This document shows positions 1 to 64,000 of a DNA stretch of 64,000 nucleotides, piece by piece. This stretch comes from Somniosus microcephalus. Its lineage: Eukaryota. The first letter of the stretch is position 1, and each line of letters begins with the position of its first letter. The stretch spans positions 77,562,001 through 77,626,000 of the forward strand of contig CM126221.1 in NCBI GenBank assembly GCA_052327205.1, in the 5' to 3' direction. A program made the translations under genes and the position numbers. Under the pieces are notes generated by a model that was given only the letters and a program-made list of their open reading frames with translations, was not told the DNA's origin and made no database searches.

Positions 1-343
1 CCCGCGATCGGTCAGCACGGCGCTCTGCCTGAGTGCTGGTCTAATCGCGCGGGATTGCGGCTGCCTTGCTGGTCCAGGTCGGTGCTTTTTAATTTGCAGA
101 GCCTGCAGCGATGGCCCATCCCTTTAAGGGAGGGAAGGAGCCTTTGAACACGGCAGAAGTCTCCGCCCCGCCTGCTGCTGATTGCGCTTCAAGAAGGAAG
201 TGGAGATTGATTTAGCGCTCCGCTTCCTTCTTGGAGTGCAAACGGAGAATTTTCCAAAAGTTTGAAATCGTTAGCGCCTGGCGCTAATTTTCAAACTTTT
301 AAAAATTAGCGCCCCAAATGGGACGATAGTGAACTTCTCCCCC
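1..343. mobile_element. Right end of a GC-rich MITE (Harbinger-like), cut by window edge
   Basis: Ends GCGCCCCAAATGGGACGATAGTGAACTTCTCCCCC, resembling the terminus of MITE family A seen at 20484, 28704, 45071 and 57267. Confidence 0.6.
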
Positions 344-378
344 AGCATGTTTAAACTATATGTTGAACAAATATGTAT

Positions 379-848
379 GTCAGCCGTGGCTCAGTGGGCA
401 GCACTCTCACCTCTGAGTCAGAAAGCTTTGGGTTCAGAGTCCCACTCCAGAGACTTGAGCACAAAAATCTAGGCTGACACTCCCAGTGCAGTGCTGAGGG
501 AGTGCTGCACTGTCTGAGGTGCCATCTTTCGGTTGAGACGTTAAACCGAGGCCATGTCTGCTCTCTCAGGTGGATGTAAAAGATTCCATGACACTATTTT
601 GAAGAAGAGCAGGGGAGTTCTCCCCGGTGTCCTGGGGCCAATATTTATCCCTCAACATCACTAAAACAGATTATCTGGTCATTATCACATTGCTGTTTGT
701 GGGAGCTTGCTGTGCGCAAATTGGCTGCCGCGTTTCCTACATTACAGCAGTGACTACACTTCAAACAGTACTTCATTGGCTGTAAAGCGCTTTGAGATGT
801 CCAGTGGTTGTGAAAGGTGCTATATAAATGCAAGTCTGGCTTTCTTTT
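379..848 (+). mobile_element. tRNA-derived Deu-domain SINE (SacSINE1/AmnSINE1-like), full length
   Basis: A-box TGGCTCAGTGG and B-box-like GGTTCAGAGTCC; Deu core GTGCTGCACTGTC..GAGGTGCC..CTTTCGG..GAGACGTTAAACCGAGGCC; tail AAAGGTGCTATATAAATGCAAGT shared with the L2 3' end at ~6482. Confidence 0.85.
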
Positions 849-1160
849 TAAGGGTGTGCTGATGCAACTCAGGCCCCCTTTGAAAGTTTTACATTCTGTC
901 CTTATTTTATATCTCTATTATAAATTGCTATGTCCACAATGATGATGGAATCTGCCAGGGCAAACGTGCCATGCTGTAACTTGACAGAAGGTGCGACAGA
1001 CACGGGTGCTGGAAATTTCCTCGGGTTTGCGGGGGGAGGTGGTTGTCCTTCTGACCGATCGGCGTAACTTCGGCGGAAGTGCGGTGCAAACCCCGGATAA
1101 GCTGCTTAAATCGGAGTTATGGCGGTTGATCGGGAGAACTCTCGAAGAAACACAATAATC

Positions 1161-1430
1161 CCTTTGGCAGGCAGTAGCCAAAATCGGGCTAGAAATTGCG
1201 GCCGGTGGCGTATCTCCAGCGTACGTCTCCGACCTGTGAAAGAATTACCAAACTACCTGCTGGCGGCGAGGCTGCAAACACCTGCGGTCTCGGGCCTCGA
1301 GGCGGCGGGCAGCGTAATGGCCCACGGATCCCAGGGACGCAAGCGGTGCGGGAGCGTATCTGGGAATCACACTGGAGGTATGCCTCCGGCTGCAATTTCT
1401 AGCCCGATATTGGCTACTGCCTGCCAAAGG
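1161..1430. repeat. Hairpin element with 60-bp inverted arms around a small MITE (TIR GGGCTAGAAATTGC)
   Basis: 1161-1220 is the reverse complement of 1371-1430 with few mismatches. Confidence 0.8.
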
Positions 1431-2614
1431 CTTTCGATAAGGTCCCACATAAGAGATTAGTGTGTAAAGCTAAGGCACATGGGATTGGGGGCAAAGTACT
1501 GACTTGGATAGAGAACTGGTTGGCAGACAGGAAGCAGAGAGTTGGAATAAACGGGTCTTTTTCCGAGTGGCAGGCAGTGACTAGTGGGGTACCGCAGGGA
1601 TCGGTGCTAAGACCCCAGCTATTCACAATATATATTAATGATCTAGACGAGGGAACTAGATGTAATATCTCCAAGTTTGCAGACGACACAAAGCTGGGTG
1701 GGCATTTGTGCTGTGAGGAGGATGCCGAGAAAATCCAGTATGATTTGGACAGGTTGGGTGATTGGGCAGATGCATGGCAGATGCAGTATAATGTGGATAA
1801 ATGCGAGGTTATCCACTTTGGTGGCAAAAACAGGAAGGCAGATTATTACCTGAACGGCAATAGATTGGGAAAAGGGGAAGTGCAACGAGACCTGGGTGTC
1901 CTTGTGCACCAGTCGCTGAAGGTAAGCATGCAGGTGCAGCAGGCGGTTAAGAAGGCAAATGGTATGTTGGCCTTCGTAGCGAGAGGGTCTGAGTACAGGA
2001 GCAAGGATATCTTGCTGCAGTTGTACAGGGCCTTGGTGAGACCACACCTTGAGTATTGTGTGCAGCTTTGGTCGCCTTATCTGAGGGAGGATGTTCTTGC
2101 CATGGAGGGAGTGCAGCAAAAATTCACCAGACTGATACCTGGGATGGCAGGAATGACGTATGAGGAGAGATTGGGTCGATTGGGCTTATACTCACTGGAG
2201 TTTAGATGAATGAGAAGGGATCTCATTGAAACTTATAAAATTCTATCAGGACTGGACAGACTGGATGCAGGAAAGATGCTCCCAATGGCAGGGGAGTCCA
2301 GAACCAGGGGACACAGTCTAAGGATAAGGGGTAAGCCATTTAGGACAGAGATGAGGAGGAATTTCTTCACCCAGAGAGTGGTGAACCTGTGGAATTCTCT
2401 ACCACAAAAGGCAGTTGAGGCCAATTCATTAAATATATTCAAGAAGGAGTTAGATATATTTCTTAAGGCTAAAGGGATCAAGGGGTATGGGGAGAAGGCA
2501 GGGACAAGATACTGAATTTGGATGATCAGCCATGATCTCTTTAAATGGCGGAGCAGGCTCGAGGGGCCGAATGGCCTACTCCTGCTCCTATCTTCTATGT
2601 TTCTATGTTTCTAT
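1425..2614 (+). mobile_element. CR1 LINE, 5'-truncated (RT to 3' tail)
   Basis: [31 protein letters not shown] motifs; stop at 2207-2209; 3' hairpin and (TTCTATGT)n tail. Confidence 0.95.
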
Positions 2615-3430
2615 TACGTGGGCCCAGTCCTCCAATCACAAAGGAGAATTCCATTTCAATCATTTCCGTAGGGAATCCCCTAATGAGATGCTATGGAATC
2701 CCGAAATCTAATAATTAGACAATTTACAGAATTGGAGATTTATTCATAATTATCTTCATTCCACCAAACTCAATAAAAATTTTATTTTTTGATAGTTTTA
2801 TACACCATTAAAACTGTAATCCAGGCCAAAATTTGCATAAACTCATTTCATACAGTGTGCATGCAGAATTTAGGATATGAAAATGTTGAATTAATGGCTT
2901 AGATATCCCTTTACGCTGATGGGAACAGGCCCTGCACCTGCTGGCATCAACCGTAAGATTTACGTGCGCAATCGCTGGCCAGTCACTGGGCAAGTAGCCC
3001 AGCTCTGCGCTAGCGATTGCTTTTTCATGGCCCCCGCGTAGATTGACAGTCCGCAATTGCTGATCTTGCGCATGTGCAATGCGGAAATTCTGAACTCACA
3101 GTGGATTTCCAATGAGGTGTGGCGGCGTAGCCTAAGAGTATCGCCATACCGACCACAAAATCCGGGTCAACATTCTGCATTCTGCTACCGCCTAAATGTG
3201 GCATTTGCTTGTTGCAGGCACTAATTTTTTTAATTTAATTCTTTACTGGCCCATTTCACTTTCCACATTAAAAGGGCCATTTTCCTTCATGTGGAATTAC
3301 TGGGCCAACCAATTATCTGTGCTGGCTTGTGTTATTGTTGTGTTTCTCTGAGCGTAATTGTCCATTGGTACACACAGCTGGAGCTTTCTCCTCCTGAGAA
3401 TAAGCCTCCATTGTTCCGTTGGAACATAGG

Positions 3431-3864
3431 GAATCTCGTATCGGGCATGCGGACAATGTGACCCGTCCATCGGAGCTGATTGAGCATGGTCAAAGCTTCG
3501 ATGCTGGGGATGTTAGGTGGGCAGAGGAAACGCTTCAAGGACACCATCAAAAAAGTGTAACATCCCCATCAACACCTGGGACTCCCTGGCCCAAGACCGC
3601 ACAAAGTGGAGGAGAAGCATCCAGGAAGGCGCCGAACACCTCGAGTCTCTTCGCCGGAAGCAAGCGGAAGCCAAGTGCAGGCAGCGCAAGGAGCGCACGT
3701 CAACCCAAGCACCTTACCCACCCGCCCCTTCAACCACCATCTGCCCCACCTGTGACAGAGACTGTAGGTCCCGCATTGGACTCATCAGTCACCTGAGGAC
3801 TCATTTTTAATGTGGAAGCAAGTCATCCTCGGTTCCAAGGGACTGCCTAAGAAAAAGAAGAGAA
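3431..3864 (+). mobile_element. RTE LINE 3' fragment (family A) with inverted 5' segment
   Basis: 3431-3513 encodes PSIEALT..QLRWTGHIVRMPDTR on the minus strand; 3514-3810 encodes GGQRKRFKD..CPTCDRDCRSRIGLISHLRTH on plus; AAG-rich tail; TSD GGAACATAGG at 3421-3430 and 3865-3874. Confidence 0.85.
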
Positions 3865-4250
3865 GGAACATAGGAATGGGAGGAGGCCATTCAGCCCCTT
3901 GAGCCTGTTCTGCCATTCAATGAGATTATGGCTGATCTGTATCCTAACTCCATTTACCCTCCTTGGCTCCATATCCCTTAATACCCTTGGCTGGCAAAAA
4001 TCTATCGATCTCAGATTTTAAATGATTAATTGAGCCACAGCGTCTACTGCTTTTTGTGGGAGAGAGTTACACACTTCTACCTCCCTTTGCCTGTAGAAGT
4101 GTTTCCTAACTTTTCTCCTGAACGGCCTGGCTCTGATTTTAATGTTACGTCCCCTAGTCATAGACTCTCCTCACCAGCGGAAAAGGTTTCTCTCTATCTA
4201 CCCTCTCAATTCCTGTCAAAATCCTAAAATCCTCAATCAAATCACCCCTT
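3865..4250 (-). mobile_element. CR1 3' fragment
   Basis: Reverse complement of the CR1 3' UTR (GGCCATTCAGCCCCTTGAGCCTG) and degraded C-terminal coding sequence. Confidence 0.8.
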
Positions 4251-4479
4251 CACCTTCCAGGGATGCAAGAGATGCCTCTGGTGCAATATCTAGTCATCTT
4301 GTCTCGGATATTGGCTCCTCCTTTCTGTTAGCAGCATCAGCACAAAAAGAGGAAAATTGGAAGGCGAATTGATGTGTCACCCTAGCTTTTCCCAAGCTCC
4401 TGAAGTAACTGTCTACCATTAGATGGGGAAGTGAAGCATCTGCTGGAATTCAGCTGTTCCATGAATAGGTGGTATACAT

Positions 4480-5590
4480 TTACACAGGATTACATCGGAT
4501 ATACGGCCCAGAAACAGGCCATTCGACCCAACCAGGCCATGCCGGCGTTTATGCTCCACTCGAGCCTCCTCCCGTCTTTCCTCATCTAAATCTATCAGCG
4601 TAACCCTCTATTCCCTTCTCCTGCATATGTTTGTCCAGCCTCCCCTTAAATGCATCGATACTATTCGCTTCACCCACTCCCTGTGGTAGCGAGTTCCACA
4701 TTCTCACCACTCTCTGGGTAAAGAAGTTTCTTCTGAATTCCCTATTGGATTTCTTGGTGACTATCTTATATTGATGGCCTCTAGTTATGCTCTTCCCCAC
4801 AAGTGGAAACACTTTCTCTGTATCCACTCTATCAAAACCTTTCATAATTTTAAAGACCTCTATTAGGTCACCCCTCAGCCTTCTCTTTTCAAGAGAAAAG
4901 AGACCCAGCCTGTTGATCCTTTCCTGATATGTAGACCCTCACATTTCTGGTATCATCCTTATAAATCTTCTCTGCACCCTCTCCAGTGCCTCTCTATCCT
5001 TTTTATAATATGGCGACCAGAACTGTACGCAGTACTCCAAGTGTGGTCTAACCAAGGTTCGATACAGGTTTAGCCTAACTTCTCTACTTTTCAATTCTAT
5101 CCCTCCAGAAATAAACCCTAGTGCTTGGTTTTCTTTTTTTATGGCCTTGTTAACCTGTGGCATAACTTTTAGTGATTTGTGTATTTGTACTCCGAGATCC
5201 CTTTGTTCCTCTACCGCATTTAATATTCTTATTGTCCAAGTAATATGTGACATCCTTATTTTTCTTACCGAAATGTAATACCTCACATTTATCTGTGTTG
5301 AACTTCATTTGCCAATTATATGTCCATTCTGAAGGTTTATTAATGTTCTCCTGTAATTTGTTGCAGTCCTCCTCAGCATTAACTATCCCCCCCCCAATTT
5401 TTTGTCATCCGTAAATTTAGAAATTGTGTTTTTGATTCCAAAATCTAAATTGTCAATATAAATTGCGAACAACAGTGGTCCCAGCACTGATCCGTGCAGG
5501 AACCCACTTTCCACCTCCTGCTACTGTGACTAGCTACCCTTTACCCCAACTCTCTGCTTTCTGTCTTGAAGCCAGCCAGCTATCCATTCA
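4480..5590 (-). mobile_element. CR1 LINE, 5'-truncated
   Basis: Minus ORFs with RPHLEYCVQFWSP and RRNFFTQRVV..WNSLP. Confidence 0.9.
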
Positions 5591-5917
5591 GGTTACTCAT
5601 GTTACAACAATAACCCTACTCCCAGTTCCTGCAACCAGGATTGTCATGCTTCTAAGGATCCGCTTTTCCAAACCTTTTCCCCTTAGAGAACGCTCATTCC
5701 TCGGGGTCAAAGATCAGGAAAAAGAGGGTGGTGGCCAGTTTCACCAGGTGTCTGCCCCTTTACATTGCCTCAGGATTCCCAGCTCTTCCTGGGGATGGGG
5801 CAGGTGTGGAGTTGGGCCTGCATGGGCACTTGGAGCAGTTGCTGGCCCATCGCGTTAATCATGTTAATGAGACAGAAGGAGGCTTACTCGGCCTCTCGCT
5901 TCTTTCTCCTGTACTTG

Positions 5918-6515
5918 ATCCGTGCCTTTGTTACTTATAGACTTGACTATTCCAACGCACTCCTGGCTGGCCTCCCACATTCCAGCCTACGTAAACTTGA
6001 AGTCATCCAAAACTCGGCTGCCCGTGTCCTAACTCGCACCAAGTCCCGTTCACTCATCACCCCCTGTGCTCGTTGACCTACATTGGCTCCCGGTTAAGCA
6101 GCGCCTCGATTTCAAAATTCTCATCCTTGTTTTCAAATCCCTCCATGGCCTCGCTCCTCCCTATCTCTGTAATCTCCTTCAGCCCCTCAACTCCCCGAGA
6201 TATCTGCGCTCCTCTAATTTTGCCCTCTTGAGTACCCCTGATTATAATCGCTCCACCATTGGTGGCCGTGCCTTCTGTTGCCTGGGCCCTAAGCTCTGGA
6301 ATTCCCTCCCTAAACTTCTCCGCCTCGCTACCTCTCTCTCCTCCTTTAAGATGCTCCTTAAAACTTACCTCTTTGACCAAGCTTTTTGTCACCTGCCCTA
6401 ATTTATCCTTATGTGGATCGGTGTCAAATTTTTTTGTCTTAAAATACTCGTGTGTAGCACCTTGGGACATTTTACTACATTAAAGGTGCTATATAAATAC
6501 AAGTTGTTGTTGTTG
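5918..6515 (+). mobile_element. L2 LINE 3' end
   Basis: AFVT.RLDYSNALLAGLP, QNSAARVLT, LHWLPV..RLDFKIL, GPKLWNSLP; tail AAAGGTGCTATATAAATACAAG(TTG)n. Confidence 0.92.
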
Positions 6516-6894
6516 TCCTTGCAGGAGCGGAGCAACAAGCTGGAGGATGCCAAATGCAATAATTAACATTTAAAAAAAAGTTCTTAGGGCTTTCGCCAGC
6601 AGAAGACCCCAAAGCTGGCGAGGAGGCACACAGCTGTATGGCCTCTCTGCTCTGAAGCTGCACCCCAATTTCTTCCTGCTTTTCTACTGTGCTGGGATAG
6701 AACGGCTCAGGACAGGAAATGCTGGCACCTCAGGGTCTGTACATGTGTAGTGCGCTATTCCAGTCCAGCAATGGGTGGGTGGGAGGGGGGCTTAAGGAAA
6801 ATCAGTCCCTGATATTTCTCTATCTATACCTACTCATGTTAAGTAGCGCTTACTTAGCAGCATAAGAATGCACGTATGTCCAGAAAAAAAATTA

Positions 6895-7218
6895 CTGCCT
6901 TTCGGACGAGGCAGTAAATTGAGTCTGCTCTCTCAGGTGGATGTAAAAGATCACATGGGACTATTTTGAAGAAGAGCAGGGGAGTTCTCCCCCGTGTCCT
7001 GGGGCCAATATTGATCCCTCAATCAACATCACTAAAACAGATTATCTGGTCATTATCACATTGCTGTTTGTGGGAGCTTGCTGTGCGCAAATTGGCTGCC
7101 GTGTTTCCCACATTACAACAGTGACTACACTTCAAAAAGTACTTCATTGGCTGTAAAGTGCTTTGGGACGTCCGGTGGTCATGAAAGGTGCTATAGAAAT
7201 GTGAGTCTGTCTTTCTTT
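6895..7218 (+). mobile_element. Deu-domain SINE, 5'-truncated
   Basis: Closely matches 525-840. Confidence 0.85.
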
Positions 7219-7282
7219 CCGCTTCTCGTTGTTACAAGAGTGTACTACAGACATTTCTTTATAGGGTTCATTTTGCGCCCAA

Positions 7283-7940
7283 GTGTGTGTGTGTGTGTGT
7301 GTGTGTGGCATGTTTGCATGTGCATAGGAGTGTGTGTGGGCGTGCGTATGTTCACGTGGCTGTGCGCATGTGCATGTGGGTGTGGGCACAGGTGTGCCCA
7401 TGTGTGCACGCCCAAGTGTGCATGCATGTGCCTGTGTAGACNNNNNNNNNNNNNNNNNNNNNNNNNNNNNNNNNNNNNNNNNNNNNNNNNNNNNNNNNNN
7501 NNNNNNNNNNNNNNNNNNNNNNNNNNNNNNNNNNNNNNNNNNNNNNNNNNNNNNNNNNNNNNNNNNNNNNNNNNNNNNNNNNNNNNNNNNNNNNNNNNNN
7601 NNNNNNNNNNNNNNNNNNNNNNNNNNNNNNNNNNNNNNNNNNNNNNNNNNNNNNNNNNNNNNNNNNNNNNNNNNNNNNNNNNNNNNNNNNNNNNNNNNNN
7701 NNNNNNNNNNNNNNNNNNNNNNNNNNNNTGGGGGGCACGTGTNNNNNNNNNNNNNNNNNNNNNNNNNNNNNNNNNNNNNNNNNNNNNNNNNNNNNNNNNN
7801 NNNNNNNNNNNNNNNNNNNNNNNNNNNNNNNNNNNNNNNNNNNNNNNNNNNNNNNNNNNNNNNNNNNNNNNNNNNNNNNNNNNCGTGAGAGTGCGTGTGC
7901 GCACTTGTCTGTGTGTTTCTTTAGTGTATGCGCATGTGTG
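7283..7940. repeat. (TG)n / TGCA-type microsatellite, partly N-masked
   Basis: TG runs flank N blocks 7442-7728 and 7743-7883. Confidence 0.85.
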
Positions 7941-9274
7941 AGCGTACCTCACAGTTTTCCGTGTATTGAAGGGGCTGTAGTGTATTGCACAGCAGCACAT
8001 TTTTTCGACTGTCCAGACCATTCAGCTGATTTTGCCAGTTGACCAATTTTTCAGTGAGCGCGTGGCTTGATATTTTGCCTTCATTTCTTTAATTCTTTTA
8101 CAAAACCTGCAGCCATAGTGGGAAGGGCAAAGGGTTAAATTGTTAAATTAATGAAGTCAATTATTTTAAACCTCCTTGGTAATTTAAAAAACACAAGTTA
8201 AATGACTGGATACCTCATAAGCAGAACTGATTCAAATTGGTTCTGATAAAGCTTGCTTAATGAAGATACGGCTACCTCTCAGTAAAGGTCAGCCGTGCCA
8301 CCCGAATCAATTTTAATTAGTTCAGTCCTGCCCAGAGAACCCAATAACAAATTGAACTTTTGGGCTTGCAGCATTTATGTAAAACGAATTGATTCTGTTT
8401 CAAATTCCAGTAATCAGAAATAATTTGATTTCAATTAATCGATAAGGAAAGATCAAATCGACGGTCGTACAGGAGGCGACAGCAGGCCAGAATTTCTTTT
8501 ATCTTGAAGCAGGTATTTCATTTGTCCTACATTTCACGGAAAATAACTGTTGATTCAGTTAATATATTACACAAATTAGATTCAAAAATAATGCGGCAGT
8601 GAGCCAACTTCCCATCAGCGGCTCTGCTCCAGGACATTTTAATGTAATTATTTCAGCAGGAGGGAGAGTACACAGAATGGAAAGAAAGACATTGAAAGAT
8701 AATAAGAACTGCAGGGATTTAGTCTACACAGAGCACAGCTGACAAGAGCTGATATGTTCAGAATGTTAAGATAATTTCTGTTATCCAGCAGCCTACTGAG
8801 AGATTTACTGAAGAAAATAAGTGTATCTAAAAATACCGTAACACCCAGCATTTGGCTAACCTTTTACTTGGTATTTGCAGGCTGGGAGTAAACTCACTAA
8901 AGTAGTTAAGAATGTTCGCTTTAAAGGGGGCTGCACATCTGATAGCTTTCCATTTTATCGCGGCAAATTAGAAGGGCCAATCGAAATGACAAATGTGTTG
9001 ATCGAAATTCTCAGCTGTTGCAACAAAACTTATAGATGCAACGAGAAAACATAGCTCCCACCTGGACTATAAAAGTATTAAGAAAATGACTGCCTGCACA
9101 GAAAAGAAAACTGAGCACATTAACAAAGGTTTGAAGCAGTGCTGTCAAAAAAAAATATAAGTGACATCCTAGAAATGGCCTGAAAAGTGATACTTTTAAC
9201 AAATGGCTTCTTCTTATGACAGTTTTCTTTTAGTGTGTTGACAAATACAATTTTCGCTAATGGTCCAGAAAGTA

Positions 9275-10988
9275 CATCACATCGAATGTACAGCACAGAA
9301 ACAGGCCAATCATCGAATCACATCGATTATACAGCACAGAAACAGGCCAATCATAGGATCACATCGACTGTACAGCACAGAAACAGGCCAATCATAGGAT
9401 CACATCGAATGTACAGCACAGAAACAGGCCAATCATAGGATCACATCGAATGTACAGTACAGAAACAGGCCAATCATAGGATCACATCAAATGTACAGCA
9501 CAGAAACAGGCCAATCATCGGATCACATCGAATGTACAGCACAGAAACAGGCCAATCATAGGATCACATCGAATGTACAGCACAGAAACAGGCCAATCAT
9601 AGGATCACATCGAATGTACGGCACAGAAACAGGCCAATCATAGGATCACATCGAATGTACGGCACAGAAACAGGCCAATCATAGGATCACATCGAATGTA
9701 CAGCACAGAAACAGGCCAATCATAGGATCACATCGAATGTACAGCACAGAAACAGGCCAATCATAGGATCACATTGAATGTACAGCACAGAAACAGGCCA
9801 ATCATAGGCTCACATCGAATGTACAGTACAGAAAAAGGCCAATCATAGGATCACATCGAATGTACAGCACAGAAACAGGCCAATCATAGGATCACATCGA
9901 ATGTACGGCACAGAAACAGGCCGATCATAGGATCACATCGAATGTACGGCACAGAAACAGGCCAATCATAGGATCACATCGAATGTACGGCACAGAAACA
10001 GGCCAATCATAGGATAACATCAAATGTACAGCACAGAAACAGGCCAATCATCGGATCACATCGAATGTACAGCACAGAAACAGGCCAATCATAGGATCAC
10101 ATCGAATGTACGGCACAGAAACAGGCCAATCATAGGATCACATCGAATGTACAGCACAGAAACAGGCCAATCATAGGATCACATCGAATGTACAGCACAG
10201 AAACAGGCCAATCATAGGATCACATCGAATGTACAGCACAGAAACAGGCCAATCATAGGCTCACATCGAATGTACAGTACAGAAAAAGGCCAATCATAGG
10301 ATCACATCGAATGTACAGCACAGAAACAGGCCAATCATAGGATCACATCGAATGTACGGCACAGAAACAGGCCGATCATAGGATCACATCGAATGTACGG
10401 CACAGAAACAGGCCAATCATAGGATCACATCGAATGTACGGCACAGAAACAGGCCAATCATAGGATAACATCAAATGTACAGCACAGAAACAGGCCAATC
10501 ATCGGATCACATCGAATGTACAGCACAGAAACAGGCCAATCATAGGATCACATCGAATGTACGGCACAGAAACAGGCCAATCATAGGATAACATCAAATG
10601 TACAGCAAAGAAACAGGCCAATCATCGGATCACATCGAATGTACAGCACAGCAACAGGCCAATCATAGGATCACATCGAATGTACGGCACAGAAACAGGC
10701 CAATCATAGGATCACATCGAATGTACGGCACAGAAACAGGCCAATCATAGGATAACATCAAATGTACAGCACAGAAACAGGCCAATCATCGGATCACATC
10801 GAATGTACAGCACAGAAACAGGCCAATCATAGGATCACATCGAATGTACGGCACAGAAACAGGCCAATCATAGGATAACATCAAATGTACAGCACAGAAA
10901 CAGGCCAATCATCGGATCACATCGAATGTACAGCACAGAAACAGGCCAATCATAGGATCACATCGAATGTACGGCACAGAAACAGGCC
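9275..10988. repeat. Minisatellite, ~42 copies of the 41-bp unit ATCATAGGATCACATCGAATGTACAGCACAGAAACAGGCCA
   Basis: Head-to-tail units without spacers; variant units recur at multiples of 41 bp. Confidence 0.97.
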
Positions 10989-11524
10989 ATTTGGCTCAAC
11001 TGGTCCGTGCCGGTGTTCATGCTCCACACGAGCCTCCTCCCACCCCACTTCATCTCACCCCATCACCATATCCTTCTATTCCTTTCTCCCTCGTGTGTTT
11101 CTCTAGCTTCCCCTTAAATGCATCTGTGCTATTCACCTCAACCACTCCCTGTGGTCACAAATTCCACATTCTCACCACTCTCTGGGTAAAGAAGTTTCTC
11201 CTGAATTCCCTGTTGGATTTATTAGTGATTATCTTCTATTTATCACCTCTAGTTCTGGACTCTCCACAAGTGGAAACATCTTCTCTACATCTACACTATC
11301 AAACCCATTCATAATTTTAAAGACCCCTATGAGGTCACCTCTCAGCCTTCTCTTTTCTAGAGTAACGAGCCCCAGCCTGTTCAATCTCTCCCAATAGTTA
11401 TAACCTCTCAGTACTGGTATCATCCTTGTAAATTTTCTTTGCACCTTCTCTAGTGCCTCTATATCCTTTTTTGTGATATGGAGCCCAGAACTGTGCACAG
11501 TGCTCCAAGTGTGGTCTAACCAAG
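10989..11524 (-). mobile_element. CR1 3' fragment contiguous with the minisatellite
   Basis: RPHLEHCAQFWAP, LEKRRLRGDLI on the minus strand; its 3' UTR runs directly into the array. Confidence 0.9.
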
Positions 11525-11851
11525 AATGTTAAGAAAGAAGTGATATAAATACTCAAAGTCTTGATGCTGACATGTGCCTCCTTGATGACATAAACTTTTT
11601 TTTGAAGTTCCCTAATTTTTCCTCGCCTCCACTCCTGAGGCACTTTATTGGTGAGCCGAGCCAGTGAGTGTCATCAGGCTGTTTTATCTGTGGGTACATT
11701 ATTGCTGAGGCCAGACCTAGCTTCAGTTGATGCCTACACACATGCACTTTCCAGTAGAAAAACCATTCGGAGCAGGAACCCTGGCTGTGTTTCTCTCTCC
11801 CTAGCCCAGGAAACAGGTTAATTGCAGGGACTGAGATGAAATAGGTTTAAA

Positions 11852-12148
11852 GACATAAGAATCAGGAGCAGGAGTCGGCCATTCGGCCCCTCGAGCCTGC
11901 CCCGCCATTCAATAAGATCATGGCTGATCATCGACCTCAACTCCACTTTCTCGCCCGATCTCCATATCCCTGGATTCCCCTCGAGTGCAAAAGTCTATCG
12001 ATCTCAGCCTTGAATATACTCAGACTCAGCATCCACAGCCCTCTGGGGCAGAGAATTCCAAAGATTCACCACCCTCTGAGTGAAGAAATTCCTTCTCATC
12101 TCAGTCTTAAATGGCCAACCCCTTATCCTGAGAATATGCCCCCAGGTT
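11852..12148 (-). mobile_element. CR1 3' fragment
   Basis: FKTEMRRNFFTQRVVNLWNSLP and CR1 3' hairpin. Confidence 0.88.
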
Positions 12149-13745
12149 CTTTTCTGTCTCTGAATTTTGCGATAAAATATAGTCCAAAGGAAATAGACTC
12201 TATTCAAGGCGGTGGGTGGGGACCATTTAGTTCAAGAATATTGTAATGTTTGTCTTTACTACATTTCCCATTGTTTTTAAGATGGATAATTTTCCTGCTA
12301 TCTTAACATTTTCAACTTCTCTTCGTTGAAATTGCTATTTTTTTCTTATCATTATATTCAAATTGTTCACTTGTCCCTTCTCGTTTTGTTTTTCTGTTTC
12401 ATTCACTCATCAGTTTTTGTTATCATTTCCCAGCTACTCTTCACTGGCTCGCGAATTTTATTCTTTTCAGGCAGTTCCCAGATCCAATTCCGCCTCTGCA
12501 GATTTTGCTAACTAAACCACACGTCGGTGTTGGGCCCTAGTCAGCCTGCTGTAATCAAGCTGAGACCAAGAGACGGCAAAATAATCAACAGAGCGAAATA
12601 AACGATTAGTAGGAGCATGCTGACAAAAATGACTGATTATTAGATGGATTTTTTCCAATTCCAATCAGTATGGCGCAGTTAATGATTTTTTCCAGTGTCA
12701 ATCAGTAAACGGGCGTTGAATTATTTTTTTCCAATGTCTAACAGTACAGAAGAGCTAATGGGCTCTCTGTGATTGGGCTGTTTCTTTAAAGAGAGCATTT
12801 GTTCTAATACTGACCCATGCTGCAGACAGTTTACCGCAGACTTGCATAATTAGATTCTTGGCCGGGTTCACGTGTCGAAGAGCGAGCCTGTCTGAAGCCT
12901 ACAATCATTCGCACCTCGCACGTTGCTGCACCAGCATCTAATGGATGAGCCGCATCCATTGACTCCTAACTCGCTCAATTAAAAGACAGCAGAACAATGT
13001 TTCACAATATACAAAGAGATCAATGCACCACCGCTGCACTGTTTTAAGCCTTTTGATTACAGAAGGAAGAGTTCAATACATAAGAACATAAAGAACAAGA
13101 AGATTTAGGAGCAGGAATAGGCCATACGGTCCAATAAGATCATGGCTGATCTTTGACCTCAACTCCACTTTCTTGTCCGACCCCCATATCCCTTGATTCC
13201 CCTAGAGTCCAAAAATTTATCGATCTATGCCTTGAACATACTCAACGACTCAGCATGCACAGCCCTCTGGGGCAGAGAATTTTAAGATTCACAGCCCTCT
13301 GAGTGAAGAAATTCATCCTCATCTCAGTCTTAAATGGCCGACCCCTTATCCTGAGACTATGCCCCCTAGTTCTAGACTCTCCAGCCGGGGGAAACAACCG
13401 CTCAGCATCTACCCTGTCAATCCCCCTCAGAATCTTATATGTTTCAATCAGATCACCACTCATTCTTCTAAACTCCAGAGAGTATAGGCCCAATCTACTC
13501 AATCTCTCCTCATAGGACAACCCTCTCATCCCAGAGATCAATCTAGTGAACCTTTGTTGCACTGCCTCTAAGACATGTATGTCCTTTCTCAGATAAATAG
13601 ACCAAAACTGTGCCCAGTACTCCAGGTGTGGTCTCACCAGAGCCCTGTACAATTGGAGCAAGACTTCCTCACTCTTCTACTCCAACCCTCTAGCAATAAA
13701 GGCCGACATGCCATTTGCTTTCCTTTACTTGCATACTAACTCTCT

Positions 13746-14593
13746 GGGCTGGATTTTACCTTTCGGTGCGGTCTGGGGGCGGGACAGCTGCCTGCCGGGT
13801 TCCAATCACGCCCCCAATGACGTCCGATGCACAGACGCCATTTTGCATCAATTGGCCTTGTTAAGCCCGCCCTGCAGACTTGCCGGTCAATTAAGAGAAA
13901 GACGGTGTCAGATGACGTCAGTTGATGACGCACCATCTGCCGGTTTTCTTAAAGGGGCCACGCACAATTTTTTTTGACAGGTGACTTTTCAGTGTTTGAC
14001 AGCATTGAGGTGCTGCAAACACTGACAATCACTGACAAACCCTTGCACCCAGGCTCTCCAGTGACTCCCTCCTTAGGCTAGAACAGATGGCAGCTGCAGG
14101 TGAGGTTACAGAAGTTCTCCCAATGAGGTGGGACTACACAAACACTTCAAAACTTGTTACCTACAGAAAAGTCTAAATACATTAAAAATGATTTTCCCAA
14201 CATTTTCTAACCTCTGAAACTCACCAGTACACCATTGGATCCTTCACACCACTTCTGCAGCTGTCATCAATGAAGAAACATTACAGTAGGCCCACAGCAC
14301 GCCACACTTACCCTGGCGTGGTGTCCAGACATTGGGAAGCCCGCAGTCGACCTGTCAAAATTGGAAAAAGCCTATTAACTGCCTATTAACTACCTGTTAA
14401 CAGGCAGCTAAGAGCCTATAATCCTCTCCCCACCGCTAGGTGTCGGGTCCATGCGCAAATCGGGGACCCGACACCCAGGAAGGTTGTATGGAGGCGGGTT
14501 GACAATGGGTTCGGGACCCACTGTCAATCTTTGCAATGTTGCCGGATGTCCCGCCTCCAAACCTGCCCCCTGAGCGGCGGCAAAATCCAGCCC
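13746..14593. mobile_element. Non-autonomous Harbinger derivative
   Basis: TIR GGGCTGGATTTT/AAAATCCAGCCC; flanks TCT/CCT; left arm homologous to 31229-31550, including the start of the Myb exon (TGCACCCAGGCTCTCC). Confidence 0.8.
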
Positions 14594-14786
14594 CCTGTGT
14601 GTCCTGTACGAGGACACCTCAATCTCTCTGAACTCCAACATTTAATAGTTTCTCACCATTTAAAAAATATTCTGTTTTCTATTCTTCCTACCAATGTGAA
14701 TAACCTCCCATTTCCCCACATTATGCTCCATCTGCCACCTTATTGCCCACTCACTTAACCTGTCTGCATCCCCTTGCAGGCATTTT

Positions 14787-15497
14787 GGGGGGAAAATTGT
14801 CTGGCGCCCCTTTTGTGTCGCTAACATCGCCGGGGCACTAATTTTAGCGTCCCGAAACAGTTAGCTCCCCTCTGCCGGAAATTCAGTAGGAGCTCCCCAA
14901 GCAGGAGACGGGGCGCTACTGGAAGCACTCCACCTCCTTCTTGGGGTGCTACAACTGAAGATCGCGGTGCTACGTGCACCAGCGCCATGCGTGTCGGCAC
15001 GTAGCGCCACGTCATTGCAGGCCTCCTCCCCTGATTAAAGGGGAGGGGTCTAGCGCTGCGTGCACCGGGGCCCTGCCGGACCACCAGGGAGCGGAGTGCC
15101 ATGAAAACAGCCCGGCACTCAAGAGGAGTGAGCGATTGCAGCCAGCATCCCGAGAAAAAAAGGGAAAGGGGGCAGGTGCTGGCAGTCGGCCAAAATATAA
15201 ATGGTGGCCTGACACATGCCCCTTTAACTACCGCTGCCGCAGCTGCAAAAACGCCCCCTGACCCTGTCGGACATATCGCTCGGTGATAGGTCAGGGGGCG
15301 CAAGGGAAGTTTGCGGTCGGGGTGCAAGCGGGGTGCTGCGCACGGCGATGATGTCATCGCCAGCAGCGCAGTGCCACGGGGCGGTACCGGCTACTGGCTA
15401 CCGTCGCCGCTAACCTCCTGCTGAATTTCACCCAGGCACTAGGGGGCACTAATGAGAGGCGCTAATGAGAGGCGCAAATCAAACCAATTCTTCCCCG
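14787..15497. mobile_element. GC-rich MITE family B
   Basis: Imperfect 13-bp TIR GGGGGGAAAATTG/CAATTCTTCCCCG; 3-bp TSD TTT; inverted copy at 47356-48034. Confidence 0.85.
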
Positions 15498-16433
15498 TTT
15501 GTGTTCTCCTCACAGCTTACTGTCCCACCTAGCTTTGTATCATCAGCAAACTTGGATACATTACACATGGTCCCTTCATCTAGGTCATTAAGGTAGATTG
15601 TAAATAGCTGAGGCCCCAGCACTGATCCTTGTGGTACCCCACTAGTTACAGCCTGTCAACCTGAAAATGACCCGTTTACCCTGACTCTCTGTTTTCTGTC
15701 CGTTAGCCAATCCTCTATCCATGCTAGTATATTACCCCCAACCCCATGAGGCCTTACCTTGCATAGCAACCTTTTATGTGGCACCTCATCGAATGCCTTT
15801 TGGAAATCTAAATATACTACATCCACCGATTCCCCTTTATCTACCCTGCTAGTTACATCCTCAAAAACTCTAATAAATCTCATTAAACTTGATTTCCCTT
15901 TCACAAAGCCATGTTGACTCCGCCTACATACTAATGTAAAAACATAATATTGTCTGTTTATTTCCAGATTTGCAATTGAGAAATATTCAAAAATTCTCCA
16001 GGTTTTGTCTAGCCTATTTATAATATGCATTAGCATTTGCAGTAAAATCGTTTTTTATCAAACGTTGAAAGCCAGAAACCGGCCATCATTTGAAAGGGGT
16101 TCAGTTTTAACAGGGTTAAAGGGAAAGAGCACAGCATCGGTACAAAAATACTGGAGCAACCCCCTGTTCCTGGGTTCGCAGTCAGCGTCACTGCAAGCAG
16201 ATGATAAATAATAACAAAATAAAGCAGCACGGGATGCAGCAGATGGGTTGAAGTGAAAACAATGGGGCCGATCACACGCCTGGGACTCTCCGCTCACCAG
16301 GCAGCAAAGAAATAAGCAAGTAGGTAACCAGAGTCACAGTTTGAAGGAATGAAATTTAATGAACCTCACAAAAAGAGCCTGTATTTTTAGAAAGGTTTTT
16401 CCACTGTCTGCCATTATTCCAATCAATTTTCCA

Positions 16434-16882
16434 GGCACTTTACAGCCTTCCGGACTCAATATCGAGTTCAACAATTTCAGATCATAACCTCGGCCCCTAT
16501 TATATTTTTATATATTTTTTATCCACACCTTTAGTTTGTGCCTTTTCCTATTTTCTCTCTCCCACATGGCAGCTGTCTCTCACTCTGCCAGCGCATTTCA
16601 CACTTCATCTAGAGCTATCTTTTGTCTCTTTACCTGTCCTATTACCATCTCATCTCGTCTTGAATATCTCTTAATGTCTCTTCACCTCCCAGACCTTCCC
16701 TTTTGTTCTTTCATCCCCTCCCCCATTTCCCAGCCCCCAAACTGCCTTTTAATCTGTTTCATTTCCTGCTTTTTTCTCAGTTCTGAAGAAGGGTTTTGAC
16801 CTGAAACGTTAACTCTGTTTCTCTCTCCACTGATGTTGCCTGGCCTGCTGAGTTTTTCCAGCGTTTTCTGTTGTTATTCCAG
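16434..16882 (+). mobile_element. Penelope-like element 3' end / pseudo-LTR
   Basis: 16434-16487 reads GTLQPSGLNIEFNNFRS* (GIY-YIG C-terminus), then a pyrimidine-rich UTR and a hammerhead motif. Confidence 0.85.
16781..16815 (+). ncRNA. Minimal hammerhead ribozyme motif (Penelope type)
   Basis: CTGAAGA-A-GGGT-TTT-GACCT-GAAAC-GTT: CUGANGA and GAAA cores with palindromic AACGTT. Confidence 0.65.
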
Positions 16883-17026
16883 CACTGTTTACTGTGGACC
16901 GGGGAACAGAGAGCTGGATTACGACACAAGGCGCAGTCGATGCTTTCATCAGCTCACTGTCGCCGTTGCAACTTGAAAACATGTTGGAAGATTCCTTATA
17001 ACCCTAACTGGACAGGACAAAGGCTC

Positions 17027-17127
17027 AAAATAACAACAGGAAATGCTGGAAAAACTCAGCAGGCCAGGCAGCATCGGTGGAGAGAGAAACAGAGTCGACG
17101 TTTCAGGTCGATGACATTTCGTCAGGA
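17027..17127 (-). mobile_element. Penelope pseudo-LTR fragment with hammerhead motif
   Basis: Minus strand CTGACGAAATGTCATCGACCTGAAACGTCGACTCTGTTTCTCTCTCCAC; inverted copy of 16781-16880. Confidence 0.8.
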
Positions 17128-17419
17128 CAAAGACTAATTTTGGCAGGCTAAAAACTGTGTGGTACTGCATCAGATTTTGTTTCCTGGGATACCGGCTTTT
17201 ACCCGGGATTAACGCTGGCTGCCTCATGTAACAGGTGCTAGTGCGTAATCCTTGCTTTTATATCCCCCTGTTGTGAATCTCATTTACAGCTATCAGTGCT
17301 CCCAGTTTTACAGGAGATCCTGGGGTGGATTTTCAACTGAATGGCCACCAATTTCTTGCCTGAAAAACTGGGAACTAGCAGAGGCAAATATGGTGGAGAT
17401 CTTGTACGTCCATTTAGAT

Positions 17420-20400
17420 GGTAGATTTAGATTAGCAACAGAGAGGAGCAAGGAACAAGCTAGAGTGGAACTTATAAACAGGAATAGGGCTAACTTCAAT
17501 GGGATGCGAAAGGATCTAGCCAGCGTAAAATGGAACCAATGACTGTAACGGAACAATGGGTGATCTTTAAGGAGGAGATGTTCCAAGTACAGGCTAGGTA
17601 CATTCCAACAAGAGGGAAGGGTAAGGGAACCGAAGCAAGGGCTCCTTGGATGAGAAGGAAGATAGAGACGATGGTGAAACAAAAAAAGAGGTTGTATGAT
17701 GCATGTCAGGTGAATTCTTCGAGTGAGAACCAGACCAAATACAATACTTTGAGAGGGGAAGTGAAGATAAAAATAAGATTGGCAAAGAGAGAATATGAGA
17801 GTAGAATGGTGGTTAACATAAAAGGGAACCCAAAAATCTTCTACCGGCATGTAAACAGTAAGCGGGTAGTAAGAGGCGGGGTGGGGCCTATTAGCGACAA
17901 AGAAGCTGATATATGCTTAGAGGCGCAGGGCAAGGCTAGAATACTCAATGAGTACTTTGTATCGGTGTTTACTAAGGAGGTGGATGCTGATAAAATATCG
18001 GTAGAAGTGGAAAAGGTAGAAGCAATGGAAGGGGTGGTAATTGATAGACAGGGTGTACTAGAAAGGCTGGGTATGCTTAGAGTGGACAAGTCGCCTGGTG
18101 CAGATGGCTTGTATCCCTAAGGGAATTGGGGGAGGAGATAGCGGAAGGGCTTGCCATAATTTTCCAATCTTCCCTAGATGCGGGGGAGGTGCCTGAGGAT
18201 CGGAAAGTGGCAAATGTGACACCATTGTTCAAGAAAGGGTGTAAGGATAATCCTAGTAACTACAGGCCGGTCAGTTTAGCATCAGTGGTGGGTAAAGTTT
18301 TAGAAACAATAATCAAGGAAAAAATTAACGGGCACTTGGAGAAGTTTAAGCTAATTAAGGAGAGCCAACACGGATTTGTAAAAGGCAGATCGTGTTTGAC
18401 TAATCTAATTGAATTTTTTGATGAAGTATCAGGGAGGATTGAAGAAGGGAATGCAACGGATGTTGTCTACATGGATTTTAGGAAGGCATTTGACAAAGTA
18501 CCACATAGAAGGCTGGTTAACAAAATTGAGGCTCATGGAATAGGTGGGTCAGTGGCAGCTTGGATAAGGAATTGGCTTAAGGACAGAAAACAGCGAGTTG
18601 TGGTAAATGACTGTTTTTCAGACTGGAGGATGGTGGACAGTGGTGTTCCCCAAGGGTCAGTGCTGGGGCCACTGCGTTTTTTTATATATATAAATGACCT
18701 GGATATTTGGAATACAGAGTAGAATTTCAAAATTTGCCGATGACACCAAACTTGGGGGTGTGGCATACAGTGAGGACGACACCAATTGACTGCAACAGGA
18801 CATAGAAAAGCTAACTGAATGTGCAGACAAGTGGCAGATGGAATTTAATACAGAGAAGTGTGAGGTGATGCATTTTGGCAGAAGGAACAGGGAGAGGCAA
18901 TACACCCTTAATGGCACAGTTTTAAAGAGTGTGCAGGGACAGAGGGACCTGGGAGTTAATGTGCATAGATCCCTGAAGGTGGTGGGACATATTGAGACAG
19001 TGGTTAGCAAAGCATATGGGATCTTGGACTTCATAAATAGAGCTATTGGGCTGGATTTTCATTGGGCCGTGGAGTCGGGACTGGAGGCATGTGGGGGGTT
19101 TAAAATCCCGAAATTGGGGGTCCCGACTCCATCCCGCCCCCAACCCGCCTCCATGCCAGTTTCAAAGGAGGCGGGTACCCGCCCCGCATTGGGACCCGCC
19201 ACCCCGAGGCGGGAAGGGGATTAGTGCCAATTAACTGCCTGTTAACAGGTAGTTAACAGGCAGTTTTTAGCTTTATCCCTATTTTCATTGTTGAAATGTG
19301 GGATTCCCGACGGTCCACGCCAAGTTAGTGAGGCGGGCCATTGGGATGAAGGGCTTGGAGGTGTCGAGATGTCCGGTGTTCAGGTGAGTGATGGGTGCAT
19401 GAGTGCAGAGGTAAGTGTGTTTGGTGTGTGTAAAGTGTTTAAAGAAGTTCTACTAACCTTTACTTACCTTTACAGCCTTCCTTCCTTCAGGTCTCGGGAG
19501 TCCCTCATCTCACCGGCACAGAAAGCAGAATGGCCGCCAGCTGTCAAAATCTGCAGCCTCTGCTTTCTGTTCCGGGGAGATCTCTAAATCATCCTGAGAG
19601 GAAGGAATTAACCTGGAGTACAGATTGCCAGTGTTTGACAGCTTCAAACAGCTGTCAAATGCTGATATTTCATCTGTCAAAAGGTCTTGACAGATGAAAT
19701 TTCAATCTGTGACGTCACCTGTTGCCGGGCGGTCCTTAATTGGCCTGCTGAGCCCGCTGGGCAGGCTCAACAAGGTCAATCAAGTCAAAATCGTGTGGGT
19801 TGGCTAGAACTCGATGGAGGCGGGACTACAACCCCAAAAGTTGTAGTCTCGCCTCCTACCCGCCTCCTCAATGAAAATCCAGCCCATTAAGTACAAAAGT
19901 AGAGAAGTTATGCTAAATCTTTATAAAGCGCTGGTTAGGCCACAACTTGAGTGTTGCATCCAGTTCTAGTCACCACATTTTAGGAAGGATGAGATGGCAC
20001 TTGAGAGGGTGCAGAGGAGATTTACCAGAATGGTTCCAGGGATGGAGGATCTTAGCAACAAGAACAGGTTGGAGAAGCTGGATTTGTTTTCATTAGAGCA
20101 AAGGAGGTTGCGGGGTGATGTGATTGTACAAGATTATTACAGGTTTGGATAGGCTAGACGGGGAAAGGCTGTTCCCACTAGTTGATAGTACAAGAACTAG
20201 GGGACACAGATTTAAAGATTTGGGCAAGAGATACAGGGGGGACGTGAGGAAAAACGTTTTTACGCAGCGAGTGGTGATGACCTGGAAATCACTGCCGACG
20301 GAAGTGGTGGAAGCGGAGACACTCAATGTTTTCAAGGGGAGACTGGATAGACACTTGAGGGAAATAAACTTGCAGGGCTACGGGGATAGAGCGGAGGAAT

Positions 20401-20483
20401 GGGACTGACTGGATTCCTCTACAGAGAGCCGGCACGGACTCGATGGGCTGAATGGCCTCCTTCTGTGCCGTTATGACTCTATG
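17420..20483 (+). mobile_element. CR1 LINE, 5'-truncated, degraded ORF2
   Basis: [40 protein letters not shown]; several stops; (ATGACTCT)n tail. Confidence 0.92.
19048..19885. mobile_element. Non-autonomous Harbinger-type element
   Basis: Perfect 17-bp TIR GGGCTGGATTTTCATTG; 3-bp TSD ATT; the host CR1 resumes after it. Confidence 0.92.
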
Positions 20484-21159
20484 GGGGGAAACATTCAGTA
20501 TCGCCCCGTTTGGGGCGCCATTATTGGCCGTGCGCAGAGTTCAGCGCCTGGTGCTAATTATCGCCTCCAACAGCAAACTTGGCTTTTATCGCCCCTGGAG
20601 GTGATTGGAGCGCTAAATCAGGCGCTTCACACCTGTCTTAAGGCGCAAAGGCCGAGGAGCGAGGCGCTACCTCAGAGCGCTGACGAAGCAAGGAAGGGCA
20701 AATCAAAATGAACCTGCAAAGTGCTGCTCAGTACTCAAAACTCCTTCACACAGTGTTGAATCTCTCCAGAAGTCTCTCTCTCTCTCTCAGAATGGGTGGT
20801 GCAAAAATGTCACCGGCAAAAAAAGGCAGGAAGTGGTCGCCTTTAAATAGCGCTCCCCCAGTCCCTTTCTGACAGCATAACGCTCCCCTCAACCTGTCGT
20901 TGCTAGCGGCAGGCGGTAAGGCAGGGGGCGCCACTCAATATCCAGTCCGGGGCGCTAATGGGGCGTTGCGCACTGGACTGATGTCACAATCTGCCGGCGC
21001 AGGAGATCGTGACGGTAGTGTTTAGCGCCGCCGCAAAATGTCTAGTGAATTTCGCGAGCGGTGCAAACATCGCTGCGCCCGGCCTCTAGTTGCTTTGCAC
21101 CCCAATTGGCGCCCTCTTAAGGCGCTAACGGGAGGCGCAAACAGCTGAATTGTCGACCA
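20484..21159 (+). mobile_element. GC-rich MITE family A
   Basis: ~15-bp imperfect TIR GGGGGAAA.ATTCAG; TSD ATG; copies at 28704, 45071 and 57267. Confidence 0.88.
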
Positions 21160-21169
21160 ATGACTCTAT

Positions 21170-21386
21170 CTCCGCGATCGTGACGTCAGTTAACAGGCAG
21201 TCAATTGGCTGTAATCCCCTTCCCGCCTCGAGGAGATGGATCCCTGCGCGAGTCGGGGACCCGCCTCTCGGGAAGATGGTTCCCAGGCGGGTTGGGAGCA
21301 GGGTCGGGACCCGCTCCCAATTTTTCCCATTTTGCCAGCAGTCCCGCTACCAAACCCGCCTCCTCAGGGCTGGTAAAATCCAACCC
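21170..21386. mobile_element. One arm of a Harbinger-type element
   Basis: Ends GTAAAATCCAACCC; similar to 14390-14593 and to the reverse complement of 19048-19260. Confidence 0.7.
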
Positions 21387-21394
21387 TATGACTC

Positions 21395-21575
21395 TGTTGT
21401 GTATGTCCCTTTAAGGGAATAACTGGTCTTAGACTGCAGTACCGGCAGTGACCACCCCTGTATAAAAGGCCCTAGCAGGCTTCTGTACTTTCAGTTTCAA
21501 GCTGCCTCTTGTTCAGTAAAGTATCTGTTAACTGTTCTCCCGAAGTCCGTGTATTATTGAGGCGTGAACTTTACA
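21395..21575 (+). repeat. 5' LTR of Gypsy 1 (181 bp)
   Basis: Differs from the 3' LTR by 3 substitutions and 2 indels; TATAAAA at 21461. Confidence 0.95.
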
Positions 21576-22140
21576 GTGGCGACAAGTAAGTTCGAACACA
21601 CCTGCAGTGTGGCATCATCTCACGGGGATCTCGCCTGAAAGGAAGGCCCTGGAAGGTCGTAGTCTGAGCAACGGGCGTCGACCGAGGGCAACCGCCCAAA
21701 GAATCCATCGGTGTTTGGAGAATTGCGGGAGAGACTGTGGTTCCAGCGAATCGTGCTGGTAGCAGGTAGCGCGCTGACCCTTCCGGACTGCGGCGGGCTC
21801 AAGCTCGATCGAGCGGCTCTACAAATCGGGCCGCGCAGCATCGCCGGGAAAAGAAAACAAGAGAGAGAGGGTGGAGCGCACAGGGCACGGTCGGTGCTCG
21901 AGAACAGGACAGCGGAGAGAAACTAAACGGGGGGGAAGGAAAGTGAGACGCACCGAAGCTGCGGGTCGCCGCCATTACCCCGTAGAATGCTAGGAGCAGC
22001 GTGGCAGTAAGGGGAAGAAGCAAAAGCGCGGGAGGCGCCATTTTATCCCGTTGGGGAAGAAGCAAAAGCGCAGGAGGCGCCATTTTATTCCATTGGGGAA
22101 GAAGCAAAAGCGCGGGAGGCGCCATTTTAAATCGCCCAAG

Positions 22141-25100
22141 ATGCCGAAAAGTGGCAGTATCACTGCTTTCGACAACGAGGTAGAAGACTGGACCACGTAT
22201 GTGGAAAGAATTGAAGTGTACTGCAAGGCAAATGAGGTGGCTGATGGAAAGAGGGCGTCGGTATTATTAAATCTGATGGGTGCGAGTACGTACGGCCTAT
22301 TGCGGAATTTAATTACCCCAGCTAAACCAATGGAGAAAAGTTTTGAGGAGATTGTTCATATCTTACAGGAACACCTAAGCCCTACACCACTGCTGATAGC
22401 AGAAATATTCAAGTTCCATAAAAGAAACCAGCACAAAGATGAGAGCAATGCTGACTATCTTACGGAACTACGCAAGTTATCGAAGCACTGCCAGTTCGGA
22501 GCAGGACTGGCAGGCACCTTACGGGATAAGTTGTTTGCGGGCTCCAGAGTGAAGGAACCCAAAAACGACTACTTTCAAAAAAGGAACTGACGCTAGAACA
22601 GGCTTTCAGGATGGCAGTATCCTACGAAGCAGCAGCATGGGGAGCTGTGGAAATACAACAGAAACCACAAGAATACAGCGCTAACAAAATGGCGTATGGA
22701 GCCGAAAAGTGCTATCGCTGCGGCAGAACAACCCATGAGCAGAAGGACTGCTGGTTTAAAGACAAAATATGCAGGCAATGCGGGAAAATGGGACATATAG
22801 CAAGAGTCTGCAGGTCGGGAAAGAAGACCAACACGACAAGAACTGCTAAGGAACAGTACAGGAAAGTAAAAAAACTGACAGATAGTAGTTCAGAAGATCA
22901 GGAGAGTGATAAGGATTCCGGGAGCAGGCGACTAAATTGTTTAAAGTTACACAACGTGATCGCAAAAGAAGATCACCGAACCATTTGGGTCACCCTCATG
23001 ATAGCAAGGTCCCCAGTGAAGATGGAATTGGACACAGGATCAGCCCTAACTCTCATGAATCGACGAGACTATGAGCGGCTATTTTCATACATACCCTTAA
23101 AGGACACGTCCATTGTATTGAAGACATACACGGGGCAAAAGGTCTACCCCAGAGGAAAAATAAGGGTGCCAGTTGAATATAACGGAAAGGAAACACAGAA
23201 ACTATACATGTATATACTACGAGATGGAGGACCACCATTATTGGGACGTGAATGGATCCGAAGACTACAATGGGATTGGCATTCCATTCTGGCACTAACT
23301 GTGACTGACAAAAAAGATGATGACGTTGCACCTGGACGTCTGTCACAAATTCTATCTGACGCGGAAGAGGTGTTCCAACAAGGACTTGGGACTCTAAAAG
23401 GAGTAAAGGCAACCATAAAGATTGAGGATAATGCAACCCCAAAATTTTTCAAGGCCAGACCGGTGCCATACGCGATACGCCCAGCTGTGGAAGCTGAACT
23501 GGAGAGTCTGGAGTGTTCAGGGGTGCTGTCTAAGGTGGACTGGAGCGAGTGGGCCACACCCATCGTTCCTGTAATGAAGAAAGCATTGAGCAGCACGCCT
23601 GGGGAGCCAAGGAAGGTTCGCATCTGTGGGGACTTCAAGGTGACTGTGAACCCAGTCCTGCACACAGTACAGTATCTGCTTCCGTGGATAGAAGATATTT
23701 TCGCCTCGCTATCTGGAGGGAAACATTTTACAAAGATTGACCTGGCTCAAGCGTATCTACAAATGGAGGTGGAAGAAGCATCTAGGAAATACCTCATGAT
23801 AAACACTCACAAAGGCCTTTACCAGTACAATCGACTGGTATTTGGGGTAGCATCGGCCCTGGCTATGTGGCAGAGGGCAATGGAACAAGTCCTGCAAGGG
23901 ATCCCGGGGACCCAGTGTTATTTGGACGACATCCTGGTTACGGGCGAAAATGACAATGAACACCTTGCCAACCTGGAACAGGTGCTCACGAGATTGCAGG
24001 AATATGGGCTACGAGCCAACCGTCCCAAATGCGAGTTCTTCAGGAGACAAATCTCATATTGTGGCCACATGATTGATGAGGAAGGGTTGCATAAGTCGCC
24101 GGACAAGATTGAGGCTGTAGTCAAGGCTCCAGCACCAGAAAATGTGTCGCAACTGAGGTCGTTCCTCGGGTTGGTGAACTACTACCATAAGTTCTTGCTG
24201 AATTTATCTACAATTCTGCACCCACTGAACGCCCTCCTTCAAACTGGTGTAACATGGAAATGGAGTGATGAGTGTAAGCGTGCCTTTCAGGAATGTAAAT
24301 GCCAAATCACTTCAAAAGAAGTATTGGCCCACTACAACCCAACACTATCGATTCGGTTGGCATGTGATGCGTCACCTTACGGCATTGGAGCGGTGCTGTC
24401 ACACAAATTCTGTGACGGTTCAGAGAGGCCAATAGCCTTTGCATCGCGCTCGCTAACCTCAGCCAAGCGTAACTACGCCCAGATTGACAGGGAGGCCCTC
24501 AGCCTGGTGTGGGGGGTGAAGAAGTTCAATCACTATCTGCACGGGCAGAAATTCACCCTACTGACTGATAATCAACCCCTAGTCTCAATTTTTAACCCAA
24601 AGAAGGGCGTTCCGGTGATGACTGCGCAACGGCTACAAAGATGGTCACTTTTTCTAGGGGCACATCAGTATGACATAGGGTACAAAGGTACGAAACAACA
24701 TGGAAACGCTGATGGGCTGTCGCGCCTACCGTTGCCTACGGCGGAAGAAGCACCTGCAGTGGACCCTGTGGAGATATTCCATGCGACCATAGTCGAATAT
24801 TTGCCTGTTACAAACGCAAGTATTGACAAGGAAACCCGAAATGACCTGACACTCTCTCGGGTCTATGATTTGACGGTGAAGGGATGGCCAGCATATGGCG
24901 ACTCACTGTTGCCAGCATTCTCGCCAAGGAGGGAACAGCTGTCAGTGTGCCGGGGAACCCTGATGTGTGGATCCCGAGTGGTAATTCCACCCAAGTTGAG
25001 AGATAGAGTACTCAATGAGCTTCACGAGGGTCATCTGGGAGGGGTAAAAATGAAGAGCCTAGCCAGGGCGTTTGTGTGGTGGCCGGGAATCGATCAAGAA

Positions 25101-26093
25101 ATCGAGGATATGACCAAGAGATGCACAGGATGCCAGAAGGTCCAAAACGCTCCACCACAGGCCCCGCTACATCCATGGGAGTGGCCCTCATCTCCATGGC
25201 AACGGGTACACATTGATTTCGCTGGTCCATTTATGGACTCAATGTTTCTAATTGCTGTGGACGCCCATTCGAAATGGCCAGAGGTCATTAAAATGTCCTC
25301 CACCACCACAGAGAAAACTATTGCAGTCCTAAGAACCATCTTCGCCAGGAATGGGTTGCCAGAACAGATCTGTTCCGACAATGGCCCATAGTTTGTGTCT
25401 GAGGATTTCCGGAGGTTCCTGAAGAATAATGGGGTGAAACATTACACATCTGCCCCATATCATCCAGCCACAAATGGATTGGCTGAGAGGTTTGTTCAGA
25501 CCTTTAAAAAGGCCATAAAGGCAATGTATAATGACGACATACCACTGCAACACAAGGTGGATAACTTCCTGTTTGCTTACCGGAAAGCAACACATGCAGT
25601 AACCAACCAAACTCCAGCCGTACTGTTTTTCAACCGGAGACTAAGATGTCGCTTGGATTTGCTCAAACCAAACATAAGACGAGATGTTGAGGATAAGCAG
25701 TTCCAGCACATAAATGAGAAGCCAACCAGGAGCTTCAAGATAGGGCAACCAGTCTTGGCCCGCGACTACCGAACAGAAAAATGGCAGCCAGGCACGATAT
25801 GCACACAGCAGGGACCACTAATGTACACAGTGGACGTTGGAGAGAGCATCGTGAGACGCCATGCTGACCAGATTCTAGAGTCACAGGAACAAGCCAAACC
25901 TGTACCACAAGCATGTGCACCTGGTAATGAGCCCGAAGTACAGATTGCGTCTACCTCAGAAGCAGGGGTATTGGAAGCTGACGAACCAACCAATGACAAT
26001 GAGCCAGAATTGACTCCACCGCCAGAACAGGATACTCGAGAAAGGCGCTATCCAGTCCGGATCAGGAAGCCTCCTCAAAGGCTGAACTTATAA
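22141..26093 (+). pseudogene. gag-pol polyprotein of Gypsy 1 (1 frameshift, 1 stop)
   Basis: Two CCHC knuckles (CYRC..H..C, CRQC..H..C), LDTGS, YLDD, DAS RNase H, HEGH..CTGC and D-D-E integrase; frameshift ~22535; TAG 25389-25391. Confidence 0.93.
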
Positions 26094-26202
26094 ATGACTA
26101 TTCCATTTGATGTATATATTACTGAGAAAATTGTAATTGTAATTAGTTATTATTTAGTTGTTAAATGAATGTTATGTACTGTTTATCTAAAAGGGGAGGA
26201 AT

Positions 26203-26374
26203 TGTTGTGTATGTCCCTTTAAGGGAATAACTGGTCTTAGACTGCAGTACCGGCAGTGACCACCCCTGTATAAAAGGCTTCTGTAGTTTCAGTTTCAAGC
26301 TGCCTCTTGTTCAGTAAAGTATCTGTTAAACTGTTCTCCCGAAGTCCGTGTATTATTGAGGCGCGGACTTTACA
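26203..26374 (+). repeat. 3' LTR of Gypsy 1 (172 bp)
   Basis: Follows the PPT; ends CA followed by GACTC. Confidence 0.95.
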
Positions 26375-27117
26375 GACTCTATTTGCCGACTTGATTCAAT
26401 TTTCAGGCAGGCCTTTAACTGGGCACCAGAACTCCTATCCAAAACAGGCGGGAGACTGTTTAACTATGCAACTCAGAGTCCTTCGTGGTTGTAGGATACT
26501 GATTTCAATTTTCATGGAGAAGTGGGCAGTGTTTGCAAAGTTATTGCTAGTCCCACTTGCCCCCAGTCTTGAGAGGCCTCAGCAGTGGTCCTTAAAGGCA
26601 AGCTTTTCTTCATTTTAAGATTTTTGTGGGGCCAGGAGGAGCATTCGTCTGGCTCATTGCAGGCCCGTTCTCAACCCCTCTTCCGGATCTGTTCCCCTCC
26701 CCCCCCCCCGCCCCCCCAACAGGATCTGCCTGCTGACCACTTCTGTGGAGAAGCTGGGCGATGTTCCGAGGTGGGAAACTGGCGAGATGGAGCGGGGTGC
26801 CCGTTTGGCACCGAGAGCTTGCTGCAAATGTTTAAATGAGGGACTAAAGCTGGCAATGGTGCCAGCCTCCTGACTCTGGCTTTGTACGGGCACCGCGGAC
26901 ACACCCGTCATCAGTCCGAACCAAAAACACCCCCCGCCCCCCTACCCTCCAATCCATGTTTTGCTGGAAACGTACATTTTTATAATGCCGTACCACATCC
27001 TCAAGAAGCCTTAAAGCAGCTCACATTCCATGAAGTACTTTTTGAAGCATAATGTTACGTTACATAACAAATGAGACAGCTAATCTGCACACAGCAAAGT
27101 CCCACAAACAAAAAATG

Positions 27118-27568
27118 AAAGAAAGACTTGCATTTCTATAGCGCCTTTCACAGCCACTGGACACCCCAAAGTGCTTTACAGCCAATGAAGTACTTTTGAA
27201 GTGTAGTCATTGTTGTAATTTGGGAAATGCAGCAGCCAATTTATGCACAGCAAGCTCCCACAAACAGCAATGTGATAATGACCAAATAATCTGTTTTAGT
27301 GATGTTGATTGAGGGATAAATATTGGCCCCAGGACATAACTCCCCTGCTCTTGTTTGAAATAGTGCCATGGAGACCTTTTACATCCACCTGAGAGAGCAG
27401 ACAGGGCCTCGGTTTAACGTCTCATCCGAAAGACAGCACCTCCGACAGTGCAGCACTCCACTGGAGTGTCAGCCTAGATTTTTGTGCTCAAGTCCCTGGA
27501 GTGGGACTTGAACCCACAACCTTCTGAGCCCAGAGGCGAGAGTGCTACCCACTGAGTCAAGATAACAC
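27118..27568 (-). mobile_element. Deu-domain SINE, full length
   Basis: Reverse complement of 379-848. Confidence 0.88.
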
Positions 27569-27731
27569 CTAGGAAAAATATCTAAACAGGAAAAAGAGAG
27601 ACGATTCAGATCCACAGGAAAGTGCTCGAAAAATAAAAGAAAACAGTCAAATGAATACGGGATAAATATGCAATCTACAGAAAGAATGCCTGATCATGAT
27701 CTTAGAGCACTCAGGATACAAATACTGCAGG

Positions 27732-28668
27732 GTTCGGGTAGGGAAATCAGGAAATCCCTATGGAAATTCCAGGCGACTATGTTATAATCTTGGAACATAT
27801 TTTCACTTTATGTACATCAGTGAGAACAACTCCCCTGAAATTGTTTCAATCCTTGTGTGAATACAGAAAATTTACTGGATGAATAAACCCAGATACATCT
27901 GGAAAATGGAAGGGGAAGACCAATAAAAATACGATAAGGGAATGCTGTAGTTTAGATGTTGTATCTGGAGCCAGGTGTTATATGGAAAAGAGAAAAACAG
28001 TGGTGCCTACTGTCTGCCTCGTGATGGCTCGATCCTGTGCTTGTCAGGTGTGTCATGACCAACATGGGACTATCGTCCTGGGAGGAGGAGGAGGCGGAAG
28101 TACGCCCACCTCTTTGGGATTGAGGTAGCTCCAGATGTCACGCCTGACATGAATCAGTCATTCATGAAAGAAAGACTTATGAAATAATACTGAGCGGCCT
28201 GCGGGTGTCGCTGTCCAGGGAGAGTGTAAATACTCGGGCACGGGCCCAGCTTGCGCAGGACATTCTTAACAGGAACTAGTGAAGGACACAACTAGACCTC
28301 CATGTTGTAAAACAGTTGATTAAAGCCTTGTTTAATGCTTAGACCAAGTGCCTAGTAGTTTTCTTACGTCAACGCCCTTTGGTTGAAAATTGGATCTGAG
28401 TCAAACCTTCTGTGGCAAATTTAGTAATCCAGAACCCGAGCTTGGCAGGCCTTCCGTACTCCAGGCTACTATCGTTAATTGACCATCCGACTGGGGGGGT
28501 CTTGTTCGGGTAGGGACATCAGGAAATCCCTATGGAAATTCCAGGTGACTATGTTATAATCTTGGAGCATATTTCCACTGTATGTACATCAGTGAGAACA
28601 ACTCCCCTGAAATTGTTTCCATCCTTGTGTGAATACAGAAAATTTACTGGATGAATAAACCCAGATAC
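27732..28668. repeat. 165-bp direct duplication (27732-27896 and 28504-28668)
   Basis: 6 substitutions and no indels by eye. Confidence 0.9.
28145..28371 (+). mobile_element. Solo LTR (227 bp), separate family
   Basis: TGACAT..ACGTCA termini; 5-bp TSD ACGCC; ATTAAA signal; inverted copy at 32058. Confidence 0.88.
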
Positions 28669-28674
28669 GTGGGT

Positions 28675-29527
28675 GGCCCTATATAATCGCAGTAAGACGT
28701 CTTGGTGGAAAAATTCAGTATCGCCCCATTTGGGGCGCCATTATCGACCGTGTGCAAAGTTTAGCGCCTGGCACCTCCGACGGCAAACTTGGCTTTTATC
28801 GCCCCTGGAGGTGATTGGAGCGCTAAATCAAGTGCTTCACACCTGTCTTAAGGCGCAAAGGCCGAGGAGCGAGACGCTACCTCAGAGCGCTGGCGAAGCA
28901 AGGAAGGGCAAATCAAAATGAACCTACAAAGTGCTGCTCAGTACCCAAAACCACTTTACACAGCGTTGAATCTCTCCAGAAGTCTCTCTCTCTCTCTCTC
29001 AGGATGCGTGGTGTAAAAATGTCACCAACATTTATGTCACCAACAAATAGCGCTCCCCTAGTCCCTTCCTGACTGCAAAACGCTCCCCTCAACCTGTCAT
29101 TGCTAGCGGCAGGCGGTAAGGCGGTAAGGCAGGGGGCGCCACTCAATATCCGGTCCGGGGCGTTGCGCACTCGACTGACGTCGCGATCTGCTGGCACAGG
29201 AGATCGTGGCAGGTGTTTAGCGTCGCCACAAAATGTCTAGTTAATTTCGCGAGCGGCGCAAGCATCGCCGCGCCCGGGCGCTAGTTGCTTTGCACCCCAT
29301 TAGCGCCCTCTTAAGGTGCTAACAGGAGGCGCAAACAACTGAATTTTTCCCTCCTTTACTCTTATACTCAAATCCTCTTGTAATAAAGGCCAACATACCA
29401 TTTGCTTTCCTAATTGCTTGCTGTACCTGCATGTTAACTTTCAGTGATTCATGTACAAGGGCACCCAGGTCCCTCTGAACACCAACATTTCCCAATCACT
29501 CACCATTTAAAAAATACTCTGCTTTTC
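28675..29527 (-). mobile_element. CR1 internal fragment hosting MITE A
   Basis: Matches the CR1 region around KANGMLAFI on the minus strand. Confidence 0.75.
28704..29353 (+). mobile_element. GC-rich MITE family A
   Basis: TIR GGTGGAAAAATTCAG/CTGAATTTTTCCCTC; TSD CTT. Confidence 0.9.
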
Positions 29528-29564
29528 ATCTGCTAATATTGCTGCTAGTAATTTCTAGCCTCTT

Positions 29565-29820
29565 CGCTCCACTATTGGTGGCCGTGCCTTCAGCTGCCTG
29601 GGCCCTAAGCTCTGGAATTCCCTCCCTAAACCTCTCCACCTCTCTTTCCTCCTTTAAGATGCTCCTTAAAACCTACCTCTTTGACCAAGCTTTTGGTCAC
29701 CTGTCCAAATATCCACTTATGTGGCTCGGTGTCAAATTTTGTTTGATAATCTCTCCTGTGAAGCGCCTTGGGATGTTTTACTATGTTAAAGGCGCTGTAT
29801 AAATGCAATTTATTGTTGTT
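29565..29820 (+). mobile_element. L2 3' end
   Basis: Matches 6250-6515. Confidence 0.85.
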
Positions 29821-30138
29821 TGATGGTGCCTTCGTTCTCTCGCTGTTCAAATCCCTTCAATTCAATGTTCCCCTATCTTTCCCGTAAAACATTCTTCAAG
29901 ATTATTTCACGAGTGCTAAATAAATGTAAGTTGTTGTTTTTGTTGTTGAATCAGCTTCCATCTGGCGTGCAAAACTGGCTCCAAATACAATTGCAGATTA
30001 TAATATTAAAATTGGCGTTTGGGTACTAAGGTGACAAATGGTATTAAAAGGATTTAAGATCGCTCTTTTTGGAAGGCATCCCAAAGTTTAATAACCCCAA
30101 TCTGGTCTATTCCTTAAAATGGATAGCCTTCCTGCCAG

Positions 30139-30402
30139 ATTACACAGGATATACGGCACAGAAACAGGCCATTCGGCCCAACCAGTCTATGCCGGCGTTT
30201 ATGCTCCACTCGAGCCTCCTCCCGTCTTTCCTCATCTAACTCTATCAGCGTAACCCTCTATTCCCTTCTCCCTCATATGTTTGTCCAGCCTCCCCTTAAA
30301 TGCATCTATACTATTTGCTTCAACCACTCCCTGTGGTAGCGAGTTCCACATTCTCACCACTCTCTAATAAAGAAGTTTCTTCTGAATTCCCTATTGGATT
30401 TC
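30139..30402 (-). mobile_element. CR1 3' fragment
   Basis: Near-identical to 4490-4755. Confidence 0.85.
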
Positions 30403-30574
30403 TAATAAAATGGTTCTTACTGAAAGGTATTGCGAATAGCTTGGACCTGTGTATGATCAATTGTTTCTAGTACAGGTGTTCTGATGAAATTATTTTACCA
30501 GTAAGTGCAATACTTGGATTGGGTACTGAATGTGAATTGTACACTGGAATTTTTAAAAGAGTTTGTCCAGACTC

Positions 30575-30980
30575 CATTGTCATTTGAAGGATGAGAGATG
30601 ATCTAATTGAAACATATAAAATTCTTAAGGGGCTTGACAGGGTTAATGCTGGGAAAATGTTTCCCCTGGCTGGGGAATCTACAACCAGGAGTCACAGTCA
30701 CAGAATGATAGGCCATTTAAGACTGAGATGAGGAGGAATTTCTTCACTCAGAGGGTTGTGAATCTTTGGAATTCTCTGCCCCAGAGAGCTATGGATGCTC
30801 AGTCATTGAGTATATTCAAGTCAAAGGTCGATAAATTTTCAGGAACGAAGGGAAGTAAAGGATCTGGGGATAGTGCAGGAAAGTGGAGTTGAGGTAGAAG
30901 ATCAGCCATGATCTTATTGAATGGCAGAGCAGGCTCGAGGGGCCAAATGGCCGACTCCTGCTCCTATTTCTTATGTTCTA
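30575..30980 (+). mobile_element. CR1 3' fragment
   Basis: DLIETYKIL..RNFFTQRVVNLWNSLP, 3' hairpin and tail. Confidence 0.85.
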
Positions 30981-31504
30981 ATTTAATTAATTCACTATTT
31001 AAGAGGCCAGAGATAATGAGTTAATTACTGTAGTATATACAGCTTTTGAGTTCTGTTGAATCAATCTGTTCTTTACTCCTGCATAATTCCAAGGGTCCAA
31101 TATCCATTTTATTATAGGCAATTGGGATGGCAACTAACAAACCTCAGCACTAGAGATAAGCGGCCAAGTCAATTCAGATTGATTTAGATTCAGAAAGGCC
31201 TGGTTCTTTACAGAAATGACAACACACAGGCCGCGATTTTGCCTTCTGAGTCGCGTTCGAGGCGGCTGGGGTCGGTGGCGGGGTGCGATCCCGCTGCTGG
31301 TTCCATCCCGCTCTGTGAAAAGAATTTTACGCTGTTAAGTCTCGCCCAGCACGTTTGCCAGCCAATTGAAGGAAGCGGGTCTGATGATGTCATTTGATGA
31401 CGCATCATCAGCCGGTTTCCTTAAAGGGACCATGCGCAAATTTATTTTGACAGTTCTGCTGCCAGTGTTCTACAGCATTGAGGTGCTGTAAACACTGACC
31501 AGCA

Positions 31505-31740
31505 GTGCACAGAGGTGAACGGCTGCACCCAGGCTCTCCCATGACTCCCTCTATATGCTTATGGAGGGAGTCACAGTACGCAGGGAGGTTCTCTTCCCTT
31601 CCCATGGGCGGAAGAAACTTCCCCAGGAGACCAACGCAGCCTGGTTGCACATTGCACAGGAAGGACACAAGCAGGGGTGTGGTCAGGAGGACCTGGCTTC
31701 AGTGGCGCAAACCTTTCAATGATCTCAGTAGATCAGGAAA
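31505..31740 (+). pseudogene. Harbinger Myb/SANT-like DNA-binding protein remnant
   Basis: Frameshift-corrected reading AAPRLS.DSLYMLMEGVTVRREVLFP..ETNAAWLHIAQE..SRGVVRRTWLQWRKPFNDL. Confidence 0.78.
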
Positions 31741-32057
31741 CGTTACTGCAAAGCCACACTCAACCTCATCCTGCTGTGCCACTCATCACATCCCCATCAC
31801 TCTGCCTTCCCTACCCTACTCCTGCACATCCTTACTCACAACAACTTACCTTGCACCTCCACCCATCCCTCTCTATCTACATTATCACTTCCCCATCTCA
31901 CTAGCCACCCCTCACACTCATCCTAGTCCAATCATACCAACTAACAGCACACAAGGGTGGGCACTTGGGTGTTTTAGCCAATATTCATGTGAAGTTTCTG
32001 TTAATGTGCTGTTAAACATTGAAATCTTTATTTTCAACACTTTGCGTTCTTGGTGTG

Positions 32058-32284
32058 TGACATAAGAAAACTACTAGGCACTTGGTCTAAGCGTTAAACA
32101 AAGCTTTAATCAACTGTTTTACAACATGGAGGTCTAGTTGTGTCCTTCACTAGTTCCTGTTAAGAATGTCCTGTGCAAGCTGGGCCCATGCCCGAGTACT
32201 TATACGCTCCCTGGACAGCGCCACCCGCAGGCCGCTCAGCATCACTTCACAAGTCTTTCTTTCACGAGTGACCGATTCATGTCA
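32058..32284 (-). mobile_element. Solo LTR (same family as 28145)
   Basis: TGACAT..ATGTCA termini; TSD GTGTG. Confidence 0.88.
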
Positions 32285-33522
32285 GTGTGCACCTTTGGAA
32301 GTGGCTTAGTGAGTTGAAGTGAATGGTGAGGCATAACGGTACCCCCCACAATGGTGAAAGGAACGGCCTGGCCATTGTAGGGATGATTTATGGTGTTGGT
32401 GTGGGGTGGTGCCAACCTGGTGCATTATGTGGCAGCCAGGGTGTACAGCATCAGGTGAAGTAAATCTGTCCATGGTGAGGCCTTCCCTAGTCTCCCGAGC
32501 AGCAATGTGGTCAGGTGCTGATGCCCTGTGTCCTGTGCAGCATCAGGTGATTGCGGAGAAGGTTGGTGGTGTTGTTGGTGCTGCTGGTGTTGAGGCTGAT
32601 CATGGTGGGATTCTGAGGACCAAGGTGAGATTTTTTCAAGGGCACCGATGCTGATGGAATAGATGGCAGGTGAAGTTGAGATGGCAGGAGTGATCTGTCA
32701 GTGGTGAGAGAGGTTGTTCCAATGAGCTGACACTCCAAACACTTGCAAGCTGCATAAAGCTCAATCTGTCTTCCAAATGCAGTAACAGCTTCTAACCTTG
32801 GAAAGTGAACAGCTGTGAGATGGGAGCTTTTATAGACCATTTGCAGCTGTCAAGTTAAGAAATCATCCTATGCTGACACAACTCCCGCCCATCTTACCTG
32901 ACGTGATCCTCGAGCAGCGGGGAAGCCATTGGCGAACTCTAAAAATCTAAAGATAAGCTTAAAATACTAGATAATTGCCTCTTAACAATCTCTCTAATAA
33001 TCTAAATTGGCTCCCTCGCCGCTTGGTGTTGGATCTGTTCTGCAATGACAGACCTGACATCTGGGAGACTAGTGTGGAGACGGAAACCCGCTGTCAAAAA
33101 AAATCATTTCCCACCCGACCCGCCACCAAACGCGCCCGCTGATCCCCCCGAAAAATTCCGCCCATACATCCAAATGGTTCTCTGTTAGACGCAAGATTGG
33201 CATCGATTTAGAAGCTGCAACAAATCGGTTTTGCAGCTGGTGTCTGCTCCTAAAGAGGAAAGGTGGTGAGTGGCTGTTTCAGACAGAGAAATAATAGATA
33301 ATCTGGGAGTGATTACCAGGGAGTAATCTCATCAGGGGTTCATAAGAAGTTCAAAAGATTTATATTGAATGTCAAAACAGTTCTACAAGGAACTCACTAC
33401 CGCTTACCTCATTGTTTCTACAACATATACTAGCAGATCTTTAATGGCATTGCTCATGGTAAATCGATACATATGCTATTTAAAATGGCCATAACAAGAT
33501 ACCATTCATTATTCACCAACAA

Positions 33523-33848
33523 CTATTAGCATTTATATAACACTTTTAACATAGCAAAACATCCCAAGTCACTTCTCAGGAGCGTCATCAGATAAAATCT
33601 GACACCGAGCCACATAAAGAGATATTAGGACAGGTGACCAAAAGCATGGTCAAAGAAGTAGGTTTTAAGGAGCGTCTTAAAGGAGCAGAGGGAGAGGTAG
33701 AGAAGCAGAGAGGTTTAGGGGGGGAGTTCCAGAGCTTGAAGTCTAGGTAGCTGAAGGCACGGCTGCCAGTGGTGCGGCGATGGAAAGCAAAGATGCGCAA
33801 GAGGACATAATTAGAGGAATGCAAAGGTCTTGGAGGTTCTGCAGGGCT
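33523..33848 (-). mobile_element. L2 3' end, degraded
   Basis: Reverse complement of 6180-6510; KLWNS motif. Confidence 0.8.
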
Positions 33849-34015
33849 GTTCATGTCCATGTTTCCATGTTCGCAGGCAGCGCAAGGAGCGCATGTCAAC
33901 CCTAGCACCCCACCCACCCGTCCCTTCAACTACCGTCTACCCCACCTGTGACAGAGACTGTAGGTCCTGCATTGGACTCATCAGTCACCTGCGAACTTAT
34001 TTTTAATGTGGAAGC

Positions 34016-34161
34016 CCTTTCCTTGGATCGCCACCTTGTCGTGGTGGAGAGGCTTGTGTGAACCTATGAACCTGTGAGCAATGCCATCGGGAGCACAGCT
34101 CTTGGCAGGGTCAACCAAGGCGGTAAGGTCAAGGGGGAGGTTCCAGACGAAGTGCAATCCA
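34016..34161 (+). ncRNA. Candidate HDV-like self-cleaving ribozyme at the RTE 5' end
   Basis: P1 CCTTTCC/GGAGAGG, P2 GGATCGC/GCAATCC, P3 ACC/GGT, L3 TTGTCGT, J4/2 CGAA; P1 starts at the first base after the TSD. Confidence 0.72.
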
Positions 34162-36983
34162 TACCAAGTCCTCAACGGTGGAACAGGTGGCTGGCGGTGG
34201 TAACTCTGAGTCACTTTGGTTCTGCGAGAAGCACCACAACGGCTGTGAAGGCAGAAGAAGGCTGCAGCAGAGAGGGGTCTCCAGTCGTCTCGGTTTTTCC
34301 TTGCCACTGGACCCTGGCCCCTTTTCTGTCAAGGATCGTGTGGTGGCTGGCTGTGCACCAACCACCCCACGCTAAAAGATACCACGCACAGGCGTCCTTC
34401 AGAGGGATCTACATTTACCTCTACAACACGCCGGCGTAAAGTCCTGTGGCGATCAGTAAGTGGTGATGGGGGCAGGATTGTGAGGTCTGGAAGCTCCTAA
34501 TCACAAGCTGGCACACTAGGCGGTGGGTGTCTGATTCAGTCGTCGGGCTCCAGGATCGAGGCAGGGGAGCCCCCCGGCAGCTACATCCACGACTGAGCAG
34601 CCCTATTTAGGATCCGCTCTGCTCACCCTGAACAGGGAGGGGGCTAGAAAAGGTGCCCCAAAAATAGCATGCCACAATAACACCCTGTCTGGAATACCGC
34701 ATCCAGAGGGGTCACCAAAATGCGGTCCTAAAGACAGAAAATTGAACTTCGGAGCATGGAATGTGCGGACACTAGTAGACAGTGCAACAAATGATCGGCC
34801 GGAGAGAAGGACGGCCATCGTATGCAGAGAGCTGAAACGATGCAACATTGATATAGCGGCCCTATCTGAAACTCGACTAGCAGAAGGTCAACTGAAGGAG
34901 GAGAAGGGGGTTTACACATTCTGCTGGAAAGGGAAGCCAACGGAAAACCCCTGGATCCATGGAGTTGGATTTGCCATCAAAAATGAACTTGTTAGCCAAC
35001 TCTCCGAATTTCCTGTGGGAACCAATGAACGCCTCATGAAAATGCGTCTAACCCTATCCAACAATCAGATGGCAACAGTTGTGAGTGCGTATGCTCCCAC
35101 CCTGGATTCGCTAGATGAAGTAAAGAAGATCTTCTATGCTGACCTGGCTAAAACCTTGTCTGGTATCCCAAAAGACGATAAAGTCATTCTTCTTGGGGAC
35201 GTCAATGCCAGGGTCGGTTGGGATTACCAACTATGGAAAGGCATCATAGGAAAAGAGGGCATCGGAAAGTCCAACTCAAACGGACTACTTCTTCTCACTA
35301 AATGTGCTGAGCACAACCTCAATCACAAACACTTTCTTCCGACAAAAAAACAAGTACAAAACCTCCTGGAGGCACCCCCGCTCAAAACTGTGGCATCTCA
35401 TTGACTATGTCATTGTACGGGCAAGGGATCGTCGTGATGTTCTGGTCACTAGGGCCATGTTCAGCACTGATGACTGCTGGCCAGATCATCGCCTTATCCG
35501 AGCAACTATGTCCCTCAAACTAAAGCCCAAGATACGTGCTTAGAAGAAGCAGTTATGGCCAAAATTAAACATTGAATGTCTTGAGGACACTGCCATACAG
35601 CAGTGCTTTCAGGATTCCATCAGGCAAAGTCTTCCAAAGGAATACCCACATGATACTGGAGAACATTGGGAACTGCTGAAAGCCACTATCCTCAACACCT
35701 CCCAGAACATACTCGGTTTCAAGTCCAGGAAACATCAGGACTGGTTTGATGAGAACGACTCAGAAATTGAGCAGCTCATAGAAAGGAAAAGGAAAGCTTT
35801 CTGCACCTGGCAAAACAACATCAGCAGCAAGGCCAAAAGAGAGGCTCATGCTAGAGTTAAGGCAGATGTCCAGCAGAGAATAAGGGAGATGAAGAACAAC
35901 TGGTGGTCTCAAAAGTCCCTAGAAATACAACATATGGCTGATACTGGGGACTCCAGAGGCTTCTTCAGTGCCACCAAGGCAGTTTTCGGACCAAGCTACC
36001 GTGGCTTAAACCCCTTACGCTCTAAGGACGGTTTAACTCTGCTCAAGGACAAGGAGGCAATTGACACAAGATGGAGGGAGCATTTTCAAGAACTGCTCAA
36101 CCGACACAGTAGCGCAGATCTGGAGTCCATCAATCAATTACCGCAGAGACCAGAAAGGGAGGAAATGGGGGCACCCCCAAGCATTGTAGAAGTGCAGAAT
36201 GCCATCAGGTCCATGAAAAACAACAAAGCTGCCGGCTCAGATGGGATTCCAGCAGAAATCCTTAAAAAAGGTGGCCCTGAGCTCCTGACACACATACATG
36301 CCTTCCTCCTAAAAATATGGCAGCAGGAAGAAATTCCACAAGATCTCAGAGACGCTTTGATTGTTACTATCTTTAAAAAGGGGGAAAAGTCAGTGTGTGG
36401 TAACTACCGAGGTATCTCCCTTCTTTCTTCCACAGGAAAAGTGCTTGCCCGTGTCCTTGCTAACAGACTTTTGCCGTTATCTGAGGAGGTGCTTCCGGAG
36501 TCGCAGTGTGGTTTCCAACCATCCAGAGGAACAGCTGATATGATCTTCACAGCACGTCAATTACAGGAGAAATGTCGTGAACAAAAGCAACCACTGTTCA
36601 TAGCTTTCATAGACTTAACTAAAGCTTTTGACACCGTCCACCGCCAGACTTTATGGCATATCTTGTCTAAGCTTGGTTGCCCCGATTAATTCATCTTAGT
36701 TCTGAGGCTGCTACATGACAACATGTCCGCAGCAGTTCTCAGCAGCAGCGGTTCTATTTCAGAGCCCTTTACAGTTGAGACAGGAGTAAAACAGGGCTGC
36801 ATCATTGCTCCAACCCTTTTTGCAGTGTTCATCTCAGTTATCCTCCATCTCATCGGCAATGATCTGCCCACCGGAATTCAAATCCTTTACCGTACTGATG
36901 GCCGACTTTTCAATCTCAACAGGCTTAAGGCCAAGAGCAAAGTCTCCATCACTACCATTATGGAGTTAAAGTATGCAGATGAT

Positions 36984-39900
36984 TGTTATGTCCGTGTATC
37001 TTAATGTTGTGTCCTTCAATAATCAGACAACAGTCTGCAGGGAACGATTCAACAGGTGTTTACTGAATGAGGGTTACTCTAGAACTAACTTTACAGATCA
37101 CTACTCAGGGTTTATATACAGGTGTGGTCACTGCCGGTACTACAGTATACAGGAGCTGTAAAAAGTAGTTCTCTCCCTTAAGGTATATATACATTACATA
37201 CATTACAATTCCTCCTCTTTTAGATTAACAGTACCATAATACTCATTTAACAATTAACATTTTTAATATACAATGTTATATGAAAATAGTCCATTCATAT
37301 ATTCAGTCTCTGGGGAGGCTTCCTGATTCTTTCTGGATAACGCCTTTCCCGAGTGTCTCGCTCTTGGTGCGGAGGCGATTCTAGCACCCTGTCGTCAGTT
37401 GATTCATCAGCTTCTAATGCTATTGTTTCTGAGGTAGATGCGACCTGTACGTCGGGTTCCTCACCAGGTACGTATGGCCGAGACATGGGGTTGACTCGTT
37501 CCTGTGACTCTAGGATCTGGTCAGCATGGCGTCTCACAATGTTCTCACCAACATCCACTGTGTACGTTAGTGGCCCCTGCTGTGTGCATATCGTTCCTGG
37601 CTGCCATTTTTCTGTTCGGTAGTCGCGGGCCAAGACTGGTTGCCCTACATTGAAGCTCCTTGTTGGCTTCTCATTGATGTGCTGGAATTGCTTACTCTCA
37701 ACATCTCTTCGTACATTGGTCTGAGCAAATCCAGACGAGATCTCAACCTTCGGTTAAAGAACATCATGGCCGGGGCCTGGTTGGTGACTGCATGTGTCGC
37801 ATTTCTGTAGGCTAACAGGAAATTGTCCACCTTATGCTGCAGTGGAATGTCGTCATCGCACATGGCCTTTACTGCTTTTTTAAAGGTTTGTACGAACCTC
37901 TCAGCCAATCCATTTGTGGCTGGATGATACGGGGCGGATGTGTAATGCCTTACCCATTCATTTTCATAAATCTTCGAAACTCTTCGGACACAAACTGTGG
38001 TCTGTTATCAGAGCAAATCTGCTCTGGCAAGCCGATCCTGGCAAAAATGGTCCGTAGGACTGCAATAGTTTTCTCCGTGGTGGTGGAGGACATTTTGATC
38101 ACCTCAGGCCATTTTGAGTGCGCATCCACGGCTATTAAAAACATTGAGTCCATGAATGGACCAGCAAAATCAATATGCACCCTTTGCCATGGAGATGAGG
38201 GCCACTCCCATGGGTGTAGAGGGGCATGTGGTGATGCATTTTGGACCTTCTGGCATCCTGAGCAGCTCTTTGTCAGGTCCTCGATTTGCTGATCGATCCC
38301 CGGCCACCACACATAAGCCCTAGCAAGGCTTTTCATTTTCACACCTCCCAGATGACCTTCGTGAAGCTCATTGAGCACTCTCTCCCTTAACTTGGGTGGA
38401 ATTACCACTCGGGATCCACACATCACTGTCCCCTGGCATACTGACAGCTGTTCTCTTCTGGATGAGAATGCCAGCAACAGTGAGTCGCCATGTGCTGGCC
38501 ATCCCTTCACCGTCAAATCATATACCCAAGACAGTGTCGGGTCATTTCGGGTCTCCTTCTCTATACCAGCGTTAGTTACTGGCAAGCATTCAATTATAGT
38601 CGAATGAAATATTTTGACAGGATCCACTGCTGGTGCTTCCTCCGCAGTAGGCAGTGGCAGGCGTGATAGCCCATCAGCGTTTCCATGCTGTTTCATGCCC
38701 TTATACTCGATTTCATATTGGTGCGCCCCTAGAAAAAGGGACCATCTTTGTAGCCGTTGCGCAGTCATCACCGGAACGCCCTTCTTTGGATTAAAGATGG
38801 AGACAAGTGGTTGGTGGTCAGTCAGCAAGGTGAACTTCTGCCCGTGCAGATAGTGATTGAACTTTTTCACTCCCCACACTAGGCTGAGGGCCTCCCTGTC
38901 AATCTGGGCGTAGTTACGCTCGGCTGAGGTTAGTGACCGAGACGCAAAGGCTACTGGGCTCTCCGAGCCGTCCGGGAATTTGTGCGACAGCACCGCTCCA
39001 ATGCCATAGGGTGATGCATCACACGCCAACCGAATTGGTAGTGATGGGTTGAAATGAGCCAACACCTCTTTTGATGTGATCAATGCTTTGCTCTTCTGGA
39101 AAGCTCGTTTACATTCATCACTCCACTTCCATGGTACCCCCATTTGCAGTAGGGTGTTCAGTCGGTGTAGTACGGTAGACAAATTCGGCAAGAACTTATG
39201 GTAGTAGTTCACCAGCCCGAGGAACGACCTCAGTTGTGACACATTTTCCGGTGCTGGAGCCTTGACTACTGCCTCAATCTTTTCAGGGGACTTATGTAAC
39301 CCCTCTTTATCAATAACATGGCCACAATACGAGATCTGCTTCTGGAAAAACTCACATTTGTGGCGATTAGCTCGGAGCCCATATTCCTTCAATCTAGTGA
39401 GCACCTGCTCCAGGTTGGCGAGGTGATCACTGTCATTTTCACCCATGACCAGGATGTCGTCCAGATAACACTGGGTCCCTGGAATCCCTTGCAGGACTTG
39501 TTCCATTGCCCTTTGCCAAATAGCCGGAGCTGATGCTACCCCGAACACCAGCCGGTTGTATTGGTAGAGACCTTCATGAGTGTTGATCGTGAGGTACAGT
39601 TTCGAGGCTTCTTCTACCTCCATTTGCAGGTACGCCTGGGCCAGATCAATCTTAGTGAAGCGTTTCCCTCCAGATAGCGAGGCGAAAATATCTTCAATCC
39701 GCGGAAGCGGATATTGTACAGTGTGAAGGACTGGGTTCACTGTCACCTTAAAGTCCCCACAGATGCGAACCTTCTTTGGTTCCCCAGGCGTATTACTCAA
39801 CGACCTCTTCATTACAGGAATGATGGGTGTAGCCCACTCGCTCCAGTCCACTTTGGACAGTACTCCTGAACGTTCCAAACCTTCCAGCTCTGCTTCGACG

Positions 39901-42116
39901 GCTGGGCGGATCGCATAAGGTACCGGTCTGGCCTTAAAAAACTTTGGGCTTGCATTTTCCTCTATTTTGATCATCGCTGTTATGCCTTTTAGTGTTCCGA
40001 GTCCCTGCTGGAACACTTCTTGTGCGTCAGTTAGCATTTTTGACAGTCGTCCAGGTGTGACGTCGTCATCCTTTTTGGCATCTACAGTCAGTGCTTGTAT
40101 GGAATGCCAATCTAGCTGTATCTTCCGGATCCATTCACGTCCTCCATCTGGCAATACATATAAGTCCATTTTTGGTGTTTCCTTGCCGTTATATATAAAG
40201 TTCACCCTTATTTTTCCTTTGGGGTAGACTTTTTGCCCCATGTATGTCTTCAAGACAATCTTTGTATCTCTCAAGGGTATATGTGAGAATAGCCGCTTGT
40301 AGTCCCTTCGGTTTATGACTGTAAGGGCTGATCCTGTGTCCAATTCCATTTTCACTTGGACTCCTGCTATCTTGAGCGTGACCCAGATAGTTTGGTGATC
40401 CTCCGTTTTGATCACATTATATAGTTTCAGACAACCCAGCTCCTTGCTTCCGGAGTCTGTATCACTCTTCTGTTCTTCTGAACTACTCTCCGTCACCTTA
40501 TGTACCTTCTTGTACTTCTTCTGTGGAGATTTCTTGCTGCTGGTTTTCTTTCCCGACCTGCAGACTCTTGCTGTGTGTCCTACTTTTCCACACTGTCTGC
40601 ACACTTTGTCCTTGAACCAGCAATCATTATGGTCGTGTGTTGTTCTGCCGCAGCGATAGCACTTCACTGTTCCGTATGACATTTCATTTGTGCCATATTC
40701 TTGCGGTCTCCGTTGTATCTCTGCAGCGCCCCGTGCTGCTGCTTTGTGTGATACTGCAATGCTGAAAGCCTTGTCCAGCATAAGATCCTTTTCTGATAGA
40801 AGCCGTTTCTGGGTTCCTTCACTTTGAAGCCCACACACAAACTTGTCCCTTAAAGTATCTGCTAGTCCCGTTCCAAACTGGCAGTGTTTCGATAGCTTGC
40901 GCAGTTCCATTAAATACTCAGCATTACTTTCATCTTTATGCTGGTTCCTTTTGTGAAACTTAAATCTTTCTGCTATCAGCAGCGGTGTGGGGTTTAAGTG
41001 GTCCTGTAGGATTGACACTATGTTTTCAAAATCCTTTTCTACTGGCTTCTCTGGGGTTACTAGGTTTCGTAGTAAGCCATACGTTTTTGCACCCATTGAA
41101 TTCAACAATACCAGCGCTTTCTTGTCATCTGGCACTTCATTCGCCTTGCAGTATACTTCTATGCGTTCGACATATGTCGTCCAATCTTCGACTTCATTGT
41201 CGAACGCTGTGATACTGCCACTCTTCGGCATTTTTGGGTGTGGTTAGACTGGCTTAAAATGGCGTCTCCCGTGCTTTCCTTTCTTCCCCGCTGCGGCTTA
41301 AAATGGCATCTCCTGCGCTGCTGCCAATGCCGCTCTCGGCGGTCCTCGTGGCAAATGGCGACGCCCTGTGCGTTTCGTGTGCTGCTCCTGCACTGCTGCC
41401 AACACCGTTCTCTGCAGTCCTCGTGGCAATGGCAGCGCCTCGCGTTTTCCTGCACGCCTCTCTCCCCCGTTGACGCTGCTCGGCCCTTGAACACCGGCTG
41501 CGCTCTGCTCTCTCTCGTCTCTCCCCCCCATTGACGCCGCTCGGTCCTGAACACCGGCTGCGCCCTGTGCGCTCTGCCCTCTGTCTCTCCCCCGTCGACG
41601 CTGCTCGGCCTTTTTCTGTGCCGCTTGGTCGGGTTCTAGCCCACCGCTGTCCGGGAAGGGTCTGCGCAGTACCTGTTGCCAGCCCGTTTTGCTGGACCAC
41701 CGTGACTGGAAAGCCAAGCCTGACTCTCGACAGCCTCCCCTGCGATGCTCAAATCTCCGCTGGATGACTGGGCGGTTGCCCATGGTCGACGCCCGTGCTT
41801 CTGGAATCGACCTTCTTCCACCGTTCTCCAGGAGCGAATCCCTGGGAGGTGATGCAGAGTTGCAGGTAGGTTCGAATCTGCGTCGTCGCCAATGTTATGT
41901 CCATGTATCTTAATGTTGTGTCCTTCAATAATCAGACAACAGACTGCAGGGAACGATTCAACAGGTGTTTACTGAATGAGGGTTACTCTAGAACTAACTT
42001 TACAGATCACTACTCAGGGTTTATATACAGGTGTGGTCACTGCCGGTACTACAGTATACAGGAGCTGTAAAAAGTAGTTCTCTCCCTTAAGGTATATATA
42101 CATTACATACATTACA
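36984..42116 (-). mobile_element. Gypsy (Mag-like) LTR retrotransposon 2, full length
   Basis: 224-bp LTRs 36984-37207 and 41893-42116 differing at 2 sites; TSD ATGAT/ATGAC; PBS TGGCGACGAC; PPT AAAAGAGGAGGAA. Confidence 0.97.
37295..41231 (-). pseudogene. gag-pol polyprotein of Gypsy 2 (1093-aa open, two frameshifts in integrase)
   Basis: Same motifs as Gypsy 1; frameshifts ~37950 and ~37715; PPLLG deleted in the protease region relative to Gypsy 1. Confidence 0.93.
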
Positions 42117-44366
42117 ATGACAACGCCATCACAGCTCTTTCCGAGCATGATCTACAAAACACCTTGAATGCTTTTTCCAGAGCCTACAAACTTCTGGGCC
42201 TCACCATGAATATAAAGAAGACCCAGGTGCTCCACCAGCCATCACCTAATCAGCTTGCAACTCCTCCCTCTATAAAGATTGATAATAACACCCTTGAAAA
42301 TGTCAACACCTTTCCATATCTTGGTAGCCATTTATCCTCCAAAGCTGACATTGATTCTGAAATCCATCTCCGTCTGAGTTGTGCAAGTGCAGCCTTTTCT
42401 AAACTGAGGAGGAGAGTCTTTGAAAATCATGACCTCCAAGTCCAACCTAAAATTTTTGTATACAAAGCCATCATCCTTCCCACCCTGTTATATGGAGCTG
42501 AAACCTGGACTACGTACAGTAGACATCTTAAAGCCTTAGAGCAATACCACCAACGCTCTGTACGCAAAACCTTGAGGGTCAGCTGGGAGGACAAGCATAC
42601 CAACTGGAGTATACGTGAAGAGGCCAATATCTACAGCATCACGACGCTCATCGTGCAGCATCAACTCCGATGGATTGGACATGTCATTCGCATGCCAGAC
42701 TCACATCTCCCAAAACAGGTTCTGTACTCCCAGTTGAAGGAAGGGCAGAGGTCTCCTGGTGGTCAAAAGAAGCATTACAAAGATAACATCAAAGTAATCC
42801 TTAAAAAGTTCCATATCGATATTAATAACTGGGAGGAAATCGCACTGGACAGAGACAATTGGAGAAAATGCATCCACAACGGGGCCGCACTACATGAAAA
42901 GAATCTCCAGCGTGCCGCTGAGGATAAACGCCAGCGCCGTAAGGAGAGACAACAACTTAAGAAGACCCATACTCCAGTTACTACCAATAGTCTTACATGC
43001 CCACACTGTAGTAGAGTCTGTGGATCTCGGATTGGCCTCCACAGCCACCTGAAGACCCACAAGTAGATGACTGATGAAGGACATACCATACTCGAATTCG
43101 AGTGACCGCTGATGATGAATGTGGAAGCAAGTCATCCTTCCGAGGGACTGCCTAAGAAGAAGAAGAAGAGTTTCCAGGTAGTCATGGAAGGTTCCCTTTA
43201 CCATTTGCATAGTTGGCCAGTGTTTTTTGGACGGACTCTAGATTTAGTCTTTGGTTCGCCCATATGCTTCACAGAAAGCCTGCCAGGAAACAACACTGAC
43301 ATGTCCATGGTGATGTCTATGTGCAACAGCATTCTGACTTACCTGACCAAGGAGCGCGTTGTGGATTCAGCAACTAACTTAGGGAGTGAAGTGAGACCAT
43401 AACAGATGTATTGTTTAATCTAAATAGATAACTGCGAGTACATGTTGTTTTTCTCTTATGTAAAATACTGTTATTACTCACACACAGCAGTGCTAGTTAA
43501 TTATAGGTCTGCGAAGAGTCACTGGTAATACACTGCCATCGCTGTCAGAGCCACCATTTCTTTGTCTTTGAAGTAGAAATATTTAACTTGCAGCACATTG
43601 AAGGGAATATGTTATTTCAAACGTGACATTTTTAAAGGGAAAAGTAGTTTGTGGAGGCAATAAAATGCATAATTAAAAATAATCTATTGAGTAAACATGT
43701 TTACAATGAATTTTCGCATTTATTTTCTGTTTTCAATTTTTGTGACAAAAACTTATATCCTTCCAAATAAAGTTACCCATTTTGTTAAAGATGAGTTAAG
43801 GAAGATCACAATGGCCATTGAACCGGTCATCACAATATAGAGCAGGAGTTGGAAAGACAAACAGACCTATAGAATAAAAAATAGAAGGAACAGGTCAAGT
43901 CCAAAAGGGAGCGATTTTCTCAAAGTCCAGCAAAGGGTGGAGCAGTAGTTCACAACATCTCGAGGTGCTTCAGGAAGGGGTGTGGTATTCCAGCCTCAAG
44001 GAAAAGCTGGCCTCTTGGGTGATGTCTAGTCAGCTGCTGAACTGGCGGTTTCCCTCAGTAGATGCAAACATCACGTTATTACAAATGGGGATTGTTTCCT
44101 TATCGAATACTTATACAGGAGTACCTCAGCGAAGTATGCTTGGCCCCACTCTGATTGTTGCCTTCATCAGTGACGTGGAAAATGTCATGAGAGTGACATC
44201 NNNNNNNNNNNNNNNNNNNNNNNNNNNNNNNNNNNNNNNNNNNNNNNNNNNNNNNNNNNNNNNNNNNNNNNNNNNNNNNNNNNNNNNNNNNNNNNNNNNN
44301 NNNNNNNNNNNNNNNNNNNNNNNNNNNNNNNNNNNNNNNNNNNNNNNNNNNNNNNNNNNNNNNNNN

Positions 44367-44700
44367 GCTTTTCACAACCTCAGGATGTCTCAAAGCGCTT
44401 TACAGCCAATGAAGTACTTTTGAAGTGTAGTCACTGTTGTAATGTAGGAAACGCAGCAGCCAATTTGCGCACAGCAAGCTCCCACAAACAGCAATGTGAT
44501 AATGACCAGATAATCTGTTTTAGTGATGTTGATTGAGGGATAAATATTGGCCCCAGGACACCGGGGAGAACTCCCCTGCTCTTCTTCGAAATAGTGCCCG
44601 GAGAGGGCAGACGGGGCCTCGGTTTGACGTCTGATCTGAAAGACGGCCCCTCCGACAGTGCAATGCTCCCTCAGTACTGCTCTGGAGCATCAGCCTAGAT
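44367..44700 (-). mobile_element. Deu-domain SINE, partial
   Basis: Reverse complement of 465-820. Confidence 0.85.
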
Positions 44701-45070
44701 TTTTCTGCAGTGTGCTCCACTCTCCATCTGAAAGACAATTGATAACCGAATCACGAAGGCAGGTATAGACAAAATTGAGAAGACAAATGGTATGTTATCT
44801 TCAGCAGTGAGAAAATGAAGTCATTAACTGTGGAATAAGATGGATTGTGATGTTACCCACCCACCTCTGCTTGCTAAGGGTTTCAAAATGTCCTCAGTCA
44901 TCAATTGTCGGCTATTGTCAGTACCTGTTCTGCACTGAGGTAAACAAAGATGGCTGGGAAAGCTGTCAGGCGAGAGAAGTCCTCAAGAAAGCCAGGTCCA
45001 TTTGGAACATTGTAGCCCTGTCTGAAAGGCTCTAGAGAAAACTTAACCTTTGCACCTGCCCAAAGATATA

Positions 45071-45747
45071 GAGGGAAAAATTCAGTATCGCCCCATTTGG
45101 GGCGCCATTATCGGCCGTGCGCAAAGTTTAGCGCCTGGTGCTAATTATCGCCTCTGACAGCAAACTTGGCTTTTATCGCCCCTGGATGTGATTGGAACGC
45201 TAAATCAGGTGCTTCACACCTGTCTTAAGGCGCAAAGACCGAGGAGCGAGGCGCTACCTCAGAGCGCTGGCGAAGCAAGGAAGGGCAAATCAAAATGAAC
45301 CTGCAAAGTGCTGCTCAGTACTCAAAACTCCTTCACACAGCGTTGAATCTCTCCAGAAGTCTCTCTCTCTCTCTCTCAGAATGCGTGGTGCAAAAATGTC
45401 ACCAACAAAAAAAGGCAGGAAGCGGTCGCCTTTAAATAGCGCTCCCCTAGTCCCTTTCTGACAGCATAACGCTCCCCTCAACCTCTTGTTGCTAGCAGCA
45501 GGCGGTAAGGCAGGGGGCGCCACTCAATATCCGGTCCGGGGCGCTAACGGGGCTTTGCGCACTCGACTGACGTCATGATCTGCCAGCGCAGGAGATCGTG
45601 GCGGTAGTGTTTAGCACCGCAGCAAAATGTCTAGTTAATTTCGCGAGCGGCGCAAACATCGCCGCGCACGGGCGCTAGTTGCTTTGTGCCCCATTAGCGC
45701 CCTCTTAAGGCGCTAATGGGAGGCGCAAACAACTGAATTTTTCCCCC
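45071..45747 (+). mobile_element. GC-rich MITE family A
   Basis: TIR GAGGGAAAAATTCAG/CTGAATTTTTCCCCC; body matches 20484-21159. Confidence 0.9.
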
Positions 45748-46351
45748 AATAGAACCCAGTGAAATTGATGAGGATGATTCACTGCATGGCAGAGCCCAGT
45801 CTGTACAATATCAGACAGATATGGTTGGGTTCACAAGATAGTTACGGATGAGGGAGGCATTTCAGCCCCTCTTAATCCATCCATCTAGCAACACCCTACA
45901 GTCCACCCATTGAAGCATTCAATTGTCCCCTGAGTGACCCCAGGGTTGTAAAAGAAGGGGAGGTGAGCGAATTGCAGATGCATTAATCATAATTTTCCAA
46001 AGCTCTCTAGATTCAGAAATTGTGCCTTCGAATTGGAAAATTGCCTTCCTGCGCCATCCAGAAGACCCAATCCCTGGAATTGGGGATGGAATCTCACGCC
46101 TGGACCAGAGTGGGCCCCTGCAGTGGGGAAAGAGTTAAACTGACATCGCTGGCAGGTTCACTGAATGGTGTAATAAAGACCATCTTTTTCTAAGTTGCTG
46201 AATTGGCAGTGGAGATAACATAGCCGGACATGGAACCATAAGGAGGCCTAAGAGGATGCAAGTTCTGTTCTGGCAGGAAAGTAAAAGAATGAGTTGGAAG
46301 TCAAAGAGGCCTAGAGAGGCAGGAAAGGAGGACAATGAACCAGAAGTACAA

Positions 46352-46668
46352 TGTTGATGAGACCCATTTGGCATAAACAGAGGTCATAGGTGCAACGACA
46401 ACTTGAGCCGACAATAAAGGCGGTACTTCAATGTAACGCGACATAGGTAACCAATCAGTGAAGATGCATGCGGGCCAAGGTCCAATCAGGTGGCTGGAAT
46501 TAATTTTGACCTATGTACTGTAATGTATAAAAATGTAGTGTTTGCTGTACCAATTTGGAAAGGTCTGGCTAAGACAGAGCAGACCGTCTCCCCACCGGTG
46601 CAATAAAGACAACTTGACTGTCGATCTAAAACCTTGTGTCGAGTGTTGGTTTAAAATACTCCACAACA
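46352..46668 (+). mobile_element. Solo LTR-like sequence
   Basis: TGTTG..CAACA termini, two CCAATCAG, TATAAAA, AATAAA; no clean TSD. Confidence 0.5.
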
Positions 46669-46784
46669 GACCCCATTAATTTTGGGCACAATATATCTAG
46701 TACATATCTTGTAAGTTATATTCCCGACATCACGCTTTGTTAAGGATGCAATTCAATATTAAAAAATGACAACTTGCATTTAAA

Positions 46785-47225
46785 TAAGAACATATGAAAT
46801 AGGAGCAGGAGTCGGCCATTCAGCCCTTCGAGCCTGCTCCACCATTTAATAAGATCATGGCTGATCTTCTACCTCAACTTCACTTTCCTGCACTATTTCC
46901 ATATCCCTTGGTTCCCTTAATATCCAAAAATCTAGTGATCGTTGTCTTGAATATGATCGAAGATTGAGCATCCATAGCCCTCTGGGGTAGAGAATTCCAA
47001 AGAACCAACCCTCCGAGATCTCTGCGCTCCTTCAATTCTGGCCCTTTGAGCATCCCTGATTTTAATTGTTCCACCATTGGCGGCCGTGCCTTCAGCTGCC
47101 GAGGCCCTGAGCTCTGGAATTCCCTCCCTAAACCTCTCTGTCCTCCTCCAAGAAGCTCCCCTTTAGCATAGCACCTTTAACATAGTAAAATGTCCTAAGG
47201 CACTTCACAGGAGCATTACCAAACA
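46785..47225. mobile_element. CR1 3' fragment (-) joined to L2 fragments
   Basis: CR1 tail and hairpin 46785-47000; L2-like 47010-47145 (+) and a SINE/L2 tail (-). Confidence 0.7.
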
Positions 47226-47355
47226 ACAAGTGGAGGGAGAAATCCATGTTTCTATGATACTTAGTGCTGCGTGCCTTTAACCTGGAGAAACTATCTTCCA
47301 AGCTGGATAACCCCCCTCCCCAAACAACCATTGCAGTTTGGTTTGACCACACTTT

Positions 47356-48034
47356 GCGGGAGAAATTGGGTTGCTTTGCGCCTCCCGTTAGCGCCCCCGG
47401 GAGCACTAGCGGAGACGAATCCCCTAGCGCCCGGGCATGGCACCGTTAACGCCTCCCATGGAATTCAGTGGGAGATTAGCGGCGGTGGGAGCCGGTCGTG
47501 TCCTGAGGTCATCGCCGGCGGCGCAGCGTCCCGCTCGCGCCCCGGCCGCAACCTTGGGTTGCGCTACCTGACCTATCGCCGGACGATATGTCTGACAGGG
47601 TCAGGGGGCCATTTTTACAGCAGCAGCAGCGTTAGTTAAAGGGGCAGGTGTCGGGCAGCCATTTATTTTTTGGCCGACTGCCAGCACCTGCCGCCTTCCC
47701 CTTTTTTTCTCGGGGTGCTGGCCGCGATCGCTCAGCCTGGCGCTCCTCTTGAGTGCCGGGCTGTTTTCCCGGCACCCCGCTCCCCAGTGGTCCAGCAGGG
47801 CCCCGGTGTGCACAGTGCTAGGCCCCTCCCCTTTAATCAGGGGAGACACGCGTGGCGCTGGTGCACATAGTGCTGCGAAATTCACTGGTAGTGCCCCAGG
47901 CAGGAGGGGAAGTGCTATCAGTAGTTCCCCGCCTCCTGCTTGGGGCACTACCACTGAATTTCCGGCACGGGGCGCTAAAAGTCACCCCGGCGACTTTAGC
48001 GGCCCAAAGAGGGGCGCCATCGAATTTTTCCCTC
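47356..48034. mobile_element. GC-rich MITE family B
   Basis: Reverse orientation of 14787-15497; TSD TTT. Confidence 0.85.
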
Positions 48035-48059
48035 TTTATGTTTACTTACTAGCAACTAT

Positions 48060-61111: not shown

Positions 61112-61371
61112 CTATCTTCTATGTTTCTATGTTTCTATACTGAATTTTTCCCCCAAAGTGATTAAACGAGGTGAGTGAAATAAGAAACAAGAGAGAAAAA
61201 CATCAGAGCCGAAGGACAGGCTAGGCCCAAATAAGCGTTCTTTATACAAACGCACGGAGTGTATGGAATAAATTGAATGAACTGCAGGCACAAATTCAAC
61301 TTGAAGGGTATGACATGGTGGCCATTACTGAGACATGGCCGCAAAATGGTCAGGATTGGGAACTAAATATA

Positions 61372-61705
61372 CAGGAAACTTTTTTTTATCCGGCACCGAC
61401 TGGACCGGCGTGGTGCCGGTTTATCAAAAAGTCCGGATTACAGAGAGGTATAGTAAAAGGTACGAGAGCCCCGTACACAGCAACAAATCCAGGCTTCCCT
61501 GTTGCTTCGCAACAGGTGCAGGAACCCCGGCCGCAGACCAAGCTTACCTGTTGCTTAGCAACACATGCAGGAACCCCGGTTACACAGCCACAGATCCAGG
61601 AACGGCCACTAATATGAAGTAAAACTTACCTGAACCTACTCCTGAATTTTGCCGGTTAACAGAGATTTCCGGTTATTTAGGTGCCGGTAAATCGAGAGTT
61701 TCCTG
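61372..61705. mobile_element. Tc1/mariner (Tigger/pogo-like) MITE
   Basis: TA TSD; TIR CAGGAAACT..CCGGCAC; removing it restores LNIPGYK in the host CR1. Confidence 0.85.
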
Positions 61706-61807
61706 TACCAGGTTATAAGGTCTACAGGAATCATTGGGGGAAATGGCAGAGGGGGAGGAGTAGCCTTAGTGATTAAGGATGAAATCACTTCAATGATAAG
61801 AGAGATT

Positions 61808-62494
61808 GGCCTAGAAATTCGGTTTTGGCGCAGCGAGGGCTTTAGCGCCGGAAGTTAGTGCCGGCGCTAAGTCCCCCTGCGCGCGCCAAAAATTCAGTAG
61901 CGCCGCACCCAAACGGCTGCCGGCGCTACTGAGGGGTCTCAGCGCCTCAAGACTGGCGCCACGCGCCGCATTGTGGCGCTATTCCGGCGCTGCGGCGCCC
62001 GCTGCGGTGCGGCAGGCTCGGGAAGTGCAGGCCTCCTCCTTCCGTTAAGGAGGAGCTGCTTGCACCCGGCCGCGGCCCGCGATAATCTTTTTTAAAATGA
62101 GCCCGGCACCTCGGACAAGTGCCGGGCTTGCTTCTGTTCCGGGGGGGGGGCGGGGGGAAGTCCGGGGAGGGAGCTGCGGCCAGGCGGCCGGCGGGAAAGC
62201 GGCCGGCCGCCGCGGGGCCTTTAATGCACCGGCGCAAAGTTCCGTAAGGCACCTCTGCCAGAACGTTGCTTGCGGCTGCCACGGGCGAGGCGGCCGCAAC
62301 TCAATTTCCGAGTTCGGGCGGGTTACCATGGCAACCGGGACACTGCGCACACCGATGACGTCATCGGTGCCGGCGCAGCGCTACCGGCCTAACGCCGATT
62401 TAGGGCCCCTGTCAATTTCTAAACTGGCCATAACTTCGGCGCTAGGCCCTCTAGCGCCTCAAAAGCGGCGCTAAGGCCAGTGAATTTCTAGGCC
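61808..62494. mobile_element. CpG-rich MITE family D
   Basis: Perfect 13-bp TIR GGCCTAGAAATTC; interrupts the CR1. Confidence 0.85.
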
Positions 62495-62938
62495 GATATA
62501 ACGAGAGGTAGGCAGACAGTGGAGACTTTATGGGTAGAATTAAGAAATAGGAAAGGATTTAAGACTGTAGTGGGAGTTGTGTATCGGCCCCCTGGCAGCA
62601 GCTGTGAAGTGCTAGATTGTATAAATGCAGAGATTAGACAAGCATGTAGTAAAGGTAGAGTGGTTTTAATGGGGGATTTTACCTTTCATGTAGATTGGGA
62701 TAAGCAGACTAGCACCTATCAGAAAGGTAGTGAATTTTTTAAGTGTGTCCAGGATAGTTTTCCACAACAATATGTCCTAGAGGCAACAAAGGGGGCTTGC
62801 CATATTAGAGTTAATAATGAGTAATGAGCCAGATTTATTTAACAGCCTAACTGTGTGTGAACATTTATCCGATAGCGATCATAACATGATCGGGTTCAAC
62901 ATAGCGTTTGAAAGGGAGAAACACGAAACAGCTACAAA

Positions 62939-64000
62939 GGCCAGAGTTTTGCCAGCACTCAGAGGGCGGGTTCAGAGGTGGGTCCACTGTCAAAATCAAA
63001 AAGATTGACAGCAGGTCGATATCCCGCTGTCAATCCGCCTCCATGTCAGTTTCACAAGTGTCGGGTCTGTCATCCCTGAACAGACCCGACACAAAGCGAC
63101 GGGTCTGCCAATTCAGATACTTAAAAGCTTGTTAAAAAGGTTACTGAAGCAGCATTTTACTGTGTACTTACCATTTTGCCAGCTTTTTCACAAGGTTCCT
63201 GGCGTGCGGGGGATCACGTCAGGTAAGTGTGTCGGGTTCTCTGTGACTCTCCGTTGCTGTGAATAGGTGACAGCTGCAAAAGTGGTATAAAAGCTACCAT
63301 GTCACAGCTGTTTACTTTCCAATCTTAGAAGCTGGAGCTTTCAGGGTTTGGAAAACACTTTTGAGCTTTATGCACTTTGGAAGTGTTTGGAGTAACCTCT
63401 CTATCCACTGTCATCCCTTTGGAACAACTCATCTCACCATTGACAGATCACTTCTGTCATCTCAACTTCAGTTGCCTTATATAACATCACAATTTGGCAC
63501 GATTTATGCTCTCTCATCCTGGTCCTCCGAATCTGATGACGATCAGCCACACCAGCAGCAGCAACAAGAGCACCAACCTTCTCCGGAACCACCCGATGCT
63601 GCACAGGGCAGAGGGCAGAGGGCAGAGGGCATCAGCGCAGGGCTGCACCATGCCAGAGGCAATACCCCCAAGACAGGGTATACAGGCAGAGGATGAGCTT
63701 CCTCAACATGACGGAGCAACAGTGCCAAAGGAGGCTCAGGCTATCGTGCCAGGTCGTCGCAGACATTTACGGATTGCTGGAGCAAGACCTGCAGCCCAGA
63801 GGAAGGGTGAACACGCCTTACCAGTGGCTGTCAAAGTCACCCTTGCCCTCAACTTCTTCACCTCAGACTCCTTCCAGGCATCTGCAGCAGGCATTTCCGC
63901 CATCTCGCAGTCGGCCGCCCACAGATGCATCACACAGGTCACTGATGCCCTCTTTAACAATTCCACAAATTATATCCACTTTGCAAGTGATGAAGGCAGT
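62939..64000 (+). mobile_element. Harbinger transposon, transposase end, runs off the window
   Basis: Starts GGCCAGAGTTTTGCC; homologous to the reverse complement of 32500-33160. Confidence 0.8.
63660..64000 (+). pseudogene. Harbinger (HARBI1-like) transposase N-terminal part, frameshifted
   Basis: [24 protein letters not shown]..(fs)..[39 protein letters not shown]. Confidence 0.85.

Follow-up and report, generated by a model that had tools for sequence, protein, structure and literature searches.

Non-LTR retrotransposons of several kinds (RTE, R2, L1Tc and Baggins) carry at their 5′ ends HDV-like ribozymes that share a nested double pseudoknot, a 5′ end at the first base of P1, the sequence C-N-A-A in J4/2 and a large P4. 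Cleavage in the HDV-like class falls at the first base of P1 (PMC4908430), and for RTE elements it has been reported at the element's 5′ end (PMC3774820). The window, by which we mean the whole 64-kb stretch of DNA that was analyzed, contains a LINE whose 5′ end shares the pseudoknot layout, the position of the first P1 base, the C-N-A-A sequence and the large P4. In one described ribozyme, drz-Agam-2-1, the helix at the P4 base is continuous and holds no k-turn, whereas the base of P4 in the window is interrupted by one. The +1 position also differs: drz-Agam-2-1 has a G there, while the subclass to which the window belongs has a C paired with G, together with a 1-nt bulge in P2 after the first pair and no Rfam match.

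The motif in P4 has its closest likeness in k-turns from other settings. H. marismortui Kt-7 and the k-turns of RAGATH-18, drum and HOLDH RNAs have the same C-stem, 3-nt bulge and tandem G·A/A·G pairs, and drum and RAGATH-18 also share with the window a C:G pair at −1b:−1n and A:G at 3b:3n (PMC8191799). Compared with standard k-turns, the motif lies inside a mobile-element ribozyme, takes eight forms at 3b:3n among 15 representatives and often has a U at L1. T. thermophilus Kt-23 has an A·U at 2b:2n that is shared by 5 of the 15, but in three of them the next pair, 3b:3n, is a Watson-Crick C:G, whereas non-canonical pairs follow in Kt-23 (PMC2790904). Among eukaryotic RNAs, the Box C/D and U4 k-turns bound by SNU13/15.5K and the described intronic 15.5K-bound ktRNAs and klRNAs have a protein partner that supports RNA accumulation, and U at L3 is common here too (bioRxiv 2026.08.03.742641). 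Unlike Box C/D k-turns, however, the window motif lacks C and D boxes with U·U at 3b:3n; that pair is A·G in the window (U·U in 2 of 15), and the motif lies within an arm of a ribozyme, away from the ends of the RNA.

A k-turn has been placed in P4 by design. An engineered L7Ae-binding tag in the P4 loop of drz-Agam-1-3 was reported to be compatible with function (bioRxiv 2026.10.01.755752); that tag is artificial and distal, whereas the window motif is natural, at the P4 base and conserved. We found no natural k-turn in a retrotransposon ribozyme in a literature search that lay largely outside the subscription journals, and the primary RTE-ribozyme papers (Ruminski 2011, Webb 2009) may draw such a loop. 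Neither "k-turn" nor "kink" appears as a term in PMC6765202, PMC13708176, PMC4908430, PMC3774820 or PMC4513843; "kink" is likewise absent from PMC5786205, whose supplement contains no oligonucleotide with a consensus k-turn and gave nothing in a search with the ribozyme core.

The predicted ribozyme and its LINE

The LINE spans 34016..43117 on the forward strand, where all features below lie unless a strand is given. An 11-bp target-site duplication at 34005..34015 directly abuts the element's first base and has an identical copy at 43118..43128. The host sequence is a short repeat (33900-34015 and 43129-43160) that is abundantly transcribed, hundreds of reads deep in both of two RNA runs from a related organism, and reads of this flanking repeat depart from the window sequence past 34015. 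The architecture is that of the RTE clade: a single ORF with AP endonuclease and reverse transcriptase, a short tandem-repeat tail and a target duplication. Full-length relatives of the ORF are about 1,050 aa long and up to 70% identical over the query among the 120 homologs listed; these bear no clade names, and the label RTE/BovB-type is one we assume from the architecture.

The ORF is broken. Its first part (34535..36983) encodes the endonuclease (PF03372) and reverse transcriptase (PF00078), and its 3′ part, a short 3′ UTR and a tail of TGA repeats occupy 42119..43117. Between them, and not part of the k-turn finding, lies an LTR retrotransposon (36984..42118, −) with protease, reverse transcriptase, RNase H and integrase domains, whose 226-nt repeats are 99% alike, indicating a recent insertion into the LINE. 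It is one of two gypsy-like LTR retrotransposons in the window, the other being at 22530-26093 (+), and a further reverse transcriptase ORF of 605 aa, from another LINE, lies at 59301-61118 (−). The LINE ORF has no in-frame AUG at its start, and a UUG at 34742-44 occupies the position of the relatives' starting Met; an out-of-frame AUG ORF of three codons (34720-31) lies upstream of it. This copy is dead as a coding element, while its k-turn bases are intact.

Positions 34016-34160 can form the nested double pseudoknot of HDV-like ribozymes, with P1, P1.1, P2, P3 and P4. The 5′ strand of P1 (34016..34022) pairs at all seven positions with 34046-52, and the element begins with C34016, at which cleavage is predicted (+1). 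The 5′ strand of P2 (34025..34032) pairs with its 3′ strand (34152..34160), with U34153 bulged and a C34029·A34156 mismatch in the window copy. P3 and L3 fill 34033..34045 (P3, 34033-35/34043-45; L3, 34036-42). The 3′ strand of P1 and J1/4 follow at 34046..34054, J1/4 being 34053-54, and a single-pair P1.1 joins G34038 to C34053. P4 covers 34055..34147, and J4/2 (34148..34151) consists of the putative catalytic C34148 followed by G-A-A. At its exact 5′ end, then, the window element is headed by a predicted HDV-like ribozyme. We took 30 copies from at least 40 matches in the element's own genome; 22 of them start at the equivalent of C34016 with any base upstream, seven lack the first 1-3 bases and one lacks eight.

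To find relatives we scanned with a pattern of 22 letters covering only P3, L3, the 3′ strand of P1 and J1/4, and including no letter of P4. The metagenome scan gave at least 115 loci from 5 of 64 collection parts, and we estimate about 1,700 such stretches overall. Sixty-eight of 116 core matches parse as complete folds; the 48 unparsed matches include many that are cut by contig ends. The parser's rule for P2 was altered after inspection of the data, and all counts are those of the second parser. Conservation of the P3/L3 core among the matches reflects how they were selected, since that core served as the search pattern. P1.1 was G-C in 95 core matches, A-U in 17, G-U in 3 and unpaired in 1, all four combinations being permitted by the pattern. 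Two loci with a core match but no match to model R1 (L238, L240) were set aside.

The +1 base is a C paired with G in 67 of the 68 parsed folds, the G partner being fixed by the search pattern. The HDV ribozyme has a G at +1, and a purine is usual there; the folds found here lack this usual, though not absolute, feature. The subclass (the window at 34016 and L033-L147) usually has a single bulged nucleotide following the first pair of P2. C34148, A34150 and A34151 of J4/2 are invariant in 15 of 15 representatives, many of which were selected by a parser that required C-N-A-A, and both P2 and P4 covary. No Rfam family matched the window at gathering scores, and near the site the only matches were two weak and unrelated ones; an unconstrained fold of 34000-34200 did not yield the ribozyme (z = +1.38). 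RNA starts showed no pile-up at the ribozyme in the two RNA runs from the related organism, where coverage is only a few reads deep and too thin to bear on cleavage either way. A search with model R1 found no second ribozyme in the window, and when the own genome was searched by pattern for ribozymes of other families, the matches numbered 1, 1 and 0 and revealed no new family.

The k-turn motif at the base of P4

An earlier, sequence-only reading of the locus had described in P4 a C-stem, a 3-nt bulge, tandem G·A/A·G pairs and a third A·G pair, and each of these is where it placed them. The bulged strand (34060..34073) runs from the C-stem (34060-64) through L1-L3 (34065-67, U-A-U) to G1b (34068), A2b (34069), A3b (34070) and the NC stem (34071-73); the non-bulged strand (34133..34143) comprises the NC stem (34133-35), G3n (34136), G2n (34137), A1n (34138) and the C-stem (34139-43). 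The non-canonical pairs are thus G34068·A34138, A34069·G34137 and A34070·G34136, followed by pairing of 34071-73 with 34133-35. By sequence, the motif is that of a k-turn in the P4 of an HDV-like ribozyme fold that heads an RTE-type LINE.

The reading had also outlined the rest of P4, and there it needed correction. The domain is indeed about 90 nt long and holds the k-turn, but it begins at 34055 and not one base earlier, since 34053-54 are J1/4 and C34053 pairs with G34038. Its distal hairpin exists but has 6 bp (34089-94/34098-103), as C34088 pairs better with G34119 in 8 of 8 representatives with a long P4. The TGCC/GGTA helix does not hold at its outer end, where G34083-U34124 is broken in 6 of the 8, and a third small hairpin (34108-10/34114-16), which covaries, was absent from the description. 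The distal domain of the long-P4 class (34075..34131) consists of a helix with a G·G mismatch (34075-79/34127-31), a second helix (34083-88/34119-24) and hairpins at 34089-103 and 34108-116; in long-P4 families generally it combines a 6-bp hairpin, a 3-bp hairpin with a 3-nt loop and a conserved purine-rich joint. Across P4 of the eight long-P4 representatives, 16 of 29 pairs show double changes and 91% of cells are paired. Short-P4 families have a simple hairpin in place of this domain.

The window sequence alone would be weak evidence for a k-turn; it is the sequence comparison that excludes chance. The strict k-turn descriptor fits 47 of the 68 complete metagenome folds (48 if A is allowed at 1b) and 103 of 10,000 shuffled P4s, leaving 21 of the 68 that fail it. 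One family supplies 52 of the 68 folds, so families are the fairer counting unit. Together with three own-genome copies, the folds form 12 single-linkage families, of which eight have the strict motif, one has the variant with A1b and three are without (L065, which is degenerate, and L073 and L094, whose P4s are 23 and 15 nt long). L073 (1457-1532) is a complete fold in which a loop closes the C-stem of a 23-nt P4 and there is no k-turn, a natural deletion control. The tandem G1b·A1n and A2b·G2n pairs are present in the window and in 29-30 of the 30 own-genome copies, but these copies are 94-97% alike and we therefore did not count this conservation as selection. In prokaryote genomes, 28 of 29 core matches do not parse as ribozymes. 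The one that does, L162 (302-450), comes from a bacterial genome bin, in a contig of 596 bp; it has a long P4 and a k-turn, and is a true homolog that is probably a eukaryotic contaminant.

We aligned 15 hand-picked representatives with MAFFT on sequence only: the window, members of the parsed families (the large one contributing three), L136 from the A1b family, L162, and L092 and L143, which were included though they fall just short of the parser. L073 and L094 were omitted because they have no room for the motif. Outside the search pattern, median identity was 52% (range 36-86%), and only 7 of 77 ungapped columns were invariant, namely the catalytic C, the two J4/2 adenines, A2b, A1n and the 4b:4n C-G pair. 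The bulge of 3 nt was kept in 15 of 15 sequences, as the sequence-only reading had expected, and G1b in 14. The stems covary across relatives, as it had also expected: all five C-stem pairs show double changes, and over the seven k-turn stem pairs 92% of cells are paired, six pairs carry double changes, and covariation scores 0.61, compared with 0.22 when shuffled and at most 0.125 when slid. Kinship inflates the shuffle test, and sturdier measures based on pair counts were matched in 500 shuffles only three times and once. When the set was thinned to 11 or 9 sequences, with identities under 70% or 65%, G1b, A2b, A1n, the 4b:4n pair and three J4/2 bases were invariant, although thinning drops L136, the exception with A1b. 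Unguided RNAalifold on the eight long-P4 sequences returned the identical 6×3 loop between identical stems, with the distal helix and both hairpins.

We considered whether P4 might instead hold a conserved internal loop of some other geometry, or a relic passed down by descent. Shuffled versions of the window P4 fold as well as the original (z = −0.43), its minimum-energy fold pairs U34065 with A34138, and all families may share one ancestor. Conservation nevertheless follows the k-turn rules from position to position, in sequences whose overall identity is about 50%, and in L070 the 6×3 loop between two perfect stems is itself the minimum-energy fold (z = −4.5). We regard a loop of another kind as very improbable, and the comparison indicates with high confidence that the P4 motif would form a k-turn.

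Variation of the kink and its possible partners

The expectation that both G·A pairs would be invariant did not survive the comparison. G1b·A1n is present in 14 of 15 representatives, while 2b:2n is A·G in ten and A·U in five, and one family has A1b with U2n in all four copies seen; an endonuclease ORF lies downstream in this family, and in L034 (698-1002) two of its ribozyme copies stand in tandem ahead of that ORF. The Kt-7-type layout holds for the window's own family, the only one of the 15 representatives with A·G as the third pair. Elsewhere 3b:3n takes other forms, eight in all, including Watson-Crick C:G in three representatives and U·U in two. The −1b:−1n pair is C:G in 11 of 15, L3 is U in 10, and L1 is U in 6, where a purine is usual. 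L7Ae-family sites prefer a U at L3.

We give a probability of about 0.45 to the reading that the P4 k-turn, conserved with covarying stems in distant retroelements, kinks the RNA and docks a host L7Ae-family protein on the uncapped transcript. The fold begins at the element's first base, from where it would, by analogy with known HDV-like ribozymes, cut the element out of a read-through transcript to leave an RNA with a 5′-OH. By comparison among families, the k-turn stands at the base of P4, one 5-bp C-stem and 3-5 nt from the core, whatever lies distally. With C:G at −1b:−1n, G at 3n and A:G at 3b:3n, the window k-turn is predicted to be of the N3 class and to fold in Mg2+ alone (rules of PMC8191799). 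SNU13/15.5K, eL30, eL8 or a related protein would then bind the kink, and the resulting RNP could protect the RNA and hand it to translation or to the element's enzyme.

The variation bears on this reading in both directions. Four of the seven invariant columns are k-turn positions, the C-stem covaries, the invariant k-turn letters persist in the thinned sets of 11 and 9, and L3 is most often the U that such proteins prefer, all of which are in keeping with protein docking. So are the three representatives with C:G at 3b:3n, a pair that gives poor folding without protein under rule 1 of PMC8191799 and that should make these k-turns dependent on a protein. Against docking, L7Ae contacts the guanines of the G·A pairs, G1b and G2n (PMC3884654), yet 5 of 15 have U at 2n and one family combines A1b with U2n; L1 is U in six; and 21 of 68 folds and the families L065, L073 and L094 fail the descriptor. 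The +1 base is a C, unlike the G of HDV and drz-Agam-2-1, and self-cleavage is here a prediction.

The main rival is an architectural role, in which a k-turn folded by metal ions bends P4 towards the core or the 5′ end and aids folding or shields the 5′-OH with no protein involved. The two invariant adenines are those that make the cross-strand contacts of the kink (PMC8191799), A·U at 2b:2n is a known ion-folding variant, as in Kt-23 (PMC2790904), and both the C:G at −1b:−1n and the G at 3n of the window favor ion-induced folding. That the adenines are better conserved than the guanines contacted by L7Ae argues for selection on the kink itself; folding is well supported, and binding by an L7Ae-family protein is only likely. 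On the other hand, the distal arm is wholly different in long- and short-P4 families, the spacer to the core differs by 1-2 nt, and the kink is kept while the distal P4 shifts from a multi-helix domain to a plain hairpin, so that no shared fold-back partner is apparent. Three of the 15 have a Watson-Crick 3b:3n, P4 is said not to contribute to catalysis (bioRxiv 2026.10.01.755752), and that of R2 has been called highly variable (PMC3774820). We consider an architectural role without protein possible but doubtful.

Carriers of the module and what it may do

The largest family, with 52 copies, is a non-coding element. Its 38 tail-bearing copies have a median length of 306 nt and a longest AUG ORF of 25 aa at the median and 73 aa at most, and 27 of them have flanking direct repeats of at least 7 nt. 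These loci (L035, L037, L064, L070 and 48 others; 227-367 nt) are SINE-like, with a ribozyme start, a 5-nt tandem tail and target duplications. Their P4 of 48-49 nt is a plain hairpin beyond the kink and is unrelated to the long distal P4; the strict descriptor fits 36 of 52, with A2b in 51 of 51 and A1n in 50 of 52. Retention of the motif in these short non-coding copies is consistent with protein docking, and it means that translation of the element's own ORF cannot be the whole role.

Among loci with at least 450 nt in view, a reverse transcriptase profile found downstream coding sequence in only four metagenome loci (L034, L099, L105 and, marginally, L108), so the link to RTE elements is shown for some families only; L043, L083, L108, L143 and L162 have no clear coding link within the contig view. 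L096, L099 and L109 resemble internally deleted LINEs and keep the k-turn. These derivatives and the 52-copy family could suggest that the element's own reverse transcriptase/endonuclease uses the kink as a handle, in template recognition or 5′-end joining, and in bipartite non-autonomous RTEs the 5′ end is usually still the original one (PMC5786205). This retention would be explained equally well by a need for the ribozyme, however, and a sister family with a closely related protein has no such module; we judge this role unlikely.

That sister family occurs in the own genome (G000; L201 and L206-L237, the longest leaders being in L224, L225 and L237). It matches the window's 5′ UTR only from about 34263 onward and has upstream of this a different, pyrimidine-rich leader, which we take to open with a YY1-like site, and neither ribozyme nor k-turn. 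An internal promoter may have taken the place of the ribozyme in this family. The comparison rests on two protein searches of the own genome, covering 60 loci of 300 matches, with nine dropped as duplicates or for lack of the motif. The start codon was AUG in 27 of 27 sister-family copies and UUG in 23 of 24 window-family copies scored. The joint absence of ribozyme and k-turn from a family that starts at AUG rather than UUG accords with protein docking, but the sister family has multiplied without a k-turn, and the AUG/UUG contrast is that of a single pair of families.

The same contrast would be expected if the specific role of the kink were in cap-independent translation from a non-AUG start, through contact with the ribosome or with one of its L7Ae-family proteins, and retrotransposon HDV-like ribozymes have been proposed to have IRES-like activity (PMC6765202). 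Such a role sits poorly with retention of the motif in ORF-less elements, unless the kink only brings them to ribosomes, and with a start some 600 nt downstream of the kink, and we think it improbable, more so than the enzyme handle.

Folds with the same core also occur in viral contigs of 113 and 67 kb (L032/L241, 1481-1539; L239, 1484-1558), where P4 is minimal or a plain hairpin and there is no k-turn, a distribution that again fits a docking role for the motif in the retroelements. L032 has a second, weak model match at 742-799, and no tRNA lies within 1.5 kb of this locus. A protein-first scan of viral contigs found no relative.

Taken as a comparison of sequences, the ribozyme with its k-turn is a genuine structural module that has been conserved; both parts are known, and we found no description of their combination. 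While P4 of HDV-like ribozymes is generally treated as dispensable or freely variable, the k-turn here is as conserved as the catalytic strand. The family offers a natural and varied set of k-turns for folding rules, with eight pairs at 3b:3n, A·U at 2b:2n and A at 1b. As 5′ ribozyme folds already serve as protection in RNA-based gene insertion (PMC13708176), a compact 5′ module of this kind may be of use there. The finding bears on how uncapped, ribozyme-processed LINE RNAs survive and get translated: a k-turn points to a small set of candidate host factors, and two-base changes in it should spare cleavage. More speculatively, and we hold this to be rather unlikely as a whole, a widespread class of animal LINEs, with their non-coding passengers, may carry a natural ribozyme-plus-k-turn module. 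Self-cleavage would free the RNA, and the kink would bind a host L7Ae-family protein, from snoRNPs or the ribosome, that stands in for a cap, stabilizing the 5′-OH RNA and licensing non-AUG translation; in sister families a promoter and an AUG would replace the whole module.

Follow-up and report, generated by a model that had tools for sequence, protein, structure and literature searches.

A slightly decayed HDV-class fold, probably self-cleaving, that heads an RTE-like retrotransposon in Somniosus microcephalus

HDV-like ribozymes at retroelement 5′ ends were reportedly described by Ruminski 2011, and Weinberg 2015 is said to be the source of the HDV variants from C. briggsae and Ackermannviridae. 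Such ribozymes are known to head RTE, Baggins, R2, R4 and L1Tc elements (PMC5786205, PMC6765202, PMC3774820). The classical consensus has a purine at position 1, whereas the fold described here begins with C1. Variants of the class that share this feature are already on record. In fungi, HDV variants whose cleavage-site pair is C-G undergo self-cleavage at the P1 base (Li & Breaker 2017, PMC5640933), and their features were missed by older descriptors (PMC5640933). The C. briggsae ribozyme, which has been crystallised, likewise starts with C1, forms its P1.1 from U:A plus C:U and cleaves with a kobs of 9.3/min (PMC13635239). Neither the class, nor its location, nor the C1 variant is new.

The locus compared here with these systems lies in a 64,000-nucleotide stretch of Somniosus microcephalus DNA (the window), where an RTE-like element spans 34016-43117 between two 11-bp target-site duplications (TSDs; Table 1). 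The element has a single ORF with APE endonuclease and RT, relatives in the form of ~1050-aa APE-RT proteins, TSDs of 7-12 bp in its family with A first in 5/8 as called (the window counted), and a microsatellite-like 3′ end; RTE elements are described as having 7-15-bp TSDs, often with A first, and a microsatellite-like 3′ end (PMC6007223). None of the protein relatives returned by the search is labelled RTE. The clade is presumably RTE, judged by architecture. The first-pass annotation had called the element full-length; both ends are indeed present, but the APE-RT ORF of this copy carries a frameshift and stops and is split by a 5.1-kb LTR retrotransposon. In the inserted LTR element both LTRs are retained, and its minus-strand frame of 1097 aa encodes protease, RT, RNaseH and integrase. 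It interrupts the YADD codons of the RTE, where an apparent TSD of 5 bp contains one mismatch. The RTE itself lies in sense orientation within the 3′ fragment of another element, ~30 nt ahead of the (AAG)n tail of that fragment (33872-34015, 43129-43170); that host element is very abundant and transcribed, and its C2H2-like C-terminus resembles that of the RTE. RNA reads of this flanking repeat join 34015 directly to the sequence after the 3′ TSD (321 and 870 reads), and the junction at 34015/34016 is fixed independently because these reads span the empty site. The 5′ end at 34016, originally placed from the TSD, thus rests on the 11-bp TSD, the empty-site reads and the genomic copies, which agree.

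Table 1. Predicted ribozyme segments and annotated parts of the RTE-like element, in window coordinates.
Feature	Position	Strand	Remark
5′ TSD, 11 bp	34005-34015	+	last four bases able to pair with 34052-34055, rivalling the first P1 pair and P1.1
P1, 5′ strand	34016-34022	+	begins with C34016, base 1 of the element, where cleavage is predicted
P2, 5′ strand	34024-34032	+	
P3 and 7-nt L3	34033-34045	+	P3 34033-34035/34043-34045, L3 34036-34042; G34038 is the L3 side of P1.1
P1, 3′ strand	34046-34052	+	G34052 pairs with C34016
P1.1, 3′ side	34053-34054	+	C34053-G34038 pair; U34054 opposite U34037
P4 domain	34058-34144	+	basal helix 34058/34060-34064 with 34139-34144, long irregular stem, small hairpins at ~34090-34102 and ~34108-34116
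Kink-turn-like motif, bulged strand	34065-34072	+	3-nt bulge 34065-34067, G34068, A34069, A34070, C34071, C34072
Kink-turn-like motif, opposite strand	34134-34138	+	A34138 opposite G34068; G34137 opposite A34069
J4/2	34145-34151	+	CGAA at 34148-34151; C34148 is the candidate general acid (C75 equivalent)
P2, 3′ strand	34152-34161	+	bulged U34153; A34156 reflects decay in the window copy
5′ part of single APE-RT reading frame, broken	34535-36983	+	without in-frame AUG in the open stretch ahead of the APE domain
LTR retrotransposon	36984-42116	-	within the RT coding region, separate from the ribozyme
3′ part of element	42117-43117	+	C2H2-like C-terminus and (GAT)n tail
3′ TSD, 11 bp	43118-43128	+	

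From its first base, the element carries the nested double pseudoknot of P1, P1.1, P2, P3 and P4 that defines the HDV-like class, as recovered by sequence tests, and every segment named in the first-pass annotation (P1, P2, P3, L3, C34053 and the CGAA of J4/2) lies where it had been placed. The L3 of the window carries the U20 and G25 equivalents (U34036, G34041), two nucleotides that the search pattern fixes in homologues. Against the commonest letter, the window copy differs at 5/146 positions, one of which breaks a P2 pair. The mismatch and the bulge noted earlier in P2 are both present. The mismatch is decay of the window copy, since A34156 is G in 39/44 copies, while the 3′ bulge at 34153 is common to many families. 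A descriptor of the core, tailored to this locus, matches the window at 34033 alone and matches 0/200 dinucleotide-block shuffles. Rfam scans give no HDV-family match, and the drz-agam and CPEB3 models do not match the window; pseudoknot-free energy folding is no better than for shuffles, with z at +0.61 in the window copy and -0.91 in a second copy, L322, and the MFE structure of the window copy differs from the HDV fold. Additionally, flank bases 34012-34015 can pair with 34052-34055, which lowers the C1-G pair probability from 0.89 to 0.32 in a partial fold that serves as a rough guide; this flank-P1.1 competition is present in only 2/28 base-1 copies. Every core pair is intact in 9 of these 28 unique copies (L002, L004, L005, L006, L011, L016, L020, L025, L026). 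Leader pairing with J1/4 is reported to inhibit P1.1 and cleavage (PMC8495972), and the window copy is predicted to cleave poorly within its own flank. An RNA covering 33990-34170 carries the flank predicted to compete with P1.1, so a cleavage assay on it may give a false negative.

The CPEB3 ribozyme has G1 and forms P1.1 as C22-G, where the present fold has C1 and an L3 purine. In both, L3 is 7 nt long and P1.1 consists of one pair next to a U-U, but CPEB3 is intronic and has a short P4, in contrast to the P4 of ~90 nt at an element 5′ end seen here. The purine at position 1 of classical HDV and CPEB3 ribozymes is absent. Fungal HDV variants have the same C-G cleavage-site pair. They also carry an extra nucleotide at the P2/P3 junction, possibly comparable to the one here, which pairs with covariation and leaves a bulge on the 3′ strand. 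The fungal P4 contains an E loop, a motif that we take to be AGUA/GAA and that is absent from the window P4, where column 49 is instead a covarying Watson-Crick pair within a far longer domain bearing a kink-turn-like motif, unlike the fungal form. Moreover, the fungal variants are tied to no retrotransposon in section 7 of PMC5640933, whereas the present fold heads an RTE-like element. The C. briggsae ribozyme shares C1, and both it and the Ackermannviridae phage RNA share the J4/2 cytosine and a P1.1 of one Watson-Crick and one pyrimidine-pyrimidine pair, the latter being U21:U38 in the phage RNA, like the U-U predicted here; both differ from the long-P4 form in their U:A P1.1 pair and short P4, and the available parts of PMC13635239 name no RTE link for them. 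The first-pass annotation had proposed a variant ribozyme subfamily. The C1-G pair and the non-canonical P1.1 on which it relied are real, but they alone make no new subfamily, because both are already described and active (PMC5640933, PMC13635239). Judged on its letters, the window fold appears to work like the fungal and C. briggsae variants, with neither the classical G1 consensus nor the fungal E loop.

Phage HDV-like and theta ribozymes (PMC10879173) form a further point of comparison. Phage contigs L094, L124, L196 and L062 share the C1-G pair, the same L3 and a G-C P1.1, but have a short P4 without a kink-turn, whereas the long P4 and the kink-turn-like motif are both present here. The L094 family (dozens of contigs, gut-type), L124, L196, L061 and L062 (1479-1541, 740-803) hold minimal HDV-like folds with C1-G, a purine-on-L3 P1.1 and P1 covariation, and the folds of L124 and L196 lie near tRNA genes. 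Theta ribozymes have a minimal P4 and a cleavage site at a tRNA 3′ end; the window fold has a ~90-nt P4 and a retrotransposon 3′ fragment as its upstream flank, and in the two phage matches with a same-strand tRNA, the tRNA does not adjoin the 5′ side of the cleavage site, as theta ribozymes require.

Genomic copies define the 5′ end of the family. A DNA search of the 6.4-Gb genome of the same species, in which 40 of 93 candidates were scored and 30 loci fetched, yields alignments beginning at base 1 in 21 of the 29 other fetched loci and at bases 2-10 in the rest; four matches reach 1-13 nt into the flank of the query, and their own flanks are mutually different. A second copy set was found via the APE protein, to avoid selecting on the 5′ end, and its 69 loci (a count that takes in the window itself and a few segmental duplicates) start at base 1 in 24 cases, at bases 2-9 in 20 and further inside in 25. 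The flanks of 22 unique base-1 copies share no letter from -1 to -15. Variable starts upstream of P1, which would have spoken against the earlier reading, are not seen among these copies. Longer stretches were fetched for 20 copies, 11 without a 3′ end in range and 9 with a 3′-end match; among the latter, a TSD of 7-12 bp ends at -1 in 7/9 (one ambiguous by 1 base) and none is found in 2/9. The flanks diverge at P1 base 1 in other families too. Variant rates among the genomic copies are 8.8% in the ribozyme versus 9.6% in the downstream UTR at CpG sites and 1.9% versus 1.45% elsewhere; no selection on the ribozyme is seen among these copies, its rates equalling those of the UTR, as expected because the copies are dead.

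Two further observations concern the copies themselves. Eight near-identical copies with the same flank, L075-L082 (G000 C4 105.5-109.0 Mb), lie ~0.4 Mb from one another, a spacing that suggests a large array of segmental duplications. Eight of 20 truncated copies (L327, L328, L330, L332, L338, L341, L379, L384) are cut off at the 3′ edge of the ribozyme fold, with starts between element positions 123 and 157, and such truncations possibly reflect stalling of reverse transcription; the cluster is not established, with 6/10 in the discovery set and only 2/10 in the later set (p=0.11).

Homologues were collected from metagenomes with a pattern in which L3, the inner P3 pairs and two short motifs farther downstream were fixed, while P1, P2, the P1.1 partner and J4/2 carried no constraint. 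It returned at least 108 loci; among the matches listed, 11 are too short to link, 89 are linked to the family of the window element by similarity downstream of the pattern (one of them excluded by eye as a false link) and 8 are unlinked. For the structure set, the metagenome matches were grouped by eye into families and 23 representatives were taken, to which one copy from the shark genome was added, and copies with the family's shared 5′ segment were preferred. Covariation was assessed on a sequence-only MAFFT alignment of 25 rows, with the structure drawn from the window. Paired cells amount to 84.6%, versus 73.9 +/- 0.8 in shuffles (0/500) and 33-51% when the structure is slid, and 22/31 pairs show double-sided changes spread over P1, P1.1, P2, P3 and P4, counts that are inflated because the representatives are related. 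Conservation of L3, the inner P3 pairs and the kink-turn 5′ strand is not evidence, since the search pattern fixes them.

Among the individual helices, P1 pairs 7/7 in 22/24 representatives (offsets 16-20 nt); over 5000 P1′ permutations, the number of representatives paired in this way averages 7.0 and peaks at 13. Among the matches listed, it pairs 7/7 in 46/59 unique linked matches versus 0/9 unlinked ones, and the first pair is C-G in 41/46 unique full-P1 matches. The P1.1 pair with the L3 purine is G-C in 15 of the 25 rows, A-U in 8, G-U in 1 and unpaired in 1. The J4/2 cytosine is kept in 24/25, followed by any nucleotide and then AA, the AA being present in 25/25; neither was part of the metagenome pattern. 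P2 is the most variable in register. Its outermost pair (column 13) forms in 14/25 and columns 14-21 are paired in 16-23 of 25, and J1/2 is taken as 1-2 nt because that outermost pair is weak across families. The top P2 pair, between the nucleotide beside P3 and the base after J4/2, covaries (CG 12, UA 9 of 25). The 3′ bulge usually adjoins this top pair, with a different register in some families, and the bulge register gives 149/192 P2 pairs versus 93 without the bulge. In a fixed-register test of P1, P2, P3 and P1.1 together, 14/24 representatives pass, and 9 of the 10 failures involve P2; by comparison, a single one passes among 76 distinct controls from prokaryote and viral collections that match the pattern only, the control pattern there having fixed J4/2 instead. 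Prokaryote and viral scans for the long-P4 form give a single passing match, on a 596-bp contig. A loose 13-nt core pattern tried in the shark genome was discarded, its 438 matches falling below the 910 of the reversed control and being mostly unrelated repeats.

The covariation found in P1-P3 (25 rows) agrees with the earlier proposal, and the HDV topology from element base 1, the C1-G pair and the purine-on-L3 P1.1 hold across families. At the level of sequence comparison, the boundary, the helices and the conserved cytosine can be regarded as demonstrated. A chance resemblance, in which a pyrimidine-rich start and a purine-rich stretch are misread as HDV helices, could draw on the failure of single-sequence folding to single out the HDV structure and on the missing Rfam match; it is nevertheless extremely improbable and already largely refuted, given that composition-keeping permutation never reaches the observed P1 pairing, that double-sided changes reach all five helices and that so few pattern-only controls pass.

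The elements headed by the fold are of more than one kind. An RTE-like ORF match is found in only 8/46 linked metagenome matches with at least 700 nt downstream, among the matches listed, and many linked matches are 260-760-nt elements with TSDs and microsatellite tails. A flanking repeat occurs in 18/51 linked elements among the matches listed, ending exactly at the called P1 start in 7 and within three bases of it in several more. Loci L219, L229, L236, L239, L254, L264, L277, L307 and L311 are TSD-flanked elements of 260-550 nt headed by the same fold. These short ribozyme-headed elements are likely bipartite non-autonomous RTE derivatives, and the metagenome contigs with related 5′ ends appear to be animal DNA.

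A kink-turn-like motif lies above the covarying basal helix of P4. In the simple kink-turn signature, two helices flank a 3-nt bulge and the G-A and A-G pairs that come after it (PMC5435971), and the window sequence follows this signature, with G-A and A-G appositions and then C-G pairs. The opposite strand, free in the search, has A in 22/24, G in 13 or U in 10 of 24, and G in 24/24. Additionally, L494, found without the 5′-strand constraint, has the same pattern. On these letters, P4 possibly carries a kink-turn.

A second, sister RTE-like family in the same genome has ~73% APE identity to the ribozyme-headed family. Its four longest 5′ stretches give no match to the ribozyme model; hence probably not every such element needs the fold. 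Its two longest copies (L355 ~838, L358 ~736) both seem to start with a CAAGATGG motif, which we take to be YY1-like, and this family may use a promoter instead of a ribozyme. The 5′ UTR of the window element is ~700 nt, and a second motif within it, at ~34270-34400, is common to the ribozyme-headed and sister families; it may be the conserved RTE 5′-UTR domain of PMC5786205. Farther along, 30/35 copies lack an in-frame Met in the open stretch ahead of the APE domain, and window positions 34742-34744 read UUG, at the site where the APE-RT ORF begins with Met in several relatives and in the sister family. The absent Met fits a non-canonical initiation that would take place on uncapped RNA.

In the reading that we consider probable, 34016-34161 is a slightly decayed HDV-class fold, likely self-cleaving 5′ of C34016, that would free the element RNA and set its 5′ end. 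A transcript entering from upstream would fold into the double pseudoknot and be cleaved 5′ of C1, with the J4/2 cytosine acting as general acid by analogy to the C. briggsae system (PMC13635239); the product would be a 5′-OH RNA beginning at base 1, and complete reverse transcription would yield copies starting at base 1. That C1-G variants cleave at the P1 base is carried over from the literature on other members of the class, whereas for this family we infer both cleavage and release from read-through transcripts. The folded 5′ end may later protect the uncapped RNA or help a non-AUG start. Two published statements count against this reading: G1 is listed among the invariant nucleotides in a review (PMC8495972), and a large HDV-like ribozyme cleaved little when its J1/2 was 1 nt long (PMC4908430). 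Two RNA read sets reach a depth of 0-3.4 over the ribozyme with no pile of starts at 34016, a coverage too thin to speak either way, and among indexed sequencing runs containing the ribozyme sequence none is on record as RNA.

The sharp 5′ end by itself fits an internal promoter or read-through equally. In a dual system, an internal promoter in the 5′ UTR would drive transcription and the ribozyme would only trim the element's own transcript, not host read-through RNA; L1Tc, for which Pr77 plus L1TcRz has been proposed to act in this way, offers a precedent (PMC3383444), and the length of the 5′ UTR with its shared second motif is in keeping with it. We judge this unlikely, as RTE and baggins elements are described in a review as being without promoters of their own (PMC6765202) and base-1 cleavage matters only if transcripts begin upstream. 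Quite unlikely, too, is a fold that is real but non-catalytic or very slow, kept for protection, protein binding or translation while a transcription start or another nuclease sets the 5′ end. The C1-G pair and single-pair P1.1 do depart from the classical consensus, the large P4 with its kink-turn-like motif exceeds the needs of catalysis, and an HDV fold is reported to protect RNA 5′ ends in R2 templates (PMC13708176); against this, the J4/2 cytosine and the following AA are conserved outside the metagenome pattern, both the C1-G pair and a weak P1.1 have active precedents, and in several families P1 begins exactly where the element does.

Beyond the self-cleaving reading lies a broader one, which we put forward as speculative and on balance doubtful. 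Here the fold would represent an undescribed, widespread HDV subclass on autonomous and short non-autonomous animal RTEs, whose P4 kink-turn would recruit a host L7Ae-family protein (Snu13/15.5k) to the uncapped 5′-OH RNA, stabilising it and aiding non-AUG translation, while the fold would stall reverse transcription and produce 5′ truncations at its 3′ edge. Searches of open-access literature turned up no account of RTE elements with this build, nor of an HDV P4 kink-turn, though such elements may already figure in Ruminski 2011, Weinberg 2015 or two supplements; the C. briggsae sequence and the fungal alignment supplements are relevant to the question whether earlier work records this P1.1 orientation and the P2 bulge. 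The P4 kink-turn, if true, is the part with real upside. Descriptors demanding G1 and a C-G P1.1 would overlook such ribozymes, and RTE UTRs serve as templates in RNA gene-writing platforms (RTE-1_MD; PMC13708176). For the retrotransposons themselves, a self-cleaving fold would give a concrete answer to how a broad RTE-type group may define its 5′ ends and be expressed from any landing site.
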